This document shows, in pieces, positions 1 to 64,000 of a stretch of DNA of 64,000 nt. Every line of letters begins with the position of its first letter. Within the stretch, counting starts at the first letter, position 1. This DNA is from an uncultured Gammaproteobacteria bacterium (GTDB lineage: Bacteria > Patescibacteriota > Microgenomatia > Daviesbacterales > UBA10151), in contig CAYMZD010000002.1 in NCBI GenBank assembly GCA_964394855.1, positions 131,964-195,963 of the forward strand, given 5' to 3'. Under the pieces are notes generated by a model. The model saw nothing but the letters and a program-made list of their open reading frames with translations. It had not been told where the DNA came from and made no database searches. The position numbers were made by a program, and so were the translations under genes.

Positions 1-223
1 AGCAATTGAGAGAGTTATGAGAGCCGGGGCCAAAGGGGTCAGAATAGTTTTATCTGGTAGAATCGGCGGTGCAGAAATTGCCCGAGTGGAACGAAAATCC
101 AATGGTACAATGCCGTTACATACCCTCCGCAGTGATATTGATTTTGTGGTTTATCCGGCTTTAACCAAATCTGGTTACATTGGTGTAAAAGTTTGGATTA
201 ACAAGGGGGAAGTGGAGATATAA
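1..223 (+). CDS. rpsC: 30S ribosomal protein S3, C-terminal fragment (gene starts upstream of window)
   Basis: ORF 17..223 translation matches S3 C-terminus (GAEIARVE...[11 protein letters not shown]); reading frame open to window edge; followed by L16 as in S10 operon. Confidence 0.8.
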
Positions 224-639
224 TGGCTTTATTAGCTCCCAAAAGGACAAAATTTAGAAAAGCTTTTAGGGGTAAAAGAGGTGGAATGGCAACCAGAAAT
301 AATAAAATTGCTTTTGGACAGTTTGGACTGAAAGCCATGGGGGTGGGATGGCTGACTTCTCGCCAAATTGAAGCAGCTAGACGAGCCATGACCAATTATA
401 CCAAAAGAGGCGGCCGAATTTGGATTAGGATTTTTCCTGATAAACCAATCACCAAACATCCGGCAGAAAGCAGGATGGGTTCAGGTAAAGGTGATGTAGA
501 AGGGTATGTGGCAGTTGTTAAGCCTGGGCAACTGATTTTTGAAATGGGAGCTGTCACACCAGTAGTAGCCAGAGAAGCTATGCGCTTGGCAGCCCACAAA
601 TTGCCGATTGAAACAAGATTTATTATCAAAGGAGAATAA
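223..639 (+). CDS. rplP: 50S ribosomal protein L16
   Basis: 138 aa, [13 protein letters not shown]...GKRGG motif typical of L16; operon position after S3. Confidence 0.9.
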
Positions 640-640
640 A

Positions 641-862
641 GTGAAAAAACAGCAGTTAAAAGAAATAAAAACAGCAGCGGTAGCAGAACTTAAGAGTAAA
701 TTAAGGCTTTATCAAAAAGAGCTGGCTTCTTTGGTGCTGGATAAAAATAGCAAAAAATTAAAAGACATTAAGGCTGTTTATAAAAAGAGAAAAGATATAG
801 CCCAAGTGTTAACAATTTTAAGACAGAAAGAATTGTTGAAGAAGATGGAGGCTAAAGTATGA
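641..862 (+). CDS. rpmC: 50S ribosomal protein L29 (probable GTG start)
   Basis: ORF 608..862; L29-like coiled-coil KKQQLKEIK...; in-frame GTG at 641 directly after L16 stop with GGAG 8 nt upstream gives canonical-size protein. Confidence 0.75.
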
Positions 863-1206
863 TCGGACGGGTAGTTTCAACAAAAATGGCTAAAACCGCC
901 ACAGTCTTGATAGAGATGACCAAAAAGCACCCTTTGTATAAAAAAACTTATACCAGCAGTAAAAAATATCTGGTTTTAAACCCAATAGCAGTCGAAATAG
1001 GAGACATGGTGGAAATTGAAAAGATTAAACCGGTGTCAAAAAGAAAACATTGGAAAATAGTAAAAGTGGTGGGCAGGAATATTGAAGAGCTAGCAAAAGA
1101 GCAGTTAAAAGAAGCAGCTGCCAAGGAAGTAGCAGAAGTTATGGGACCAGAAAAGGAGGAGAAAGACGATGGTGCAACATCGGACAATTCTAAAAGTGGC
1201 AGATAA
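859..1206 (+). CDS. rpsQ: 30S ribosomal protein S17 with acidic/low-complexity C-terminal extension
   Basis: 115 aa; S17 OB-fold core [11 protein letters not shown]...; C-terminal 30 aa extension overlaps L14 start by 38 nt. Confidence 0.85.
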
Positions 1207-1537
1207 TTCAGGAGCCAAACTATTGCAGGTTATTCAACCACTGGGTGGTTCGGGTAAGAAAAAAGCATCTCTAGGTGAGATGCTAGTAGCTGTTGTCAAA
1301 CAGGCTGATCCAGAAGCCCAGGTGAAGGATGGAGAAATAGTTAGGGCAATTTTAGTGCGTAGTAGAAAAGAAAAAAGGCGGGCGGATGGTTCTTATATAA
1401 AATTTGATGATAATGCGGCGGTGATAATAGATAAGGAAGGAAATTTAAAAGCTACCAGGATTTTTGGTCCGGTAGCAAGAGAAGTAAGAGAAGCGGGATA
1501 CAATAAGATTGTGTCTTTAGCGCAGGAGGTATGGTAA
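1169..1537 (+). CDS. rplN: 50S ribosomal protein L14
   Basis: 122 aa, [17 protein letters not shown] typical of L14. Confidence 0.9.
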
Positions 1538-1869
1538 TGAAGATAAAAAGGGGTGATAAAGTTTTAATTTTGTTAGGGAAAAACCGTGGTAAGGAAGCCA
1601 CAGTAGAAAAGGTGTTACTAAAGCATGGTCAGGTATTGGTGCCGGGAGTGAATGTTGTTAAAAGGCATGTGGGAAAAAGAGCGACTGGGGCAGAAGGTGG
1701 CATTATTGAAATTGCTAAACCAATTGATATTTCTAATGTGGCTTTAATTTGCCCAAATTGTGGAAAAGCCACCAGAGTTAAATTTAGAAAAGATGGCGGT
1801 ATCAAATTAAGAATATGCTTAAAATGCGGAAAGGAGTTTAAAGATATAAATGTCAAGACTAAAAGATAA
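1531..1869 (+). CDS. rplX: 50S ribosomal protein L24 with C-terminal CxxC-x17-CxxC zinc-ribbon
   Basis: KOW motif [17 protein letters not shown]; extra CPNCG...CLKCG segment. Confidence 0.85.
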
Positions 1870-2389
1870 ATATTTAAAAGAGGTTTTGCCAAAATTAATG
1901 ACAGAATTAAGTTTAAAAAATATATGGGCCGTGCCAAGACTTGGCAAAGTAGTAATTAATGTGGGTTTGGGGGAGGCCAAGGACAATCAGGGTATTTTAG
2001 AGAAGGTGTCAAGTTATTTGACAGCTTTATCAGGACAAAAACCACGGATAACTTCGGCTAAAAGATCTATTGCTAATTTTAAATTGAGCAAGGGTCAACC
2101 TATTGGTTTAATGGTGACACTGCGAGGTGATAAGATGTATAGCTTTTTAGATAAATTATTTAATATTGTACTTCCAAAGTTAAGAGATTTTAGGGGTATT
2201 TCCGCTGATTCTTTTGACTCATCAGGCAATTTTACCTTGGGGCTAAAAGAACAACTCATCTTTCCTGAAGTAGACTATAAAACTATTGATAAAATAAGAG
2301 GTTTGGCAGTGACAATTGTTACTTCTGGGAAAAAAGAGGAAGGTAAAAGGTTATTGGAGCTTTTAGGCATGCCGTTTAAAAAGGGGTAG
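1850..2389 (+). CDS. rplE: 50S ribosomal protein L5
   Basis: 179 aa, [13 protein letters not shown]... typical of L5. Confidence 0.9.
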
Positions 2390-2392
2390 TTA

Positions 2393-2572
2393 TGGCAAAA
2401 AAGAGTAATTTTGTTAAAATTAAAGTTAAATTTAAAGTCCAAGAAAAAAATCGTTGTATGCGATGTGGTAGACCGCGGGCATATCTTCGTCGATTCGGTC
2501 TGTGCAGACTTTGTTTTAGAGATTTAGCTCATCAAGGGCAATTACCCGGGGTGAGGAAAGCGAGTTGGTGAA
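2393..2572 (+). CDS. rpsZ: 30S ribosomal protein S14 type Z (zinc-binding, 59 aa)
   Basis: Hand-translated ORF absent from track (below 60 aa): [59 protein letters not shown] with C-x2-C-x12-C-x2-C; sits exactly between L5 and S8. Confidence 0.8.
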
Positions 2573-2953
2573 ATGGTTTCAGATCCAGTTGGTGATGTAT
2601 TAATTAGAATAAAAAATAGCTACTTAGCCTCAAAAAGTGAGGTAATTGTGCCGTATTCAAAATTAGTATTTAATATTTGCCAGATTATTTTACAGGCAGG
2701 ATACTTATCTGATGTTAAAAATGAGGATAAAGTGCTGAAGTTAACTTTAAAATACCAAAACAGAGCTCCTGTTTTAACTGATGTCAAAAGGATTTCTAAA
2801 CCAGGCTTAAGGGTTTATAAGGGGTCAAGGGTTTTGCCATATGTACAAAATGGTTTAGGAATAGCTATTATCTCCACCCCACAGGGATTAATGACTGATA
2901 AGGAAGCTCGGCAGAAAGGAGTAGGAGGCGAAATAATGGCCTTCGTTTGGTAA
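2573..2953 (+). CDS. rpsH: 30S ribosomal protein S8
   Basis: 126 aa, S8-like; operon context. Confidence 0.9.
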   Translation: MVSDPVGDVLIRIKNSYLASKSEVIVPYSKLVFNICQIILQAGYLSDVKNEDKVLKLTLKYQNRAPVLTDVKRISKPGLRVYKGSRVLPYVQNGLGIAIISTPQGLMTDKEARQKGVGGEIMAFVW

Positions 2954-2954
2954 T

Positions 2955-3509
2955 ATGTCAAGAATAGGTCGTTTACCAATTAATATCCCCAGTGGTGTGA
3001 CTGTAGAAAAATCAAATAGTCGTGTGGTGGTTAAAGGAGCAAATGGTCGCTTGGAAATGGATATCAGTCCTAAGATTAGTGTGGAGGTGAGTCAGGATAA
3101 AATTTTGGTAACCAGAAAAGATGATCAAAAGTTAACCCGTTCCCTGCATGGATTAACCCGTTCACTTATCTACAATATGATAGTAGGGGTAAGTGAGGGC
3201 TGGTTCAAGAAATTACAGTTGGTGGGAGTTGGTTATAAGGCTTTGCAAACAGGAGATAAATTGATATTGTCAGTTGGTTTTTCTCATCCGGTTGAAATAC
3301 AAACTCCAACTGGAGTGACCCTAGAAGTTTTTGATAACACCAATATTACAGTTTCTGGGGTCGATAAACAACTTGTTGGTCAAGTGGCTGCCAAAATTAG
3401 AAAAATTAAACCACCAGAAGTTTATAAAGGTAAAGGGATCAGATATGAGGGTGAATATATTAGAAGAAAACAAGGTAAAGCAAGTAAGGTAGGTGTTGGG
3501 GGTAAATAA
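2955..3509 (+). CDS. rplF: 50S ribosomal protein L6
   Basis: 184 aa, MSRIGRLPI... typical of L6. Confidence 0.9.
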   Translation: MSRIGRLPINIPSGVTVEKSNSRVVVKGANGRLEMDISPKISVEVSQDKILVTRKDDQKLTRSLHGLTRSLIYNMIVGVSEGWFKKLQLVGVGYKALQTGDKLILSVGFSHPVEIQTPTGVTLEVFDNTNITVSGVDKQLVGQVAAKIRKIKPPEVYKGKGIRYEGEYIRRKQGKASKVGVGGK

Positions 3510-3512
3510 ACA

Positions 3513-3851
3513 ATGGATAAAAGTCTAAGATTAAGAAGACACAGCAGGATAAGAAAATATCTTAGGGGAACAACTACTGTTCCCAGAGTATCGGTTTTTC
3601 GGTCTGGTAAACATATCTATGTTCAAGTAGTTGATGATGTTCAAGGTAGAACCTTAGTTAGTCAGTCTGATTTAAGGTTAAAAAAGGGCACGCCCAAAAA
3701 AACAAGAGCCTATGAAGTCGGTAAAAAATTAGCAGAGAAAGCCAAAGTTAAAAAAATTACCAAAGTGGTATTTGACAGAGGTGGATTTCTGTATCATGGG
3801 AGAGTAGAAGAGCTGGCTCGGGGTTTGCGAGAAGGAGGTATTAAATTTTGA
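3513..3851 (+). CDS. rplR: 50S ribosomal protein L18
   Basis: 112 aa, basic, L18-like; operon context. Confidence 0.85.
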   Translation: MDKSLRLRRHSRIRKYLRGTTTVPRVSVFRSGKHIYVQVVDDVQGRTLVSQSDLRLKKGTPKKTRAYEVGKKLAEKAKVKKITKVVFDRGGFLYHGRVEELARGLREGGIKF

Positions 3852-4291
3852 TGGAAGAACAAGAATTTTTTGAAAAAGTCGTTCAAGTAAATAGAGTTTC
3901 CAAAAAAACTCAAGGTGGCGATAAAAGATCGTTGTCTGTTTTGGTGGTAGCAGGTGATAAGAGAGGAAAAGTAGGTGTTGGCTTGGGTAAAGCGGCTGAT
4001 GTACAATCGGCAGTTAAAAAAGCCACCGCCTATGCTAAAAAGCACCTAATTGAGGTTCCTCTTAAGGGTAGAACTATCCCTCATCAAATTTTAATTAAAA
4101 GAGGAGCAGCTAAAGTATTACTTAAACCAGCCCCTGAAGGAAGAGGGGTTATTGCTGGCGGAGCAGTTAGAGTAGTTGTGGAGGCAGCTGGTATCCACGA
4201 TATTGTTTCCAAAATTCTGGGCACCAAAAATCAAGCCTCAAATGTTTATGCCACACTTGAAGCACTGAAGAAATTGAAAGGAGTAAGATGA
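3848..4291 (+). CDS. rpsE: 30S ribosomal protein S5
   Basis: 147 aa, S5 dsRBD and C-terminal domain motifs (VVVAGDKRGKVGVGLGKA); followed directly by L15 with no L30 gene. Confidence 0.9.
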   Translation: MMEEQEFFEKVVQVNRVSKKTQGGDKRSLSVLVVAGDKRGKVGVGLGKAADVQSAVKKATAYAKKHLIEVPLKGRTIPHQILIKRGAAKVLLKPAPEGRGVIAGGAVRVVVEAAGIHDIVSKILGTKNQASNVYATLEALKKLKGVR

Positions 4292-4719
4292 GACTAGATG
4301 AGTTAGCAAAAATAAAAACAAAATCTCATAAACGCCTGGGGCGGGGAATTGCATCAGGAAAAGGTAAAACTGCCGCCCGGGGCAGCAAAGGACAAAAAGC
4401 AAGAGGTAAAATCCCAGCTCAATTTATTGGCGGCACCCTACCACTGTATAAAAAATTACCGCTTAAGAAAGGTCAAGGAAATAAATCAATCAAGGCGAAA
4501 GAGAAAATTTTATCTTTAGCAGATTTGCAAAGTTTTAAATCTGGGGAAGTGGTAAATTTGCAGACTCTTTTAGAACACCACTTAATCAGTCAACAAGACA
4601 TCAAAAAAGGTGTTAAAATTTTAAATAAAGGAGATGTAAAAAACGCCTTAATAGTTAAAGTGCCCATATCCAAATCGGCCAAAGAAAAAATTATTAAAGC
4701 GAAAGGAACGCTGGAGTGA
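4288..4719 (+). CDS. rplO: 50S ribosomal protein L15
   Basis: 143 aa, Gly/Lys-rich N-terminus typical of L15. Confidence 0.85.
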
Positions 4720-6008
4720 ATACTTCAATACTATCACCCATCTTTAATGCTTTTAGAATAAAAGAACTCCGTCAAAAAATTATCATGACGGTTTTGATAG
4801 TGATTATTTTTAGAATGATTGCTCATGTTCCAGTGGGAGGAATTGATTTAGAAGCAATGCGGGCTCTTTTTCAAAGCAATCAGTTTTTAGGCCTTTTGGA
4901 TATATTTTCTGGTGGAACTTTGGCTAACTTTTCCATCATCTCCTTGGGTTTAAATCCTTATATTAATGCCTCAATTATTATGCAGCTTTTAACCATGGTC
5001 TTTCCCAAGCTAGAAGAGTTATCAAAAGAAGGAGAGATGGGTAGGCAACAGATAAATCAATATACCAGAATGTTGACAATTCCGCTGGCTCTTGTGCAAT
5101 CAATAGGAATGTTTGTCTTACTTCGCAATCAAGGAGTCTTGGGAATGACAACTCCTCTGCAGATGACGTCCATTGTGGTGGGAATGACCGCGGGTACCAT
5201 TCTTTTAATGTGGTTGGGAGAGCTCATTAGCGAATACGGTATTGGTAATGGTATATCTTTGTTGATTTTTGCTGGGATAGTAGCCAGATTGCCGGTAGTT
5301 TTGACCCAAACTGCCTCTTTGGCCGATTCAGCCCAAATGTTGAATATCTTGGTATTTGCGATACTAGGTTTGGTGGTTATTTCGGGTATAGTTTTTATCA
5401 ATGAAGCTCGTCGACAAATTACTATCCAATATGCCAGAAGATTTATTGGAGGTAGGGAATCCGGTGGATCTCAAACATATTTACCCCTCCGGGTTAATCA
5501 AGCTGGAGTGATCCCTATTATTTTTGCTGTATCTTTAGTTTTGGTACCATCTTTTGCTGGTAGCTATTTAGCTGGGACTACTAATCCACAGCTTTCATTT
5601 TTGGGTCGCTTTTTGGTAGCCAATTTTCATCCCAGCAGCTTATTTTATAATAGCGTTTATTTTTTACTGGTGGTCGGTTTTACTTATTTTTATACGGCAG
5701 TTATTTTTAATCCCACTAAAATTGCCGATGAGATTAGAAAGGTAGGAGCCTTTATTCCTGGCATTAGACCAGGTAGCTCCACCACCTCCTATCTTAACTA
5801 TATTTTAGTAAGGATTACTCTGGCTGGAGCAATTTTTTTGGGGGTGGTGGCAATTTTACCATCAATAGCCTCTCAAATTACGGGAATCACCACATTAATT
5901 TTAGGTGGGACTGGAATGTTAATTGTGGTTTCGGTCATTATGGATACTGCCAAACAGTTTGAAAGTAAATTAATTGAACGAAGTTATGAAGGGTTTTTAA
6001 AAAGATGA
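4716..6008 (+). CDS. secY: Preprotein translocase subunit SecY
   Basis: 430 aa polytopic membrane protein with SecY signature regions; canonical position after L15. Confidence 0.9.
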
Positions 6009-6544
6009 AAATACTCATCAGTGGGCCCATTGGTTCTGGTAAAACAACACAAGGGAAGCTGTTAGCTGCTTTTTTAAATATACCGCTTATTGGTACGGGT
6101 GAAGCTTTGCGCCAAATGGCAGAGGCACCAAATAGCTTGGGTGAAAAAATTAAACAGGAGCTTAAAAAGGGAGATTTAGTAGACGATAATCTGGTAGCCG
6201 AGGTTGTTAAGGAAAGAATATCTTGCGGGGATTGTCAAAATGGATTTGTCATGGATGGTTACCCTCGGGCATTTAGTCAACTTCAATTATTTGATCCAAA
6301 ATTTAACAAAGTATTTTATCTGCAAATTTTAGATGAGGAGATTATAAAAAGACTTATTAAAAGAGGCAGAAGCGATGATCAGCCAGATATTATTCAAAAA
6401 AGGTTGGCTCTTTATCATCAGCTGACTGAACCAGTACTGGCATATTTTAAAAATCAAGGGGTGCTTATAGAAATTGATGGTTTAGGAACCATCGATGAGA
6501 TTCAAAGAATGATCAGACAAAATCTAGATGAAACCAAGAAGTAA
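6005..6544 (+). CDS. adk: Adenylate kinase (short form)
   Basis: P-loop [13 protein letters not shown] region with CGDC; follows secY. Confidence 0.85.
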
Positions 6545-7283
6545 GTATGAATTGAAATTGATGCGCCAAAGCGGCAAAATCACAGCTGCTGCTTTAAAAA
6601 AAGTTTTAGATAATATCAAGGTGGGAGTGAGTGCGCTAGATCTAGATAAACTGGCAGAGAAAGAAATTAAAAAATTAGGGGGAAAGCTTTCTTTTACCAC
6701 AGTTACAGGATACAGATGGGCAAGTTGTATTACCTTTAACGAACAAGTGGTGCATGGTATACCAACCGACAGAAAGCTAAAATTAGGTGATGTAGTCAGT
6801 ATTGATTTAGGAGTAGTCTATAAGGGTTGGCATACGGATGCTGCTTGGAGTGTTTTGGTAGGAGGTAAAAGGGAAAAGTTTTTAGAGGTTGGGGAAGAGG
6901 CCTTGTGGGAGGGAATATCCCAGGCGATAGATGGGAACACAGTAGGTGATATTTCATCTGCCATCCAGCAAAAAGTTGAAGGCGAAGGTTACTCTATGGT
7001 TCGAAGTTTGGTTGGGCACGGTGTTGGCAGAAGTTTGCATGAAGAGCCAGAAATTCCCGGATATGGAATTAAAGGAACAGGGATGCTACTAAAAAAAGGT
7101 ATGACTTTGGCGATTGAGGTGATTTATACACAGGGGAAAGCAGATGTTTTATTAGAAAGTGATGGCTGGACTATTTCCTCGAGCGATGGAAGTTTGGCAG
7201 GACTTTTTGAAATGAGTGTGGCGGTGGGAAAGGAGAAAGCAGAAGTTTTAACAGCCTGGCCAAATTTAAAAATTATAGGTTGA
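6528..7283 (+). CDS. map: Methionine aminopeptidase type I
   Basis: 251 aa, pita-bread fold metal ligands (D..D..H..E..E pattern), position after adk. Confidence 0.85.
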   Translation: MKPRSKYELKLMRQSGKITAAALKKVLDNIKVGVSALDLDKLAEKEIKKLGGKLSFTTVTGYRWASCITFNEQVVHGIPTDRKLKLGDVVSIDLGVVYKGWHTDAAWSVLVGGKREKFLEVGEEALWEGISQAIDGNTVGDISSAIQQKVEGEGYSMVRSLVGHGVGRSLHEEPEIPGYGIKGTGMLLKKGMTLAIEVIYTQGKADVLLESDGWTISSSDGSLAGLFEMSVAVGKEKAEVLTAWPNLKIIG

Positions 7284-7311
7284 TTTTCCAGCTAAGAGTT
7301 GTTAAAATAAC

Positions 7312-7557
7312 TTGTTTATGGATGACACTATTGAGGTAGAAGGCAAAGTGGTTGAAGTTTTACCTAACACCTTATTTAGAGTAGAGATTGAAAAAAGTGA
7401 AGGCTTGCCCGAACTTATTGGGCGGATCATTTTATGTCATATTTCTGGGAAAATGAGGATGCACTATATTAGACTTTTGGCAGGCGATAGGGTCAAAGTG
7501 GAAATGTCGCCAAGGTATGATCTGGATAAAGGTAGAATCACCTTTAGATTAAAATAA
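7312..7557 (+). CDS. infA: Translation initiation factor IF-1
   Basis: 81 aa S1-like OB fold, [18 protein letters not shown]. Confidence 0.85.
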
Positions 7558-7572
7558 GAACCTGAATATAAA

Positions 7573-7689
7573 ATGAAAGTACAGGCAAGTATAAAAAAAA
7601 GATGTAAATTTTGTAAAGTGGTCAAAAGGGAGGGCATTTTATATGTCATCTGCCCCCGTGACCCAAGGCACAAGCAAAGGCAAGGATAA
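7573..7689 (+). CDS. rpmJ: 50S ribosomal protein L36
   Basis: Hand-translated 38 aa: [38 protein letters not shown] (C-x2-C...C...H zinc ribbon); between infA and rpsM. Confidence 0.8.
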
Positions 7690-7692
7690 AAT

Positions 7693-8088
7693 ATGGCTAG
7701 AATTGCAGGAGTTGATTTACCAGAGGGAAAACGAGTAGATATCGGTTTGACCTATATTTTTGGTATAGGTCGCTCTAATGTGGTGGAAGTTTTAAAAGAG
7801 GCCAAAGTGTCATCAGCCAAAAGGATAAAGGATTTGACTGAAGAGGAAATTAATAAATTGCAAAAGGCGCTGGAGCGGTTTAAGGTGGAGGGTGATCTGC
7901 ATCAAGAGATACAGCAAAATATTAAAAGGTTAGAAGAAATTGGCAGTTACAGGGGACTTAGGCACAAGAGAGGTTTACCAGTCAGAGGGCAAAGAACCAG
8001 ATCAAATGCCAGGACTAAAAGAGGGAAAAGACAAACTGTGGGTACGGTGCGAAAAGAAGTAACGGCTAAAATGGGAGGAACTAAATAA
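7693..8088 (+). CDS. rpsM: 30S ribosomal protein S13
   Basis: 131 aa, [10 protein letters not shown]... typical of S13. Confidence 0.9.
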
Positions 8089-8486
8089 TGGCTAAACAAA
8101 AAATAGCAATTAAAAGAAATAAAAAACAGACAGGAAAAACATTTACTGCGGGTAGAGTTTATGTTACTGCTACCTTTAATAATACTTTAGTGACATTGAC
8201 CGATACCACTGGTGATACTCTGTCCTGGAATTCTTCTGGTGCAGCCGGTTTTAAAGGAGCCAGGAAGGCTACTCCCTTTGCTGCTATTTCAGCGGTAGAG
8301 GTAATTGCCCAGAAAGCAAGAGAGTTGGGAATGAAGGCAGTTGAAGTATTTATCAAAGGTCCTGGTCCGGGAAGAGATGCAGCCATCAGAGCCCTAAGAG
8401 GCGCAGGTATAAATATTACCATGATTGCTGATGTCACACCCATTCCCCACAATGGTCCCAGAGCCAAAAAAAGGAGACGGGTATAA
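8088..8486 (+). CDS. rpsK: 30S ribosomal protein S11
   Basis: 132 aa S11-like. Confidence 0.9.
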   Translation: MAKQKIAIKRNKKQTGKTFTAGRVYVTATFNNTLVTLTDTTGDTLSWNSSGAAGFKGARKATPFAAISAVEVIAQKARELGMKAVEVFIKGPGPGRDAAIRALRGAGINITMIADVTPIPHNGPRAKKRRRV

Positions 8487-9088
8487 TGGCACGTTATATT
8501 GGACCAAAAAGAAGATTATCAAGGCGAGAAGGGATGGCTTTATTTGCTAAAGATGCTAGAGCACTAGAGCGAAAAGGGATAGTTCCACCAGGTCAACACG
8601 GTTTGGGAAGACGTAGAAGAGCTTCCGAATATGGGTTGCAACTTAGAGAGAAACAAAAAGCAAAAAGATTGTTTGGTATTTTGGAGAGGCAATTTAGAAG
8701 ATATTTTAAAGAGGCAAGTAAAGTTAAAGGGGCAACAGGTAAGGCACTTCTTGAAATACTGGAAACAAGATTAGATAATGTAGTATATAGGCTGGGTTTT
8801 ACTAAAAGTCGGGCAGAAGCAAGGCAATTAGTTAGCCATGGGCATATTACAGTAGATGGCCAAAAAATTGACATCCCCTCATACAATGTTAAAGCAGGCC
8901 AAGTAGTTGCATTATCACCTAAATTAGTGGATAATATACAGGTCAAAAAGAACTTGCAGGAGGGGGTAACCTTGCCTGGGTGGCTTCAGAAGAAAGCTAT
9001 CAGTGGCAAGGTTTTAAAAATGCCCGAAAGGGAAGATATGGAACAATCGGTTGATGAACAATTAATCGTTGAGTATTATAGTCGTTAA
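8486..9088 (+). CDS. rpsD: 30S ribosomal protein S4
   Basis: 200 aa, MARYIGPKRRLSRREG... plus S4 RNA-binding domain. Confidence 0.9.
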   Translation: MARYIGPKRRLSRREGMALFAKDARALERKGIVPPGQHGLGRRRRASEYGLQLREKQKAKRLFGILERQFRRYFKEASKVKGATGKALLEILETRLDNVVYRLGFTKSRAEARQLVSHGHITVDGQKIDIPSYNVKAGQVVALSPKLVDNIQVKKNLQEGVTLPGWLQKKAISGKVLKMPEREDMEQSVDEQLIVEYYSR

Positions 9089-9095
9089 TTGATAT

Positions 9096-10001
9096 ATGTT
9101 TAAAGTTAAGAAAGAATTAGAAAAAGGAAACTTTGTGAAGTTTGTATTGGAACCTTTAGAGGCTGGTTTTGGTCATACCCTTGGTAACAGTTTAAGGAGG
9201 GTGCTTTTAACTTCTCTAGATGGAGCAGCAGTGACCTCTGTTAGAATAGAGGGGGTGGCACATCAATTTTCCACTATTGCAGGAGTAAGTGAGGATGTGA
9301 CAGAGATTCTTTTGAATATTAAAAAACTTAGAATCAAGCTGCATTCTGATAAACCAATCAAATTAACACTAAAAGTATCAGGTAAGAAAGAAGTTACCGT
9401 CAAAGATATAGAAGTTTTGGGTGACGGAGAAGTAGTTAATCTAGATCAACATATTGCTACTTTAAATAGTGCCAATGCTAAACTCAATATGGAGATGACT
9501 GCAGAAGCTGGCAAGGGTTATTCAATATCAGATGAGCGTAAATTAAATGAAATAGGTCTAATTGCTGTGGATGCGCTTTTTTCTCCAGTGTTAGATGTCA
9601 ATTATAGCATTGAATCAACCCGGGTGGGTAGAAGAACTGACTTAGACAAGCTAATTTTAGAGATTACCACTGATGGTACCATGACACCTCAAGAGTCTTT
9701 AGAAGAGGCAGCCAAAATTCTTTCCCTCTCCTTTAAACAAATCTTCGAGCCTATAGTCGAAGTGGAAGATGATGGTTTAAAAAGCCAAGGTGCAGTTTTT
9801 GATGAGGTTTTAAAGATGAGTGTAGAAGAGATTGACTTACCTGTCCGTATCACCAATGCCCTAAAAGCTATTGATATAAATACTATTGAGGATTTGATAA
9901 AAATGCCAAGAGGACAACTTTTGAAAGCCAAAAACTTAGGTACCAAATCTTTAAGTCTTATTTCAGAAAAACTTTCAGAGAGGGGGTTGTCCCTCCAGTG
10001 A
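9096..10001 (+). CDS. rpoA: DNA-directed RNA polymerase subunit alpha
   Basis: 301 aa, N-terminal dimerisation domain and C-terminal CTD. Confidence 0.9.
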   Translation: MFKVKKELEKGNFVKFVLEPLEAGFGHTLGNSLRRVLLTSLDGAAVTSVRIEGVAHQFSTIAGVSEDVTEILLNIKKLRIKLHSDKPIKLTLKVSGKKEVTVKDIEVLGDGEVVNLDQHIATLNSANAKLNMEMTAEAGKGYSISDERKLNEIGLIAVDALFSPVLDVNYSIESTRVGRRTDLDKLILEITTDGTMTPQESLEEAAKILSLSFKQIFEPIVEVEDDGLKSQGAVFDEVLKMSVEEIDLPVRITNALKAIDINTIEDLIKMPRGQLLKAKNLGTKSLSLISEKLSERGLSLQ

Positions 10002-10420
10002 GGCATAGAGTTTATGGTAGAAAACTTACGAGAAATAAAAATCAAAGAACTGCACTTTTTAAAAATTTAGTGCAAAGTTTAATTTTACACGGTAGTATTA
10101 AAACCACCGAGGCTAAAGTTAAAGCGGTCAAGGGCTTGGTTGATAAAATTATTAACCAAGCAAAAAGTCAAAACAGCAAAGTACAAACTTTTTTAACAAA
10201 CAAAGAAGTTAGGGAAAAACTGCTTAAAGAGATTATTCCCACCTTAAAAAATAGAAACTCTGGCTATACTTCTTTTGTGAGATTGGGCCCCAGAAAAGGA
10301 GATGGAGCTATGATGATGAGGATGTCTTTATTGGTCAACGAAGAAGAAAAGTTAACACCTTCCTTAAAAACTCGTGATGGACGATCTAGTAGAAACAAAA
10401 AACCAAAAACCAAAAAATGA
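9998..10420 (+). CDS. rplQ: 50S ribosomal protein L17
   Basis: 140 aa, MRHRVYGRKL... typical of L17. Confidence 0.85.
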   Translation: MRHRVYGRKLTRNKNQRTALFKNLVQSLILHGSIKTTEAKVKAVKGLVDKIINQAKSQNSKVQTFLTNKEVREKLLKEIIPTLKNRNSGYTSFVRLGPRKGDGAMMMRMSLLVNEEEKLTPSLKTRDGRSSRNKKPKTKK

Positions 10421-10809
10421 GCACGGTCAGATTATCAGCTAAAGATATTAGAAGGGAAAAACATGTCATTGATGCCAATGGTAAAATTTTAGGAAGATTG
10501 GCCACAGAGGTGGCCAGGCTTTTGCAAGGAAAACACAAGACATACTTTGTGCCCTATTTGGATACAGGAGATTTGGTGGTGGTAACCAATGCTGCCAAAG
10601 TAAAAGTTAGTGGTAAAAAAGCAACTGATAAATTCTATATCCGTCATTCAGGATATCCAGGGGGTTTAAAGGAAGAAAGTTTTAACAAGCTCATCAGTAG
10701 AAGACCAGAAGTTATTATTGAACATGCAGTCAAAGGGATGTTGCCTAAAAATAAATTGGGAAGAGCTAGATTTAAAAAATTAAAAGTTTTTGCTGGGGAG
10801 GAAGAATAA
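10417..10809 (+). CDS. rplM: 50S ribosomal protein L13
   Basis: 130 aa L13-like. Confidence 0.85.
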   Translation: MSTVRLSAKDIRREKHVIDANGKILGRLATEVARLLQGKHKTYFVPYLDTGDLVVVTNAAKVKVSGKKATDKFYIRHSGYPGGLKEESFNKLISRRPEVIIEHAVKGMLPKNKLGRARFKKLKVFAGEEE

Positions 10810-11208
10810 GTGGCTAATTCATATAGTGTTTCTGTGGGAAGAAGAAAAGAGTCAGTAGCCAGAGTAAGGCTTTTTTCGGGCAAAGGGGAAACAATTGTTA
10901 ATGGTAAAAAAATTAATGAATATTTTCCAGGAGAAGTGGCTAAAAAAACCTATCTGAAACCCTTTGAGGTTTCCAAAACTCAAGATAAATACTTCGCCAC
11001 TGTCAAAGTTGAAGGTGGGGGAATTTCTTCTCAACTAGGCGCTGTAGTACATGGAATTGCGCGTAGTTTAGCCAAAGCTGATGCGACCCAGTACAGAAAA
11101 CCATTAAAAATAGAGGGGTTGCTGACTCGTGACCCCAGGGCAAAGGAACGACGCAAATATGGTCATGCCCATAAGGCACGGGCTATGAAGCAATCACCCA
11201 AAAGATAA
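10810..11208 (+). CDS. rpsI: 30S ribosomal protein S9 (GTG start)
   Basis: 132 aa, C-terminal ...RKYGHAHKARAMKQSPKR typical of S9. Confidence 0.85.
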   Translation: MANSYSVSVGRRKESVARVRLFSGKGETIVNGKKINEYFPGEVAKKTYLKPFEVSKTQDKYFATVKVEGGGISSQLGAVVHGIARSLAKADATQYRKPLKIEGLLTRDPRAKERRKYGHAHKARAMKQSPKR

Positions 11209-11209
11209 T

Positions 11210-11794
11210 ATGGTAGCAGTGGATCAACCATTTATTGATTTTGAACTGTCTTTTTATGATCCCCAAACTAAAAAAGTGGGGAAAGTTTCACTGAGTAGTA
11301 TTCTCAAAAAAAAGGAGTGGTTTACTCTCTTTTTTTATCCGGCTGATTTTACCTTTGTTTGTCCAACAGAACTGGCAGACTTAGCCAAAAGATATCAAGA
11401 GTTTAAGAATGCAGATTGTCAAATTTATGCTGTTTCCACCGATACAGTTTATACACATAAAGCTTGGCTGGAAAAGGAAAAATTGCTGGAAAATGTTAAA
11501 TACCCGATGCTCTCGGATCATAGTGGAAAATTGTCACAGGAACTTTCAATTTTGGATGATAACGGTATGGCCCAGAGAGCCTATTACATCATTGATCCCA
11601 AAGGGGTGCTGCGAGCCATGCAAGTTGTCAGTGATAATATTGGTAGATCAGCTCAAGAAATTCTAAGACAGGTTAAGGCTTTAAAATATGTATCAGAACA
11701 TCCGGGTTTGGCGTGTCCTGCCAGTTGGGATATTGGTGAAAAAACTCTAAAACCCGATATTGCCATCTCCGGCAAGGTTTTTGAGAAACTGTGA
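11210..11794 (+). CDS. Peroxiredoxin (typical 2-Cys, AhpC/Tsa family)
   Basis: FTFVCPTE peroxidatic Cys motif and C-terminal resolving Cys region. Confidence 0.8.
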   Translation: MVAVDQPFIDFELSFYDPQTKKVGKVSLSSILKKKEWFTLFFYPADFTFVCPTELADLAKRYQEFKNADCQIYAVSTDTVYTHKAWLEKEKLLENVKYPMLSDHSGKLSQELSILDDNGMAQRAYYIIDPKGVLRAMQVVSDNIGRSAQEILRQVKALKYVSEHPGLACPASWDIGEKTLKPDIAISGKVFEKL

Positions 11795-11812
11795 GCAGTA
11801 AATCAGTGGTCT

Positions 11813-12559
11813 ATGGAGATACCTAAAACATTAGATCAATTAAATGAACAGTTAGATGGTTGGTCGGATATGTTAAAAGACCCATTATGGTATCAACAAG
11901 CTATGCCCATACTTTTAGATTGGTGGGAGAATTTCCCCAAGGATGAAACTAGAGAATTATTAAAGGATCGAATTTATCAATATTTTGCGGACAAATTAGA
12001 AAAAGGAGAAATTGTCCTTGGTCGTAAAGGACCAAATTTTGATCAGGAGAGGAAACCTGTTGACACTATCATTATTCATCACAGCAGCAGGAAACCGGGT
12101 GTATCTTGGCAAGAATTATCAGCCATTGGTTTTTTAAGACAATATGTTCATGATTACTATTTATATGATGACGTTTTTGATCAAGATACAAAAGATCAAC
12201 CTATCTGGTCCGGTCATTTTAGAGATGGTATCCAGGTATTTTATGCTTATCACTGGTTGGTTAGGATGAATGGTGAATCAGTTAGGTTGTTGGAGGATCA
12301 CTACTTGGGTTGGCATGCAGGTAATAGAGATGTTAACAGAAGAAGCATAGCTATAGTTTTAGATGGAGATTTTCAAAACAGTGAACCATCCCATCTATCC
12401 TTGGAAGGTGTTGCCAGACTAATGAGGGAACAGTATCCACATATTAAAACTGCCAAAATCTTAGGACATTTAGAAGTAAGTAAAACTGAATGTCCTGGTA
12501 GATTATTTTTACCTGTTTGGAAAAATAAACTACTTTCCAAATTCTTTGAGCCACAATAG
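11813..12559 (+). CDS. N-acetylmuramoyl-L-alanine amidase (Amidase_2/PGRP fold) with N-terminal extra domain
   Basis: IIIHHS...GWHAG...H..ECPG zinc-amidase motif pattern. Confidence 0.6.
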   Translation: MEIPKTLDQLNEQLDGWSDMLKDPLWYQQAMPILLDWWENFPKDETRELLKDRIYQYFADKLEKGEIVLGRKGPNFDQERKPVDTIIIHHSSRKPGVSWQELSAIGFLRQYVHDYYLYDDVFDQDTKDQPIWSGHFRDGIQVFYAYHWLVRMNGESVRLLEDHYLGWHAGNRDVNRRSIAIVLDGDFQNSEPSHLSLEGVARLMREQYPHIKTAKILGHLEVSKTECPGRLFLPVWKNKLLSKFFEPQ

Positions 12560-14162
12560 CATTGAAGTATGATGGATGATAAAATACTAGAGTTACGGGG
12601 TGTAGTTCATCGGTAGAACGCTCGCATGGGGTGCGAGAAGTAGCAGGTTCAATTCCTGTCACCCCGACCAAAAGTGAATCCGCAAGGCTGGCCGGAATTT
12701 GGCTCTGGCTGGGTGGGGTCAGCCAGAGCTCTGCAAAGCCCTGATTATATTTTGGGACAAGCCGCCGATCAGTTAAAAAGAAGTTCGAGCCGACAGTTTT
12801 TGCTCCGATTGCTAAATCGGAGCATGTATTTTTTGCGCGCGCGATTTTTGCGCACGATAGTGCGCTACCAATGAAGTTTTTGAAAGGTTCGAGCCAACTC
12901 GAACCATTTATGTTTATTTGTCCCAATTCTTCATTAATTTTTAATTTTTCTTCGAAAAATTCGTTCTTTTTTGACTTGTAAACTTCGGGTTCAATAATCC
13001 CTTCTAAATATCCATCAAGAAGTTTATTAAGTTTTATATCCATGTCTTTCAGTTCCAACTCCAATTTTTCAATGTTCTCATGAATGGATACAGTTTCTAA
13101 TTTTTTATCTTCCTCTAACCGTTTGTACCAGTCATTAGCCCACTCTTGGGGTAACGCTACATCGTCAATGGCTTTTCTAAATTGGGTTTCTAATTCCGGT
13201 TCTGAAATATATTTTTGAGTGCAAGGTTTTAACTTTTTAGTGCAACGGTAGTAAATATATTCTACAGTTCTATCGGTACCTTTATAATATTTCTTGTGAG
13301 ATTCAGCGGTGATGCTTGCCCCGCACTCTCCGCATTTTATCAAACCCATAAAGGCAAAGTTATATCTTCTTTTTTTGTGTCTGTCTCTAAACTTTAATTC
13401 TTGCTGGACTTTTTGGAATAACTCTTTTGAAATTATTGTTTTATGATTTCCTTCGTGATACTCTCCGTTGTACTCCATAATGCCAACATAAAATCTATTG
13501 GCTAAAATTCTTCTGATTTCGTTTATATGTAATGGCTTATTATTTTTTCTTTTAAGATGAAATTTATGGAGAAACAAAGCAATATCGGTAAATGTTTTGT
13601 TGCCTTCTGCAAATAATTCAAATGCCTTCTTAATTGCTTTTAATTTTTCCGGCTCAACATCTATCCCTCTAGTTTTTGGATTGTTAATATAACCATCAGG
13701 AGCTTTGCCAGGATAAACACCGTTTCGGAGTTTTTGACGTAACCCTCTTTTTACATTTTCCGATAAATTATCCACATAATACTTAGACTGTCCAAAAGCT
13801 ATATTTAACATGAATTTTCCTTGGGGAGTATTTTCAAACCAAGAGGTCGGAAACTTTAGATCAAGCAGTTTTCCGGTATCAAGAAGATAAATTATTTTCC
13901 CGCCATCAATACTATTTCTTGCTAATCGGTCGGGGTGCCAGGCGATAATCCCTCCTATCTGTTGTTTTTCTATCTTCTTTAAAACTTCTGCAAATTTCTC
14001 TCTGCCAGGAACCTTAGCTGTTTTTTCTTCTTCCACAAATTCAGTAATTTCCAAACGTTCTCTTTTTGCGTACTCCTTCAACTCCGCTATTTGAGCAGAG
14101 ATAGATAATATCTGTTTGTCTTTTTCTTCCCGAGATTTTCTGCAATAGGCTATGTATTTCAT
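12444..14162 (-). CDS. Large serine recombinase (resolvase catalytic domain + recombinase domain + zinc ribbon + coiled coil); C-terminal about 107 codons read through IR1, the tRNA and the antisense end of the amidase gene
   Basis: N-terminal YCRKS...Q catalytic motif as in TnpX/Ccr/SpoIVCA-type large serine recombinases, DRLARN region, CGECG...YYRC zinc ribbon, long coiled-coil; no in-frame stop until 12444. Confidence 0.8.
   Translation of the reverse strand: MKYIAYCRKSREEKDKQILSISAQIAELKEYAKRERLEITEFVEEEKTAKVPGREKFAEVLKKIEKQQIGGIIAWHPDRLARNSIDGGKIIYLLDTGKLLDLKFPTSWFENTPQGKFMLNIAFGQSKYYVDNLSENVKRGLRQKLRNGVYPGKAPDGYINNPKTRGIDVEPEKLKAIKKAFELFAEGNKTFTDIALFLHKFHLKRKNNKPLHINEIRRILANRFYVGIMEYNGEYHEGNHKTIISKELFQKVQQELKFRDRHKKRRYNFAFMGLIKCGECGASITAESHKKYYKGTDRTVEYIYYRCTKKLKPCTQKYISEPELETQFRKAIDDVALPQEWANDWYKRLEEDKKLETVSIHENIEKLELELKDMDIKLNKLLDGYLEGIIEPEVYKSKKNEFFEEKLKINEELGQININGSSWLEPFKNFIGSALSCAKIARAKNTCSDLAIGAKTVGSNFFLTDRRLVPKYNQGFAELWLTPPSQSQIPASLADSLLVGVTGIEPATSRTPCERSTDELHPVTLVFYHPSYFNAIVAQRIWKVVYFSKQVKIIYQDIQFYLLLNVLRFWQF
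12596..12670 (+). tRNA. tRNA-Pro (anticodon GGG), CCA encoded
   Basis: Cloverleaf folds by hand: acceptor CGGGGTG/CACCCCG, D stem GTTC/GAAC, anticodon stem CTCGC/GCGAG with loop ATGGGGT (U33, GGG, G37), T arm GCAGG-TTCAATT-CCTGT, discriminator A, CCA. Confidence 0.85.
12665..12767. repeat. IR1 left copy (103 bp), starts inside tRNA-Pro 3' end (CGACCA)
   Basis: Perfect reverse-complement of 14209-14311; contains internal hairpin GCTCTGGCTG-N8-CAGCCAGAGC at 12702-12729. Confidence 0.9.
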
Positions 14163-14208
14163 ACAAGTAAAATTTTTGCGTGTCTTCCCGTTTTTTGTTC
14201 TTTTTAAC

Positions 14209-14395
14209 CGGCGGCTTGTCCCAAAATATAATCAGGGCTTTGCAGAGCTCTGGCTGACCCCACCCAGCCAGAGCCAAATTCCGGCCAGCCTTGCGGATTC
14301 ACTTTTGGTCGAGCTTTACAAAAAAATTCGAACCCGCTTTAAGTCGAATCGGTAGCCCGCCTTCGGCGGGCTTTTGTTCCGCTCGGCCTTCGGCC
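14209..14395. repeat. 187-bp composite repeat block: IR1 right copy (14209-14311) fused to IR2 left copy (14308-14395)
   Basis: Reverse complement equals 21405-21492 joined to 12665-12767 with 4-nt CGAC overlap; includes terminator-like hairpin AGCCCGCC-TTC-GGCGGGCT followed by TTTTGTT. Confidence 0.9.
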
Positions 14396-14659
14396 GAAGC
14401 TCTAAAACTGTCGGCCGAACTCCGCCAAAGGCGGACAAAAAACGCAAAAATTTAATGCACCCCTCGCCAAAGGCGAGGCAAAGAACTTTTCAAAAATTAA
14501 AATGGCCGCTCTGGCGTACTCAAATCCTTGCGAATGTGTCCAAAGCGGCCATTAAAAAACCGAGAGTCAAATTTGAGCACCGTTTTAATATAGCAGGTTA
14601 TAAGAAGTTTTCAACTGAGAGTTTCTGTATCAAAATGCTAAGGTTTTTTTAAACTTTTC

Positions 14660-14899
14660 TTAATGTTCGGTATCTTTTCTCGAAATCGGATCGTTGCTAT
14701 TTATTGTATCTTTGCTTCTAATCTGCCCATGTTGATTTTGAGTAATTAACTCTCCTCCACCATTGTTTTGTAGAACATTTCTTCCGTAATTCTCTGCATC
14801 TCTTTGAGTATCGAAGATACGAGAGGCTCTCTCGGCTCCTTCTTTCTGTGCTTTCCACTGATCACTATCTGGAGATATCCAAATATTTTTACTTGCCAT
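14660..14899 (-). CDS. DUF2188-family small protein (79 aa from internal ATG)
   Basis: MASKNIWISPDSDQWKAQKEGAERASRIFDTQRDAENYGRNV... matches DUF2188 pattern; strong SD AAAGGGGGTGGGG 7 nt upstream of ATG at 14899. Confidence 0.55.
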   Translation of the reverse strand: MASKNIWISPDSDQWKAQKEGAERASRIFDTQRDAENYGRNVLQNNGGGELITQNQHGQIRSKDTINSNDPISRKDTEH

Positions 14900-15833
14900 T
14901 CTTTTCCCCACCCCCTTTAATAAGTTCTTCAATCTTTTTCTTCCAACCGACGCGATGTATTACCCGGGCTTTTTGTAATTTTTCATTCAATATTTCCGCC
15001 TTTGTTTTTTTGGATATCTCTTCCCACAATTCACTGAGCACATAAGTTGCATTACCGTAATACATGCTTTCTAAGACATAGAGCTTGTTTTCTGTAAAGC
15101 CATGCACAATATAACCATGAAATCCTCCAGTCCCGATGGCTCTAAAATCCGGCTTAAGCGCGTTTACGGTTTTCAAACGATAGTAGAGTATTTGCTGATT
15201 TCCCCTTGGCGCACTTTTAACTATTGGCTCTACCTCTTTTCTAAATTTTTCCCATGGCATCTCTCCTTGCGGAAGCACTACCCAGTTGAGTCTTTTTAAA
15301 GGAGTCTTTAGAATTACTTCCAAATTTTCAGTAAAAAATTCACACTCTCCAAAATATTCAAGGAATAAGTTTACAACATGTTTTAAAACTTTATTGTTCT
15401 CTTCTGTTTTTTCTAGTGCTGGTGCAGTTAGTAAAAATATATCTTCCGCATTCAGAGATAGCATAAGCTCAATTGAGGGTGGAGGTATGAAGGAACGAGG
15501 ATATCTTTTGTAAGGAACATCGACAATTTTGGATTGTTCAACTCTATATGGACCATGCCATTCCGTCCAATGCCAATCAATTTGCCTGTAAGCGGTTTCC
15601 ATTGGCGAATCTTTATGTTTAATTATCTTACCTTCTGCATTATACTTACTAATATTTCCAAGCGATGCTGGAAGGATAGATTGTCCTTTTTGATAAGGCT
15701 CTAAAAAACCTAGGCGTTTTAAAGTTGTGGAAAATCTTAAAGGATCAGTAATGCCAATAATAATTTTAGAGCCATTTTGGATATGGCTAATATATGGAGA
15801 TATGTTTCGAATACGCTTTTTCTGTATAATCAT
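14889..15833 (-). CDS. Hypothetical protein (314 aa), no recognisable family
   Basis: Long ORF, divergent from lexA-like gene, co-directional and overlapping by 11 nt with DUF2188 gene. Confidence 0.5.
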   Translation of the reverse strand: MIIQKKRIRNISPYISHIQNGSKIIIGITDPLRFSTTLKRLGFLEPYQKGQSILPASLGNISKYNAEGKIIKHKDSPMETAYRQIDWHWTEWHGPYRVEQSKIVDVPYKRYPRSFIPPPSIELMLSLNAEDIFLLTAPALEKTEENNKVLKHVVNLFLEYFGECEFFTENLEVILKTPLKRLNWVVLPQGEMPWEKFRKEVEPIVKSAPRGNQQILYYRLKTVNALKPDFRAIGTGGFHGYIVHGFTENKLYVLESMYYGNATYVLSELWEEISKKTKAEILNEKLQKARVIHRVGWKKKIEELIKGGGEKNGK

Positions 15834-15912
15834 TTTTATAATAACCGTTTTTCTTAGACAGTAAGAAATCTATACTTGACATTATTATAACAGATGTGGT
15901 AGGATTTACAAG

Positions 15913-15932
15913 GTGGTAAATAATAACCACCT
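15913..15932. promoter_or_regulatory. Inverted repeat GGTGGT-N8-ACCACC immediately upstream of lexA-like start; intergenic region also has three direct copies of ATAATAAC(C)
   Basis: Seen directly; candidate operator or SD-sequestering hairpin in the divergent promoter region 15834-15935. Confidence 0.35.
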
Positions 15933-15935
15933 ATT

Positions 15936-16559
15936 ATGCAATATTTACCCTCAAAAACAGAAAAAGTTTTACAAACTCTTATTCAATTCCAAAACAAAAA
16001 CGGTTACTCTCCTTCGATAACAGAGTTAAAAACTATCGTTGGAAATAAATCCACGCGCGGAATTGTTTTGCAATTAGATAAACTGCAGAAACTGGGTTAT
16101 ATCCAGCGTGAAAAAAACTCGAGGCGGGCAATTAAAATATTACGTAAGCCCATAAAAATTAATAAGGAAACTATGATTAATGTTCCTGTCCTTGGCGAGA
16201 TTAGGGCCGGCTATGGTTCTTTGGCTGAACAAAATATTGAAGGCTATGAAAAGATTCCCCTACTCTTGGCGAAAGGTCAAAGAGATGTCTTCATACTTCG
16301 GGTCAAAGGGACAAGTATGTTAAAAGCGGGCATAAATCCAGGAGATTTAGCCATAATAGCACCACAAAACAACGCTAATAACGGAGACATTGTAATTGCT
16401 TTTGATCCAGATGATGAAACAGCAACGCTAAAAAGATTTAAGCGATTGCAAGATTATGTTATGCTTTTACCAGAAAGCGATGATCCAAGTTATCAGCCTA
16501 AAATCGGAAAACAATTTGTAATACAAGGTAAATTTATAGACTTATTAAGAAAAAACTAA
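15936..16559 (+). CDS. LexA-family repressor (winged-helix DNA-binding domain + S24 peptidase domain)
   Basis: N-terminal LexA DNA-binding domain (GYSPSITELKTIVGNKSTRG...LQKLGYIQRE...RAIKIL), Ala-Gly cleavage site (IRAGYG), catalytic Ser in GTSM and Lys in KRFKR. Confidence 0.75.
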   Translation: MQYLPSKTEKVLQTLIQFQNKNGYSPSITELKTIVGNKSTRGIVLQLDKLQKLGYIQREKNSRRAIKILRKPIKINKETMINVPVLGEIRAGYGSLAEQNIEGYEKIPLLLAKGQRDVFILRVKGTSMLKAGINPGDLAIIAPQNNANNGDIVIAFDPDDETATLKRFKRLQDYVMLLPESDDPSYQPKIGKQFVIQGKFIDLLRKN

Positions 16560-16564
16560 CTCTT

Positions 16565-18463
16565 ATGATTTTTAAACCTGCCATAAATAATTCAAAAAAG
16601 ATTTTCTCAATATACAATTCTCTTTCTTCAAGTGGCTTATCAGATGCTCAAATAATTAGTGCCCTTTTAAATTTGTTGAAGACAAAAAATATTGATAATG
16701 ACCTGACGTTGCTCGTTTTATTTTCTGATCTCTACACAAATCATAATTTAGATTTTATTAGTGTAATAGAATTAATTGGCCTTGCTCACCAAAAAGCTAA
16801 AGAAAAATCCTCCATTTCAGGCACTGATGAAAGAAAACATAATGGGATCTACTATACTAATTATTCCATTGCTAAACGAATAGCCGAAGAAACTCTTTCT
16901 TTTTATGGTAAAGATTTTGATCCTGCCAAAAATAAATTTCTTGAACCCTGTGCCGGAACGGGGATATTTGGGATTGCTTATTTAGATACAATTTTTCAGT
17001 TAGATAAAAAGTATATTTTAAATGCACAAAATATTATAAATAATATGTTTTTTGCTGACATAGACGGAGAAGCTATTGCATTGTTAAAAACAATTATTAA
17101 TCTTTATCTTAAAGCAAAATATTCTGTTAACGCATCAGTACCGGATAAAAATATCTTTATTGGCAACGTCCTATTTAGAAATAATACTGATGGGTCTATA
17201 TCAAAAAATGATCTTACAATTCAATTCAATATAAAAGATGGGTTCGATGTAGTATTAACAAACCCTCCTTACAAATTACTTAAGGCAAATTCAAACAAGT
17301 ATAATGAGGTTACGGACAATTACAAAGATGAGATAACAAAAATATTGGATTTTATTAGAAAACACAATGCTTATAAATTTAATTCAGGTACTTTAAATCT
17401 TTATAAACTTTTTGTTGAAGAAATTCTCGAAAATTATACTAAAAAAGATGGCAAGATAGGATTGCTTATTCCATCTACATTACTTAGTGATAAACAAAGT
17501 TACGAATTAAGAAAAAGAATACTTGAGAATTACTACCTCTCAACAATATATACGATTCCAGAAAAAAATAACTTCTTTTTAGATATTAGCCAAGCATTCT
17601 GTTTTTTTTCCCTAGATAAAAGTAATTCTTCGGGTGAATTAATACTAAAAACAAATGTATCCGATGTGGGAGGGTTTAATAAAGAAAATATATCCGTAAG
17701 CAAAATGCGGATAAGTATGATTTCCACCTTACAGGAAATAATTTCTACCGACAAAATAGGCTGGCAGATCTTAAATAAGATGCACAAAAATAAAAAACTT
17801 AAAGAGATTTCATCTATTACTAATTTAAGAGGCGAACTCGATTTAACTCTGGATAAAAAATTCATCATAAATGAAGGAAGTGAATATAATCTCCTTCGTG
17901 GTAATGGAATAAAGGAGTTTATTTTCAGTAAAGACAATCTATTTGTTGATAATAAATTTATTAACAAATTAAACGGAAAAGCAAAATTTTTATTATCAGA
18001 GAGAATAGTATGCCAACAAATATCAAATATAAATCTTACAAAGAGATTAAAGTTCTCTAAAGTGCCCAAAAATATTGTTTTAGGAAACTCTTGTAATTTC
18101 ATTGTCACAAATTCAGATACTCTATTCTTGGAATCCAATATTAGCCTAGATTATTTACTGGGCGTTCTTAATTCATTTCTCTTAAACTGGCGGTTTCAAT
18201 TAACTAGCTCCAACAATCACATAGGCAACTATGAATTAGACGAACTTCCTTTGGCGATTCCTGACTTAAAACAAAAATCAATAGTAGAGGATTTTGTTGA
18301 TAAACTTGTTGAAGATCCAAACAATAATGAATATAAAGTTAAATTAAATGTTGCAGTATTTGATATATATGGATTAGACCATGAAGAAGCTTTATACATA
18401 TTAGATAAGCATCGAAAAAACGATGTGGCAGAATTAACAGGTAAATATATGCATCAACTATGA
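16565..18463 (+). CDS. N6-adenine DNA methyltransferase, gamma class (motif X - I - IV order), with C-terminal target-recognition region
   Basis: GIYYTNYSIAKRI (motif X), EPCAGTGIFG (motif I), NPPY (motif IV); starts 5 nt after lexA-like stop. Confidence 0.8.
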   Translation: MIFKPAINNSKKIFSIYNSLSSSGLSDAQIISALLNLLKTKNIDNDLTLLVLFSDLYTNHNLDFISVIELIGLAHQKAKEKSSISGTDERKHNGIYYTNYSIAKRIAEETLSFYGKDFDPAKNKFLEPCAGTGIFGIAYLDTIFQLDKKYILNAQNIINNMFFADIDGEAIALLKTIINLYLKAKYSVNASVPDKNIFIGNVLFRNNTDGSISKNDLTIQFNIKDGFDVVLTNPPYKLLKANSNKYNEVTDNYKDEITKILDFIRKHNAYKFNSGTLNLYKLFVEEILENYTKKDGKIGLLIPSTLLSDKQSYELRKRILENYYLSTIYTIPEKNNFFLDISQAFCFFSLDKSNSSGELILKTNVSDVGGFNKENISVSKMRISMISTLQEIISTDKIGWQILNKMHKNKKLKEISSITNLRGELDLTLDKKFIINEGSEYNLLRGNGIKEFIFSKDNLFVDNKFINKLNGKAKFLLSERIVCQQISNINLTKRLKFSKVPKNIVLGNSCNFIVTNSDTLFLESNISLDYLLGVLNSFLLNWRFQLTSSNNHIGNYELDELPLAIPDLKQKSIVEDFVDKLVEDPNNNEYKVKLNVAVFDIYGLDHEEALYILDKHRKNDVAELTGKYMHQL

Positions 18464-19590
18464 TTCATAATCACATAACTTATCCATTGAGTGATCTAGA
18501 TATGCAAATGGTAATAGCCGTGCCACAAGGAGGCAATTGGCGCAATATTCCTCTCGACATTCCTTCAAAAAGACTCGAACAAATCAGAAAATCAGGCGGT
18601 AGAACTACACTGTATGGACGGCTTTCTTGGGATAGTCCAAGCTATACGGTAACTACTTATTTTAATCGTCCCGGAAATGGAACATATGTGCATCCCGAAC
18701 AAAATAGAGTTCTTAGCGCAAGAGAAGCAGCAAGACTACAATCATTTACAGATAGCTTCGTGTTTTCTGGTACAAAAGGAAGCTTGTGTATCCAAATAGG
18801 AAATGCTGTTCCACCATTAATGGCTTATTTTTTAGGTAAACAAATTAAAAAGCAAACAAACACAACTAATGTTGTTGACTTATTTTGTGGTGCAGGTGGT
18901 TTAAGCAAAGGATTTGAATGGGCAGGATATAATATTATTGCTGCAAACGATAACTATAAACAGGCATGCGAAACATATAAAATTAATCACCCACATACTA
19001 TTCTTATTGAAGGAGATATTACTAAAAAGATGGTGAAAGATGCTTTATTCGGAGCTATTAAAGACAAGAAAATAGATATCGTTATTGGAGGTCCTCCTTG
19101 TCAAGGTTTTTCTCATGCAGGGAAGAGGCTAGTAGATGATCCAAGAAATTTTCTTTTCAAAGAATTTGTTGAGATTGTAAAGAAAATAAAACCTAAGGTT
19201 GTTGTATTAGAGAATGTAGAAGGGATTCTAACAATGAATTATGGGAAAAGTTTTGAAAGCATAAAGGAGAGTTTCCGTGAACTAGGGTACAAATTGGATG
19301 GAAGAAAACTACATGCTGTTAAATATGGCGTGCCACAAAAGAGAAAAAGAGTTGTTATGATCGGTGTTTTGGAAGGAGATCCTAGCAAATGTTATCCGGA
19401 AGAGGTAATAAAAAATGAAAATCGATATTTAACTGTTCGGGAAGCAATAGATAATCTACCAGAAATAGTGGTAAATGGTGGTAACCATATTATAAGAAAG
19501 AAAACTAATCCAAAATCTGAATATCAAAAATTCTTAGCAGGCTTAACGGCAATAGAAGATTTTTCAGATTATTTGTCTGCAAGAAGTTAA
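18460..19590 (+). CDS. C5-cytosine DNA methyltransferase with circularly permuted motif order (IX-X then I-IV-VI-VIII)
   Basis: N-terminal SAREAARLQSFTDSF (IX) and QIGNAVPP (X), followed by DLFCGAGG (I), GGPPCQGFS (IV), ENV (VI), QKRKR (VIII), TVREAIDNLP; 4-nt ATGA overlap with upstream MTase. Confidence 0.8.
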   Translation: MIHNHITYPLSDLDMQMVIAVPQGGNWRNIPLDIPSKRLEQIRKSGGRTTLYGRLSWDSPSYTVTTYFNRPGNGTYVHPEQNRVLSAREAARLQSFTDSFVFSGTKGSLCIQIGNAVPPLMAYFLGKQIKKQTNTTNVVDLFCGAGGLSKGFEWAGYNIIAANDNYKQACETYKINHPHTILIEGDITKKMVKDALFGAIKDKKIDIVIGGPPCQGFSHAGKRLVDDPRNFLFKEFVEIVKKIKPKVVVLENVEGILTMNYGKSFESIKESFRELGYKLDGRKLHAVKYGVPQKRKRVVMIGVLEGDPSKCYPEEVIKNENRYLTVREAIDNLPEIVVNGGNHIIRKKTNPKSEYQKFLAGLTAIEDFSDYLSARS

Positions 19591-20756
19591 TAGATAAGTT
19601 TCTGCGATAATTTTTCAGCAACTAATTTAAAAATATTTCTTAGTTCCTCTAAGGCTTCGTTTTCTTTCTCTAATTTTAAATAATTTAGTAATACTTTCAG
19701 TTTTCCACGGATTTCATCGGTCTGCCAATCCTTTAAATGTCGGTTTGTTTTTGAAGAATATTCTAATAGTGATTCAAACGAAATTCTTATATATCTCTTT
19801 GCATTGTTTTTATATTGCTTTTTATTTCCTTCCACCTTAATCATTTCCTTATAGTATCCAGTTTTTGGATCGAAACCATCGAATTTAATAGAATAGTTTG
19901 CGTATTCGGGATGGAGAAAATTTTTAATTAAAAAGTTCTTGTGACCCTTTTGGTAGACTTCTGAAAAAATTGAAAGAACGTAGTGCATGTTTTCTCGCAT
20001 AAGTTTACTTGCCAGTAGAGCATCGGGTTCATTTTTAACATTGTGTTTTATCAAGTCCCATAATGCTTTTGAATGTTCGGAAATTACTTCCTGATTTTTC
20101 TCTTCTTTTATTAAGGCTTGAATATCACCTAATGTCATCCTATTGTTTCTTGCAGAATTGGCGGCTCTCGAAAGTGGCCTAAAACTCGGCCTATGTCTAA
20201 AACCTAATGAAATAGGACCAAGGTGATCAGCGCTTATGTCATTTTTTTGAAACTCTTTCATCAACCAGCTTGCTGCTTTCCAATCTCCATCAGACCAATT
20301 TTCATATGCACGTCTATCCTCGCCATATCTTGAAAGATTGCTTTTATGTCTTCCTTTATCGAATTTACTCCTGCAACAGAGGTTATAACTGTGATAACCA
20401 TCAAGCCTATCGGGAGCATTACTCATTGCTCCTGGACTAAGCCCTCCCTTTTTATTAGGATAAATATAATCAAGTTTCATTGATCTACCACAAATTTGGC
20501 AAGGTTTATCCCCAGTAGGATGAATTGCTCTCGCGGTTTTTGATATCCACGCACCCTCCTTAGGTATTCCAAGTTTTTCTCTCTGCTCATCCCACCATTT
20601 CAACCGGGCTAATCCCATTTCACTACTTCTGGCAACAATCCATCTTATTCCACCATTTTCCTTATACAGAAAAGGCATGCCTCTGTAATTAGGATGATTC
20701 ACAATAAATTTCATGTACTTAATGAAGTTTGGATGCCAAGTCCTTTTAGTTCTCAT
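19587..20756 (-). CDS. Putative restriction endonuclease (Cys-rich, possible HNH-like D-H motif), convergent with the MTase pair
   Basis: CQICG...NLCCRSKF...ADHLGPISLGFRH; stop codons of MTase (19590) and this ORF (19587) overlap; no confident family assignment from sequence alone. Confidence 0.45.
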   Translation of the reverse strand: MRTKRTWHPNFIKYMKFIVNHPNYRGMPFLYKENGGIRWIVARSSEMGLARLKWWDEQREKLGIPKEGAWISKTARAIHPTGDKPCQICGRSMKLDYIYPNKKGGLSPGAMSNAPDRLDGYHSYNLCCRSKFDKGRHKSNLSRYGEDRRAYENWSDGDWKAASWLMKEFQKNDISADHLGPISLGFRHRPSFRPLSRAANSARNNRMTLGDIQALIKEEKNQEVISEHSKALWDLIKHNVKNEPDALLASKLMRENMHYVLSIFSEVYQKGHKNFLIKNFLHPEYANYSIKFDGFDPKTGYYKEMIKVEGNKKQYKNNAKRYIRISFESLLEYSSKTNRHLKDWQTDEIRGKLKVLLNYLKLEKENEALEELRNIFKLVAEKLSQKLIY

Positions 20757-21404
20757 AAAATTTTGACTGCAAAGATTATCGCTAGCAATTATATAGCTTT
20801 TTGCTCCGAAATGCCAGAAAAAATGAATGTTTTTGTTTCTTTTTGGCGGCTCCGCCGCCCCCGCTCGCCTCCTGGGATAATTTCCCTTAAAGGAGGGCTG
20901 CCGTCAGAGAAAATCTCGGAGTTTGGAATTTTCTAAAAACTTTCGGATAGGCAGCCCGACATTCGCGAGCCCCGTGAGAATTACTACATTTTTTTAAAAG
21001 ACGGGGCGAGCCATCGGAATTAGTTGCGCAGTCCCGCCTCGAGGCGGGACAAGCGATAGGAAACAGAAGGGGTACAAATAAGAAAGGCGGGGGCGAAAAG
21101 CGGAATACCCCCGCAACGGCAGGCGATACTAAAACAGAACCAAAGATTACCAGAGACTGTAAAGCGAAAATAGAAAAGCAAAGATATCGGCGAGTCGCCC
21201 CCTAGGGCGACCTCTCGCCCAAAAGCGGGGGTGCCGCTTCCATTATTTTGGGTGGGTGGGTTAATGGGAATTTAGTACAGCCTACATTCTGCATTTTTGT
21301 TTTAAATATTTTTCTGCTAAAATAGGGAGGGTAGGCGGATTATAAATAATAAAAATCGCGCGCATTAAAATACTGAAAGTATTTTGCAAAAAATACTAGA
21401 GCGA

Positions 21405-21492
21405 GGCCGAAGGCCGAGCGGAACAAAAGCCCGCCGAAGGCGGGCTACCGATTCGACTTAAAGCGGGTTCGAATTTTTTTGTAAAGCTCGAC
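21405..21492. repeat. IR2 right copy (88 bp), right boundary of element
   Basis: Perfect reverse-complement of 14308-14395; contains hairpin AGCCCGCC-GAA-GGCGGGCT. Confidence 0.9.
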
Positions 21493-21581
21493 TGAAAGAG
21501 GGTTTCCGTCCGATCAGACCCGGATGTTTTCTAAACTTGACATTTTAGAGTCAATCTTGTTAGTATATAGATACTAAAATC

Positions 21582-21617
21582 TCCTGCGACACCGAAAGGT
21601 CTTCGCAGGATTTTTTT
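21582..21617 (+). terminator. Rho-independent terminator-like hairpin (TCCTGCGAC-ACC-GAAA-GGT-C-TTCGCAGGA + T7)
   Basis: Strong GC stem with GAAA tetraloop followed by TTTTTTT, preceded 40 nt upstream by TTGACA; no upstream + strand CDS. Confidence 0.5.
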
Positions 21618-21655
21618 GACAAAAATTTCCCTCTATTTGATGTATAATCAATTTT

Positions 21656-22204
21656 ATGAAGAAACAAAGATGTATCATTCTTATTGATGGAAGCAACCTT
21701 TACTTCAAGCTAAAGGATTTGAAACTACATAATCTCCTAAGTTTTGATTTTTCTAAGTTCGTAAAGAAACTAGCAAAAGATTGTGATGTTGTTAGTATTA
21801 CTTACTATGTGGGGAAAATAAGGACAGATGGAAGTGAAAAGACCCAAAAACTATTCAATAACCAACGAAAGCTATTTGCTCACCTTAAAAAGAATGGAGT
21901 AACCTATTCTCTTGGTTATCTTTTAAAGTCTGATGGCGTTTTCCATGAAAAAGGTGTTGATGTAAATATTGCAGTGGATATTCTTGTAGCCACATACGAG
22001 GACTTAGCTGATAGAATAATTATTACTTCTTCAGATACAGATCTTCTGCCTGCTATTAAGAAAGCAAAAGAGAAAGGTAAGATAGTTGAGTATGTGGGAT
22101 TTTCCCATAAACCCAGTGTGGCAATGGTGGCTAATTGTTCAGAATCGACACTTCTTAAAAAAGAAGATTTAGAACCTTTTACTCTTAAATCCTATTCGAT
22201 TTAA
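21656..22204 (+). CDS. NYN-domain (LabA/DUF88-like PIN-fold) protein
   Basis: IDGSNLY...GVDVNIAVD...SSDTDL acidic residues in NYN arrangement. Confidence 0.7.
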   Translation: MKKQRCIILIDGSNLYFKLKDLKLHNLLSFDFSKFVKKLAKDCDVVSITYYVGKIRTDGSEKTQKLFNNQRKLFAHLKKNGVTYSLGYLLKSDGVFHEKGVDVNIAVDILVATYEDLADRIIITSSDTDLLPAIKKAKEKGKIVEYVGFSHKPSVAMVANCSESTLLKKEDLEPFTLKSYSI

Positions 22205-22237
22205 AGCGAGTTCGGATTTTTTTAAAAAGGTCGACCC
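22199..22237. repeat. Degenerate third copy of the element-end motif (TTCGAy-TTAAAGCGrGTTCGrATTTTTTT-N5-AAAGs-TCGAC)
   Basis: About 33/38 identity with 21455-21492 (end of IR2); lies between NYN and NUDIX genes. Confidence 0.4.
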
Positions 22238-22738
22238 ATGAAAATTTCACTGGAAAAAGCCAAGCAGAATAAGCTTTTTTATTTTGTAGTTACTGGGGTA
22301 ATTTATCATCCCAAATTAAAAAAATGTTTAATACTGCAGCGGTCCAAAAAAGAAGTAGCTCATCCTGGGCTATGGGGGGTTATCGGCGGAAAGCTGGAAT
22401 GGGATGATTTAAAAAATAACCCCATTACTCGTAAAAACTTTGATATTTTGGATTGGGAGGGAATGGTAGAAAAATTAATCTTGCGAGAAGCTAAGGAAGA
22501 ATGTGGTCTGGAAGTCGTTGACCCAAGATATCTAAATAGTGTGGCTTATCTTCGAACAGACAGAGTGCCAACCATTTGTTGCAAATTTGCTGTTAAAAGA
22601 AAAAAGGGGAGAATAAAATTAGCCCCGGAATTTGATGATTTTAACTGGGTTAATGTTCAAGAAGTGAAAAAGTATAAATGTATTCAGGGAATTGCGGAAG
22701 AAGTTGGTAAAACTATAAGAATATACTTACCTACTTGA
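22238..22738 (+). CDS. NUDIX hydrolase
   Basis: Nudix box G-x5-E-x7-REAKEECG-x-E. Confidence 0.8.
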   Translation: MKISLEKAKQNKLFYFVVTGVIYHPKLKKCLILQRSKKEVAHPGLWGVIGGKLEWDDLKNNPITRKNFDILDWEGMVEKLILREAKEECGLEVVDPRYLNSVAYLRTDRVPTICCKFAVKRKKGRIKLAPEFDDFNWVNVQEVKKYKCIQGIAEEVGKTIRIYLPT

Positions 22739-22822
22739 GTGTAACATATATGTATGGATACACGAATACTTAGGAAAAGTTGGTACCTTGCAAAAAGTTT
22801 TATAGTGTGATTTAATCAATAT

Positions 22823-23893
22823 ATGGTTGGAAGTTCCAATAATGCAGATGCTAAATTAGCTGCTATTACGGCTGCCATAGCCGGTATCCAAAAACAATAT
22901 GGTACAGGTGCCATTATGCGCTTGGGTGAGCGGGTGGAGAGACTGACCATTGATGTCATCCCGACAGGCTCTATTGCTTTGGACTTGAGCTTAGGTGTGG
23001 GGGGTTTACCCAAAGGTCGAGTGATTGAAATTTACGGACCAGAGGCTTCTGGAAAGACTACCATAGCTTTACATGTTATAGCAGAGGCGCAAAAAAAAGG
23101 CGGGGTGGCAGCCTTTATAGATGCCGAGCATGCGCTAGATCCTCAACGCGCTCAAAAAATTGGAGTTAATTTAGATGACCTGCTGATTTCCCAACCTGAT
23201 ACTGGTGAGCAAGCTTTGGAAATTGCCGAAGCGCTGATCCGTTCTGGTGGGATTGATGTGGTGGTGATAGATTCGGTAGCAGCGCTAACTCCCCGGGCAG
23301 AAATTGAAGGAGAAATGGGAGATGCAGTGATGGGCATGCAAGCTCGGTTAATGTCACAAGCTCTTAGAAAGCTGACAGCTGCTATTGCTAATACCAGAAC
23401 GATCGTAATTTTTACCAATCAGCTGCGACAAAAAATTGGGGTGATGTTTGGTAATCCGGAAACAACCCCAGGTGGTTTGGCATTAAAATTTTATGCATCA
23501 GTTCGCCTAGATATTAGAAAAATTGAAAATATCAAAATGGGTGATGTGGTAGTTGGTTCGCGCCACAGGGTCAAAGTAGTTAAAAATAAAGTGGCTCCCC
23601 CATTTCGTATGGCCGAATTTGATATGGATGAAAATGGTATATCAAAAGAAGGCGAGCTTTTAGATATTGGTGTGGAGCTGGGAATTTTGACAAAATCAGG
23701 AGCCTTTATCAAATGGGATGATAATATTTTGGGGCAGGGTCGGCCGGCAGCTGTAGTTTATTTAAAGGAAAACCCCAAGGAAAAGGAAAAACTGGAAAAA
23801 GAAATTAGGGAGGCTTGGGGCGCGCAGAAACAAGGTAAGGAGATGGTTGTTGGAAAAGAAGAAGAGGATAAAGACATAGAAGAAGCAGTTTAA
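22823..23893 (+). CDS. recA: Recombinase A
   Basis: Walker [11 protein letters not shown]1/L2 loops, full-length similarity pattern to RecA. Confidence 0.9.
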
Positions 23894-25380
23894 TGTTCAG
23901 GCTTCTAATTTTAATCATTTTCTTGCTGGCCGTATTATCTCGTTTTTTATATTTCCCCGAAGATTTATATTTTGCCTTTGATCAAGCCAGAGATGGTTTT
24001 AAATCTCTGGAAGTAGTAAATGGAGATATTAAAATAATTGGTCCTCCGTCTGCCGCCTCGGATAAAATTTTTGCCGGACCGCTGATTTATTATATTTTCG
24101 GCCCGATTTATTTTTTAGGAAACAACAATCCGGAAGTTGTCTCTGCATTTTTGCGAGTTTGGAATAGCTTGGGTGTATTTTTGGTTATCGGGATAGGATG
24201 GATTTTATTTAATAAATGGGTGGGATTTTTAGCCGGCTTTTTCTATGCCATCTCCTATGAAGCTAGCCAATATTCTTTATTTTTATCCCATCAACCAATG
24301 GCTTCAGTCACTGTTTTACTTTTTTATTTAGGCCTGGCACTATTTATTTTTAAAAAAATCCAATGGGGACTTACTTTATCTTTTCTGGGATTAGGTCTTT
24401 CTATACAATTCCACTTTGTCTATACATTATTAATGGTAGTGCTTATATTATTTTTCATAATTTTCAAAAAACATTACCAGTTTAGTTTAAAACATATTTT
24501 TTATGCAGTAACAATTTTTCTTATAACCAGCTCTACATTTATTTTGGCGGAGGCGAAATTTCAATTTAGATTCTTAAGAACTTTTTTTGAGGGAGGAGGT
24601 TTTAAATTTTATCCTCAAGCAGCTACTTACTCTATGAAGAGGTTTTTACATGATAATATTTTGGCAAGTGATGTACTTTTATGGATAGTGGGTCTGCTAC
24701 TTACTGGTGCCTTAATTTATTTTTTAAAAAAGAAAGAAGTTAAATTTCCCATAATATTTTTAATGGTTTGGTTTCTAGTTGGAGTGTCTCCCTATCTTCT
24801 TTCGGGAACTAATAGTTATTATTACTCTGCAGCAGCTAATGTTTCACTTTTGCTTTTTATATCCTATGTTATCTATTACTTACTATCAACTAAAATTCTT
24901 CTGGCTCTTTTAATTTTGATAGCAGTTTCAGTAAATAACTTATACTTGATTATTAACAATAACCCAAAGGGGGTTAATAGAGAATTTATAATTCAACCTG
25001 GGATGCTGCTAACATCAGAAAAACTTGTCCTGGATTATATTTATCAAAAAGCCCAAGGTCGTTTTTTTGCAGTCAATGGTTTAACCGTTCCTTTGGGAGT
25101 AAATACCACTTGGAGTTATTTATTTGAATGGTACGGACAACAAAAATATGGATACCTACCGGTTTGGGGTATGGAAGTGGCTTTAGGTTTTCCAGGACAT
25201 TTAAAAGTAGAAACAAAAAGATCAAACCTTCCAGATAAAAGATTTACTATACTAGAGCCAACAGTCGGTATTAGAGATGTTGATATAAAAAAATTTTTTC
25301 AAGAAGAAAATTTTTTTTCTAAGGTCGTGGAAGAGAAAAAATTTGGTACTATAGCTGTACAATATAGACAAAGAATTTAA
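23893..25380 (+). CDS. Polytopic membrane protein, GT-C-fold glycosyltransferase-like (ArnT/PMT-like)
   Basis: about 12 TM helices, N-terminal periplasmic-loop acidic motif region; family call by architecture only. Confidence 0.5.
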   Translation: MFRLLILIIFLLAVLSRFLYFPEDLYFAFDQARDGFKSLEVVNGDIKIIGPPSAASDKIFAGPLIYYIFGPIYFLGNNNPEVVSAFLRVWNSLGVFLVIGIGWILFNKWVGFLAGFFYAISYEASQYSLFLSHQPMASVTVLLFYLGLALFIFKKIQWGLTLSFLGLGLSIQFHFVYTLLMVVLILFFIIFKKHYQFSLKHIFYAVTIFLITSSTFILAEAKFQFRFLRTFFEGGGFKFYPQAATYSMKRFLHDNILASDVLLWIVGLLLTGALIYFLKKKEVKFPIIFLMVWFLVGVSPYLLSGTNSYYYSAAANVSLLLFISYVIYYLLSTKILLALLILIAVSVNNLYLIINNNPKGVNREFIIQPGMLLTSEKLVLDYIYQKAQGRFFAVNGLTVPLGVNTTWSYLFEWYGQQKYGYLPVWGMEVALGFPGHLKVETKRSNLPDKRFTILEPTVGIRDVDIKKFFQEENFFSKVVEEKKFGTIAVQYRQRI

Positions 25381-25382
25381 TA

Positions 25383-25844
25383 ATGGAACAAGCGAAGTTA
25401 CTACAGAAAATTTATAGACTTTTATCCCAAAGAGTGCGAAGTGAAAAAGAAATTCGTGATTATCTAAAAAGGAAAAAAGCTGACATTGATGTTGTGGAAA
25501 AAATAATTGATCAATTAAAACAAATGAGTCTTATAGATGATGGGAAGTTTGCTAAGGATTGGGTAGAGTCTCGAAGAAGATCTAGGCAGAAAGGTATAAA
25601 AGCGCTCAAAATAGAGCTTTTACAAAAGGGAATCGAGCGCCAAATTATTGAGGAAGTTATCAGTAGAGAGATTCTAGTTGTTAGTGAAACGCAAGTCGCA
25701 GAACGGGCATTAGAGATGAAAATGAGGGTATGGAAAAATTTTGATCAAATGAATTTTAAGAAAAAAGCCATTGATTTTTTACTTCGCAAAGGCTTTGAAT
25801 ATGAGGTAGTAAAAGGAGTTATTGATAAATTTTTAAGAAAATAG
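25383..25844 (+). CDS. recX: RecX-like regulatory protein
   Basis: 153 aa three-helix-repeat pattern similar to RecX; near recA. Confidence 0.65.
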   Translation: MEQAKLLQKIYRLLSQRVRSEKEIRDYLKRKKADIDVVEKIIDQLKQMSLIDDGKFAKDWVESRRRSRQKGIKALKIELLQKGIERQIIEEVISREILVVSETQVAERALEMKMRVWKNFDQMNFKKKAIDFLLRKGFEYEVVKGVIDKFLRK

Positions 25845-25972
25845 TATAATAATTATTGCTTAAGGTAGTGGATAATACCAAAAAGTTTATGAGAAGTTAT
25901 AGTGTAAATACAAATCTTATCTTCTCCAAGCCAGTTTAGTTTGGTCTAGCTTCCGCACCTTTAAGTATCAAA

Positions 25973-27295
25973 ATGCAAAAAAGTTTTAGTCCCAAAATAA
26001 CCAGTGAATCGGAACTCGCTAAACGTGAGGGAATTTTAGAAGAGCGAGAAAGACAAATAGCAGAGAAACAAAGATTAATTGAGGAAAAACTACAGGAGTT
26101 GGAAAAGCTTCGTAAAGAGTTAGTGGAAAAAGTGCAAAAAGTTGCCAAGATGTCCTCTGATGAAACTAAAAAAATTCTTCTGGAACAGGTAGAAAAAGAT
26201 TTAAGTAGTGAAATTTCCCAAAAAATAAAGCAAGCAGAAGATGAGATTAAATTGCAATCAGATGAAAAAGCGAAAGAAATTTTAGCTGATGCCATTCTTC
26301 ATGGAGCGACTGATTATATAGCTGAATTTACCACCTCCTCTGTTAATCTCCCTGATGAAGAGATGAAGGGTCGAATTATTGGAAAAGAAGGCCGAAATAT
26401 CAAAGCTTTTGAGGGAGCAACCGGGGTTGATGTGTTAATGGATGATGAGCTCCCCAATATTTTAACTATTTCTTCCTTTGATCCGATACGGCGGGAAGTG
26501 GCCAAAGTGGCCCTGGAGCGGCTTATTGCCGATGGCAGAATTCAACCCCAAAGAATTGAAGAAATAGTGGAAAGAACCAAGGAGGATTTGGAAAAATTAA
26601 TGTGTCAGGCTGGTGAGAAACTTTGTCAGGATGTGGGGGTTTATAACATGCCGACTGAAGTAGCCTGTTTATTGGGGCGCTTCAAATATCGCTACTCATA
26701 CGGACAAAATATGATTGTTCACACTTTGGAGGAAACAAAAATTGGTATAGAGCTAGCTAAACAAATCGGCGCTGATATTAATGTGGTGCGTTTGGGGTGT
26801 CTTTTACATGATGTGGGAAAAATTTTAACTGATTGGGAGGAAGGAACCCATGTAGAAAGAGGAGTACAGCTGGCTAAAAAATTCAGCTTTCCACAGCAAG
26901 TGGTAAATTGTATTGCCGAACATCATGAGGATCAACCCTTTTCTTCGGTTGAGTCAATAGTAGTTTATGTGGCTGATGCCATATCAGGGGGAAGACCCGG
27001 GGCCAGACATGAAGATATCCAAGATTATATCAAAAGATTAGATGATATTGAGAAAATTGCCACCTCTTTTGATGGGGTGGAAAAGGCCTTTGCCCTGCAA
27101 GCCGGAAGAGAGGTTAGGGTGATTGTCACTGCGGAAAAAGTATCTGATGAGGAGTTGCCTAAGCTAACTCATGACATTGCCCAAAGGATTGCTAAAGAGG
27201 TGATGGTACCAGGAGCTGTTAAAATTACCGCCATTCGCGAGACTCGATATTCCGAAAGCACCATGACCACACCACAGAGTTTAACTAATAGTTGA
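25973..27295 (+). CDS. rny: Ribonuclease Y (KH + HD domains; no N-terminal TM segment in this ORF)
   Basis: coiled-coil N-term, KH motif IIGKEGRNIKAFE, HD motif HTLEE...LLHDVGK. Confidence 0.8.
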   Translation: MQKSFSPKITSESELAKREGILEERERQIAEKQRLIEEKLQELEKLRKELVEKVQKVAKMSSDETKKILLEQVEKDLSSEISQKIKQAEDEIKLQSDEKAKEILADAILHGATDYIAEFTTSSVNLPDEEMKGRIIGKEGRNIKAFEGATGVDVLMDDELPNILTISSFDPIRREVAKVALERLIADGRIQPQRIEEIVERTKEDLEKLMCQAGEKLCQDVGVYNMPTEVACLLGRFKYRYSYGQNMIVHTLEETKIGIELAKQIGADINVVRLGCLLHDVGKILTDWEEGTHVERGVQLAKKFSFPQQVVNCIAEHHEDQPFSSVESIVVYVADAISGGRPGARHEDIQDYIKRLDDIEKIATSFDGVEKAFALQAGREVRVIVTAEKVSDEELPKLTHDIAQRIAKEVMVPGAVKITAIRETRYSESTMTTPQSLTNS

Positions 27296-27344
27296 CAGAT
27301 TAAGTCTGGAATGTTAATTTATCCACATCTATCCGAGAAACTCA

Positions 27345-28202
27345 ATGGCTGTAGAAACTTTAACAGAATTAAAAGAAAGATTGAAGATACATCAAGGTGA
27401 ACCAGTATTAGTGGTAACAAGAGTTTTAAGGGGTAATGGTCCTTGCAGCGGGCCCATAATAGATATTTCTCTTGAAGAAACTCTTTGTTTGGGCATTTGT
27501 ACTCCCCCTTTTTTAGATCAAGTAAGAAATAGAATGCTTGATTTTACTATTCCCACTCCTTATCAAGCTGTCAGTACTGATAGATTTCATAGAGAGATGA
27601 TAAAAAAAGAAGATGGTCCGATTGCGCATTGGAGAATGTTAAGTGGACATTTTGGGAGAACCTTAACACAGATTGATGGCGATCCAGAAGGTCCCGCCTC
27701 CCTTACATATAAAAACCATAAAGCTAAAAATATACTTGAGGTAGAAGTTGGAGACGAAGAAGTGACAACGTGGTTTATAAATCATGCTTATTTTGGCAGG
27801 ATGCCAGTTTACGATAAAATGCTTCTAGACAGATTGGAAAAGACAGGCGAGAGAGTTGATTTGCAGCAATCCACTAAAGAAAAGCACTTTGATGCAACCG
27901 TACTTTATGGTTATCAAAAAATGAGAAAAGCCCTAGGGCTTGTACCGGCTATTTTACCGGTAGATATTCAAGAAATGGTTGATTCAGGAATTGAAACAAG
28001 AAGATTACAAATTCTCGATTTACTTGAGAGTTTATACGACGGCAGAAAGAGAACTAGTTTAAAAGAAAAGTTGCCAGAGGCTATTGATTGGGAAATGGAT
28101 ACCGGAGAATGGGTAGTTAGGAGAAATCCATTTCCGGGAGCTACACTTGAGATAGATGTCCCAAAATTTATCATAGCTATTAGAGAAATGATTGGGGCTT
28201 GA
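27345..28202 (+). CDS. Hypothetical protein (285 aa)
   Basis: Long ORF with typical local composition; no recognisable motifs. Confidence 0.4.
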   Translation: MAVETLTELKERLKIHQGEPVLVVTRVLRGNGPCSGPIIDISLEETLCLGICTPPFLDQVRNRMLDFTIPTPYQAVSTDRFHREMIKKEDGPIAHWRMLSGHFGRTLTQIDGDPEGPASLTYKNHKAKNILEVEVGDEEVTTWFINHAYFGRMPVYDKMLLDRLEKTGERVDLQQSTKEKHFDATVLYGYQKMRKALGLVPAILPVDIQEMVDSGIETRRLQILDLLESLYDGRKRTSLKEKLPEAIDWEMDTGEWVVRRNPFPGATLEIDVPKFIIAIREMIGA

Positions 28203-28233
28203 CAATAGCCTAAACTTACACTATAAATAATTC

Positions 28234-28506
28234 ATGACCAAAAATGAGTTAATTGAAAAAGTGGCCAAAAAAGCCTCTTTAACTAAAAGGGCTTCAGCTG
28301 ATGCTGTCAATAGCGTTTTTAACTTAACCAGGGATGCACTAGTGAGGGGGGAAAAAGTGGTTATTACCGGATTTGGTACTTTTTTAATTAGATCCAGAAG
28401 AGCCAGACGTGGTAGAAATCCTCAAACAGGGGAAACTATCCAAATCCCCAATAAAAAAACTCCCGGTTTTGTAGCCGGAAAAACCCTCAAAAGATTGATA
28501 AAATAG
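28234..28506 (+). CDS. hup: DNA-binding protein HU
   Basis: 90 aa; MTKNELIEKVA..., GFGTF, RNPQTGE arm motif. Confidence 0.85.
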   Translation: MTKNELIEKVAKKASLTKRASADAVNSVFNLTRDALVRGEKVVITGFGTFLIRSRRARRGRNPQTGETIQIPNKKTPGFVAGKTLKRLIK

Positions 28507-28525
28507 TGGTATACTGTGTCCATAC

Positions 28526-28831
28526 ATGAGTAAACCTAAATTGGATGAGCAAAGCTCGCACGCTAAAAACATCAAAATTCCTCTGGAAGTTTTAAATGAG
28601 TTGTTAACTCCCAGCGAAGCTCGGATGTTAAAAAATCGCTGGCAAATCTTAAAACTTTTGGAAGATGGTTTATCAATTAGACAGGTGGCCAAAGAGGCCA
28701 AGGTCGGTACTGATACGGTTGTTCGAGTGGCCCGGATGTCTGATAAAAATTCTTTAAGAAAAGCTTTGGATAAAAATAGAGAATTAAATATTAAACCTAA
28801 AACCCCTTGGATTTTTGGCAAAAGTGAATAA
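28526..28831 (+). CDS. TrpR/YerC-YecD-like helix-turn-helix protein
   Basis: LTPSEARMLKNRWQILKLLEDGLSIRQVAKEAKVGTDTVVRVAR resembles Trp-repressor-like fold. Confidence 0.45.
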   Translation: MSKPKLDEQSSHAKNIKIPLEVLNELLTPSEARMLKNRWQILKLLEDGLSIRQVAKEAKVGTDTVVRVARMSDKNSLRKALDKNRELNIKPKTPWIFGKSE

Positions 28832-28833
28832 GT

Positions 28834-29589
28834 TTATTTAAAAGTGGTAGCTAGTTTTTCCCACTGGGCCAAACGCAATTTTAATTGCGGATTAGCATCA
28901 ATTATTTCTTTGGCTTTTTGCAAATGTTCCTTAGCTTGTGGCGGGTCATCTTCTCTTAACATCTCTGCTATTCTCATATGTCCGCCGGAGACCCAAACAT
29001 CTTTATTGTAAGCCACTTCCTGATTAAATTCTAATTTTTTACCACCTGCCTCAAAATCTTCATCAGATAAAACCGGTACTGCTTCAAGTTCTACTAGAGC
29101 TTTTTCTGCTCTTTCTAAGGCTGATTTATCCCCTGCTTTATAGGCACAAGTTTCCAGATGGACTTTAAAATCAGCCACAATAGCAGCTCTTTTGTGAGGT
29201 TCCGGTGGGTTATTGATGATATTTTCCACAGCTTTTTGGTATGTGGCTACTGCATCTGGCAACTCTCCCAAAGTTTCCTGTGCTTTGGCCAGATTAAAAA
29301 GCGGTAGCGCTAAAGCCTGTTTATCCCCACTTGCTTGGGCCAGTTCCACAGATGCCATGGCTGTATGTTTGGCCAAAATTAAATAGTTTTTATCATCGGT
29401 TTTTTCAAATAAGTGACGGAGAGTTAAAAACCTGGAAGCTTGTACTTCAGCAAATCCCAGAGAATCACCACCTTGCTGATATGACACCGTGGCTTGATCA
29501 GTTAATTCCAAGGCTCTGGTAAAATCACCGCTTTCTCTGGCTTGTTCAGCCAAACCATGTAATCTTCTTCCTTCAGATTCCATGGCCAT
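28834..29589 (-). CDS. Hypothetical helical-repeat (TPR-like) protein
   Basis: 251 aa, Ala/Leu-rich helical repeats. Confidence 0.4.
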   Translation of the reverse strand: MAMESEGRRLHGLAEQARESGDFTRALELTDQATVSYQQGGDSLGFAEVQASRFLTLRHLFEKTDDKNYLILAKHTAMASVELAQASGDKQALALPLFNLAKAQETLGELPDAVATYQKAVENIINNPPEPHKRAAIVADFKVHLETCAYKAGDKSALERAEKALVELEAVPVLSDEDFEAGGKKLEFNQEVAYNKDVWVSGGHMRIAEMLREDDPPQAKEHLQKAKEIIDANPQLKLRLAQWEKLATTFK

Positions 29590-29600
29590 ATTATACCATA

Positions 29601-30896
29601 TTATATAAAGGGATTTTTGGTCAGATTAGTGAGAAAGAATAACTGGACCAGATTTTTAGGTAAAGGTATTCCTGTAAAAAATGGGAAAAATAAAAGAAAA
29701 CTTAAGAACATTAAAATTAAAAGTGCCATGACAAAACTTTTATCTTTAATTTTATCTACTTGATATCCTAAAGCTAATACTAAAAAAGGTATGGAGGGGG
29801 AGTAATGGTATAAAAACATTACCCGAGGTGATAAGGCCCAGGGTAGCCAAAAAATAAAATATCCCAACAAAATGATAAATAAATTTCTTGAGCGCGTTTT
29901 AAGAAAATCAAATATGGTCAGAATTATGGCCAACACTCCTGTCCAAAAAACCAATGGATTACCCGATGCAAAAATGTTGGCAATTTTATCTTTTTGGTAA
30001 TCCACGAAATACCAAACAGGATAAAGATTAAACGGCCAACTCCACCAGGGAGAACCATAATCATGAGTGGCTTTAAGGTTAGTATTATACCACCACATTT
30101 GTTTTTGCAATTCTAAAAAATTATTCCAACTACCGCCCAATAAAAAATACTGTGTATATGTAAAGGTATATATGATGAAAGGAATAAAAATAAAGATCGA
30201 GCTTAAAATAATGAAATCTTTAATTACTAAAAATAAAGAAAGTTTTTTAAATTCCTTTATATCATGGTTTATTTTTTCTAATCCAATCCAAAACCCAATT
30301 GCTATTAGCAGATAAGCGCCAGTCCATTTAGTAGCTATAGTTAATCCCAAACAAATACTAAGTATGAGTAGTCTGACATTTTTTTCCTCTGGTGGACCGG
30401 TTTTATATTTTATAAACGCCAAAAAACTCACCAAAATAAAAAAGACGATTACTATATCATTCATATTGATGCGGGATTGCACCAGCAGCAGACCATCCAA
30501 AGAGGCAATAAAAGAAGCCACAAGGGCAATAGTTTTTTTATCAGGGAAAAGCGAGCGGGCTATTAAATATATTAGAAAAATTATACCTACCCCTAAACCG
30601 ACATTAACCACTCTCCACCCAAATGAATTAACGCCAAAAACTAAAATTCCCATGGCATCAATTAATTTAGCCAGGGGTGGATGAGTCCATCCATATGCGG
30701 TGCCGGCAATGGGAGATGTAGACTTCCACTCATAAGCCTCCTTGCTTCCTTTGGTAAATTCTATAGTGGTAAAGGCATTATAAACTTCATCAAAAACATA
30801 ATTTTTGGGATAATCTAATCTATAAATCCTGGAAAAAAGGGAAAATATCAATATTAAAATTAAAGCAAGCGTTATTTTATTAAATTTTTTTAGCAT
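29601..30896 (-). CDS. GT-C-fold membrane glycosyltransferase (PMT_2/ArnT-like)
   Basis: 431 aa polytopic membrane protein, N-terminal DE-containing loop typical of family 39/83 GTs. Confidence 0.55.
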   Translation of the reverse strand: MLKKFNKITLALILILIFSLFSRIYRLDYPKNYVFDEVYNAFTTIEFTKGSKEAYEWKSTSPIAGTAYGWTHPPLAKLIDAMGILVFGVNSFGWRVVNVGLGVGIIFLIYLIARSLFPDKKTIALVASFIASLDGLLLVQSRINMNDIVIVFFILVSFLAFIKYKTGPPEEKNVRLLILSICLGLTIATKWTGAYLLIAIGFWIGLEKINHDIKEFKKLSLFLVIKDFIILSSIFIFIPFIIYTFTYTQYFLLGGSWNNFLELQKQMWWYNTNLKATHDYGSPWWSWPFNLYPVWYFVDYQKDKIANIFASGNPLVFWTGVLAIILTIFDFLKTRSRNLFIILLGYFIFWLPWALSPRVMFLYHYSPSIPFLVLALGYQVDKIKDKSFVMALLILMFLSFLLFFPFFTGIPLPKNLVQLFFLTNLTKNPFI

Positions 30897-30957
30897 AGCC
30901 TTTCTTAGAAATTATAGCAAAGATGGTAGAGTATAATCTAACCTGCTACTTAAAAAG

Positions 30958-31938
30958 ATGAAAAAAATTTTAGTAATTTTAGGACCAACTGCCACCGGCA
31001 AAACTGATTTGGCTCTTGTCTTGGCCAAAAAATTTAATGGTGAGCTAATTGCTTGTGATAGTCGGCAAGTTTATATTGGTTTAGATATAGGAACTGGCAA
31101 GATGCCATCTAAAAAATTACCAATTAAAAAAGTAAGTAGATTTTGGGAAATAAATGGAATACGAATCTGGATGTATGATGTGGTTAGCCCCAACACTCAA
31201 TACAGTGTGGCAAATTATGTCAAAGAGGCAACTCTAGTAATAGAGGGTGTTTTATCAAGAAAAAAATTACCTATTGTTGTTGGCGGAACAGGACTTTATT
31301 TAAAATCATTGCTTGAGGGATTATCTAATTTGGCAGTACCTGTTGATCTAAATTTAAGAAATGAACTGGATCAGCTAACTGTTGATAAGTTACAACAAAA
31401 ATTAAAGAAGCTCTCACCAAAAAGATGGCATACCATGAATCAATCAGATAGACAAAATAACAGAAGATTAATTCGTTCTATTGAATTAGTCACTATGTAT
31501 GGATACATGGAAACTAATAAAAAATATGATGGTTTGATAAAGAAATTTAAGGTGTTAAAGATTGGGCTGACTGCTCCCAGAGAGGTTCTTTACAAAAGAG
31601 TTGATCTACGAGTTTTATCGAGAATAGACCAAGGAATGATTGAAGAAGCAATAAGCTTATATAAAAATGGTCTAACTTTAAAAAGAATGAGAAAGTTAGG
31701 TCTTGAATATAGAGTACTGGCAGATTATCTAGATGGCAAGATTCAGACAGTGGATGAGTTAATAAAAATTATGCAAGGTAAAATCCATGGATATTTAAGA
31801 CGCCAACTTACTTGGTTTAATAAAGAAAAAGATATTCACTGGTTTGATTTAACAGATGATCAATCTATGCCAGAAATAGAAAAATTAATTATTAAATGGT
31901 ATGATAATGCACGAATAGACGATGTCTCGCAAAATTGA
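30958..31938 (+). CDS. miaA: tRNA dimethylallyltransferase
   Basis: P-loop GPTATGKT, CDSRQVYIGLDIGTGK. Confidence 0.8.
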   Translation: MKKILVILGPTATGKTDLALVLAKKFNGELIACDSRQVYIGLDIGTGKMPSKKLPIKKVSRFWEINGIRIWMYDVVSPNTQYSVANYVKEATLVIEGVLSRKKLPIVVGGTGLYLKSLLEGLSNLAVPVDLNLRNELDQLTVDKLQQKLKKLSPKRWHTMNQSDRQNNRRLIRSIELVTMYGYMETNKKYDGLIKKFKVLKIGLTAPREVLYKRVDLRVLSRIDQGMIEEAISLYKNGLTLKRMRKLGLEYRVLADYLDGKIQTVDELIKIMQGKIHGYLRRQLTWFNKEKDIHWFDLTDDQSMPEIEKLIIKWYDNARIDDVSQN

Positions 31939-32890
31939 TATTTCACACAAGACAATAATTTTTGTCACCATATTTTTGTTAAGTCTTTGGATTGTTTATC
32001 ATATCCTAGATTTATTATTACTTTTATTTGTGGCTTTAATTTTTATGTCTGCTCTATCTCCTTTGATAAGTTTTCTTCAAAAACTAAAAATTCCTAAGGT
32101 TTTGGGAGTTTTGATAATTTATCTATTATTTTTGGGAGCAATTGGCGGACTGTTGACAGTTTCTTTTACTCCTTTGATTGAAGAAACAACCAAACTGGCA
32201 CTGACTCTGCCATCTGCTTTGGCAGATTTGCTAAAAGTTAATAATTTAGATCCAAATGTTATTCAATCTGAAGTGAGTAATTTATCAAAAAATTTGTTTT
32301 CCACTACTAGGGCAATTTTTGATAACATCATTACCATAATTTTTCTTTTGGTCTTGACATTTTATCTATTGCTGGAAAGAGAAAACTTGGAAAAAAGAGC
32401 TGCTTTCTTATTCACGGGCCAAGAAGACAGGATACAAAAGTTATTAATGGAGATAGAGGGAAAATTAGGTGCCTGGCTTCGTGGACAACTTTTTTTGAGT
32501 TTAATTATTGGGGTGCTGGTTTATTTAGGGCTATCTGTTTTACAGATTCCTTATGCCCTATCGCTGTCAATTTTAGCTGCCTTTACTGAAGTTATTCCTG
32601 TAATCGGCCCAATTATTTCTGCTATTCCAGCCATTCTTTTAGCATTGACTATTTCTCCGGTTTTAGCGGCAGTTGTTACAGCAATGTATTTTGTTATCCA
32701 ACAATTAGAAAATCATCTGGTGGTGCCACAGGTAATGAAAAAGGCGGTAGGTTTAAATCCTTTGGTGGTAATTTTGGCAATTGCTGTCGGGGGAAGGCTT
32801 TTAGGTATTGGCGGAGCCCTTTTGGCAGTACCTATTGTGGTGGTTTTGCAAATAATTGTGTTGGATATTCTAAGAGAAAAAAATGCCTAG
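31922..32890 (+). CDS. AI-2E family transporter (PerM/UPF0118)
   Basis: 8 TM segments with conserved C-terminal FTEVIPVIGPIIS...AVPIV region. Confidence 0.75.
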   Translation: MSRKIDISHKTIIFVTIFLLSLWIVYHILDLLLLLFVALIFMSALSPLISFLQKLKIPKVLGVLIIYLLFLGAIGGLLTVSFTPLIEETTKLALTLPSALADLLKVNNLDPNVIQSEVSNLSKNLFSTTRAIFDNIITIIFLLVLTFYLLLERENLEKRAAFLFTGQEDRIQKLLMEIEGKLGAWLRGQLFLSLIIGVLVYLGLSVLQIPYALSLSILAAFTEVIPVIGPIISAIPAILLALTISPVLAAVVTAMYFVIQQLENHLVVPQVMKKAVGLNPLVVILAIAVGGRLLGIGGALLAVPIVVVLQIIVLDILREKNA

Positions 32891-33216
32891 GAAGCTTGTA
32901 AGCCAGATTCTGTTTTAAGGCGATTATTTATCTAGTGCTCCTGACTTAGACCTTTAGGCGAGTAACCTGGTCATATCTAGGATTGCAGCGGGGAGGATTG
33001 CCTCTTTTCACCCTCTACCCCATACCAGATGGTATAGGGTGAGTCGTAGTCTCTGTGGCTCTCCAGCCAAAGGCTGGTCGTCCTTTGGACGAAACTAGCG
33101 GTTACCCGTGGATCGATTACTCGACCCCACCCTTACTCTGTGCTGTCTGGACTTTCCTGAACGTAACAAATCACTTGGTGACTGTGTACGTCCCAATCAC
33201 CCATCTTCCTAGGCCC
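32885..33216 (-). ncRNA. rnpB: RNase P RNA (bacterial), about 332 nt
   Basis: Minus-strand read contains CAGGAAAGTCCAGAC (CR-I/P4 5' strand) and AACAGAATCTGGCTTACA (CR-V/P4 3' strand); P1 formed by 5' GCCTAGGAAG and 3' CTTCCTAGGC; lies in an ORF-free gap. Confidence 0.8.
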
Positions 33217-33245
33217 TGATATTATACTATAAAATAATGTAGGAA

Positions 33246-33617
33246 TCAATCTTTGGGAAGATAAGAATGAATTTCTTGTAGTAATTGATCCAAGTTTAAA
33301 GATGATTTAATAATATACCCTACAGCACCCAGCTTTAAGGCTTTATCAATAATTTCTTTTTCTCCTACTACTGTTAAAATCACCACCGGAATAGTTTTAG
33401 TCTGGGAGTTATTTTTTAATTTTTCCAAAACCTGAAGACCATTTAAGTTGGGCATGATGATATCTAAAAGTATTAAATCCGGGTTATTGTCTTGAGCTCT
33501 TTTAATCCCCTCCTCGCCGGAAGTAGCTAGTTCCACTCGAAAATTTTCTAAACTCAACATATTTTGATACATCCGACCCATATATTCGTTATCCTCAATG
33601 ATTAATATTCTTTTCAT
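33246..33617 (-). CDS. Response regulator receiver domain protein (CheY-like, no output domain)
   Basis: DD...D phospho-acceptor region LILLDIIMP, T and K conserved positions. Confidence 0.75.
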   Translation of the reverse strand: MKRILIIEDNEYMGRMYQNMLSLENFRVELATSGEEGIKRAQDNNPDLILLDIIMPNLNGLQVLEKLKNNSQTKTIPVVILTVVGEKEIIDKALKLGAVGYIIKSSLNLDQLLQEIHSYLPKD

Positions 33618-33625
33618 ATCTTAAA

Positions 33626-34888
33626 TTATACAATATTGGCCAAGGGTAAGGTAAAATCAAAAATCGAACCCTTGCCAATTTGGGAATACTCCAGTTTAAT
33701 TTGTCCCCCCATACCCTCAACCATAAACTTAGCAATATAAAGCCCAACCCCAGTACTTTTGGAAGTGGCTCGGGTGAGGATATCATCAGATGCCAGCTGA
33801 AATTTTCTAAATATTAATCTTTGATTTTGGGTTGATATTCCCTGACCGGTATCCTTAATAATAATTTTGGCCATATTTTCCTCGACTTTTAAGTCAATGG
33901 TAATTCCTCCCTGACTGGTAAATTTTATGGAATTATCCAAAAGATTTAGTAAAACTTGTTTAACTTTATTTTGGTCAGCCCCAACCCTGGGTATCTTAGC
34001 TGCAGAGTTAAATTTAATGTAGAGTCCTTTGTCTTGAGCGAGCTGTTTTAAGTTTTGGATGATTTCTTTTATCAGAGTTTTAACATCAAAAACTTCCTTT
34101 TTAAATTCAATCTTTCCTTGTTCAAAACGAGAGATATCAAGAAAATCATTGACAATATTAATAAGCTGTAGGCTGGAATCATAGATATCATCTAAAATTT
34201 TATTAAATCTTTCATTCTCGTGATTATAATGTTTTTTGATAATTTCAGTATTTCCCCTAATCACAGCTAGAGGAGTTTTTAACTCATGGGTAGCAATAGA
34301 GAAAAAATCCTTTTTAGAGCGCTCGAGGATATTTCCTTCTGTGACATCCTCAACTAAAATTACCGCCCCAATAAATTCTAAACGGATTTTTGGTTTTTTA
34401 TTAACTAAAACAATGGGGGTTAAATAAATATGTAAAAAAAGATTTTTGAAACTTAAATTATTGGCACTAAATGATTTTCTTTCTTCCAGGCATTTTTTAA
34501 CTTGAGTTCTAATATCAAAACAATCTTTTAAATTTGAGGAGACAAGATTCATATCACATTTTAAATTGATTAAATTAGGATCTGTCATAGCATTTTTTAT
34601 ATTGGGATAATCACTACAAAGAAGAACTTTGGCCGCAGTATTGATAGTTTCAATCTCGCCTTTTTGATCTGTAATAATAAATCCGACATTAATTGAGTTT
34701 AGAGCAGCTTCTAATTTGGCCTTTTCTTTTTTAAGCTGGGATAAATATTTTTGAAATGGGAAAAATATCATAATTTTAGTATATACTAAAATGGATGCTG
34801 GCAAAAGTTCTATCTGGCGCCAATGTGGGTTTGGATGCTGTGGCTGTAAATGTGGAAGTTGATATTGCCTCAATGGGACTGCCTTCAT
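33626..34888 (-). CDS. Sensor histidine kinase (PAS + HisKA + HATPase_c); true start may be the ATG at 34771
   Basis: H-box HELKTPL, N/G1/G2 boxes in C-terminus; first 39 codons overlap comM antisense. Confidence 0.75.
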   Translation of the reverse strand: MKAVPLRQYQLPHLQPQHPNPHWRQIELLPASILVYTKIMIFFPFQKYLSQLKKEKAKLEAALNSINVGFIITDQKGEIETINTAAKVLLCSDYPNIKNAMTDPNLINLKCDMNLVSSNLKDCFDIRTQVKKCLEERKSFSANNLSFKNLFLHIYLTPIVLVNKKPKIRLEFIGAVILVEDVTEGNILERSKKDFFSIATHELKTPLAVIRGNTEIIKKHYNHENERFNKILDDIYDSSLQLINIVNDFLDISRFEQGKIEFKKEVFDVKTLIKEIIQNLKQLAQDKGLYIKFNSAAKIPRVGADQNKVKQVLLNLLDNSIKFTSQGGITIDLKVEENMAKIIIKDTGQGISTQNQRLIFRKFQLASDDILTRATSKSTGVGLYIAKFMVEGMGGQIKLEYSQIGKGSIFDFTLPLANIV

Positions 34889-36330
34889 TTACCATTGTTG
34901 GTTTGGGTGATAGAGCGATAGAAGAAAGTAAAGAAAGAGTCAGGGCCGCCATTAGAAATACCGGTGGCGATTTTCCCGCAAGGAAAATAACCATCAATTT
35001 AGCTCCGGCAGATCTGCCCAAAGAAGGCCCCTCGTATGATTTACCAATCGCTCTGGGTCTTCTTTTAGCGGCAGAGCAGATTCCAAAGATCAGTCCGGGT
35101 TTTAATTTAAACGAAACGTTGGTGGTGGGAGAACTTTCATTGGACGGAACTTTGAGAAGAACACAAGGTATATTGCCTTTGGCAATTTTGGCTCATCAGC
35201 TAGGTTTAAAAAAAATAATAATTCCTCAAGCTAATGCTGAAGAAGCAGCCATAGTAGAGGACTTGGAAATTTTTGCCTTTGATAATTTACAACAAGTTAC
35301 ACAGGTATTATTAGGTCAAACAAAGATAAAGGCTGTTAAAAAGAAAAAAGTTCATCTAGAAGAAGATCTCAATTACGAATATGATTTTTGCCAAATTAAG
35401 GGTCAAGAGCAAGCCAAAAGAGCCTTGGAGATTGCAGCAGCAGGAGGACACAACGTTTTACTCAAAGGTCCACCTGGAGCTGGTAAAACCATGTTGGCCA
35501 GAAGCTTTCCTTCAATTTTGCCTCCTTTGACTTTGGAAGAGGCCATAGAAGTGACTAAGATTTATTCTATTTCTGGTAATTTACTCACGGGTCAATCTCT
35601 GATTGTCACTAGACCATTTCGCAGCCCTCATCATACTGCTTCGTATGTTGGTTTAATCGGCGGGGGAAATTCCATTAGACCAGGGGAAGTGTCGTTGGCC
35701 CATCGCGGGGTACTATTTTTGGACGAATTGCCAGAGTTTCAAAGACAGGTTTTGGAAGCACTGCGGCAACCCCTAGAAGATCACCATGTGACCATTTCCC
35801 GAGCCTCTGGGTCTTTAACTTTTCCCTCCCAATTTATTTTAATGGCTGCTCAAAACCCCTGTCCATGTGGATTTTTAGGGGATAGAAGAAGGAACTGTAG
35901 CTGCATGCCAGGGCAAATTGCCAAATATCAACGTCGTGTATCTGGACCATTTTTAGATAGGATTGATATTCATCTGGAAATACCAGCGGTTGAAGTAGAA
36001 AAACTTTCAGGCAATCTGCTTGCAGAGGACTCTAAAACTATCAGGCAAAGAGTGACCTTGGCCAGGAAGAAACAGCAGCAAAGATTTAGGGGAAAGTTTC
36101 TGACCAATTCAGAAATGGGCAATAGTGAGATCAGAGAATTTTGTCAAATTACCCCGGATGGTTTGAATTTACTCAAAATGGCTATATCTTCTTTGAATCT
36201 CTCCGCCAGGGGTTATCATCGGGTACTTAAACTTTCCAGAACTATTGCTGATTTGGCTGGCTCTGAACCAATTTTAACTGAGCATGTGGCTGAAGCCTTG
36301 CAATATAGGGCCAGAGATGAGGCGGTGTGA
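34795..36330 (+). CDS. comM: Mg-chelatase-like AAA+ ATPase ComM/YifB
   Basis: N-terminal MLAKVLSGANVGLDAVAVNVEVD, Walker A GPPGAGKT, C-terminal ChlI/MCM region. Confidence 0.85.
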   Translation: MLAKVLSGANVGLDAVAVNVEVDIASMGLPSFTIVGLGDRAIEESKERVRAAIRNTGGDFPARKITINLAPADLPKEGPSYDLPIALGLLLAAEQIPKISPGFNLNETLVVGELSLDGTLRRTQGILPLAILAHQLGLKKIIIPQANAEEAAIVEDLEIFAFDNLQQVTQVLLGQTKIKAVKKKKVHLEEDLNYEYDFCQIKGQEQAKRALEIAAAGGHNVLLKGPPGAGKTMLARSFPSILPPLTLEEAIEVTKIYSISGNLLTGQSLIVTRPFRSPHHTASYVGLIGGGNSIRPGEVSLAHRGVLFLDELPEFQRQVLEALRQPLEDHHVTISRASGSLTFPSQFILMAAQNPCPCGFLGDRRRNCSCMPGQIAKYQRRVSGPFLDRIDIHLEIPAVEVEKLSGNLLAEDSKTIRQRVTLARKKQQQRFRGKFLTNSEMGNSEIREFCQITPDGLNLLKMAISSLNLSARGYHRVLKLSRTIADLAGSEPILTEHVAEALQYRARDEAV

Positions 36331-36357
36331 AAACCCCATACCAGATTGGTACAGGGC
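36329..36357 (-). terminator. Intrinsic terminator (minus strand: GCCCUGUACC-AAUCU-GGUAUGGGG + U4) between convergent comM and small Zn-ribbon gene
   Basis: Stem with G-U wobbles only on minus-strand RNA, followed by UUUU. Confidence 0.45.
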
Positions 36358-36372
36358 TTTCACAGATTGAAG

Positions 36373-36516
36373 TTAAACACCACCGATTCTAAACATAGAA
36401 GTGCCACAAACAGGACAAGTACCTTTGGCGGCTTTTTTGCCATTTTTCATAGTCACTTCTTGAACATTTTGTGCATCTCTTTTTTGTCGACATTTTACGC
36501 AATACATTTGTGCCAT
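36373..36516 (-). CDS. Small zinc-ribbon protein (47 aa; DUF5679-like)
   Basis: Hand-translated: MAQMYCVKCRQKRDAQNVQEVTMKNGKKAAKGTCPVCGTSMFRIGGV; CxxC...CxxC; strong SD AAAGGGGGTGAGG. Confidence 0.55.
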   Translation of the reverse strand: MAQMYCVKCRQKRDAQNVQEVTMKNGKKAAKGTCPVCGTSMFRIGGV

Positions 36517-36535
36517 AGTTATACCTCACCCCCTT

Positions 36536-36556
36536 TCAATCCGATTAAATCGGATT
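36536..36556. promoter_or_regulatory. Palindrome copy 1: AATCCGATT-A-AATCGGATT (core CCGATTAAATCGG)
   Basis: 20-40 nt upstream of the Zn-ribbon gene start (minus strand). Confidence 0.4.
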
Positions 36557-36868
36557 TCAAAATAGTCTCAGCTTGCTAGATAGCTGGCTAAAATAAATTA
36601 TGAACTGGGCTGCAATTGCCAGGGAGGCGAGAATTAAAATCTTGCGAAGGTCCTGTTTGAGATAAGCAAGGTCAGTTCGGAAGGAACCGGAAGGACTCTG
36701 TAAGTCGGAGATATCAGAAGATCTGATAGATCTGGTTGGTTGATTATCCGAAACACCGATTTTCCGAGTTATTCCGAGTTGTTCTGAACCCTTGCCATAC
36801 AGCTGCATATTGAGCAGTTTGAGGCGCTTTTCTATGTCAGACTGTTTATGAGTACGCATAATAGGCAT
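36557..36868 (-). CDS. Possible small membrane-anchored protein (103 aa, C-terminal TM); uncertain
   Basis: ORF flanked on both sides by palindrome copies 1 and 2; Ser-rich; no SD. Confidence 0.3.
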   Translation of the reverse strand: MPIMRTHKQSDIEKRLKLLNMQLYGKGSEQLGITRKIGVSDNQPTRSIRSSDISDLQSPSGSFRTDLAYLKQDLRKILILASLAIAAQFIIYFSQLSSKLRLF

Positions 36869-36908
36869 GACATGAGCCTACCACGCACAAGCGAGCTTTG
36901 TCAAGCAC

Positions 36909-36928
36909 CAATTCCGATTAAATCGGAA
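36909..36928. promoter_or_regulatory. Palindrome copy 2: TTCCGATT-A-AATCGGAA (core CCGATTAAATCGG)
   Basis: about 45 nt upstream of polysaccharide deacetylase start, followed by TTGAAC and TGtTAAAAT promoter-like elements. Confidence 0.4.
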
Positions 36929-36972
36929 CCAATTGAACCTAAAACTATAAGATTTGTGTTAAAATATGAAAG

Positions 36973-37662
36973 ATGATAAATAGAAGGGAATTTTTGGAAG
37001 TTTCAGCTGCTGTGGTGGGTGCTCCTTTTATACCCAAAGTACCTTCTTTTTTGGAAGATGCAAGAGTAATCACTCATGGGGATAGGGATAAACCTCAAGT
37101 GGCTTTAACTTTTGATGACGGGTTTTTGCCTCGGCAGGTTGAAAAAATTGCCGAGATAGCAGATCAATATGGGTTAAAATTTACCTTTTTCCCGGTGGGT
37201 TGGAGGGTGATGGATAGAAATCCAGATTTGTGGAGAGATGTTTACCTAACCGGTCATGAAATTGAAAATCATAGCCATTCCCACAGGATTCTTAATTCTA
37301 GATTAGTTAAACCGTTGGAAATGGTTTATGATATCGGTTTGCACGGGCAGGTCCTAAATGAAATTTTAAGAGAGGAATATCAAGAAAAGTTTTTCCGTCC
37401 TCCCGGAGGGTATATTGAGCAGGCAGTAATTGAAGCGGCTAATGGTTTAGGTTTAGCAGTAGTGACATGGTCACTATCAAGCGGAGGAACATCAAGGTTA
37501 GCTTCACCAGATAGTTCATTTGCCAATGTGTCCAGGGCCACAAATGGGGATATTGTACTGTTGCATTGTATTCCTAATGATACTGCGAGGCTTCCTGATA
37601 TGATAGAAGTTTTAGAGCAAAAGGGTCTTGATTTGGTCACCTTGGCCACTTTATTGGAGTAA
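36973..37662 (+). CDS. Polysaccharide deacetylase (NodB homology domain) with twin-arginine signal peptide
   Basis: RREFLEVSAAVVGAP Tat motif; TFDDG, H-x-H-S-H-S-H NodB motifs. Confidence 0.8.
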   Translation: MINRREFLEVSAAVVGAPFIPKVPSFLEDARVITHGDRDKPQVALTFDDGFLPRQVEKIAEIADQYGLKFTFFPVGWRVMDRNPDLWRDVYLTGHEIENHSHSHRILNSRLVKPLEMVYDIGLHGQVLNEILREEYQEKFFRPPGGYIEQAVIEAANGLGLAVVTWSLSSGGTSRLASPDSSFANVSRATNGDIVLLHCIPNDTARLPDMIEVLEQKGLDLVTLATLLE

Positions 37663-37681
37663 ACAAAATTTATTCAATTGA

Positions 37682-37702
37682 TCCCGATTTAATCGGGATT
37701 GA
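37682..37702. promoter_or_regulatory. Palindrome copy 3: ATCCCGATT-A-AATCGGGAT abutting TTGACA-N17-TATGAT promoter
   Basis: Immediately 5' of a well-spaced -35/-10 pair upstream of the gene at 37741. Confidence 0.45.
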
Positions 37703-37740
37703 CAAAATTTTTTACTCAAGTTATGATAAAAGAGTAACTT

Positions 37741-38205
37741 ATGTATTCGGATTGGGTGATTGTTCTAAGCGCGGTTTTTTTGGTTTGGCTGGTAATTTTA
37801 ACATATCAGAACTGGAAAGAGAGAAAACTTTTATCAGAGCTTTTTGCAAAATCTGGGGAGCGAGATATCAGGAAAAAATTTGAAGAGATTTTAAAGGGTG
37901 TAGGGGAAGCAAGACTCAAAAGTTTGGATCTAGATAAAAAAATTGCGACTTTAAGAGAAGATAGCTTAAGCTACATCCAAAAAGTAGCCCTTTTGCGCTA
38001 TAACCCTTACGAAGATACAGGTGGGGACATAAGTTTTTCTTTAGCTTTACTGGATGACAGGGGAAATGGGCTAGTGGTGACTAGTTTACACGGTAGGGCA
38101 GGGACCAGAATTTTTGCCAAGGATGTCACAGAAGGAAAAGTAGGAAAGTATAACTTTTCTAAAGAAGAAGAGCGAGTAATTAAGAAAGCTATGGGAATTA
38201 AATAA
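37741..38205 (+). CDS. DUF4446-family protein (N-terminal TM)
   Basis: LLRYNPYEDTGGDISFSLALLDDRGNGLVVTSLHGR pattern. Confidence 0.55.
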   Translation: MYSDWVIVLSAVFLVWLVILTYQNWKERKLLSELFAKSGERDIRKKFEEILKGVGEARLKSLDLDKKIATLREDSLSYIQKVALLRYNPYEDTGGDISFSLALLDDRGNGLVVTSLHGRAGTRIFAKDVTEGKVGKYNFSKEEERVIKKAMGIK

Positions 38206-38209
38206 TTTT

Positions 38210-39394
38210 ATGAATAATATTAAGGAAGTTTTTGAAAATTTAACTGATTTACAAAAAATTTTGGTAACTTTAATTTTGATATTGGTGTTATATGGTGCCT
38301 CCGCCACTGTTTCTTACTCCATATTTAGCCGTGTTAATATTTCCGGCGGTCCTATCAGTTTAGTCACCTCTTTACCTGGTCCATCAAATATAGTAGAGGA
38401 AGATCCCAACGAACCAAAAACTGAAAGTTGTCCCCTAGATGGTAGTAAACATACCCAAAAGGCTTTCCAGTCTTGGGAAAAAAGACGCCCCTTGGCAGTG
38501 ATGATTGAAAACCACTCGGAAGCAAGGCCACAATCCGGGCTATCCTCTGCCAATATTGTTTATGAGGCAGTAGCCGAAGGAGGTATTACTCGCTTTATGG
38601 CTATTTTTTATTGTAATTTAGCTGATGTTCAGGTAGGGCCAGTGCGCTCTGCCAGGACATACTATTTAGATTGGCTGGGTGAATATGACGCTCTTTATGC
38701 TCATGTGGGCGGGGCCAATACTCCGGGGCCAGCTGATGCCCTCTCGCAAATTATAAAATATGGAGTTAAGGATTTAAACCAATTTAGTATTGGCTTTCCA
38801 GTTTTTTGGAGAGATTATCAAAGATTGGGTCATCCTGTGGCCACTGAACACACCATGTACTCGACCACTCAAAAATTGTGGGAGATAGGAGCTAAAAGAG
38901 GTTGGACCAACCAAGATGAGGATGGTCTTTCTTGGCAGAAAAATTTTACTCCCTGGAAGTTTAAAGATTCCACGTCAACTGCCCCAGGCCAGGCCACCAG
39001 CATTACAGTTAATTTCTGGGAAAGCCAATCAGCTTATAAAGTGGAATGGGTTTTTGATGTAGATAATGGTTCATATAAAAGAAAAAATGGAGGAGTCCCT
39101 CAGATGGACTTCAATAATAATCAGCAGCTGATGGCTAAAAATATTATCATCCAATTTGAGAGAGAATCCCATGCTAATGATGGTTACGAAAATAATGTTC
39201 ACCTTCTTTATGGAACAACGGGTAGCGGCCGTGCTTTAATATTCCAAGATGGGAAGGTAGTGGAAGGTAAATGGATAAAAAATTCCAGAACTGCCAGAAG
39301 TAAATATGTTGATGATAAGGGTAAAGAAATAGAATTTAGTAGAGGTTCAATTTGGATTCAGACTGTCCCGGAAGGATCAAAGGTTGCATACTAG
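38210..39394 (+). CDS. DUF3048 (YerB-like) secreted/lipoprotein-like protein
   Basis: N-terminal TM/signal, RPLAVMIENHSEARPQSGLSSANIVYEAVAEGGITRFMAIF core. Confidence 0.6.
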   Translation: MNNIKEVFENLTDLQKILVTLILILVLYGASATVSYSIFSRVNISGGPISLVTSLPGPSNIVEEDPNEPKTESCPLDGSKHTQKAFQSWEKRRPLAVMIENHSEARPQSGLSSANIVYEAVAEGGITRFMAIFYCNLADVQVGPVRSARTYYLDWLGEYDALYAHVGGANTPGPADALSQIIKYGVKDLNQFSIGFPVFWRDYQRLGHPVATEHTMYSTTQKLWEIGAKRGWTNQDEDGLSWQKNFTPWKFKDSTSTAPGQATSITVNFWESQSAYKVEWVFDVDNGSYKRKNGGVPQMDFNNNQQLMAKNIIIQFERESHANDGYENNVHLLYGTTGSGRALIFQDGKVVEGKWIKNSRTARSKYVDDKGKEIEFSRGSIWIQTVPEGSKVAY

Positions 39395-39427
39395 CTAATC
39401 TTAGCTGTCCAGAAAGGTGGTGAATAA

Positions 39428-40012
39428 ATGGAAGAGCTAATTGTTTCCCGCGTCCGGGTAAAAATACTACAACTTTTCCTTTCTCAACTAGAAAGTTTAT
39501 TTCATGTCCGTGAAATTGTCCGCCGCACAGAAGAAGAAATTAATGCGGTCAGGCGTGAGCTTGCTCGGATGGAAAAGTTTGGTATGGTAGTATCTGAATG
39601 GCGAGCTAACAGAAGATTATATCGTTTTCGAAAAGATTACCTTTTTTTTAGAGAACTTTTGGCAATGGTGGCTAAAACCACTGGACTGGGCGGAGCTATT
39701 GTGAAACATAGAGCAAAGTTGGGCAAAATAAGATTTGCCTTTTTATCTACCAGGTATCTTTATTCCAAGCAGTCTGGATCAGAAGATGTTGATCTGCTTT
39801 TGGTAGGACAGATAGTTTTACCGGAATTGCAAGCCATAGTCAATAATGAGCAAGTTAAAAGAGAGTTAGAGATTAACTATTCTCCTATGCCGGAAGAAGA
39901 ATTTCGCTTTAGAGTGAAGCGGCGCGATCCCTTTATTTTAAGAGTACTGATTCAACCAAAAGTGATGCTAATTGGTGAAGAAGCAGATTTGTTAGAAGGT
40001 GTCATAGCTTAA
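39428..40012 (+). CDS. Hypothetical protein (194 aa)
   Basis: ORF only. Confidence 0.4.
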   Translation: MEELIVSRVRVKILQLFLSQLESLFHVREIVRRTEEEINAVRRELARMEKFGMVVSEWRANRRLYRFRKDYLFFRELLAMVAKTTGLGGAIVKHRAKLGKIRFAFLSTRYLYSKQSGSEDVDLLLVGQIVLPELQAIVNNEQVKRELEINYSPMPEEEFRFRVKRRDPFILRVLIQPKVMLIGEEADLLEGVIA

Positions 40013-40063
40013 TTTTTGGACAATCCTACTTACCTTCTCGCGGATCAAAAATACTTTTAAAAG

Positions 40064-41278
40064 ATGAAATCTAAAATACTTCTATCTTTAATTTTATTAA
40101 TTACTTTGGCAGCTATTTTAGTAAATTTTTTACCCTTTTTCCCGTTGAAGCTGGGGTTAGATCTGCAAGGCGGAACACAGCTTATTTTACAGGCGCAAAT
40201 GGATAAAATAGAGGAACAAAATCGTGATAGCGCTTTGGAATCCGCCAGGCAGGTGATAGAAAAAAGAGTCAATTTATTTGGAGTGACAGAGGCAGTTGTG
40301 CAGTCTTCCAAAATAGGGGAGGAACGAAGAATCTTGGTGGAACTACCTGGTTTAAAAGAGCCTGAAGCCGCTGCCAATTTAGTTGGGAAAACCGCCCAGC
40401 TCGATTTCAGAGAACTTCCGGCTACGGGTGAGGCTAAACCAACTGGTTTAACAGGAGCTGATCTTAAAAAAGCCCAAGTTAGTTTTGGTGGAGGAGGTAA
40501 TGTAAAAAGTGGGCCAGAAGTTGCAATTGAGTTTACAGATGAGGGAGCTAAAAAATTTGCGGAGCTTACCAAAAGAAATATCAATAAACCTCTGGCTATC
40601 TTTTTAGACAACCAATTAATTTCTGCCCCAATTGTACAACAAGAAATTGTCGGTGGCAGTGCTGTTATCACCGGTCAGTTTAGTGTGGAAGAAGCTAAAA
40701 ATTTAAGCATCCAGCTTAATGCCGGAGCCTTGCCAGTGCCAATTAAAGTCTTAGAAGAAAGACGGGTTGGTCCCACACTGGGCCAAGAATCAGTCAATAA
40801 AAGTTTGGTGGCAGGGATTATTGGACTTTTGGCAGTCGTAATTTACATGGGTTTATATTATGGTTGGTGGGGATTGTTGGCTGATACATCTTTGCTTATT
40901 TATACCTTTTTAGTACTGGCCATTTTTAAGACTGGAGGTTTTATTTTGCCGCCGATCACTTTAACCTTGGCTGGAGTGGCCGGATTTATTCTTTCAATCG
41001 GTATGGCAGTGGATGCTAATATCTTAATTTTTGAAAGAATGAAAGAAGAAAGACGATGGGGTAAGTCAAAACAATTAGCCCAAGAATTGGGATTTAATAG
41101 AGCTTGGACATCCATCTGGGCATCTAATGTTTCCTCCTTAATAACTGCTATAATTCTTTATGCATTTGGGACATCTTTAGTAAGGGGGTTTGCCATAACT
41201 TTGAGCATAGGAGTTTTGATTTCCATGTTTACAGCAGTGGTGGTAACCAGGACACTTTTGAGATTAATCATAAAATGA
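40064..41278 (+). CDS. secD: Protein translocase subunit SecD (short form)
   Basis: N-terminal TM, LGLDLQGGT, C-terminal 5-TM SSD-like bundle. Confidence 0.85.
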   Translation: MKSKILLSLILLITLAAILVNFLPFFPLKLGLDLQGGTQLILQAQMDKIEEQNRDSALESARQVIEKRVNLFGVTEAVVQSSKIGEERRILVELPGLKEPEAAANLVGKTAQLDFRELPATGEAKPTGLTGADLKKAQVSFGGGGNVKSGPEVAIEFTDEGAKKFAELTKRNINKPLAIFLDNQLISAPIVQQEIVGGSAVITGQFSVEEAKNLSIQLNAGALPVPIKVLEERRVGPTLGQESVNKSLVAGIIGLLAVVIYMGLYYGWWGLLADTSLLIYTFLVLAIFKTGGFILPPITLTLAGVAGFILSIGMAVDANILIFERMKEERRWGKSKQLAQELGFNRAWTSIWASNVSSLITAIILYAFGTSLVRGFAITLSIGVLISMFTAVVVTRTLLRLIIK

Positions 41279-41279
41279 T

Positions 41280-42161
41280 ATGACAAAAAAGTTTAATACA
41301 AAAAAACCACACTTCGAATATTTAAGGAAGAGATGGACCCAAAAACACCGTCAGTTGCAAAATGAACTTTGGGAAAAACATAAAGATGTTGGTAGACAAC
41401 TGGCTATTAGTGGAATTGGAGGATTAATGCTTTTGACTACCCCGGCAGCAGCAGCCTTGCCAACTACCCATCTTTTGGCTGGTGGAGGACAAATTGTCCG
41501 GGATACAGATAAAAATGTTTTATTGGCAGCAAAGCTAAGTAGTATAGTTCCCAATGAGATGAGGAGTTTAAATGCTGAAGAAGAAAAAGAAATTGCCAAA
41601 ATTTTATCAAATAGTTTTGGCTTTCCAATTATGCCAGAACTACAAGGAAAAAGATTAAACAGGACTTATGGTTTAATTGGTGGGGAACAACACTTATATC
41701 GTTACCCTGGGGATAATTTATATAAACATGCAGATACAGCTGTAGATGCAGCCATGTATGGACCGGCTGGTATTGCTCCTGGTTTGGGAGCATGGGGTCA
41801 CTTTGCCCCCAGCGAAGCAGAGTTTAGTGAAAAAAATAAGTTACAAGAGAGATATTATTTGGCAGTGCAAACTTTTTTAGCCCCGGGGTTTGCAGAAAGA
41901 GTAGGAGAATATAGAGACTTTTTTAAATTTAGAAAAATGTTGGTGGTAAATCCCAAAACTGGTCAAGCCGTGGTGGCGGTGGTGGGGGATGCAGGGCCAT
42001 CCCAATGGACAGGAAAACATTTAGGCGGTTCCCCTGAAGTAATGCATTTTTTGGGTTTGGCACAAGGGCCAAGAAAAGGAGCAGTGCTGTATTTTTTCGT
42101 TGATGATCCAGATGACAAAGTTCCTTTGGGACCAGTGAAAGCACAAAACATCCAAGGATAA
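41280..42161 (+). CDS. Hypothetical secreted protein with C-terminal RlpA/3D-like double-psi beta-barrel region
   Basis: LVVNPKTGQAVVAVVGDAGPSQW...GSPEVMHFLG resembles DPBB of RlpA/MltA-3D; inserted between secD and secF. Confidence 0.4.
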   Translation: MTKKFNTKKPHFEYLRKRWTQKHRQLQNELWEKHKDVGRQLAISGIGGLMLLTTPAAAALPTTHLLAGGGQIVRDTDKNVLLAAKLSSIVPNEMRSLNAEEEKEIAKILSNSFGFPIMPELQGKRLNRTYGLIGGEQHLYRYPGDNLYKHADTAVDAAMYGPAGIAPGLGAWGHFAPSEAEFSEKNKLQERYYLAVQTFLAPGFAERVGEYRDFFKFRKMLVVNPKTGQAVVAVVGDAGPSQWTGKHLGGSPEVMHFLGLAQGPRKGAVLYFFVDDPDDKVPLGPVKAQNIQG

Positions 42162-42163
42162 AT

Positions 42164-42502
42164 ATGAATTACTTTTTTACCAAATATATTGTCATAGAAG
42201 ACATTTTAGAAAAAATGGATGAGATGGATCTTTCAGACGAAGAAAGATGGTACCTAGCTAGCTTGATTGATTCCTCCCTGCATCATGCTATTTTAAGTGA
42301 GATCTTATCCAATTTAAATGCAGATGATAAAAGACTATTTATTAAACACTTTAATAACAATCCAGGAAATGAAAAATTATTGGAATTTTTAAATGAAAGG
42401 ATTGACCACATCGAAGACAAAATTAAAAAAGTTACAGAAGATTTAAGAAAGGAAATGCATGAGGATATTAAAAAAGCCAAAAAAGTTAAGAATGCAGAAT
42501 AG
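42164..42502 (+). CDS. Hypothetical small acidic/helical protein
   Basis: ORF only. Confidence 0.35.
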   Translation: MNYFFTKYIVIEDILEKMDEMDLSDEERWYLASLIDSSLHHAILSEILSNLNADDKRLFIKHFNNNPGNEKLLEFLNERIDHIEDKIKKVTEDLRKEMHEDIKKAKKVKNAE

Positions 42503-42513
42503 ATGCTAAAAAT

Positions 42514-43398
42514 ATGGATTTGATGCGCTTTAAGCTATTATACTTTGTGTTTTCTCTTGTCCTAATTTTGCCAGGATTATATTTTTTGATAACTGCTGGA
42601 TTAAAATTAGGGATTGATTTTACAGGAGGAGCACTACTGGAATATAAATTTGAAAAACCAGTCAATTTACAAGAATTAAAAAATATAGTCACTGAAAATG
42701 ATGTCACGGTTGGTCAGATTTTATCTGCTGGTAGTAACTCCTATATTGTTCGTACTAAACCACTTGATCAAGAGAAAATTAACTCCCTTAAAAAATCTTT
42801 AACAGAAAAATACGGCCAAGTGATTGAGCGACGGGTGGAAAATGTGGGACCGGTGATTGGTCAGGAGTTACAAAAAAAAGCTCTGCTGGCACTCTCCGCA
42901 GCATCCGTTGCGATTGTTTTATATATTGCTTTTACTTTTAGAAAAATTCCTAAACCAGCCAGTTCTTGGAGGTTTGGGGTAACTACCATTGTGGCACTGT
43001 TGCATGATGTGCTAATGGTGATTGGTGCTTTTGCCATTTTGGGAAAGTTTTTAAATGTGGAAGTTGATGCTTTATTTATCACGGCACTTTTAACAATTAT
43101 TGGTTTTTCGGTTCATGATACCATTGTAGTTTTTGATCGGATTAGGGAAAATCTTTTGAAAAATATTAACAAAAAATTTAGTGAGGTGGCCAATTTGGCA
43201 GTGGTACAAACAATGGGAAGGTCTTTAAATACTTCATTAACTGTGGTTTTTGTTTTGTTGGCCCTGCTACTTTTTGGTGGGGAAACTATCAAATGGTTTG
43301 TGGTGGCCCTTTTAATAGGAGTGATTTCCGGTACCTATTCTTCCATTTTTAATGCTACTGCTTTGCTTGTTTGGTGGGAAGAAAAACTAGGTCATTGA
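42514..43398 (+). CDS. secF: Protein translocase subunit SecF
   Basis: N-terminal TM, GIDFTGG motif, 5-TM C-terminal bundle. Confidence 0.85.
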   Translation: MDLMRFKLLYFVFSLVLILPGLYFLITAGLKLGIDFTGGALLEYKFEKPVNLQELKNIVTENDVTVGQILSAGSNSYIVRTKPLDQEKINSLKKSLTEKYGQVIERRVENVGPVIGQELQKKALLALSAASVAIVLYIAFTFRKIPKPASSWRFGVTTIVALLHDVLMVIGAFAILGKFLNVEVDALFITALLTIIGFSVHDTIVVFDRIRENLLKNINKKFSEVANLAVVQTMGRSLNTSLTVVFVLLALLLFGGETIKWFVVALLIGVISGTYSSIFNATALLVWWEEKLGH

Positions 43399-44772
43399 GA
43401 TTGCTTTGATTCTTCTTAAAAGATAATCTCTAGTATTTTTAGAAGAATCCTCCAAGACTTCTTCAAAGAGTTTTTGTAAGATTTCACCAACTTTGGGGCC
43501 TTCCTTAATTCCCAAAACTTTCATTACCTCATGGCCGCTGACTTTTAAATCAGAGATGGAAAAGGGTTTTTGCATGACTTGATGAATACGCTCGCGGAAT
43601 TTTTCCATTCTCCAAGAAACAGCCTTCTGGGTTCCTCCTCCCAGTCGATCCCCAATACGAAGATCCATCATATCATCAATATTTTCTACCCCGATATTTT
43701 TGATGAAGCGGCGGATAGCAGCATCGGTTTGTCGCTCGTCAACAGTAAATAAATGCCATCTGACTAATTTAAAAAGTTTATCAGTCTGTTTTTTAGACAA
43801 ATTAAATCTTTTAGCAAGCGCCAAAACTAGTCTTCCGCCAACTACGTCATGATTATAAAAAGTGACATTACCATCAGGGGTAATTTTGTGGGTATCTGGT
43901 TTGCCAATATCATGAAGTAGGGCTGCCAGCCTTACCAAAGGGTCTTTTGACGGACAGTGTTTAAGTGTTAATAGGGAGTGTTCTCCAATATCATAAACTC
44001 TGTCATGTTTTGGTCCTTCCTGCACAATTCCAAAACATCTCTCGAGCTCTGGTAGAATAATTTCCGCTATCCCCAACTCCCTTAATCTCATTGTACCTAT
44101 GTATGGATTCGTGGATGCAAGAAGTTTAAATAATTCATCACGCACCCTTTCATGGGAAACTTGCTTAATAAGCTGAATATTTTTTCTAATAGCCTCAAAT
44201 GTATCATTTTCTATATCAAATTTAAGTTCTGTGGCAATTCTAGCAGCTCTTATTAAGCGAAGAGCATCTTCATTGAACCGATCATTGGGATTACCCACTG
44301 TACGGATTATTTTTTTTCTGATATCATCTTGCCCATTGAATGGGTCGAAGACTTTTGGAGGGCTTAGGGCTATAGCATTAATAGTAAAATCACGTCTTGC
44401 CAAATCCTCCTCAATTCTATTAGTCCAAGCAATTTTCCCAGGATGGCGGAAATCTTCATAGGCCCCCTCTTTGCGCATGGTGGTAATTTCATACACATTC
44501 ATGTTTATAGCAGACACCTGGAAGGTGGGCTTTGACTCCTTCCAGGTGGTTTTAACAGGAATTCCAACAGTGCCAAATTTATTATCGTAAAATCCTTCAG
44601 GAAAAATTTTTAGGATTTCTTCCGGTTTAGCATCAGTGGTAAAATCCCAATCGGAAACTGCTCTTTTCATCAAAAGATCGCGTACTGCCCCACCGACAAT
44701 GTAAATTTGAAATCCGGCTTTTTGGAATTTATCTAATATATTTTTTACATCATGCGGTAGTGTATAATTCAT
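43387..44772 (-). CDS. cca: CCA-adding tRNA nucleotidyltransferase with HD domain (start taken at internal Met; ORF extends to 44844)
   Basis: GGAVRDLLM...D.D pol-beta head motif, HD motif LLHDIGK. Confidence 0.75.
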   Translation of the reverse strand: MNYTLPHDVKNILDKFQKAGFQIYIVGGAVRDLLMKRAVSDWDFTTDAKPEEILKIFPEGFYDNKFGTVGIPVKTTWKESKPTFQVSAINMNVYEITTMRKEGAYEDFRHPGKIAWTNRIEEDLARRDFTINAIALSPPKVFDPFNGQDDIRKKIIRTVGNPNDRFNEDALRLIRAARIATELKFDIENDTFEAIRKNIQLIKQVSHERVRDELFKLLASTNPYIGTMRLRELGIAEIILPELERCFGIVQEGPKHDRVYDIGEHSLLTLKHCPSKDPLVRLAALLHDIGKPDTHKITPDGNVTFYNHDVVGGRLVLALAKRFNLSKKQTDKLFKLVRWHLFTVDERQTDAAIRRFIKNIGVENIDDMMDLRIGDRLGGGTQKAVSWRMEKFRERIHQVMQKPFSISDLKVSGHEVMKVLGIKEGPKVGEILQKLFEEVLEDSSKNTRDYLLRRIKAISMT

Positions 44773-44796
44773 GATGTAATTGTACCTCCAAGCCAT

Positions 44797-46365
44797 ATGA
44801 AATGGAAAGTATTGCCCAAAAAATCTAATGATTTGATTAAACAACTGCTTATTAATAGGAGGATAAAAACCAAGGAAGAATTTGAAAAATTCTTTAATCC
44901 TAATTTAGGAGATTATCAAAAAGATTTGTCAATTCCCGGGATTTCCAAAGCCACAGAGCGAATAAAAAAAGCCATTAAAACGCAAGAGTTAATTATAGCC
45001 TATGGAGATTTCGATGTTGATGGGATTGCTGGGGCAGCTATTTTATATTTAGGGCTTACTAAAATGGGGGCTAAAGTCTTGCCTTACATCCCTCATCGGG
45101 AAAAAGAAGGTTATGGTTTATCTTTTGTGGGTTTGGATTTTGCCAGAGATGCCGGTGCTTCTATAGTGGTGACAACAGATACCGGCATTGTGGCTTTTAG
45201 GGAGGCCAAATATGCCAAAAGTTTAGGACTAGATTTAATTATTACTGATCACCATGAGCCCCAAGGGGTAAAAAGGCCTGATGCTTTTGCCATTGTCCAC
45301 TCGCTTACTCTTTGTGGGGCTGCAGTAGCTTGGACGCTAGTAAAAGATGAAGAACTTCTGGATTTAGTGGCCATTGCCACAGTAGCAGATATGATGCCTC
45401 TTTTAGGAGTAAATCGGGTTTTGGTAAAAAAGGGTTTAGCAAAGTTAAATTTAACCAAAAGAATTGGGTTATTGGCTCTTTTTCATGAGGCAGGAATATC
45501 TTTGGGGAAAATTGGTGCATATGAAATTGGCCATATTATTGCCCCACGTTTAAATGCCATGGGAAGATTGGAACATGCTATAGATTCCTTAAGACTTCTT
45601 TGTACTAAAGATGTAAATAAAGCCAGAAGACTGGCCAGTTTGGTAGGGGAAACAAACACAAAACGCCAACTCCTAACTCAAGAAGCTGTCAATGAGGCCA
45701 AACTGCAAATAGATGGCAAGGAAAAAATTCATATTTTGACATCAGCTGCTTGGTCTCCAGGCATAATTGGTTTGGTGGCAGCCAGAGTTTGTGAGGAAAC
45801 GGGAAAACCAGCCATTGCTATTTCTCTGGGGCAGGAAGAGTCAAGAGGTTCTGCTCGCTCCAATGGTACAGTTAATGTGGTGGAGGTTATCCGAAGTTGT
45901 TCTGATATTTTAGTGGCAGTAGGAGGACATTTTGGTGCGGCTGGATTTACCATTGCCACAAAATATTTAAAAGTATTCCAAAAAAGATTGGAAAGCATGG
46001 ATTTACCAATAGATCAAGAGGAAAGAATTTTGGAAATAGAAGCTGAAATGCCTGTCAAAGAATTAACTTTGGAACTGGCCAAAAACTTAGAGGATTTTGA
46101 ACCTTTTGGAATAGGCAATCAAAAACCTATTTTGGCCACATCTAATATGCAGATTTCAGATTTAAGAACAGTTGGTGATAATAAACATCTGAAAGGTAAA
46201 GCAGATGGAATAGATTTCATTGCCTTTGGTATGGGGGAGCTCATAAATCAGTTGGTTTACCCTGAGCGAAGTCAAAGGGTTAACATGGCTTATACTTTGG
46301 AAATAGATAAGTGGGACGGTAGGGAAAAACTGCAGCTTAAGGTTAAGGATATAAAACTTAATTAA
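44797..46365 (+). CDS. recJ: Single-stranded-DNA-specific exonuclease RecJ (DHH + DHHA1)
   Basis: DFDVDG, ITDHH, GGH..AAG motifs. Confidence 0.75.
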   Translation: MKWKVLPKKSNDLIKQLLINRRIKTKEEFEKFFNPNLGDYQKDLSIPGISKATERIKKAIKTQELIIAYGDFDVDGIAGAAILYLGLTKMGAKVLPYIPHREKEGYGLSFVGLDFARDAGASIVVTTDTGIVAFREAKYAKSLGLDLIITDHHEPQGVKRPDAFAIVHSLTLCGAAVAWTLVKDEELLDLVAIATVADMMPLLGVNRVLVKKGLAKLNLTKRIGLLALFHEAGISLGKIGAYEIGHIIAPRLNAMGRLEHAIDSLRLLCTKDVNKARRLASLVGETNTKRQLLTQEAVNEAKLQIDGKEKIHILTSAAWSPGIIGLVAARVCEETGKPAIAISLGQEESRGSARSNGTVNVVEVIRSCSDILVAVGGHFGAAGFTIATKYLKVFQKRLESMDLPIDQEERILEIEAEMPVKELTLELAKNLEDFEPFGIGNQKPILATSNMQISDLRTVGDNKHLKGKADGIDFIAFGMGELINQLVYPERSQRVNMAYTLEIDKWDGREKLQLKVKDIKLN

Positions 46366-46591
46366 AAGGATCCCATCTGAAACGCTTCACCACTCGTTCC
46401 ATGGTCGCGAAGTCTCCAGAAACTATAGCATCCTCCAATAATTGAACTATATCTGGTTGGCCAACCCCACTACCATTTGCTCGACTCTTTCGAACCTCGG
46501 CATCAAAGTTGTAGCTTATTTTTGGTGGCGGCTCTTGAGAGTTAGCGACATCTCCCATTACACCACCTCCTTCTTTTTCACAATCTGCCAT
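46358..46591 (-). CDS. Hypothetical small protein (77 aa), strong SD AAAGGGGGTG
   Basis: ORF plus canonical SD spacing; GC-richer than surroundings. Confidence 0.45.
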   Translation of the reverse strand: MADCEKEGGGVMGDVANSQEPPPKISYNFDAEVRKSRANGSGVGQPDIVQLLEDAIVSGDFATMERVVKRFRWDPFN

Positions 46592-46613
46592 AATTTACAC
46601 CCCCTTTCAAGTA

Positions 46614-46640
46614 TTAAAAAACCTCCCCTTGTGGGAGGTC
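46614..46640 (-). terminator. Intrinsic terminator on minus strand (CCTCCC-ACAA-GGGAGG + U6)
   Basis: GC hairpin followed by TTTTTT in minus-strand sense, downstream of 46804 gene. Confidence 0.5.
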
Positions 46641-46803
46641 TAAGTCCTTTCTTTTTTAGATAAAAATTTACCTAAAAAGACCTCCCAAAAAAGTGGTCAA
46701 GATGACCACCAAAAGGAGGCCAAGCAAAATTTCAATTCTTCTTAAATCCAAACTTTCAACTTTTGACATGTAAAAAGCAAAGCTTAAATAAACTTTGCTA
46801 TTT

Positions 46804-47247
46804 TTATTTTAGCATTGCTTCTAACCTTTTGTCAAGGATTTGTGTATGAGCTGGTAATTTGCCATTTGTTCCACCATTAACTATTCTAATCCACTTCAGA
46901 TCTCCTCTTTGCAAAGGACACTCGACTCCGCCTCCTGGTTTTGGTAAAACACCATCCTCGTGAGTACAATGTCTTAATCCTGTAGGATCCATGTAGCGAC
47001 ATCTGATTACTCGTTTATCCTCTACTTGCTCGCAGGGCTGAATTAATCCACCGTTCTCAATAACTTGTCTTGCAGCCATTACAGCTGCGATTGGTGAGTA
47101 GATCGGCTGCGTTACCAATTGTCCATAGGGAAACCGATTCCAGCATTTACCATCCCATTCAAACATGGCTGTCTCGCCACTACTTGGATTAGTAGATAAC
47201 GCTCTTTCTCCTGGTTTATAAATTAATTCAGTTTTTTCTACTGGCAT
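46804..47247 (-). CDS. Hypothetical Cys/His-containing protein (147 aa from MPVEK start)
   Basis: SD GAAAGGAGG 7 nt upstream of ATG at 47247; ORF track version starts 6 codons earlier. Confidence 0.5.
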   Translation of the reverse strand: MPVEKTELIYKPGERALSTNPSSGETAMFEWDGKCWNRFPYGQLVTQPIYSPIAAVMAARQVIENGGLIQPCEQVEDKRVIRCRYMDPTGLRHCTHEDGVLPKPGGGVECPLQRGDLKWIRIVNGGTNGKLPAHTQILDKRLEAMLK

Positions 47248-47348
47248 AATTTTTCCTCCTTTCAAAAAGAATTAAATATGTAATTTCTTTTGCGGTTGGG
47301 CGAACGATGGTAATTCAACCCAACCGTATTTAAAGTTATCCTCGTCCA

Positions 47349-47747
47349 TTATCTTCTCATCCATCGAGGATTATGGTAAGTTCTTTTAACTTCTTGATAA
47401 TACCCTCCTTCATTTGGACCACCTAAGGTTCGTGCACGTTCAACATAAACCTTATCCCAGTAGGATATCCTGATAGGACGCTCACACAGAGTAACAGCGA
47501 GAATCGGCTGTTTTCCGTCTCCACCTTTTCTAAGTTTATCGGTAGCTCCTTTTCCTTCTTGAGTTAAACCAATAACCCTTCTACCTCCAACAGCCGGGCT
47601 TTCTACCACAAGAATTTGTCTGTTTTGTCTTGCTTCTATTCCGCTGACATCTACATATAATGGGCTTCCATCTAGCATGTGATATGGTCCAGTTTCATCT
47701 GGCACATCAGCAACTAATTGACCATTTATTCTTATTTCTGGTGACAT
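47349..47747 (-). CDS. Hypothetical protein (133 aa from MSPEIR start), first gene after T-box leader
   Basis: SD AAAGGAGGTGAG upstream of ATG at 47747. Confidence 0.5.
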   Translation of the reverse strand: MSPEIRINGQLVADVPDETGPYHMLDGSPLYVDVSGIEARQNRQILVVESPAVGGRRVIGLTQEGKGATDKLRKGGDGKQPILAVTLCERPIRISYWDKVYVERARTLGGPNEGGYYQEVKRTYHNPRWMRR

Positions 47748-47777
47748 ATCTCTCACCTCCTTTCAAATGTTGGCATT

Positions 47778-48036
47778 AAAAAACGCCCGTATCTCCTTTC
47801 CATTTCTGAAAAAGAAATACGGGCGATCTTTCGCGGTACCACCGTACTTTTGTACTTATCCTTGCTCCATACTTCGGCTTCGCTCAGTACGACACAAGTT
47901 TGTTCTATAACGGGAACTTCCCGTGCAAGACTACTTTTAGTTCACCTTGCCGGCTCATAGGGGAATCTTTCCTAATCAATGCCTTTGAATATTCAGTTGT
48001 AAATAAAGTATACCATAAAATTTTCATCTTGTCAAC
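47778..48036 (-). promoter_or_regulatory. T-box riboswitch leader with its promoter (minus strand)
   Basis: TTGACA(48035-48030)-17nt-TATACT(48012-48007); distal Stem I-like GUGAA/AGUAG motifs; T-box ACGGUGGUACCGCG (top 47832-47845); antiterminator A1 ACGG/CCGU, 7-nt bulge UGGUACC, A2 GCG/CGC; terminator GCCCGUAU-N24-AUACGGGC + U6 (47778-47824). Confidence 0.65.
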
Positions 48037-48067
48037 CTTATGCCGAGACTGTTATGATGCAGGAAGG

Positions 48068-49390
48068 ATGGAACGGACATTAATTTTAGATTGTAACAAT
48101 AAAATCGGTGAAAAAGTTAAAATTTGTGGCTGGGTTTGGACCCGCCGAGATCATGGCAAGATTTTATTCTTGGATGTGACTGACCGGTCTGGTTTAATTC
48201 AAGTAGTGGTAGAGGCAGCTAAAGCTCCTGATTTACATCCCCAAGATGTGGTATGCATTGAAGGCAAAGTCAACAAAAGGCCAGAGAATCTGGTGAATAA
48301 AAATATTCCTACAGGGGAAATTGAAATTTCTGCAGAATCTGTCGAAGTTTTATCCAAAGCTAAAGAGCTACCTTTTGACATGGGAAGACCAACTCTTAAT
48401 TTGGAACTACCCACTCTTTTGGACTGGCGCTCTCTTACTTTGCGCCATGCATCAGTCAAAGCCATTTTTAAAATAGAAGAGGTAGTTATCGATGCCTTTC
48501 GTCGAGCCCTACAGGCTAAAGATTTTGTGGAATTTCAAGCCCCAGCTATTATTCCATCAATACCTGAAGGCGGTTCAGAAGTATTTGCAGTGAAATATTT
48601 TAATCATCAAGTTTATTTATCCCAAAGCCCCCAACTTTATAAATCACTCTTAGTAGGAGTTTTTGAGAGGGTTTTTAGTGTTAATAAAGTATTTCGGGCA
48701 GAGCCTAGTGTAACTTCTACCCATATTACAGAATTTGTTAGTTTGGATGCCGAGTTTGGTTTTATAGACTCTTGGGAAGAAGTAAGAGATATGGCAGATT
48801 ATGTTATTAAATTTATCTTGAGAGAGGTAGGGGAAAAGTGCGCCAAGGAACTCGCTATGTTTAATGCAACAGTGCCAGCGGTAAGTGAAAAAATACCAAC
48901 CATCAAAATGAGAGAGGCGCAACAGATTATCTTTGAGCGGACCGGACGCGATTGTCGCCAAGAAAAAGATCTCTCTCCCGAGGATGAAAGAGAAATATGT
49001 AAGTGGGCCAAGGAAAACCAAAGCTCAGATTTGATATTTGTTTCTCATTATCCGACCAAATATAGACCGTTTTATACTTACCCAGATGAGGAAAATCCAG
49101 AATTTAATCAAGGATTTGATTTATTGGGACGGGGAAGGGAGTGGTTGACCGGTGGGAGAAGAATTAATGACTATGAAGTATTGATGGAGCATGTCAGGCA
49201 GTGGGGTGTAGATCCGGAAGAAATAAAATTATATTTGCAGGCTTTTGAATATGGTGTGCCCCCATTGGGAGGTTTTGCTTTTGGTGCCGAAAGAGTGACA
49301 ATGTTTATTTTAGGATTATCAAATATTCGTGAAGCTTCACTTTTTCCGCGAGATATGGAAAGGGTAGATATTAGATTGAATAAAGAATGA
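48068..49390 (+). CDS. Aspartyl/asparaginyl-tRNA synthetase, class IIb (archaeal/short type); start at MERTL with SD AGGAAGG
   Basis: N-terminal OB anticodon-binding domain, class II motifs 1-3 (FRAE..., GGFAFGAERV...). Confidence 0.8.
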   Translation: MERTLILDCNNKIGEKVKICGWVWTRRDHGKILFLDVTDRSGLIQVVVEAAKAPDLHPQDVVCIEGKVNKRPENLVNKNIPTGEIEISAESVEVLSKAKELPFDMGRPTLNLELPTLLDWRSLTLRHASVKAIFKIEEVVIDAFRRALQAKDFVEFQAPAIIPSIPEGGSEVFAVKYFNHQVYLSQSPQLYKSLLVGVFERVFSVNKVFRAEPSVTSTHITEFVSLDAEFGFIDSWEEVRDMADYVIKFILREVGEKCAKELAMFNATVPAVSEKIPTIKMREAQQIIFERTGRDCRQEKDLSPEDEREICKWAKENQSSDLIFVSHYPTKYRPFYTYPDEENPEFNQGFDLLGRGREWLTGGRRINDYEVLMEHVRQWGVDPEEIKLYLQAFEYGVPPLGGFAFGAERVTMFILGLSNIREASLFPRDMERVDIRLNKE

Positions 49391-50304
49391 AACCCCTTAT
49401 TATATCCTTATTGCTGATAATTTTTGCCACCCTGGTAATCACTACCCTATCTTTTCTGGTAGATTCTGCGGAAAATTTCTTAACAGGCGCATCAATCCCT
49501 AAAAATAATGCAGAGGTGGCTGGAGTGCAAAAATATAATATCCCCCCTATCTCAAAAAGTATTAACCCTCCACAATTTAGTGCCCGGGCTGTTTTGGCAA
49601 AAGATTTAGAAAGCAGCACCATACTTTTTGAAAAAAATTTAAAAACCAAACTTCCCATTGCCTCTACCACTAAAATAATGACAGCCTTGGTTAGTAGTGC
49701 CTATTTTGCTCAAAATGCTCCCCTGACAGTCAACAGTGGTGCCGGTATAATTGGTGCATCGGCCGGGTTTTTAAAAGGGGAAACATTATCGTTTAGGTCC
49801 TTGCTTTACGGCATGCTTTTAAACTCTGGCAATGATGCAGCCTACTCTATAGCTGAAAACTATCCTGGGGGAGTGACTGGTTTTGTGACGGCTATGAACC
49901 AAAAAGCCAAAGAGTTAAACTTACTTTATACCCATTTTGATAATCCGGCAGGTTTTGACAGCCCCAATCATTTTTCCTCTGCCGAGGATTTGGCCATTAT
50001 CACCCAGGAAGCTCTCAAAAATCCCCAATTGGCTAAAATTTTTGCCACCAAAGAGACAGAGGTTTCATCAATGGATAAAACTAAGACTCATTCCTTACGT
50101 AATTTAAATAAACTGTTATCTTCCGTGGTGGGAGTTTTGGGGGTGAAAACTGGTTATACCAAAGAAGCCAAGGAAAACCTAGTGGGGTTGGTGGAGAGAA
50201 ATAATCATCGCATTTTAACGGTTGTTTTGGGATCAAATGATCGGTTTGGAGAAACCAGCGCCCTGATAGAATGGGTTTATAAAAATTTTACTTGGTCGAA
50301 CTAA
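49387..50304 (+). CDS. D-alanyl-D-alanine carboxypeptidase (S11 peptidase, PBP5/6-like)
   Basis: SxxK ASTTK, SGN LNSGND, KTG VKTGYT. Confidence 0.75.
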   Translation: MKPLIISLLLIIFATLVITTLSFLVDSAENFLTGASIPKNNAEVAGVQKYNIPPISKSINPPQFSARAVLAKDLESSTILFEKNLKTKLPIASTTKIMTALVSSAYFAQNAPLTVNSGAGIIGASAGFLKGETLSFRSLLYGMLLNSGNDAAYSIAENYPGGVTGFVTAMNQKAKELNLLYTHFDNPAGFDSPNHFSSAEDLAIITQEALKNPQLAKIFATKETEVSSMDKTKTHSLRNLNKLLSSVVGVLGVKTGYTKEAKENLVGLVERNNHRILTVVLGSNDRFGETSALIEWVYKNFTWSN

Positions 50305-51367
50305 TGTATTCTTCTTTAATGGCTCCCACATAAGCCACAAACCTAGGACCCTCAAATACAAAAACAGGTTGTAAATATGGAGTATAGCTTTCCTGCTCGA
50401 AATAAGCCAAATACACCGCAGTGATAGAAACTTGGGGCAGAGGAGGTTGGATAATCACCACCCCCTTACCTAATTTTAAATCTTCAAAAGCTTGAGTAGC
50501 TTCTTTTAAGGGATATGTGGCAAAAGTTTTGATATCAACGGGCCAAAAGGTGTACTCTAGAGATTGGTAGTTTTCCAGTAGTCGGGCAGATTTTAAAACA
50601 GTCCCTACTACCAAAGCATCATTAAATTTGGGGGTGACAATAGGTAATTTATTAATATTCTCTGGCCAAAGAGAAAGAGTTTTTAGGTTATTATCTAAAG
50701 AGAGATTGATTACTTTAGCTTGGGATGGACGCAACTCGTCTTTTAACAAGCCTTTGGAAAGAAGAAACTCCTTAAAGTTCTCACCAAGAGTTTTATCATC
50801 TTCTGCTGGCTCGGCAGAGGAACTAGCTTCAGCTAAATAGATAAAATTACCAGTATCTAAATCTATGTCTAGAATTCTGGACCCGTCTTGATAACGGTAT
50901 TTGACTTCAGTTAAAATTTCCGGCGGATTGGTAAAGTTAAATTTGGCGGCTTGATTATTGGCTTTATCCCCGGAGAGTAAAGTGGCTGTAGGTTTAGGCA
51001 TAAAATAAACTTTAGTAAGTTTGGGAAAAGTGGGCAGTCCTCCTGTTGTGGTATCAAGTGAGTAAGAAAAATTTGAGCTGGTCACATTTACCGGTGGAAA
51101 AGATGGCTGTGGTAGGGTGCCAAATTTAGTATCTGGTTGTTCCAGCTTGGGGGGGAGTGAGGCAATATAGCGACTATACCAAATTTGATAACCAATAAAG
51201 CCAGTTATTCCCAAAAAAATAACTATCACCAGGGATAAGATAAAACGTTTGGTTAGTTGAGCAGCTTGAGTCAGTGTCACACAATAATTATACAGGAAAT
51301 TCATGTATAATATGGGCATGGAAGTTAAAACTCGCTTTGCTCCTTCCCCAACCGGATTGATGCACAT
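50288..51367 (-). CDS. Hypothetical membrane-anchored protein (359 aa)
   Basis: single N-terminal TM, no motifs. Confidence 0.4.
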   Translation of the reverse strand: MCINPVGEGAKRVLTSMPILYMNFLYNYCVTLTQAAQLTKRFILSLVIVIFLGITGFIGYQIWYSRYIASLPPKLEQPDTKFGTLPQPSFPPVNVTSSNFSYSLDTTTGGLPTFPKLTKVYFMPKPTATLLSGDKANNQAAKFNFTNPPEILTEVKYRYQDGSRILDIDLDTGNFIYLAEASSSAEPAEDDKTLGENFKEFLLSKGLLKDELRPSQAKVINLSLDNNLKTLSLWPENINKLPIVTPKFNDALVVGTVLKSARLLENYQSLEYTFWPVDIKTFATYPLKEATQAFEDLKLGKGVVIIQPPLPQVSITAVYLAYFEQESYTPYLQPVFVFEGPRFVAYVGAIKEEYISSTK

Positions 51368-52598
51368 TGGATCAATTCGAACTGCCCTTTATGCGTATTT
51401 AGTGGCTAAAAAAGCCAGTGGCACTTTTTCTTTAAGGATAGAAGATACCGATCAAACACGTTTGGTAGAAGGTTCAGCAGAGGATATTGTGTCCACTTTA
51501 AAATGGCTGGGTTTGCAATTTAATGGAGAAATAATTTATCAGTCGAAAAGACTGGATATTTATAAGGAGCATGCCAAAAAGTTGCTGGAAGAAGATTTTG
51601 CTTATGAAAAAGATGGAGCTGTGTGGTTTAAAACTAAAAAAGAGGATAAAACTTCTCTAACTGATTTGGTGGGCCAAAGAGTTATAGAATTTCAAAACGC
51701 CACCCAAGATGATTTTGTGATTTTAAAATCTGATGGCTTTCCCACATATCATCTTGCACATGTAGTTGATGATCATTTAATGGAAACAAATCCAGTGATA
51801 AGGGGAGCAGAATGGATCTCATCCATCCCCAAACATGTCATGCTTTTTGAGGCTTTTGGCTGGCCGCTACCGCAATATGCCCATTTGCCGATTATTTTAG
51901 GGCCTGATAAATCAAAACTGTCCAAAAGACACGGGGCAAAGCCGGCTTCAGAATTTAGAAAAGATGGGTTTTTGCCGGAGGCAGTATTAAATTATATGGC
52001 CCTGTTGGGTTGGACTCCTCCTTCCGGAAAAGAAATTTTATCTCTTCCGGAAATGATTGAGGAATTTGATCTGGCAGATGTCCACATTACCAACCCTGTT
52101 TTTGATATTACCAAGTTGGAATGGATGAATGGGGAATATATTAGGAAAATGTCAGACGGAGAATTAACAAAAAGACTGCAGGAGTGTTTGGTGGACCACC
52201 CGCAAAAGGATAAAATTGCCCCTGTTGCACCTTTTATAAAAGAAAGGATTAAAAAACTATCTGATTTTGTACCACTCACTGACTTTCTTTGGGAAAAACC
52301 AGAGTATGACAGTGAAGTTTTCAAAAAATTAAAAATTTCTGATAAAAATAAAGTCTTACAAATGGTGTTGGAGAAAATGCTAGAGTTAGAAAAACCATGG
52401 CAGGCAGAAACTTTTGAAAAAGCTTTTAAGAGTCTGGCAGAGGAGCTGGGAATAAAACCGGGTGATTTATTTCAGTTAATCCGAGTGGCGGTTTCCGGAC
52501 AATTGGTTACCCCTCCTCTTTTTGCAAGTATTAAAATTTTAGAAGAGGAAGAAACTTTACAAAGAATAAAAAGGGCCTTGAATTTCCTGCAAGAGTAA
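51318..52598 (+). CDS. gltX: Glutamyl-tRNA synthetase (start at MEVKTRF; ORF opens at 51303)
   Basis: HIGS and KLSKR class I motifs; RFAPSPTG. Confidence 0.85.
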   Translation: MEVKTRFAPSPTGLMHIGSIRTALYAYLVAKKASGTFSLRIEDTDQTRLVEGSAEDIVSTLKWLGLQFNGEIIYQSKRLDIYKEHAKKLLEEDFAYEKDGAVWFKTKKEDKTSLTDLVGQRVIEFQNATQDDFVILKSDGFPTYHLAHVVDDHLMETNPVIRGAEWISSIPKHVMLFEAFGWPLPQYAHLPIILGPDKSKLSKRHGAKPASEFRKDGFLPEAVLNYMALLGWTPPSGKEILSLPEMIEEFDLADVHITNPVFDITKLEWMNGEYIRKMSDGELTKRLQECLVDHPQKDKIAPVAPFIKERIKKLSDFVPLTDFLWEKPEYDSEVFKKLKISDKNKVLQMVLEKMLELEKPWQAETFEKAFKSLAEELGIKPGDLFQLIRVAVSGQLVTPPLFASIKILEEEETLQRIKRALNFLQE

Positions 52599-52613
52599 CT
52601 TATAATTTAGCAC

Positions 52614-52907
52614 ATGGAAGATGTTGCTAAGTTCAAGATGATTATTGTATTGGGATTGGTGGTTGTGGGACTGGTAGTAGGATATGTCATATTTACTCAA
52701 AGATTTGCCAGTACACAGTCTTTACCTAACAGGCCGGTTCAACAAATAGATCAGGTGACACCTTCTCCCACACCAGAAACTTTAGGTCAACAAGCACCTG
52801 CTGCAACAAAAACACTGCCCAAAACCGGTTTCCCCATAGGGCTTTTAGGAATCTTTGCCACATCTGCTGCCATCTCTGGCTATTTCCTGCGCCAATTTCC
52901 CCGCTAA
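52614..52907 (+). CDS. Small LPXTG-type cell-wall-anchor protein (N-terminal TM, LPKTG, hydrophobic stretch, RQFPR tail)
   Basis: Sortase sorting signal architecture. Confidence 0.5.
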   Translation: MEDVAKFKMIIVLGLVVVGLVVGYVIFTQRFASTQSLPNRPVQQIDQVTPSPTPETLGQQAPAATKTLPKTGFPIGLLGIFATSAAISGYFLRQFPR

Positions 52908-53707
52908 AGAAGGTGGTTTTGAAAGATGAAATCTGCCATCTCGCGGCTTAAAAAAATTATTCCATTGGGTGAAGGATGGATATGGTCGGTATCTGAAATA
53001 TATTCCAACTTGGTATCTCCATTTTTATCTAAAGATTTTTCATAAACATTAATAACGGGAATCTGATTTTTTTGGGCAAAGTCAAGATGGTTTTTAATAT
53101 AAGCAATTCTCTCATTTGCCCACTGTATTCTTTTTTCCGGAGATAAATCTACAGCTCGGTAAGCATATAATTTTTTATTAGGTCCTAACGTCCCCACAAA
53201 AATAATTTTGGCTCTGGGACCCCCCTTTTTAATAGTAGCAACTGCTTTTTCCAGAGCTTGCGTTTGTTTTTGCAAACCTTCCTGCAAGGGAAAATCCGAC
53301 AAAGGATTGTGACCAAAAGATTCTATGAGTAGGACATCAAAATCTATATCCAAAATAGGTCTAAATTCTCTTCCATGAAAAGTTTTCTCTTCTAATCTTT
53401 TCTGCAGGGATAAGATATTAGTAGAACCAAAACCGTAATTTAGAACCTCAAAAGTTTTATCTGGATAATAATTTTTTAGGTAGGTTCGGAGTTCATCACT
53501 ATTACCCAAATATTCGGTCATGGAATCACCCACTAAAACAATAGTAAAATCCTGCGGGTATTTAACTTTTGTTTTCCCCTGTACCTCTATCAGAGTTGGT
53601 TTGGTGGAATTTTCTTTTTTAGGATTGGGAAGAAGATGAATGGTAAATAAAGTGAGACCCAAAATAGCTAAAGGTATCAATCCTACCCCAATCTTTTGCA
53701 GTGGCAT
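52904..53707 (-). CDS. SGNH/GDSL-family hydrolase
   Basis: GDSMTEY block I, signal peptide, DxxH near C-terminus. Confidence 0.6.
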   Translation of the reverse strand: MPLQKIGVGLIPLAILGLTLFTIHLLPNPKKENSTKPTLIEVQGKTKVKYPQDFTIVLVGDSMTEYLGNSDELRTYLKNYYPDKTFEVLNYGFGSTNILSLQKRLEEKTFHGREFRPILDIDFDVLLIESFGHNPLSDFPLQEGLQKQTQALEKAVATIKKGGPRAKIIFVGTLGPNKKLYAYRAVDLSPEKRIQWANERIAYIKNHLDFAQKNQIPVINVYEKSLDKNGDTKLEYISDTDHIHPSPNGIIFLSREMADFIFQNHLL

Positions 53708-53796
53708 GGCAATTTATTATGACATATTTATAAAGACTCTAAAATGTTGCAAACATACACCTGGGGGGTGGACTAGGTAGACACCTAGGGATTTTG

Positions 53797-53867
53797 CTGC
53801 GGGACTAGGATTTGAACCTAGATAAACAGATCCAGAGTCTGTTGTCCTACCATTAGACGATCCCGCA
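53797..53867 (-). tRNA. tRNA-Gln (anticodon CUG), CCA not encoded
   Basis: Minus-strand cloverleaf: acceptor UGCGGGA/UCCCGCA (U1-A72 as in bacterial tRNA-Gln), anticodon stem ACAGA/UCUGU, loop CUCUGGA, T arm CTAGG-TTCAAAT-CCTAG, discriminator G. Confidence 0.8.
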
Positions 53868-53925
53868 ATACCCATAGATTATACCTAAGATATGCTATTT
53901 AATCTACTAATGCTATGATGAGGGT

Positions 53926-55407
53926 GTGTTCAAGCTAAAAAAGATTCACTTAATTTTATTAGCCCTGATACTTTTAATTGCCCTATTTTTTCGCACTTTT
54001 CAAATAGTGGAAAGGTTTGAATTTGCTCATGATGGAGATTTGTATTCTTGGATTGTGAAAGACATGGTGGTGGATGGACATTTTCGTTTAATTGGTCAGC
54101 TCACAACCGCTCCCGGAGTTTTTATTGGCCCTTTTTTTTACTACCTGTTAATTCCATTTTTTCTTTTAACCAAGATGGATCCTATTGGCGGTCTTATTCC
54201 CATAACTTTCTTGGGACTTTTGACGGTTTTTAGTTATTATTTCTGTTTTTCCAGACTTTTTTCTAAACAGGTAGGACTGATTGCAGCATTTTTACACGCC
54301 GTACTTTTATCACCAGTCATTTTTGATAGAGCGGTTGTTCCATCTACCCCCACTCATCTGTGGATGATTTGGTATTTTTATACAGTCATTTCTCTTGTCA
54401 GGGGTAATTTCAAAGTTTTACCTATTTTGGGGGTGTTAATAGGTCTTATTTGGCATATCCATGTGGCCCTTTTCCCGCCACTTTTGGCAGTACCGGTGGC
54501 TTTGATTTTAGCCAAAAAGCTTCCCCCTAAAGATGAAATTTTAAAGTTTATAATTTTACTGCTTGTTACCTCTCTACCCCTGCTGGGTTTTGAAATAAAA
54601 CACTATTTTTCTCAAACCGTGAGCTTAATCCATAATTTATCGATTAATCAAGGTGGAGGCCAAGGAGTAGAAAAATTAAACTTAATTTTAATTTATTTGG
54701 GAAGAAATATCTCAAGGTTATTTTTATATCCTCAGATGCTGCCCGAAATTACCTGGAGGGCTTGGTTTTTCATTATTTTGCTGCCACTGATTTTTTTTGT
54801 GCAAAGAAAAATTTTGGCAACAAAAGAGGTTTTGGTACTTTTGCTGTGGATGGGAGGAGTAATTGGTTTTTACAGTCTTTCCTCAACAGTTATTTCCGAA
54901 TACTACTTTACCAATCTGGAAGTCATTTTTATGATGATTGTCAGTTTGAGTTTGGTAAAACTTATTAATTTGGGAAAATGGTGGAAAGTGGCTATATTTG
55001 CCCTTTTGGGAATATTACTTTTAAAAAATCTCTATTTTTTTATCACCCAACCCATTTACAAAAAGGGTTATCTTGAAAGAAAAGCTGTTGCAGAGTTTAT
55101 TACCCGGGACAGCCAGAAAAGAGGTTTTCCCTGTGTGGCTGTTTCTTACATTACTCCTCCAGGAGAAAATGTCGGTTTTAGGTATATGTTTTGGTTAAAT
55201 CGCTTACATGTTAATCAGCCCTTTTCTGGTTCCCCTGTTTATACTATTGTTTTTCCGGCGGATTTAGCCCGAGGTGCTATAGATGAGCAGTATGGTCAAA
55301 TTGGGGTGATCCTTCCAGAAAATGTACCTTCTGTTGAAAAAATCAAATTTAGCTGCTCTGGCGCAAATTCTAACCTGACAGATCCTTTATTTGGATTTCC
55401 CAAATAA
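53926..55407 (+). CDS. GT-C-fold membrane glycosyltransferase (ArnT/PMT-like)
   Basis: 493 aa polytopic membrane protein similar in architecture to 23893 and 29601 genes. Confidence 0.55.
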   Translation: MFKLKKIHLILLALILLIALFFRTFQIVERFEFAHDGDLYSWIVKDMVVDGHFRLIGQLTTAPGVFIGPFFYYLLIPFFLLTKMDPIGGLIPITFLGLLTVFSYYFCFSRLFSKQVGLIAAFLHAVLLSPVIFDRAVVPSTPTHLWMIWYFYTVISLVRGNFKVLPILGVLIGLIWHIHVALFPPLLAVPVALILAKKLPPKDEILKFIILLLVTSLPLLGFEIKHYFSQTVSLIHNLSINQGGGQGVEKLNLILIYLGRNISRLFLYPQMLPEITWRAWFFIILLPLIFFVQRKILATKEVLVLLLWMGGVIGFYSLSSTVISEYYFTNLEVIFMMIVSLSLVKLINLGKWWKVAIFALLGILLLKNLYFFITQPIYKKGYLERKAVAEFITRDSQKRGFPCVAVSYITPPGENVGFRYMFWLNRLHVNQPFSGSPVYTIVFPADLARGAIDEQYGQIGVILPENVPSVEKIKFSCSGANSNLTDPLFGFPK

Positions 55408-55415
55408 CCACAAAA

Positions 55416-55440
55416 AATCCCGCACGAAGCGGGATTTCTT
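55416..55440 (+). terminator. Intrinsic terminator AATCCCGC-ACGAA-GCGGGATT + TTCTT
   Basis: 8-bp GC-rich stem immediately after stop codon. Confidence 0.5.
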
Positions 55441-55543
55441 GAAAACCTGTGGTTTAAAACAGGTAGTTACTTTATAACAATGTTTACCACCAGTCGTCAA
55501 CTATGATAAAGTAGATCAAAAGTATTCATGATACAATAAGAGT

Positions 55544-56257
55544 ATGGTGGAAGTAACCCTAGGCCTAGCCTTTTTAGCAGGACTAACTTCTTTCTTTGCT
55601 CCTTGTGTGACAGTTTTAGTGCCGGCTTTTCTATCACATATGGCAGGAGTTAGTTTGTCAGATGTAGAAGGGTATAAGAGAAGACAAACTAAGATCTTTT
55701 TAAACACCATTTTTTTCATTATTGGTTTTACCGCTGTCTTTGTGTTGCTGGGTGCATCACTGGGCTTTTTATCCGTCTTGATACGTGATTTTCAAATATG
55801 GCTAGGTAGGATTGGGGGATTGGTAATAATTTATTTGGGTTTGGCTTCCCTGAAACTTACTCCCTCTCCATTTGCCAGGTTGCACGCGGGGTTGCCTGTT
55901 AGAAATTCGGTAGGGTATTTATCGTCAATATTAGTGGGGTCTGCCTTTGCCATTGCCTGGACACCATGCGTGGGACCCATTTTAGCGGCCATTTTGGTAT
56001 TGGCAGGTACCAGCGCATCTTTAACTTCTGGTATAATCTTGCTGCTAGTCTATTCTTTTGGCTTGATGATACCGTTTTTAATAGTAGGTATGTTTACATC
56101 CAGCGCCTCTCAATTTTTATCAGTTCACCCTAAGTTAATCAACACCATCAGTCTGATTGGTGGGATAATTTTGATTATTTTGGGAATTCTTGTATTCACC
56201 AACAACTTTGCTTTGCTGGTTGCTAAATTATATTTTTTAAGTCCATTTAGACTATGA
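55544..56257 (+). CDS. ccdA: Cytochrome c-type biogenesis/thiol-disulfide transporter CcdA (DsbD core)
   Basis: Two conserved Cys in TM1/TM4 (FFAPCVTVLVPAF...WTPCVGP). Confidence 0.75.
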   Translation: MVEVTLGLAFLAGLTSFFAPCVTVLVPAFLSHMAGVSLSDVEGYKRRQTKIFLNTIFFIIGFTAVFVLLGASLGFLSVLIRDFQIWLGRIGGLVIIYLGLASLKLTPSPFARLHAGLPVRNSVGYLSSILVGSAFAIAWTPCVGPILAAILVLAGTSASLTSGIILLLVYSFGLMIPFLIVGMFTSSASQFLSVHPKLINTISLIGGIILIILGILVFTNNFALLVAKLYFLSPFRL

Positions 56258-56793
56258 AGAACAAGAATATTATTTTAATCATTGTGGGAGTTGTCATAGT
56301 TGGGGCAATTTTAGTTCTGACCAATCCTTTTAAGAAACAACAATCGCCCTTTGTGCCCACCAATGGTTCGACAAGCTCTGCGCAAGTGGCAGATTTTGAA
56401 CTGGAGAGTTTTGCGGGAGAAAAAATTAAACTGTCCCAGTTTGCCGGCCAACCCATCTTTATTGATTTTTGGGCGGCTTGGTGTCCGTTTTGTATTGAAG
56501 AAATGACGGAGATTGAAAAGATTCATCAGGAATTTCCCCAGCTAGTGATTTTGGGGATTCACAGATCTGAAACAGAAGGAGTAGATGTGGGTACAAAATT
56601 TGCCAAGGAAAGAGGGGTGAAGTATCCCTTACTGAAGGATTTAACAGGAGAGGTTTATAAAACCTTAACAGGCGGACGCCAGTTTATGCCCTATGCTCTT
56701 TTTATAGATAAAGCAGGTCAAATAGTTAAAGTAAAGGCGGGTCCCAAGACTGCCGAGGAGATGCGCCAGATTGTCAAGGAGCTTGTGCCATGA
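56254..56793 (+). CDS. TlpA/ResA-like thioredoxin-fold thiol-disulfide oxidoreductase
   Basis: N-terminal TM, WCPFC active site. Confidence 0.75.
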   Translation: MKNKNIILIIVGVVIVGAILVLTNPFKKQQSPFVPTNGSTSSAQVADFELESFAGEKIKLSQFAGQPIFIDFWAAWCPFCIEEMTEIEKIHQEFPQLVILGIHRSETEGVDVGTKFAKERGVKYPLLKDLTGEVYKTLTGGRQFMPYALFIDKAGQIVKVKAGPKTAEEMRQIVKELVP

Positions 56794-57710
56794 AATGGGT
56801 GATTGTCGGTTTGGTGATAGCGGCAGTGGCAGTTTTGCTCATCAGGCAAACCGGTCAGGATATTAAAATAGAGAAAGAAAAAGCCAAAATTGATTTATCC
56901 AAGTTAAAACAGGGTTGTCCGGTGAAGGATTGTATCCCCTCTATTGATAACCCTAAGTTTATCTCGGCAGAGGAAGCGGAAAAGAAAAGACAAATTGAAG
57001 ATAACGATGTAGTCTTTGCCATAAATCATAAAGGAGTGTCCAGAGCCTATCCTCAAAGAATCTTAAATTGGCATGAGATAGTAAATGATGTGGTGGCAGG
57101 AGATCCTATTATGATCACTTTTTGCCCCCTTTGTGGCACAGCCATTGGATATGAGCGACCGGCTGATACCACCTTTGGAGTTTCGGGGAAACTGGTTAAT
57201 TCCAATTTGGTGATGTATGATAGAAAGACCGAAACTTTGTGGCAGCAACTGGGAGGTGAGGCGATTGTGGGGGAGTTGGTAGGACAAAAGTTAAAACCCT
57301 TCCCTGTGGATACTGTTTTGTGGAAGGATTGGAAAAAACTCCATCCCGAGACCCAAGTTTTGTCTCAAGATACAGGCTATTCAAGAGATTACAGTCGCTA
57401 TCCTTATGGAAGTTATGAATCTGATAGATCAGTTTATTTCCCTGCCGAGGGAGCAGTTGATACCAGGCTTCATCCCAAACAAATAGTTTGGGGAATAGAC
57501 ATTAATGGAAAGTTTAAGGCTTATGATGATAAAAAATTGTCAGAAGTGGGTATGTTAAAAGATACATTTAACGGTCAAAACTTAACAATAGAGAGAAATA
57601 AAGAAGGCCAAGTTAGAATTACCAAGGGTAGGGGAGATCAAATAATTCCTGACAGATCAATGTGGTTTGCCTGGGTGTCATTTCATCCGCAAACAGAACT
57701 TTATAAATGA
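56790..57710 (+). CDS. DUF3179-domain protein
   Basis: IDNPKF...ITFCPLCGT pattern. Confidence 0.55.
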   Translation: MKWVIVGLVIAAVAVLLIRQTGQDIKIEKEKAKIDLSKLKQGCPVKDCIPSIDNPKFISAEEAEKKRQIEDNDVVFAINHKGVSRAYPQRILNWHEIVNDVVAGDPIMITFCPLCGTAIGYERPADTTFGVSGKLVNSNLVMYDRKTETLWQQLGGEAIVGELVGQKLKPFPVDTVLWKDWKKLHPETQVLSQDTGYSRDYSRYPYGSYESDRSVYFPAEGAVDTRLHPKQIVWGIDINGKFKAYDDKKLSEVGMLKDTFNGQNLTIERNKEGQVRITKGRGDQIIPDRSMWFAWVSFHPQTELYK

Positions 57711-57724
57711 AGGGAGGTGTAAAA

Positions 57725-57973
57725 ATGGCCAAAGTAACAATGTATAAGACAACAACCTGTCCTTATTGTAAAATGGAAGCAGAATACCTAAATTCCAAAG
57801 GGGTTAAGTTTGAGGAAATTTATGTTGACCAGGATCCAAAAGCGGCCGAGGATATGATCAAAATTTCCGGTCAAATGGGAGTACCTTTTACAGTCATCCA
57901 AAAAGATGATGAAGGACAGGTTACTATTTTAGGTTTTGATAGGGAAAAGCTGAATGAAGTTTTAGGACTTTAA
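57725..57973 (+). CDS. Glutaredoxin-like protein (NrdH/YruB-type), start at MAKVT after SD AAGGGAGGTG
   Basis: CPYC active site in thioredoxin fold. Confidence 0.7.
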   Translation: MAKVTMYKTTTCPYCKMEAEYLNSKGVKFEEIYVDQDPKAAEDMIKISGQMGVPFTVIQKDDEGQVTILGFDREKLNEVLGL

Positions 57974-57974
57974 G

Positions 57975-58184
57975 TCATAACCTACCTGGTAATTGAAAAA
58001 GGAAACCTGCAACAATAAAAATGATGCCAATTAAAACCAGCCAAACCTCGTGTTTAATTTCAGAAAGCACAGGTTTATCAATCTTTCGCTCTTTCTTTAT
58101 TCTGATGTGGACCCGTAGAACTGAAATACCGATTAAAAGTTCGCCAATGGTAGTTAAAATGAACCCCCAGAATGAAAAATCCAT
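57975..58184 (-). CDS. Possible small 2-TM membrane protein
   Basis: ORF only. Confidence 0.3.
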   Translation of the reverse strand: MDFSFWGFILTTIGELLIGISVLRVHIRIKKERKIDKPVLSEIKHEVWLVLIGIIFIVAGFLFQLPGRL

Positions 58185-58202
58185 AATTTTATTTTATACC
58201 AA

Positions 58203-59408
58203 ATGTTAAACTCTAATCAAACTATTAGAAAACAGATTTTAGATTTGATGTTAAGAAATAGAAAACACTGCGACGGCTATCAGTACACTGTTCCCTCGAC
58301 AGTTACTTATCCCTATCAATGGCTTTGGGATTCCTGTTTTCATGCCATAATTTTGTCACACTTAAATATTGAAGACGCCCAAAAAGAGCTTTTATCTTTA
58401 GTTTCAAAGCAGTTTGAAAATGGCATAATTTCTCATATTATTTATTGGGAAAATCATCACAAAACAACTTTTCCCAAAATTGATTGGGGCAAAAAAGGCA
58501 CCAGCAGTATTACCCAGCCTCCACTTCTGGCTTTGGCTGCTTGGTTAGTTTTTCAGAAAAGTAATGATAAAAACTTTTTAAAAACAATTTATCCTCATTT
58601 GTATCACTTTTATAAATATTTGTTGACAGAGCGAGATCCTCATGAAAAACACTTGGTTGGTATTATGAATCCTGATGAATCGGGAGAAGATAACTCTCCA
58701 CGTTTTGATTTACCTTTGGGACTCCCACCCACTCACAGCTTGAAAGATAATGCGAAAAGAAGATTTAAGTTGGTTGAGCAAAACATTGAATGTAATTTTG
58801 ACGCCCCTTTTTGTATGAGAAACTTTTTTTGGGTGAAAGATGTACCTTTTAATTCCATCATGGTGGAAAATTTAAGTATGTTATCACAGATAGCAAAAGA
58901 ACTTGGATTTAATGATGACTCATTTTACTTTAAAAAAGAGAAAGAAAGAATCATCCAAGCTATGAGAAAGTTAATGTTTGATCAGGGGATTTTTTACTCC
59001 ACTTTTGGTGAGAATTATCAAAAGATTAAAGTTAAAACTTGGGCTATTTTTGCTCCACTTTTTGCTAAAATTTACACTAAAAATGAAGCTAGGGAACTAA
59101 TTTATAAACATCTTTTGAATCCAAAAGAGTTTTGGGCAAAATATCCCATTCCCAGCGTATCTTTGGATGAACCATCATTTAATGCCAAAGGTTTCTGGCG
59201 AGGATCTGTTTGGATGGCTATTAATTGGTTTGTTTATAAGGGATTAAAAAATTATGGATTTGATGATATAGCAGAAAAAATTTTACAAATTAGTTTAACT
59301 CTCATTCAAAAATCTGGCTTCAGAGAGCAATTTAACCCCTTAACAGGAGGGGGTTTGGGAGCCAAGAATTTCACCTGGGGCGCTCTAGTGCTGGATATGG
59401 AGAGTTGA
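58203..59408 (+). CDS. Six-hairpin (alpha/alpha)6 glycoside hydrolase-like protein (GH63/GDE_C-like)
   Basis: YQWLWDSCFHAI and downstream acidic catalytic-region pattern. Confidence 0.5.
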   Translation: MLNSNQTIRKQILDLMLRNRKHCDGYQYTVPSTVTYPYQWLWDSCFHAIILSHLNIEDAQKELLSLVSKQFENGIISHIIYWENHHKTTFPKIDWGKKGTSSITQPPLLALAAWLVFQKSNDKNFLKTIYPHLYHFYKYLLTERDPHEKHLVGIMNPDESGEDNSPRFDLPLGLPPTHSLKDNAKRRFKLVEQNIECNFDAPFCMRNFFWVKDVPFNSIMVENLSMLSQIAKELGFNDDSFYFKKEKERIIQAMRKLMFDQGIFYSTFGENYQKIKVKTWAIFAPLFAKIYTKNEARELIYKHLLNPKEFWAKYPIPSVSLDEPSFNAKGFWRGSVWMAINWFVYKGLKNYGFDDIAEKILQISLTLIQKSGFREQFNPLTGGGLGAKNFTWGALVLDMES

Positions 59409-59422
59409 TATATAATGGAACT

Positions 59423-59872
59423 ATGATTTATTTGGGAGCTGATCATCGGGGATTTGAGCTAAAGACAAGATTAAAAAAACGTTTATTGGATGAAGGCTAT
59501 ATGGTGGTTGATTTAGGAGCGGATCATCTAGATCCTCAAGATGATTATGTTTTATTTGCCCACAAGGTGGCTGAAGCCACAGTTGCTGATCCTAAAAATC
59601 GCGGTATCATTCTTTGTGGTTCTGGGGCAGGGGTAGATATGGTGGCCAATAAAATAGAAGGTGTAAGATCTGCCCTGGTTTTTGATGTGCCCAGGGCAGT
59701 GCAAGCCCGAGAGCATGAAGATGCCAATGTCATATCACTTCCGGCTGATACCCTGGATGAAGAACAATCTTTTGAAATAGTGAAAGCCTTTTTGGAAACT
59801 GAATTTTCCGGAGAAGAACGCCATCGAAGAAGACTGCAAGAAATACAGGAAGTAGAAGAAGAACATTCATGA
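59423..59872 (+). CDS. rpiB: Ribose-5-phosphate isomerase B
   Basis: MIYLGADHRGF...ILCGSGAGV motifs. Confidence 0.8.
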   Translation: MIYLGADHRGFELKTRLKKRLLDEGYMVVDLGADHLDPQDDYVLFAHKVAEATVADPKNRGIILCGSGAGVDMVANKIEGVRSALVFDVPRAVQAREHEDANVISLPADTLDEEQSFEIVKAFLETEFSGEERHRRRLQEIQEVEEEHS

Positions 59873-60477
59873 TTCAGATTATACCTGCCATATTGGCAAC
59901 CACAGAGGAAGAATATATTCAGAAACTTAAAAAAATAGAAGAAAATTGGCAATTTAAGAATGATTGGGTACAAATTGACCTCATGGATAATAAATTTGTT
60001 CAAAACAAATCTGTAGGCCCGAAAATTATTGCCAAATACCCCACTGATTTAAAAATTGAAACTCAACTGATGGTGGAATATCCGGAAAATTGGATTGATG
60101 AACTTATAAAAATTCCTGTAGCTAGAATTATTTTCCCGGTTGAAGACAAAGAAGGGATAGCAGAAAGAATAGTTCATATAAAAAATCATGGCATTGAAGT
60201 AGGTTTATCGCTAAACCCGGAAACTGCTGTTGAAACCTTAGAGCCGTTTGCTGATACAATAGATTTAGTGTTGGTGATGTCAGTTCAGCCGGGCTTTGGC
60301 GGACAGGAGTTTATTCCCGAATCCGTGGAAAAGGTCAAAAAAATTAAAGGAATGGGCTGGCCGGTTAAAATTGAAGTGGACGGGGGAATTAATAAAGAGG
60401 TAGCGAAAGATTTGGAAAGATCGGGCGCAGATTATTTAGTGGTGGGATCCCATTTATGGGAGATGTATGGAAAATAA
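59869..60477 (+). CDS. rpe: Ribulose-phosphate 3-epimerase
   Basis: TIM-barrel RPE motifs (QIDLMD, VDGGI). Confidence 0.8.
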   Translation: MIQIIPAILATTEEEYIQKLKKIEENWQFKNDWVQIDLMDNKFVQNKSVGPKIIAKYPTDLKIETQLMVEYPENWIDELIKIPVARIIFPVEDKEGIAERIVHIKNHGIEVGLSLNPETAVETLEPFADTIDLVLVMSVQPGFGGQEFIPESVEKVKKIKGMGWPVKIEVDGGINKEVAKDLERSGADYLVVGSHLWEMYGK

Positions 60478-61081
60478 CCAGATTCAACAAATAGCCATTT
60501 TTGGATATGCCGATACCAAGCCCGGCGAGGAGCTTTATGAAAGTGTGGTTAAAGTTACTAAAGCTTTGGCAGAAGCTGGATACACAGTGGTTGACGGGGG
60601 TGGTCCAGGAGTGATGAGGGCAGCCACAGAAGGAGCCAAACAGGGCGGCGGACACGTTATTGGGGTAACTTTTTATCCCAAAGATAGCATGGATTTTGAG
60701 GGCAGGGATTTGGAAAACCGCTTTGATGAAGAAATTAAAACCCAAAATTATGTGGAAAGGACACTGACTCTTTTAAGAAAAGGGCAAGTTTATGTTATTT
60801 TTAAAGGAGGAACCGGGACGATTTCGGAGTTTGGTATGGCCTGGGGACTGGCCCGGCTTTATTTTGGCCACCACAAACCTTTAATTTTGTATGGCAGATT
60901 TTGGGAAAATATCATCAATAATTTATCGGAAAATATGTTGCTTAGGCCAGAGGAGCTCAAGGTTTTTAAAGTCGTTGACTCCCCATTGGAGGTCTTGCAG
61001 GCCATCAAAGAGTTTGAAGAAGAGATCCAAAAAGGAGAACATAAACATTTAAAAATCTCCGAAAGCGACTTTTCAATTTAA
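60467..61081 (+). CDS. LOG-family (TIGR00730) Rossmann-fold protein, cytokinin riboside 5'-monophosphate phosphoribohydrolase-like
   Basis: GGGPGVM and GGTGT/E motifs. Confidence 0.7.
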   Translation: MENNQIQQIAIFGYADTKPGEELYESVVKVTKALAEAGYTVVDGGGPGVMRAATEGAKQGGGHVIGVTFYPKDSMDFEGRDLENRFDEEIKTQNYVERTLTLLRKGQVYVIFKGGTGTISEFGMAWGLARLYFGHHKPLILYGRFWENIINNLSENMLLRPEELKVFKVVDSPLEVLQAIKEFEEEIQKGEHKHLKISESDFSI

Positions 61082-61084
61082 GTT

Positions 61085-61696
61085 TTACTCTATAACCGCA
61101 ATAGATCTTGGTTCAAATGTTTTTTTATCTCTGGTGGTAATCCGAAGTCCTGTCGTGCCTCTTGCCAGAGAAAATCCACAGTAGCGTGTATCTGGTACCT
61201 CAATAAATTTCTTTATTCCGTCAACCTCCAATGGAGTACTCATTAAAAGACACCTACCCATAAATCTATACCAACCCTCACGATCTGTGATATTCATACC
61301 CAGTAATTGATAAGAGCTACCAGTTTCAATTAAAAAACCACCACCAAACCATGGTAAAACTTGAGATCTGTATCTATCCATAATCAAAGCTTGATTTTCA
61401 GCTGATTTTGTAGGTTGTAAGTCCATCATCAGCAAAAAAGCCTGCCTACCAGCTGTTATTTCCAAAGTAGAATCCAGTGCTATATTGGATTTATTATCAT
61501 CCCTACCGATTAAATCACAAGGATCAAACCCACTTAAAAAACAGTCTCTGGTTACTCTGGTGATGACTTCATCGTTCCAAGAAGGCTTTTGTGGTACATA
61601 AATGTATCTTCTAAAGTTAACAGCCCGTATATCAGGATGTTGGGATACTACCTTTCTAGCGCAATCAATAGTAGATAATCCTAAAAGTGTTTCCAT
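61085..61696 (-). CDS. Hypothetical protein (203 aa)
   Basis: ORF only. Confidence 0.4.
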   Translation of the reverse strand: METLLGLSTIDCARKVVSQHPDIRAVNFRRYIYVPQKPSWNDEVITRVTRDCFLSGFDPCDLIGRDDNKSNIALDSTLEITAGRQAFLLMMDLQPTKSAENQALIMDRYRSQVLPWFGGGFLIETGSSYQLLGMNITDREGWYRFMGRCLLMSTPLEVDGIKKFIEVPDTRYCGFSLARGTTGLRITTRDKKTFEPRSIAVIE

Positions 61697-61726
61697 GAGC
61701 GGTATTATATATGATATGATAAATTT

Positions 61727-62581
61727 ATGCTATCTGACCATGATATTAAACTGCTGGAAGAGAAAGCTGTTTTAATTCGTGAAGATATTATCAAGATGTT
61801 GCTTGAGGCAGGGTCCGGTCATTCGGCCGGGCCTTTGGGCATGGCTGATATTTTTACGGCTTTATACTTTAATGTTTTAAACCATGATTCTAAAAAGCCG
61901 GACTGGAGCGAGCGGGACAGGTTGGTTTTATCCAATGGCCATATCTGTCCGGTTTTGTATGCCAGCCTGGCCCATGCCGGATATTTTCCCGTTTCCGAAC
62001 TAAAAACTTTACGAAAACTGGGTACCAGATTACAGGGTCATCCTCACAGGGGAACTTTGCCCGGGATTGAAACAACTTCCGGGCCTCTGGGTTCAGGACT
62101 TTCTCAAGCTTGCGGCATGGCTTTAGCCGGATTAATGGACAAAAAAAAGTGGTGGGTTTATTGTTTAACATCAGACGGTGAGCATGATGCCGGTAATACT
62201 TGGGAAGCAATCATGTTTGCTGGTAAAAATAAACTCAATAATTTAACTGTCATCATTGATCGAAATAACATCCAAATTGATGGATTTACAGAAAATATCA
62301 TGCCACTTGAGCCCTTAAAAGAAAAATATGAAGCTTTTAATTGGCATGTTTTGGAAATCGATGGACATAATTTTGAAGCGATTATTGCAGCTTGCAACGG
62401 CGCCAAGGCTATTTTTAACAAACCAGTGGTCATTATAGCCCATACCATTCCCGGAAAAGGGGTGGATTTCATGGAAAAAAATTATCAGTGGCATGGAAAA
62501 CCCCCCAATGCAGAGGAAGAAAAGCTGGCTTTGGCAGAACTTAGAACTTTACAAGGAAAGATTCATTCGGAGCATGAATGA
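61727..62581 (+). CDS. tkt: Transketolase, N-terminal (TPP-binding) subunit
   Basis: GHSAGPLGMADIF, split-transketolase arrangement with next gene. Confidence 0.85.
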   Translation: MLSDHDIKLLEEKAVLIREDIIKMLLEAGSGHSAGPLGMADIFTALYFNVLNHDSKKPDWSERDRLVLSNGHICPVLYASLAHAGYFPVSELKTLRKLGTRLQGHPHRGTLPGIETTSGPLGSGLSQACGMALAGLMDKKKWWVYCLTSDGEHDAGNTWEAIMFAGKNKLNNLTVIIDRNNIQIDGFTENIMPLEPLKEKYEAFNWHVLEIDGHNFEAIIAACNGAKAIFNKPVVIIAHTIPGKGVDFMEKNYQWHGKPPNAEEEKLALAELRTLQGKIHSEHE

Positions 62582-63576
62582 TAAATAAAAACGCTTATCT
62601 TAATCCAAAATTATTTGACAGCGATATTGAACAAGTACCATCCAGAAATGGTTATGGAGAGGGTTTGGTTTTGGCAGGGGAGGAAAATAAAAATGTGGTG
62701 GCGCTTTGTGCCGATTTAACGGAAAGTACTCGCACGGAAGCTTTTAAAGAAAAATTCCCTGACCGTTTTGTAGAAATGGGGGTGGCAGAACAAAATTTGG
62801 CTGCTTTAGCTTCGGGCATGGCCGCAGTAGGGAAGGTACCTTTCATTACCTCTTATGCCATGTTTTCTCCCGGCAGAAACTGGGAACAAATAAGAACTAC
62901 CATCTGTTACAATGACCGGCCTGTTAAAATAATTGGTTCTCATGCGGGAATTTCAGTTGGTCCGGATGGAGCCACCCATCAAGCCTTGGAAGATATGGCT
63001 ATTACCAGAGCCCTGCCCAACATGGTGGTGATCGCTCCAACTGATGCAATTGAAGCTAGAAAAGCCACCCTGGCTATTGCCAGATTACCCAAACCTTGTT
63101 ATATGAGGCTGTCCCGAGAAGGAATACCGGTTATCACCACGGAAAATACTCCTTTTGAAATAGGCAAGGCGCAAGTTTTCTGGGGTGGTGATAATCCCAA
63201 AGTGGCCATTGTCGCCTGTGGTCAGATGGTTTATAGAGCGCTGCTTAGTGCCAAAGAGTTGGAAAAGCATAAAATTAGTGTTCGAGTAATAAATTGTCAC
63301 ACTATTAAACCTTTGGATAATATAACCATCCTAAAAGCAGCAGAGGATTGTGGAGCTGTGGTAACAATAGAGGAACATCAAGTTCAGGGTGGTTTAGGTT
63401 CTGCTGTGGCGGAGTTAGTTTCCCAACACTTCCCTGTGCCCATGAAAATTGTGGGAATAGAGGATCATTTTGGGGAGTCTGGTGAGCCCAATGAACTCCT
63501 TTCAAAATTCGGCCTGACTACTGATGCTATTATCAAGGCTGTCACCTCGGTCCTGCGCATGAAGGAAAAGGCTTAA
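62578..63576 (+). CDS. tkt: Transketolase, C-terminal (pyrimidine-binding + C-terminal domain) subunit
   Basis: 332 aa; pyrimidine-binding domain motifs; 4-nt overlap with N-terminal subunit. Confidence 0.85.
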   Translation: MINKNAYLNPKLFDSDIEQVPSRNGYGEGLVLAGEENKNVVALCADLTESTRTEAFKEKFPDRFVEMGVAEQNLAALASGMAAVGKVPFITSYAMFSPGRNWEQIRTTICYNDRPVKIIGSHAGISVGPDGATHQALEDMAITRALPNMVVIAPTDAIEARKATLAIARLPKPCYMRLSREGIPVITTENTPFEIGKAQVFWGGDNPKVAIVACGQMVYRALLSAKELEKHKISVRVINCHTIKPLDNITILKAAEDCGAVVTIEEHQVQGGLGSAVAELVSQHFPVPMKIVGIEDHFGESGEPNELLSKFGLTTDAIIKAVTSVLRMKEKA

Positions 63577-64000
63577 GGAGAAAGTAAATCTATAATTTTG
63601 GTCATTAAAGATTTTTGGGTTTCCACTAACTCTCCGGTTTCAGCTGAAACTATGGCTGTTAGAGGTTGAGAAACTGGAATAAATCCTAAAAGTTTAAAAT
63701 CGCGAATGCCGGGGATCTCATATACAGGTACATTATTTTGTAATCCCAATGTTACCACATCACTGACTGAAGTTAACTGCCCGCTGGCGGTACTAACTAT
63801 GGCATTTCTGATAAATGGTGGACCCAGTCTACTTATCACATTGGCTGCCAGCATGTTTTGCACAGCCCGATCCGGCAGAATTGTTAATACTCTGGGGCCA
63901 GCAGAAGTTGAAGCAATCAACTGATTGGTATTAAGATCAATTTGCAAGGGAAAATTAGATAAAGCCCCCACGTTATTTCGGGTTACCAAAAGCTTCCCTC
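63573..64000 (-). CDS. Hypothetical protein, 3' part (gene likely continues beyond window end)
   Basis: ORF 63573..63989 open toward the window edge. Confidence 0.3.
   Translation of the reverse strand, partial: GKLLVTRNNVGALSNFPLQIDLNTNQLIASTSAGPRVLTILPDRAVQNMLAANVISRLGPPFIRNAIVSTASGQLTSVSDVVTLGLQNNVPVYEIPGIRDFKLLGFIPVSQPLTAIVSAETGELVETQKSLMTKIIDLLSP

Follow-up and report, generated by a model that had tools for sequence, protein, structure and literature searches.

A T-box may govern a small protein without enzymatic activity that passes the charging state of one tRNA on to other targets; the precedent is rtpA (anti-TRAP) of Bacillus subtilis, where the T-box has a long Stem I of the canonical kind and is specific for Trp. 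Among T-box riboswitches, a short Stem I is associated with translational control and a long platform with transcriptional control (reviews; PMC7583486). The elbow-binding platform is generally required in transcriptional T-boxes, where it is said to speed the capture of the tRNA before the polymerase gets to the terminator (PMC7583486). Ultrashort Stem I elements have been described in the actinobacterial ileS T-boxes of N. farcinica and M. tuberculosis (PDB 6UFM, 6UFG; PMC7583486).

We analysed a stretch of DNA of 64,000 nucleotides (the window) from a Candidatus Daviesbacteria genome (CPR, Microgenomates). Its segment 47778-48035(-) is very likely a tRNA-Phe-sensing T-box riboswitch that works by transcription attenuation. 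What makes this leader unusual is that it has kept a terminator output though the long arm that grips the tRNA elbow was lost.

The leader and its shortened Stem I

A local covariance-model search, of the kind proposed in an earlier sequence-only reading of this DNA, matched the T-box model RF00230 at 47816-47988(-) with 76.5 bits (E 6.9e-17). Since this score is below the Rfam gathering score of 93 bits, standard annotation overlooks the leader, and RF00230 was not reported in a gathering-threshold scan of the window. Homologous leaders 5' of gene 1 orthologues (L005, L006, L007, L011, L014, L015, L018, L021, L023 and L025) score 56-92 bits; because such leaders fall under the Rfam threshold, standard pipelines do not see T-box regulation in CPR/Patescibacteria. 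Across the ten related leaders, 96.2% of the cells were paired in the antiterminator-state structure, against at most 47% in a control with the partners slid, and compensatory double changes were found at 10 pairs, a count that none of 500 shuffles equalled. Judged by the model match and this covariation, the leader is a genuine T-box, in agreement with the sequence-only reading, which had also recognised the promoter TTGACA-17-TATACT. This sigma-70-type promoter (48007-48035(-)) has a 17-nt spacer and a TG-extended TATACT and matches at 11 of 12 positions; the pair TTGACA/TGnTATA(C/A)T stands at equal distance in all related leaders.

Stem I (47952-47983(-)) is a 32-nt K-turn hairpin, GGC / K-turn (UGA...GAG) / UAGG-AAAGAUUCC-CCUA / GCC, whose apical loop of 9 nt (47962-47970) contains the codon. 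The K-turn UGA/GAG at its base is aligned to the RF00230 model, and in the same kind of alignment the window and nine related leaders have 7 nt in place of 74 Stem I model positions, the distal platform included. The AG bulge and the distal loop, which provide the interdigitated T-loops of the tRNA-elbow platform, are absent from the Stem I of the window, as is the specifier-loop S-turn, and for this reason the specifier is placed in the apical loop. The remaining helix covaries (UA with CG, GC with AU, U.U with G-C). At L025 the same leader is found with a full-length Stem I and scores 92.4 bits, its flanks being collinear with those of the short leaders around a clean 67-nt indel. The short Stem I apparently derived from a canonical long one by a 67-nt deletion, independently, within the CPR lineage.

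The GUGAA/AGUAG motifs, previously taken for a distal region of Stem I, belong in the covariance-model alignment to Stem II with its S-turn (GAA ... AGUA; 47925-47951(-)), in which 3 of 7 pairs show compensatory changes. The Stem IIA hairpin ACGGG-AAGUU-CCCGU and a IIB strand (G)AAC located 4 nt downstream (47902-47924(-)) form a putative pseudoknot that includes the F-box CCGUUA. Stem IIA is 88% paired across the leaders, and the putative IIA/B pairs are invariant and hence give no covariation signal. A Stem III-like helix, CUUGUGUC...GGAGCAAG, surrounds a variable hairpin (47861-47898(-)), two of its 7 pairs being compensated in L021.

The T-box sequence ACGGUGGUACCGCG (47832-47845; posterior probability '*' in the model alignment) agrees with the conserved 14-nt consensus AGGGUGGNACCGCG and its UGGN bulge and is invariant or nearly so in ten leaders; the motif GGTGGNACCRCG occurs a single time in the window. 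With the antiterminator it occupies 47819-47848(-), where A1 (ACGG/CCGU) and A2 (GCG/CGC) enclose the 7-nt bulge UGGUACC, of which UGGU is complementary to ACCA-3' of the tRNA. The canonical antiterminator with discriminator-A pairing had thus been read correctly, as had the mutually exclusive terminator with U6. This intrinsic terminator (47778-47825(-)) has a 19-bp stem and an AGAA loop. The 3' strands of A1 and A2 lie partly within its 5' arm, and the two hairpins exclude each other. The terminator covaries among the related leaders: at L007 a C-G pair of A1 is replaced by U-A with a covarying change in the terminator arm, and at L023 A2 carries a compensatory change; with these changes in A1 and A2 the terminator arm changes to match. 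In 9 of 10 leaders a G-C pair of A2 adjoins the bulge, and in the other an A-U pair, in place of the G.U wobble of the terminal A2 pair to which the steric sensing of aminoacylation is ascribed (PMC7583486); that the terminal pair is the one beside the bulge is our interpretation. Predicted energies are about -37 kcal/mol for the terminator-containing platform and -5.5 kcal/mol for the antiterminator alone.

The specifier codon, gene 1 and phenylalanine

On sequence comparison, the specifier is most likely the Phe codon UUC (47963-47965(-)), on the 3' side of the apical loop and followed by C, and the tRNA sensed is most likely tRNA-Phe. Model placement puts UUC in the specifier columns of the long Stem I of L025, which has the identical 3' half UUC-C-CCUG as the short leaders, and the register of UUC in the window is that of AUC-A in the ileS leader of N. 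farcinica (T99 sequence). UUC satisfies the third-position C rule. A conserved purine after the specifier codon is a further rule for T-boxes (PMC7583486), and here C follows UUC in all leaders, L025 included. None of the ten leaders shows a change in the apical loop, whose reading therefore lies beyond covariation within the ultrashort set, and an alternative loop pairing GGAA/UUCC has a similar predicted energy. Bacterial tRNA-Phe has A73 as discriminator, compatible with UGGU; no tRNA-Phe gene was found in the window or the related loci for a comparison of anticodon and discriminator.

Gene 1 (47349-47747(-)) encodes a protein of 132 aa from the ATG at 47747, and not of 133 aa as first stated, with the Shine-Dalgarno (SD) sequence GAAAGGAGGUGAG at 47752-47764. 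The protein is Phe-free, and its confident predicted model is all-beta with a basic C-terminal tail. Its family is small and restricted to CPR. Searches of Pfam, NCBIfam, PHROGs and PADLOC matched no family, upholding for gene 1 the earlier view that these small proteins belong to no recognised family; the model had no fold match in PDB or BFVD, and no relatives of known function were detectable. The Phe content of the family is 0.17% against a background of 4.95%, and there is no such depletion of Tyr, Trp, Lys (5.2%) or Ile (6.8%). Other small ORFs behind such leaders contain 0-1.2% Phe. The gene 1 proteins behind truncated T-boxes, from at least nine distinct genomes, are 55-69% identical.

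The gene is located upstream of PheS/PheT in L003, L009, L010, L011 and L026; at L011 a TATAAT-like element 3' of the gene 1 hairpin is a possible separate pheS promoter. In seven distinct orthologous loci (L001, L003, L009, L010, L016, L020 and L026) the T-box is replaced by F-rich leader peptides with the clusters SFFFGTF, RFFFTFA, NFFDFTF, SFWFYFT, AFFAAS, AFFTFR and DYFYASY. Because gene 1 directly follows the Phe-sensing leader of pheST operons in related genomes, its product is most likely a Phe-starvation factor tied to the function of PheRS or tRNA-Phe. The suggestion that the locus serves a function tied to the charging state of one tRNA is supported, phenylalanine being assigned here through L025, the leader peptides and pheST.

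A conserved element lies 3' of gene 1 (47269-47347(-)) and consists of GAUAACUUUA-AUA-CGGUUGGG, a loop and CCCAACCG, then a spacer AAAAGAAA..CAUAUUU. It is present in nearly all gene 1 loci, with compensatory changes at 5 of its 13 pairs. The hairpin within it (47293-47326) has no U-tract, and the element matched no Rfam family.

Genes 2 and 3 and the proposed mechanism

Gene 2 (46804-47247(-)) encodes a Cys/His-containing protein of 147 aa, for which the AF2 model was unusable, and is probably co-transcribed with gene 1. The pair is conserved in L022, and in L024 the gene 2 homologue follows PDT/PDH genes.

The sequence-only reading had placed three genes in one T-box operon. We found a terminator-like hairpin with U5 directly 3' of gene 2 (46772-46799(-)), then a leader ORF and an attenuator (46616-46769) ahead of gene 3 (46358-46591(-)). 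Having a leader-peptide attenuator of its own, gene 3 is no simple member of the T-box operon. The leader ORF (MSKVESLDLRRIEILLGLLLVVILTTFLGGLFR*; 46668-46769(-)), conserved in L022 and L024, has 10 Leu among 33 residues and spans segments 1 (46715-46721) and 2 (46679-46686); segments 3 and 4 form the attenuator terminator GACCUCCC-ACAA-GGGGAGGU-U6 (46616-46640(-); z -6.4). The features of a leader-peptide attenuator are present, namely clustered codons over segment 1, competing 2:3 and 3:4 pairings and a U-run. A ribosome terminating at the stop codon of the ORF would cover segment 2, and folding with the mask of a stalled ribosome turns the leader into the 2:3 antiterminator. Rfam leader families reached E values of 0.2-0.3 only against this leader. 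The product of gene 3, a near-orphan with one relative, has 77 aa of which two are Leu; its counterpart in L024 is not Leu-poor. We infer that the attenuator may sense leucine, and gene 3 probably has its own promoter.

The three ORFs do have strong SD sequences, as had been noted. Their supposed GC-richness was not confirmed (GC 0.41-0.45; mean of the window 0.379 +/- 0.043), and the GC3 of the genes does not exceed that of their neighbours. Composition thus lends no support to the horizontal acquisition that had been proposed from it.

In the mechanism that we propose, transcription would start from the TTGACA/TATACT promoter and the nascent leader would fold into a decoding module of K-turn Stem I with apical UUC, S-turn Stem II and IIA/B pseudoknot. 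By analogy with the solved actinobacterial ileS T-boxes, this module would clamp the GAA anticodon of tRNA-Phe without contact to the elbow. When tRNA-Phe is uncharged, its 3' ACCA would pair with UGGU of the bulge, stabilise the weak antiterminator and block the 19-bp terminator, and RNA polymerase would then proceed into gene 1 and, past the U-less hairpin, into gene 2. Charged tRNA-Phe would be unable to stabilise the antiterminator, and the terminator would prevail. Gene 3 would be under its separate, ribosome-mediated leader-peptide attenuator. The tRNA binding, the switching in vivo and the functions of the proteins are what we infer for this locus from the features described.

We tentatively suggest, as one possibility, that a platform-less T-box acts co-transcriptionally here and controls a hitherto undescribed Phe-free family of PheRS/tRNA-Phe accessories or dedicated Phe-starvation effectors (gene 1, along with the conserved hairpin 3' of it), and that the CPR lineage has freely swapped long T-box, short T-box and leader-peptide sensing for one gene. 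If true, a working platform-less T-box would contradict the view that terminator-type T-boxes need elbow contact. The platform-less terminator-type form is conserved across many genomes, and the long-Stem-I sibling at L025 and the short leaders make a natural matched pair on the kinetic contribution of the platform. One orphan gene family, itself almost Phe-free, would be wired to Phe limitation through three sensors, and gene 1 is a specific and testable starvation-factor candidate beside pheST in CPR, whose amino-acid economy is poorly understood. The Phe sensing, the association of gene 1 with pheST and Phe attenuators, and the deletion that gave rise to the short Stem I, all as suggested by sequence, are new here.

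Alternative readings and described systems

The loop AAAGAUUCC also holds the triplets AAA/AAG (Lys), AGA (Arg), GAU (Asp) and AUU (Ile), and the leader could be a functional T-box for a tRNA other than tRNA-Phe. AAA-G and AAG-A obey the purine-after-codon rule, which UUC-C does not (PMC7583486). Asp would suit the divergent neighbour of the leader, AspRS, and Ile the known ultrashort class, which is Ile-specific. tRNA-Lys and tRNA-Ile likewise have A73. We regard a non-Phe specificity as very improbable, given that the long Stem I of L025, with the same UUC-C-CCUG, aligns UUC to the specifier columns, that anchoring from the 3' side as in N. farcinica yields UUC, which fits the third-position C rule, that orthologues have Phe-rich leader peptides and pheST, and that the gene 1 family is depleted in Phe only. 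It is likewise scarcely credible that the leader is a decayed remnant, deaf to tRNA after the loss of the platform and serving as a constitutive or leaky terminator or a 5' structure of the mRNA. Such decay would agree with the reported need of the platform for readthrough in transcriptional T-boxes (PMC7583486), with the RF00230 score under the gathering threshold and with the G-C in place of the G.U sensor pair. Yet the truncated form is kept in at least nine distinct genomes whose gene 1 proteins have diverged to the identities given above; there is no variation in loop, K-turn, S-turn, F-box and T-box bulge, and compensatory changes are found in every other helix, the antiterminator included, which indicates that the tRNA-binding conformer is still under selection. 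Also counting against decay, actinobacterial T-boxes that share the decoding module bind tRNA with sub-micromolar Kd (PMC11297988).

Unlikely, in our view, is a functional T-box that needs a helper to replace the elbow contact in the short co-transcriptional window, such as a protein that binds the K-turn, a pause of RNA polymerase at U-rich tracts or at the extra hairpin with U-run of many orthologous leaders, or feed-forward by the gene 1 protein. The kinetic argument on platform and tRNA capture (PMC7583486) and the conserved K-turn favour such a helper, together with the basic tail of the gene 1 protein and a hairpin with U5-6 inserted before the T-box sequence in L005/6, L014, L015, L021, L023 and L025. 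However, the leader of the window is without the extra hairpin. The long-Stem-I leader of L025 carries it, so the hairpin does not follow platform loss; moreover, gene 1 also sits behind leader-peptide attenuators without a T-box.

The preferred reading, a platform-less tRNA-Phe-sensing T-box, can be set beside the canonical RF00230 leaders (Bacillus tyrS, glyQS, pheS). These are like the leader of the window in K-turn base, specifier and Stem II S-turn, and share the IIA/B element with the F-box, the T-box sequence, the 7-nt UGGN bulge pairing with NCCA, and the exclusion between antiterminator and intrinsic terminator with U-run; a full-length version is found at L025. The leader of the window differs in having no specifier-loop S-turn, AG bulge or distal loop, an apical codon followed by C, G-C for G.U beside the bulge and a sub-threshold score, and in regulating, in a CPR host, an orphan small protein and not an aaRS, biosynthetic or transporter gene. 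The rtpA product is not known to resemble the products of genes 1-3 in sequence or fold.

In the ileS leader of N. farcinica, as in that of the window, Stem I is a short K-turn hairpin, and its loop carries the codon on the 3' side, one nt ahead of the stem. The GA of the K-turn falls on nt 7-8 in both, the S-turn of Stem II is GAA/AGUA, and the IIB strand lies 4 nt downstream of a IIA stem with one and the same sequence, ACGGG/CCCGU. By this comparison of register the leader has the ultrashort Stem I, the apical specifier and the presumed dependence on Stem II and IIA/B of the actinobacterial class, and it lacks the SD-sequestering platform. The actinobacterial ileS elements are translational, sequester the SD and read AUC (Ile) in a 6-nt loop, whereas the leader of the window has an intrinsic terminator, an SD outside it, 14 nt past the U-run, and UUC (Phe) in a 9-nt loop.

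The gene 1 loci with leader peptides share Phe-codon ORFs, 1:2/2:3/3:4 hairpins and a terminator with the Phe leader-peptide attenuators of E. coli (pheM-pheST, pheL-pheA; RF01859), and these CPR attenuators gave no significant Rfam match. In E. coli pheM lies between rplT and pheS, and at L003, L009 and L026 leader-peptide attenuators hold the equal position between these two genes. Compared with E. coli pheM-pheST, the CPR loci have gene 1 inserted between the attenuator and pheS, and the window uses a T-box.

Structure and conservation of the T-box leader

The leader of gene 1 (47349-47747, minus strand) is a genuine conserved T-box in a CPR host (Candidatus Daviesbacteria, Microgenomates), with an ultrashort, platform-less Stem I and a terminator as output. 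The sequence-only reading was right in this core call but not in its anatomy of Stem I, and several of the elements it described were confirmed on the minus strand. These are the promoter (TTGACA-17-TG-TATACT, 48035-48007), the T-box sequence ACGGUGGUACCGCG, an antiterminator (A1 ACGG/CCGU, bulge UGGUACC, A2 GCG/CGC) and, overlapping it, a 19-bp terminator followed by U6 (47778-47825), with three ORFs with strong Shine-Dalgarno sequences downstream. The switch is transcriptional, since the terminator does not include the Shine-Dalgarno sequence of gene 1. The expression platform with the terminator has a predicted energy of ~-37 kcal/mol, against -5.5 kcal/mol for the antiterminator alone, a difference at which tRNA would be needed for the antiterminator to persist.

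A match to the Rfam T-box model was obtained in a permissive local search (47816-47988, minus strand; 76.5 bits, E 6.9e-17) and falls under the gathering threshold, at which no match was reported in the window. In this alignment 7 nt stand in for 74 model positions of Stem I, which is formed by GGC, a K-turn (UGA..GAG), UAGG-AAAGAUUCC-CCUA and GCC (47952-47983, minus strand). Neither an AG bulge nor a distal loop is present in the window Stem I, and the tRNA-elbow platform is therefore absent. The GUGAA...AGUAG hairpin, formerly taken for the distal region of Stem I, aligns to Stem II and the S-turn instead. It is followed by the IIA hairpin ACGGG-AAGUU-CCCGU with the F-box CCGUUA, by the IIB strand 4 nt downstream and, between this strand and the discriminator, by a Stem III-like helix CUUGUGUC...GGAGCAAG. 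AACUU was discarded as pseudoknot partner of the IIA loop, being part of the Stem III-like helix and compensated in the related locus L021, and AGCGA/UGGAG in the window Stem III insert was rejected as a relocated platform because it is not conserved. No further T-boxes were found in the window. The divergent aspS (NCBIfam: a non-discriminating AspRS) shows a promoter-like site (48029-48070, plus strand) with a -10 hexamer that stops 10 nt short of the ATG, leaving almost no 5' UTR and no T-box.

Truncated T-boxes scoring 56-72 bits were found 5' of gene 1 orthologues in loci of other genomes (L005/L012, L006, L007/L008, L011, L014, L015, L018/L027, L021, L022, L023), the leader of L022 being cut at its 5' end. 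Among 10 aligned leaders no changes are seen in the apical loop, K-turn, S-turn, F-box or T-box bulge, and the helices vary with compensation. The antiterminator-state structure pairs 96.2% of the cells, against at most 47% with slid partners, with double changes in 10 pairs, and none of 500 shuffles matched the observed pairing values. In L007, A1 reads AUGG/CCAU in place of ACGG/CCGU and the 3' arm of the terminator is altered to match.

Besides the missing platform and the low score, the leader deviates in having a C and no conserved purine after the specifier, as also in L025, a related locus with a full-length Stem I, and in its bulge-adjacent A2 pair, which is G-C (A-U in L023) where a G.U wobble has been described as a steric sensor (PMC7583486). 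Such a leader might be taken for the dead remnant of a T-box, but the truncated form is kept across genomes in which the gene 1 proteins are merely 55-69% identical, and this, with the compensatory changes in its antiterminator, argues against such a remnant. Many orthologous T-box leaders also contain an extra GC-rich hairpin with U5-6 (ACACACC-N4-GGUGUGUUUUU; L005 ~4860-4885, L014, L015, L021, L023 and, with the long Stem I, L025 ~3370-3395), which stands after the Stem III-like helix and before the T-box sequence. It is absent from the window leader and resembles an internal site of pausing or termination.

The tRNA probably sensed and the putative phenylalanine leaders

The loop AAAGAUUCC is open in principle to several codon readings, and five independent lines point to UUC (Phe) as the specifier. 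In L025 the same leader stands 5' of a gene 1 orthologue with its Stem I at full length (92.4 bits; AGUA box, AG bulge UAGCGAG, distal loop AGUGUAA), and the specifier columns of the model are filled by UUC, after which come C and a CCUG stem. When the two leaders are aligned directly, their flanks are collinear around a clean 67-nt indel, which makes the ultrashort loop, AAAG-A-UUC-C, the remainder of a canonical specifier loop. Anchoring at the 3' end on the pattern of the ileS T-box from N. farcinica gives UUC-C. Bacterial tRNA-Phe has an A73-CCA end, to which the bulge UGGU is complementary. A specifier in the Stem II loop (CUA, CCA or CAA after GAA) was rejected, since this loop differs between the near-identical L005 and L006 and aligns to Stem II. 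Neither the window nor the loci yielded a tRNA-Phe gene. We consider that the T-box most likely senses tRNA-Phe and, provided that it is functional, there is little doubt about this amino acid.

The fourth line comes from gene 1 orthologues without a T-box, which have a short ORF ~100 nt 5' of a CCUCCC-N4-GGGAGG-U7 terminator, encoding MYKKTTNSFFFGTFQRRLVVLVVK in L001, MKQYSNLTISRFFFTFA in L003, MTSQQTNNFFDFTFHREGVC in L009, MNSRINNSFWFYFTSPTGRLVSA in L010, MDLKTINQAFFAAS in L016, MNIININVDYFYASYKGGSLL in L020 and MNKSLNLNKAFFTFR in L026. These leaders have the form of Phe leader-peptide attenuators, and in several of them a crude mask for a stalled ribosome shifted the predicted fold from the terminator to a 2:3 antiterminator. 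Two boxes shared by both leader types, seen by eye at the same positions in related loci, suggest one frame of promoter and terminator with different sensors swapped in: a CCTATAG-like box directly 5' of the -35 hexamer, degenerate in the window (~48036-48045, minus strand), and an (A/G)UGCCCAAAA box directly after the terminator U-run (window 47766-47777, minus strand).

The gene order in L003, L009 and L026 is (thrS)-infC-rpmI-rplT, leader peptide, gene 1, pheS and pheT. L010 has the leader, a 100-aa ORF, gene 1, an aminotransferase and pheS, and L011 the T-box, gene 1, an AlaX-like gene and pheS; the window has no pheST, no alaX and no further copies of gene 1. The T-box most likely controls an orphan Phe-free family which in other genomes stands at the head of the pheST operon, preceded by T-boxes or Phe leader peptides.

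Some features of these neighbourhoods deserve mention. An AlaX-like protein of 194-239 aa is repeatedly encoded 3' of gene 1 (L005 5486-6070, L007 1202-1921, L011 2265-2984, where it precedes pheS); it matches the C-terminal part of tRNA-synt_2c, is moderately Phe-poor (~2%) and may act in trans-editing connected with tRNA-Phe. PheT is short (567-648 aa) in L003 (6554-8500), L009 (5632-7353) and L026 (5021-6724), without tRNA_bind (B2, OB-fold) among its Pfam matches.

The products of genes 1 to 3

The products of genes 1, 2 (46804-47247) and 3 (46358-46591), all on the minus strand, are identical to the NCBI proteins HY386_00565, HY386_00570 and HY386_00575, respectively. As had been claimed, they match no recognised family, neither Pfam nor NCBIfam having one for any of them, and searches of PHROGs and PADLOC for a phage or defence origin gave no match. 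Their supposed horizontal acquisition, proposed from a higher GC content, was not borne out: at 0.41-0.45 they lie within ~1-1.6 SD of the window (0.379 +/- 0.043) and their GC3 is not raised, the slight excess being due to amino-acid composition, notably the lack of Phe codons.

Gene 1 starts with the ATG at 47747 and encodes 132 aa. It has ~46 relatives at 46-69% identity, none of them annotated, and a profile search of 1.84 billion representatives gave a family of just 37 members; two matches to large, repetitive Laminin_G/Ig-like surface proteins were judged compositional. The fifth line in favour of UUC is the Phe content of the family, 7 of 4,013 residues (0.17%) against 4.95% in the long ORFs of the window, with no depletion of Tyr, Trp, Lys or Ile. 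Phe is at 0-1.2% in the assorted small ORFs that are inserted behind gene 1 leaders, and at 3.5-5% in PheS, PheT and GlmM. The AlphaFold model is confident and all-beta (pLDDT 86.9, 10 strands), and the motifs GLTQEGxG, GGD, RPIRISY and NPRW are conserved. Neither PDB nor BFVD gave a Foldseek match (best E 2.1 and 0.2), the profile found nothing among PDB sequences, and these nulls give no support to gene 1 as a stand-in for the N-terminal OB (tRNA_bind) domain that the short CPR PheT lacks.

From the gene 1 stop codon extends a conserved long hairpin without U-tract, GAUAACUUUAGAUAGCGGUUGGG-[loop]-CCCARCCGC (47269-47347, minus strand), present in nearly all of the loci L001-L027 with 13 pairs, 5 of them compensated. 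It has no Rfam family, accompanies gene 1 regardless of the next gene and may serve as a 3' stabiliser, for processing or for protein binding. The gene after it often has a TGnTATAAT 5' of it and a start codon ~8-10 nt later with no SD (L001 ~5470-5500, L005 ~5465-5485, L007 ~1180-1200, L011 2240-2265, L023 ~2120-2150). These genes (AlaX-like, glmM or RNase P RNA) resemble transcription units of the leaderless type. The RNase P RNA of the window (32883-33212, minus strand) scores 102.9 bits, scarcely over the Rfam threshold of 100, and that of L001 (5500-5847) 65.8 bits, under it; both lack large parts of the type A model and look like a reduced CPR-type form. SAM-I/IV riboswitches stand 5' of metK in related Microgenomates loci (L005 7665-7775, L023 3586-3688).

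Gene 2 (147 aa) has 3 relatives and its AF2 model is unusable (pLDDT 36). The pair of genes 1 and 2 recurs in L022. In L024 (1-3574) an attenuator-type terminator at the contig start precedes a gene for a weakly PDT-like protein of 376 aa and those for prephenate dehydratase and prephenate dehydrogenase; next come a gene 2 homologue with a frameshift, the Leu-rich leader and an ORF of 98 aa. Here too gene 2 has an aromatic amino-acid context, and such biosynthesis beside these orphan genes is unexpected. Our best inference is that genes 1 and 2 encode Phe-starvation proteins, gene 1 being functionally tied to PheRS or tRNA-Phe.

Gene 3 does not belong to the operon of three genes proposed earlier; it is a separate unit with a terminator-like hairpin with U5 3' of gene 2 (46772-46799), a strong promoter-like site (TTGACA-18-TG-TAAAAT, 46835-46806) and an attenuator, all on the minus strand. 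Its leader (46616-46769) is a leader-peptide attenuator with a Leu-rich leader ORF of 33 codons, MSKVESLDLRRIEILLGLLLVVILTTFLGGLFR (46668-46769), and the terminator GACCUCCC-ACAA-GGGGAGGU-U6 (46616-46640). The region forms 1:2, 2:3 and 3:4 hairpins (fold z = -6.4); segment 2 (GGGAGGUC), directly followed by the stop codon, is fully complementary to segment 3, and masking for a ribosome stalled on the Leu run gave the 2:3 antiterminator. The same leader ORF is found 3' of the gene 2 homologues in L022 and L024, and the attenuator is possibly Leu-responsive. Of the 77 residues of gene 3, which has one relative, 2 are Leu, but the counterpart in L024 is not poor in Leu, and Leu depletion as a general trait of genes behind the Leu-rich leader was not upheld.

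Comparison with known T-box architectures

Short Stem I variants have the specifier in the apical loop, depend on Stem II together with IIA/B and typically belong to translational (actinobacterial) T-boxes, whereas transcriptional T-boxes generally require the platform of a long Stem I (PMC7583486). The same contrast of long transcriptional and short translational forms is made by TBDB (PMC7778990). Our literature search found no paper on T-boxes in CPR/Patescibacteria or on a terminator-type ultrashort T-box, which is weak negative evidence. The window leader resembles the ileS T-box from N. farcinica in the K-turn GA, at nt 7-8 in both RNAs, in the codon at the loop's 3' end, with a single nucleotide between codon and stem, and in the IIA stem ACGGG/CCCGU and the 4-nt IIB spacing, which are identical. 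The CPR leader thus joins an actinobacterial-type decoding module to a Firmicute-type terminator.
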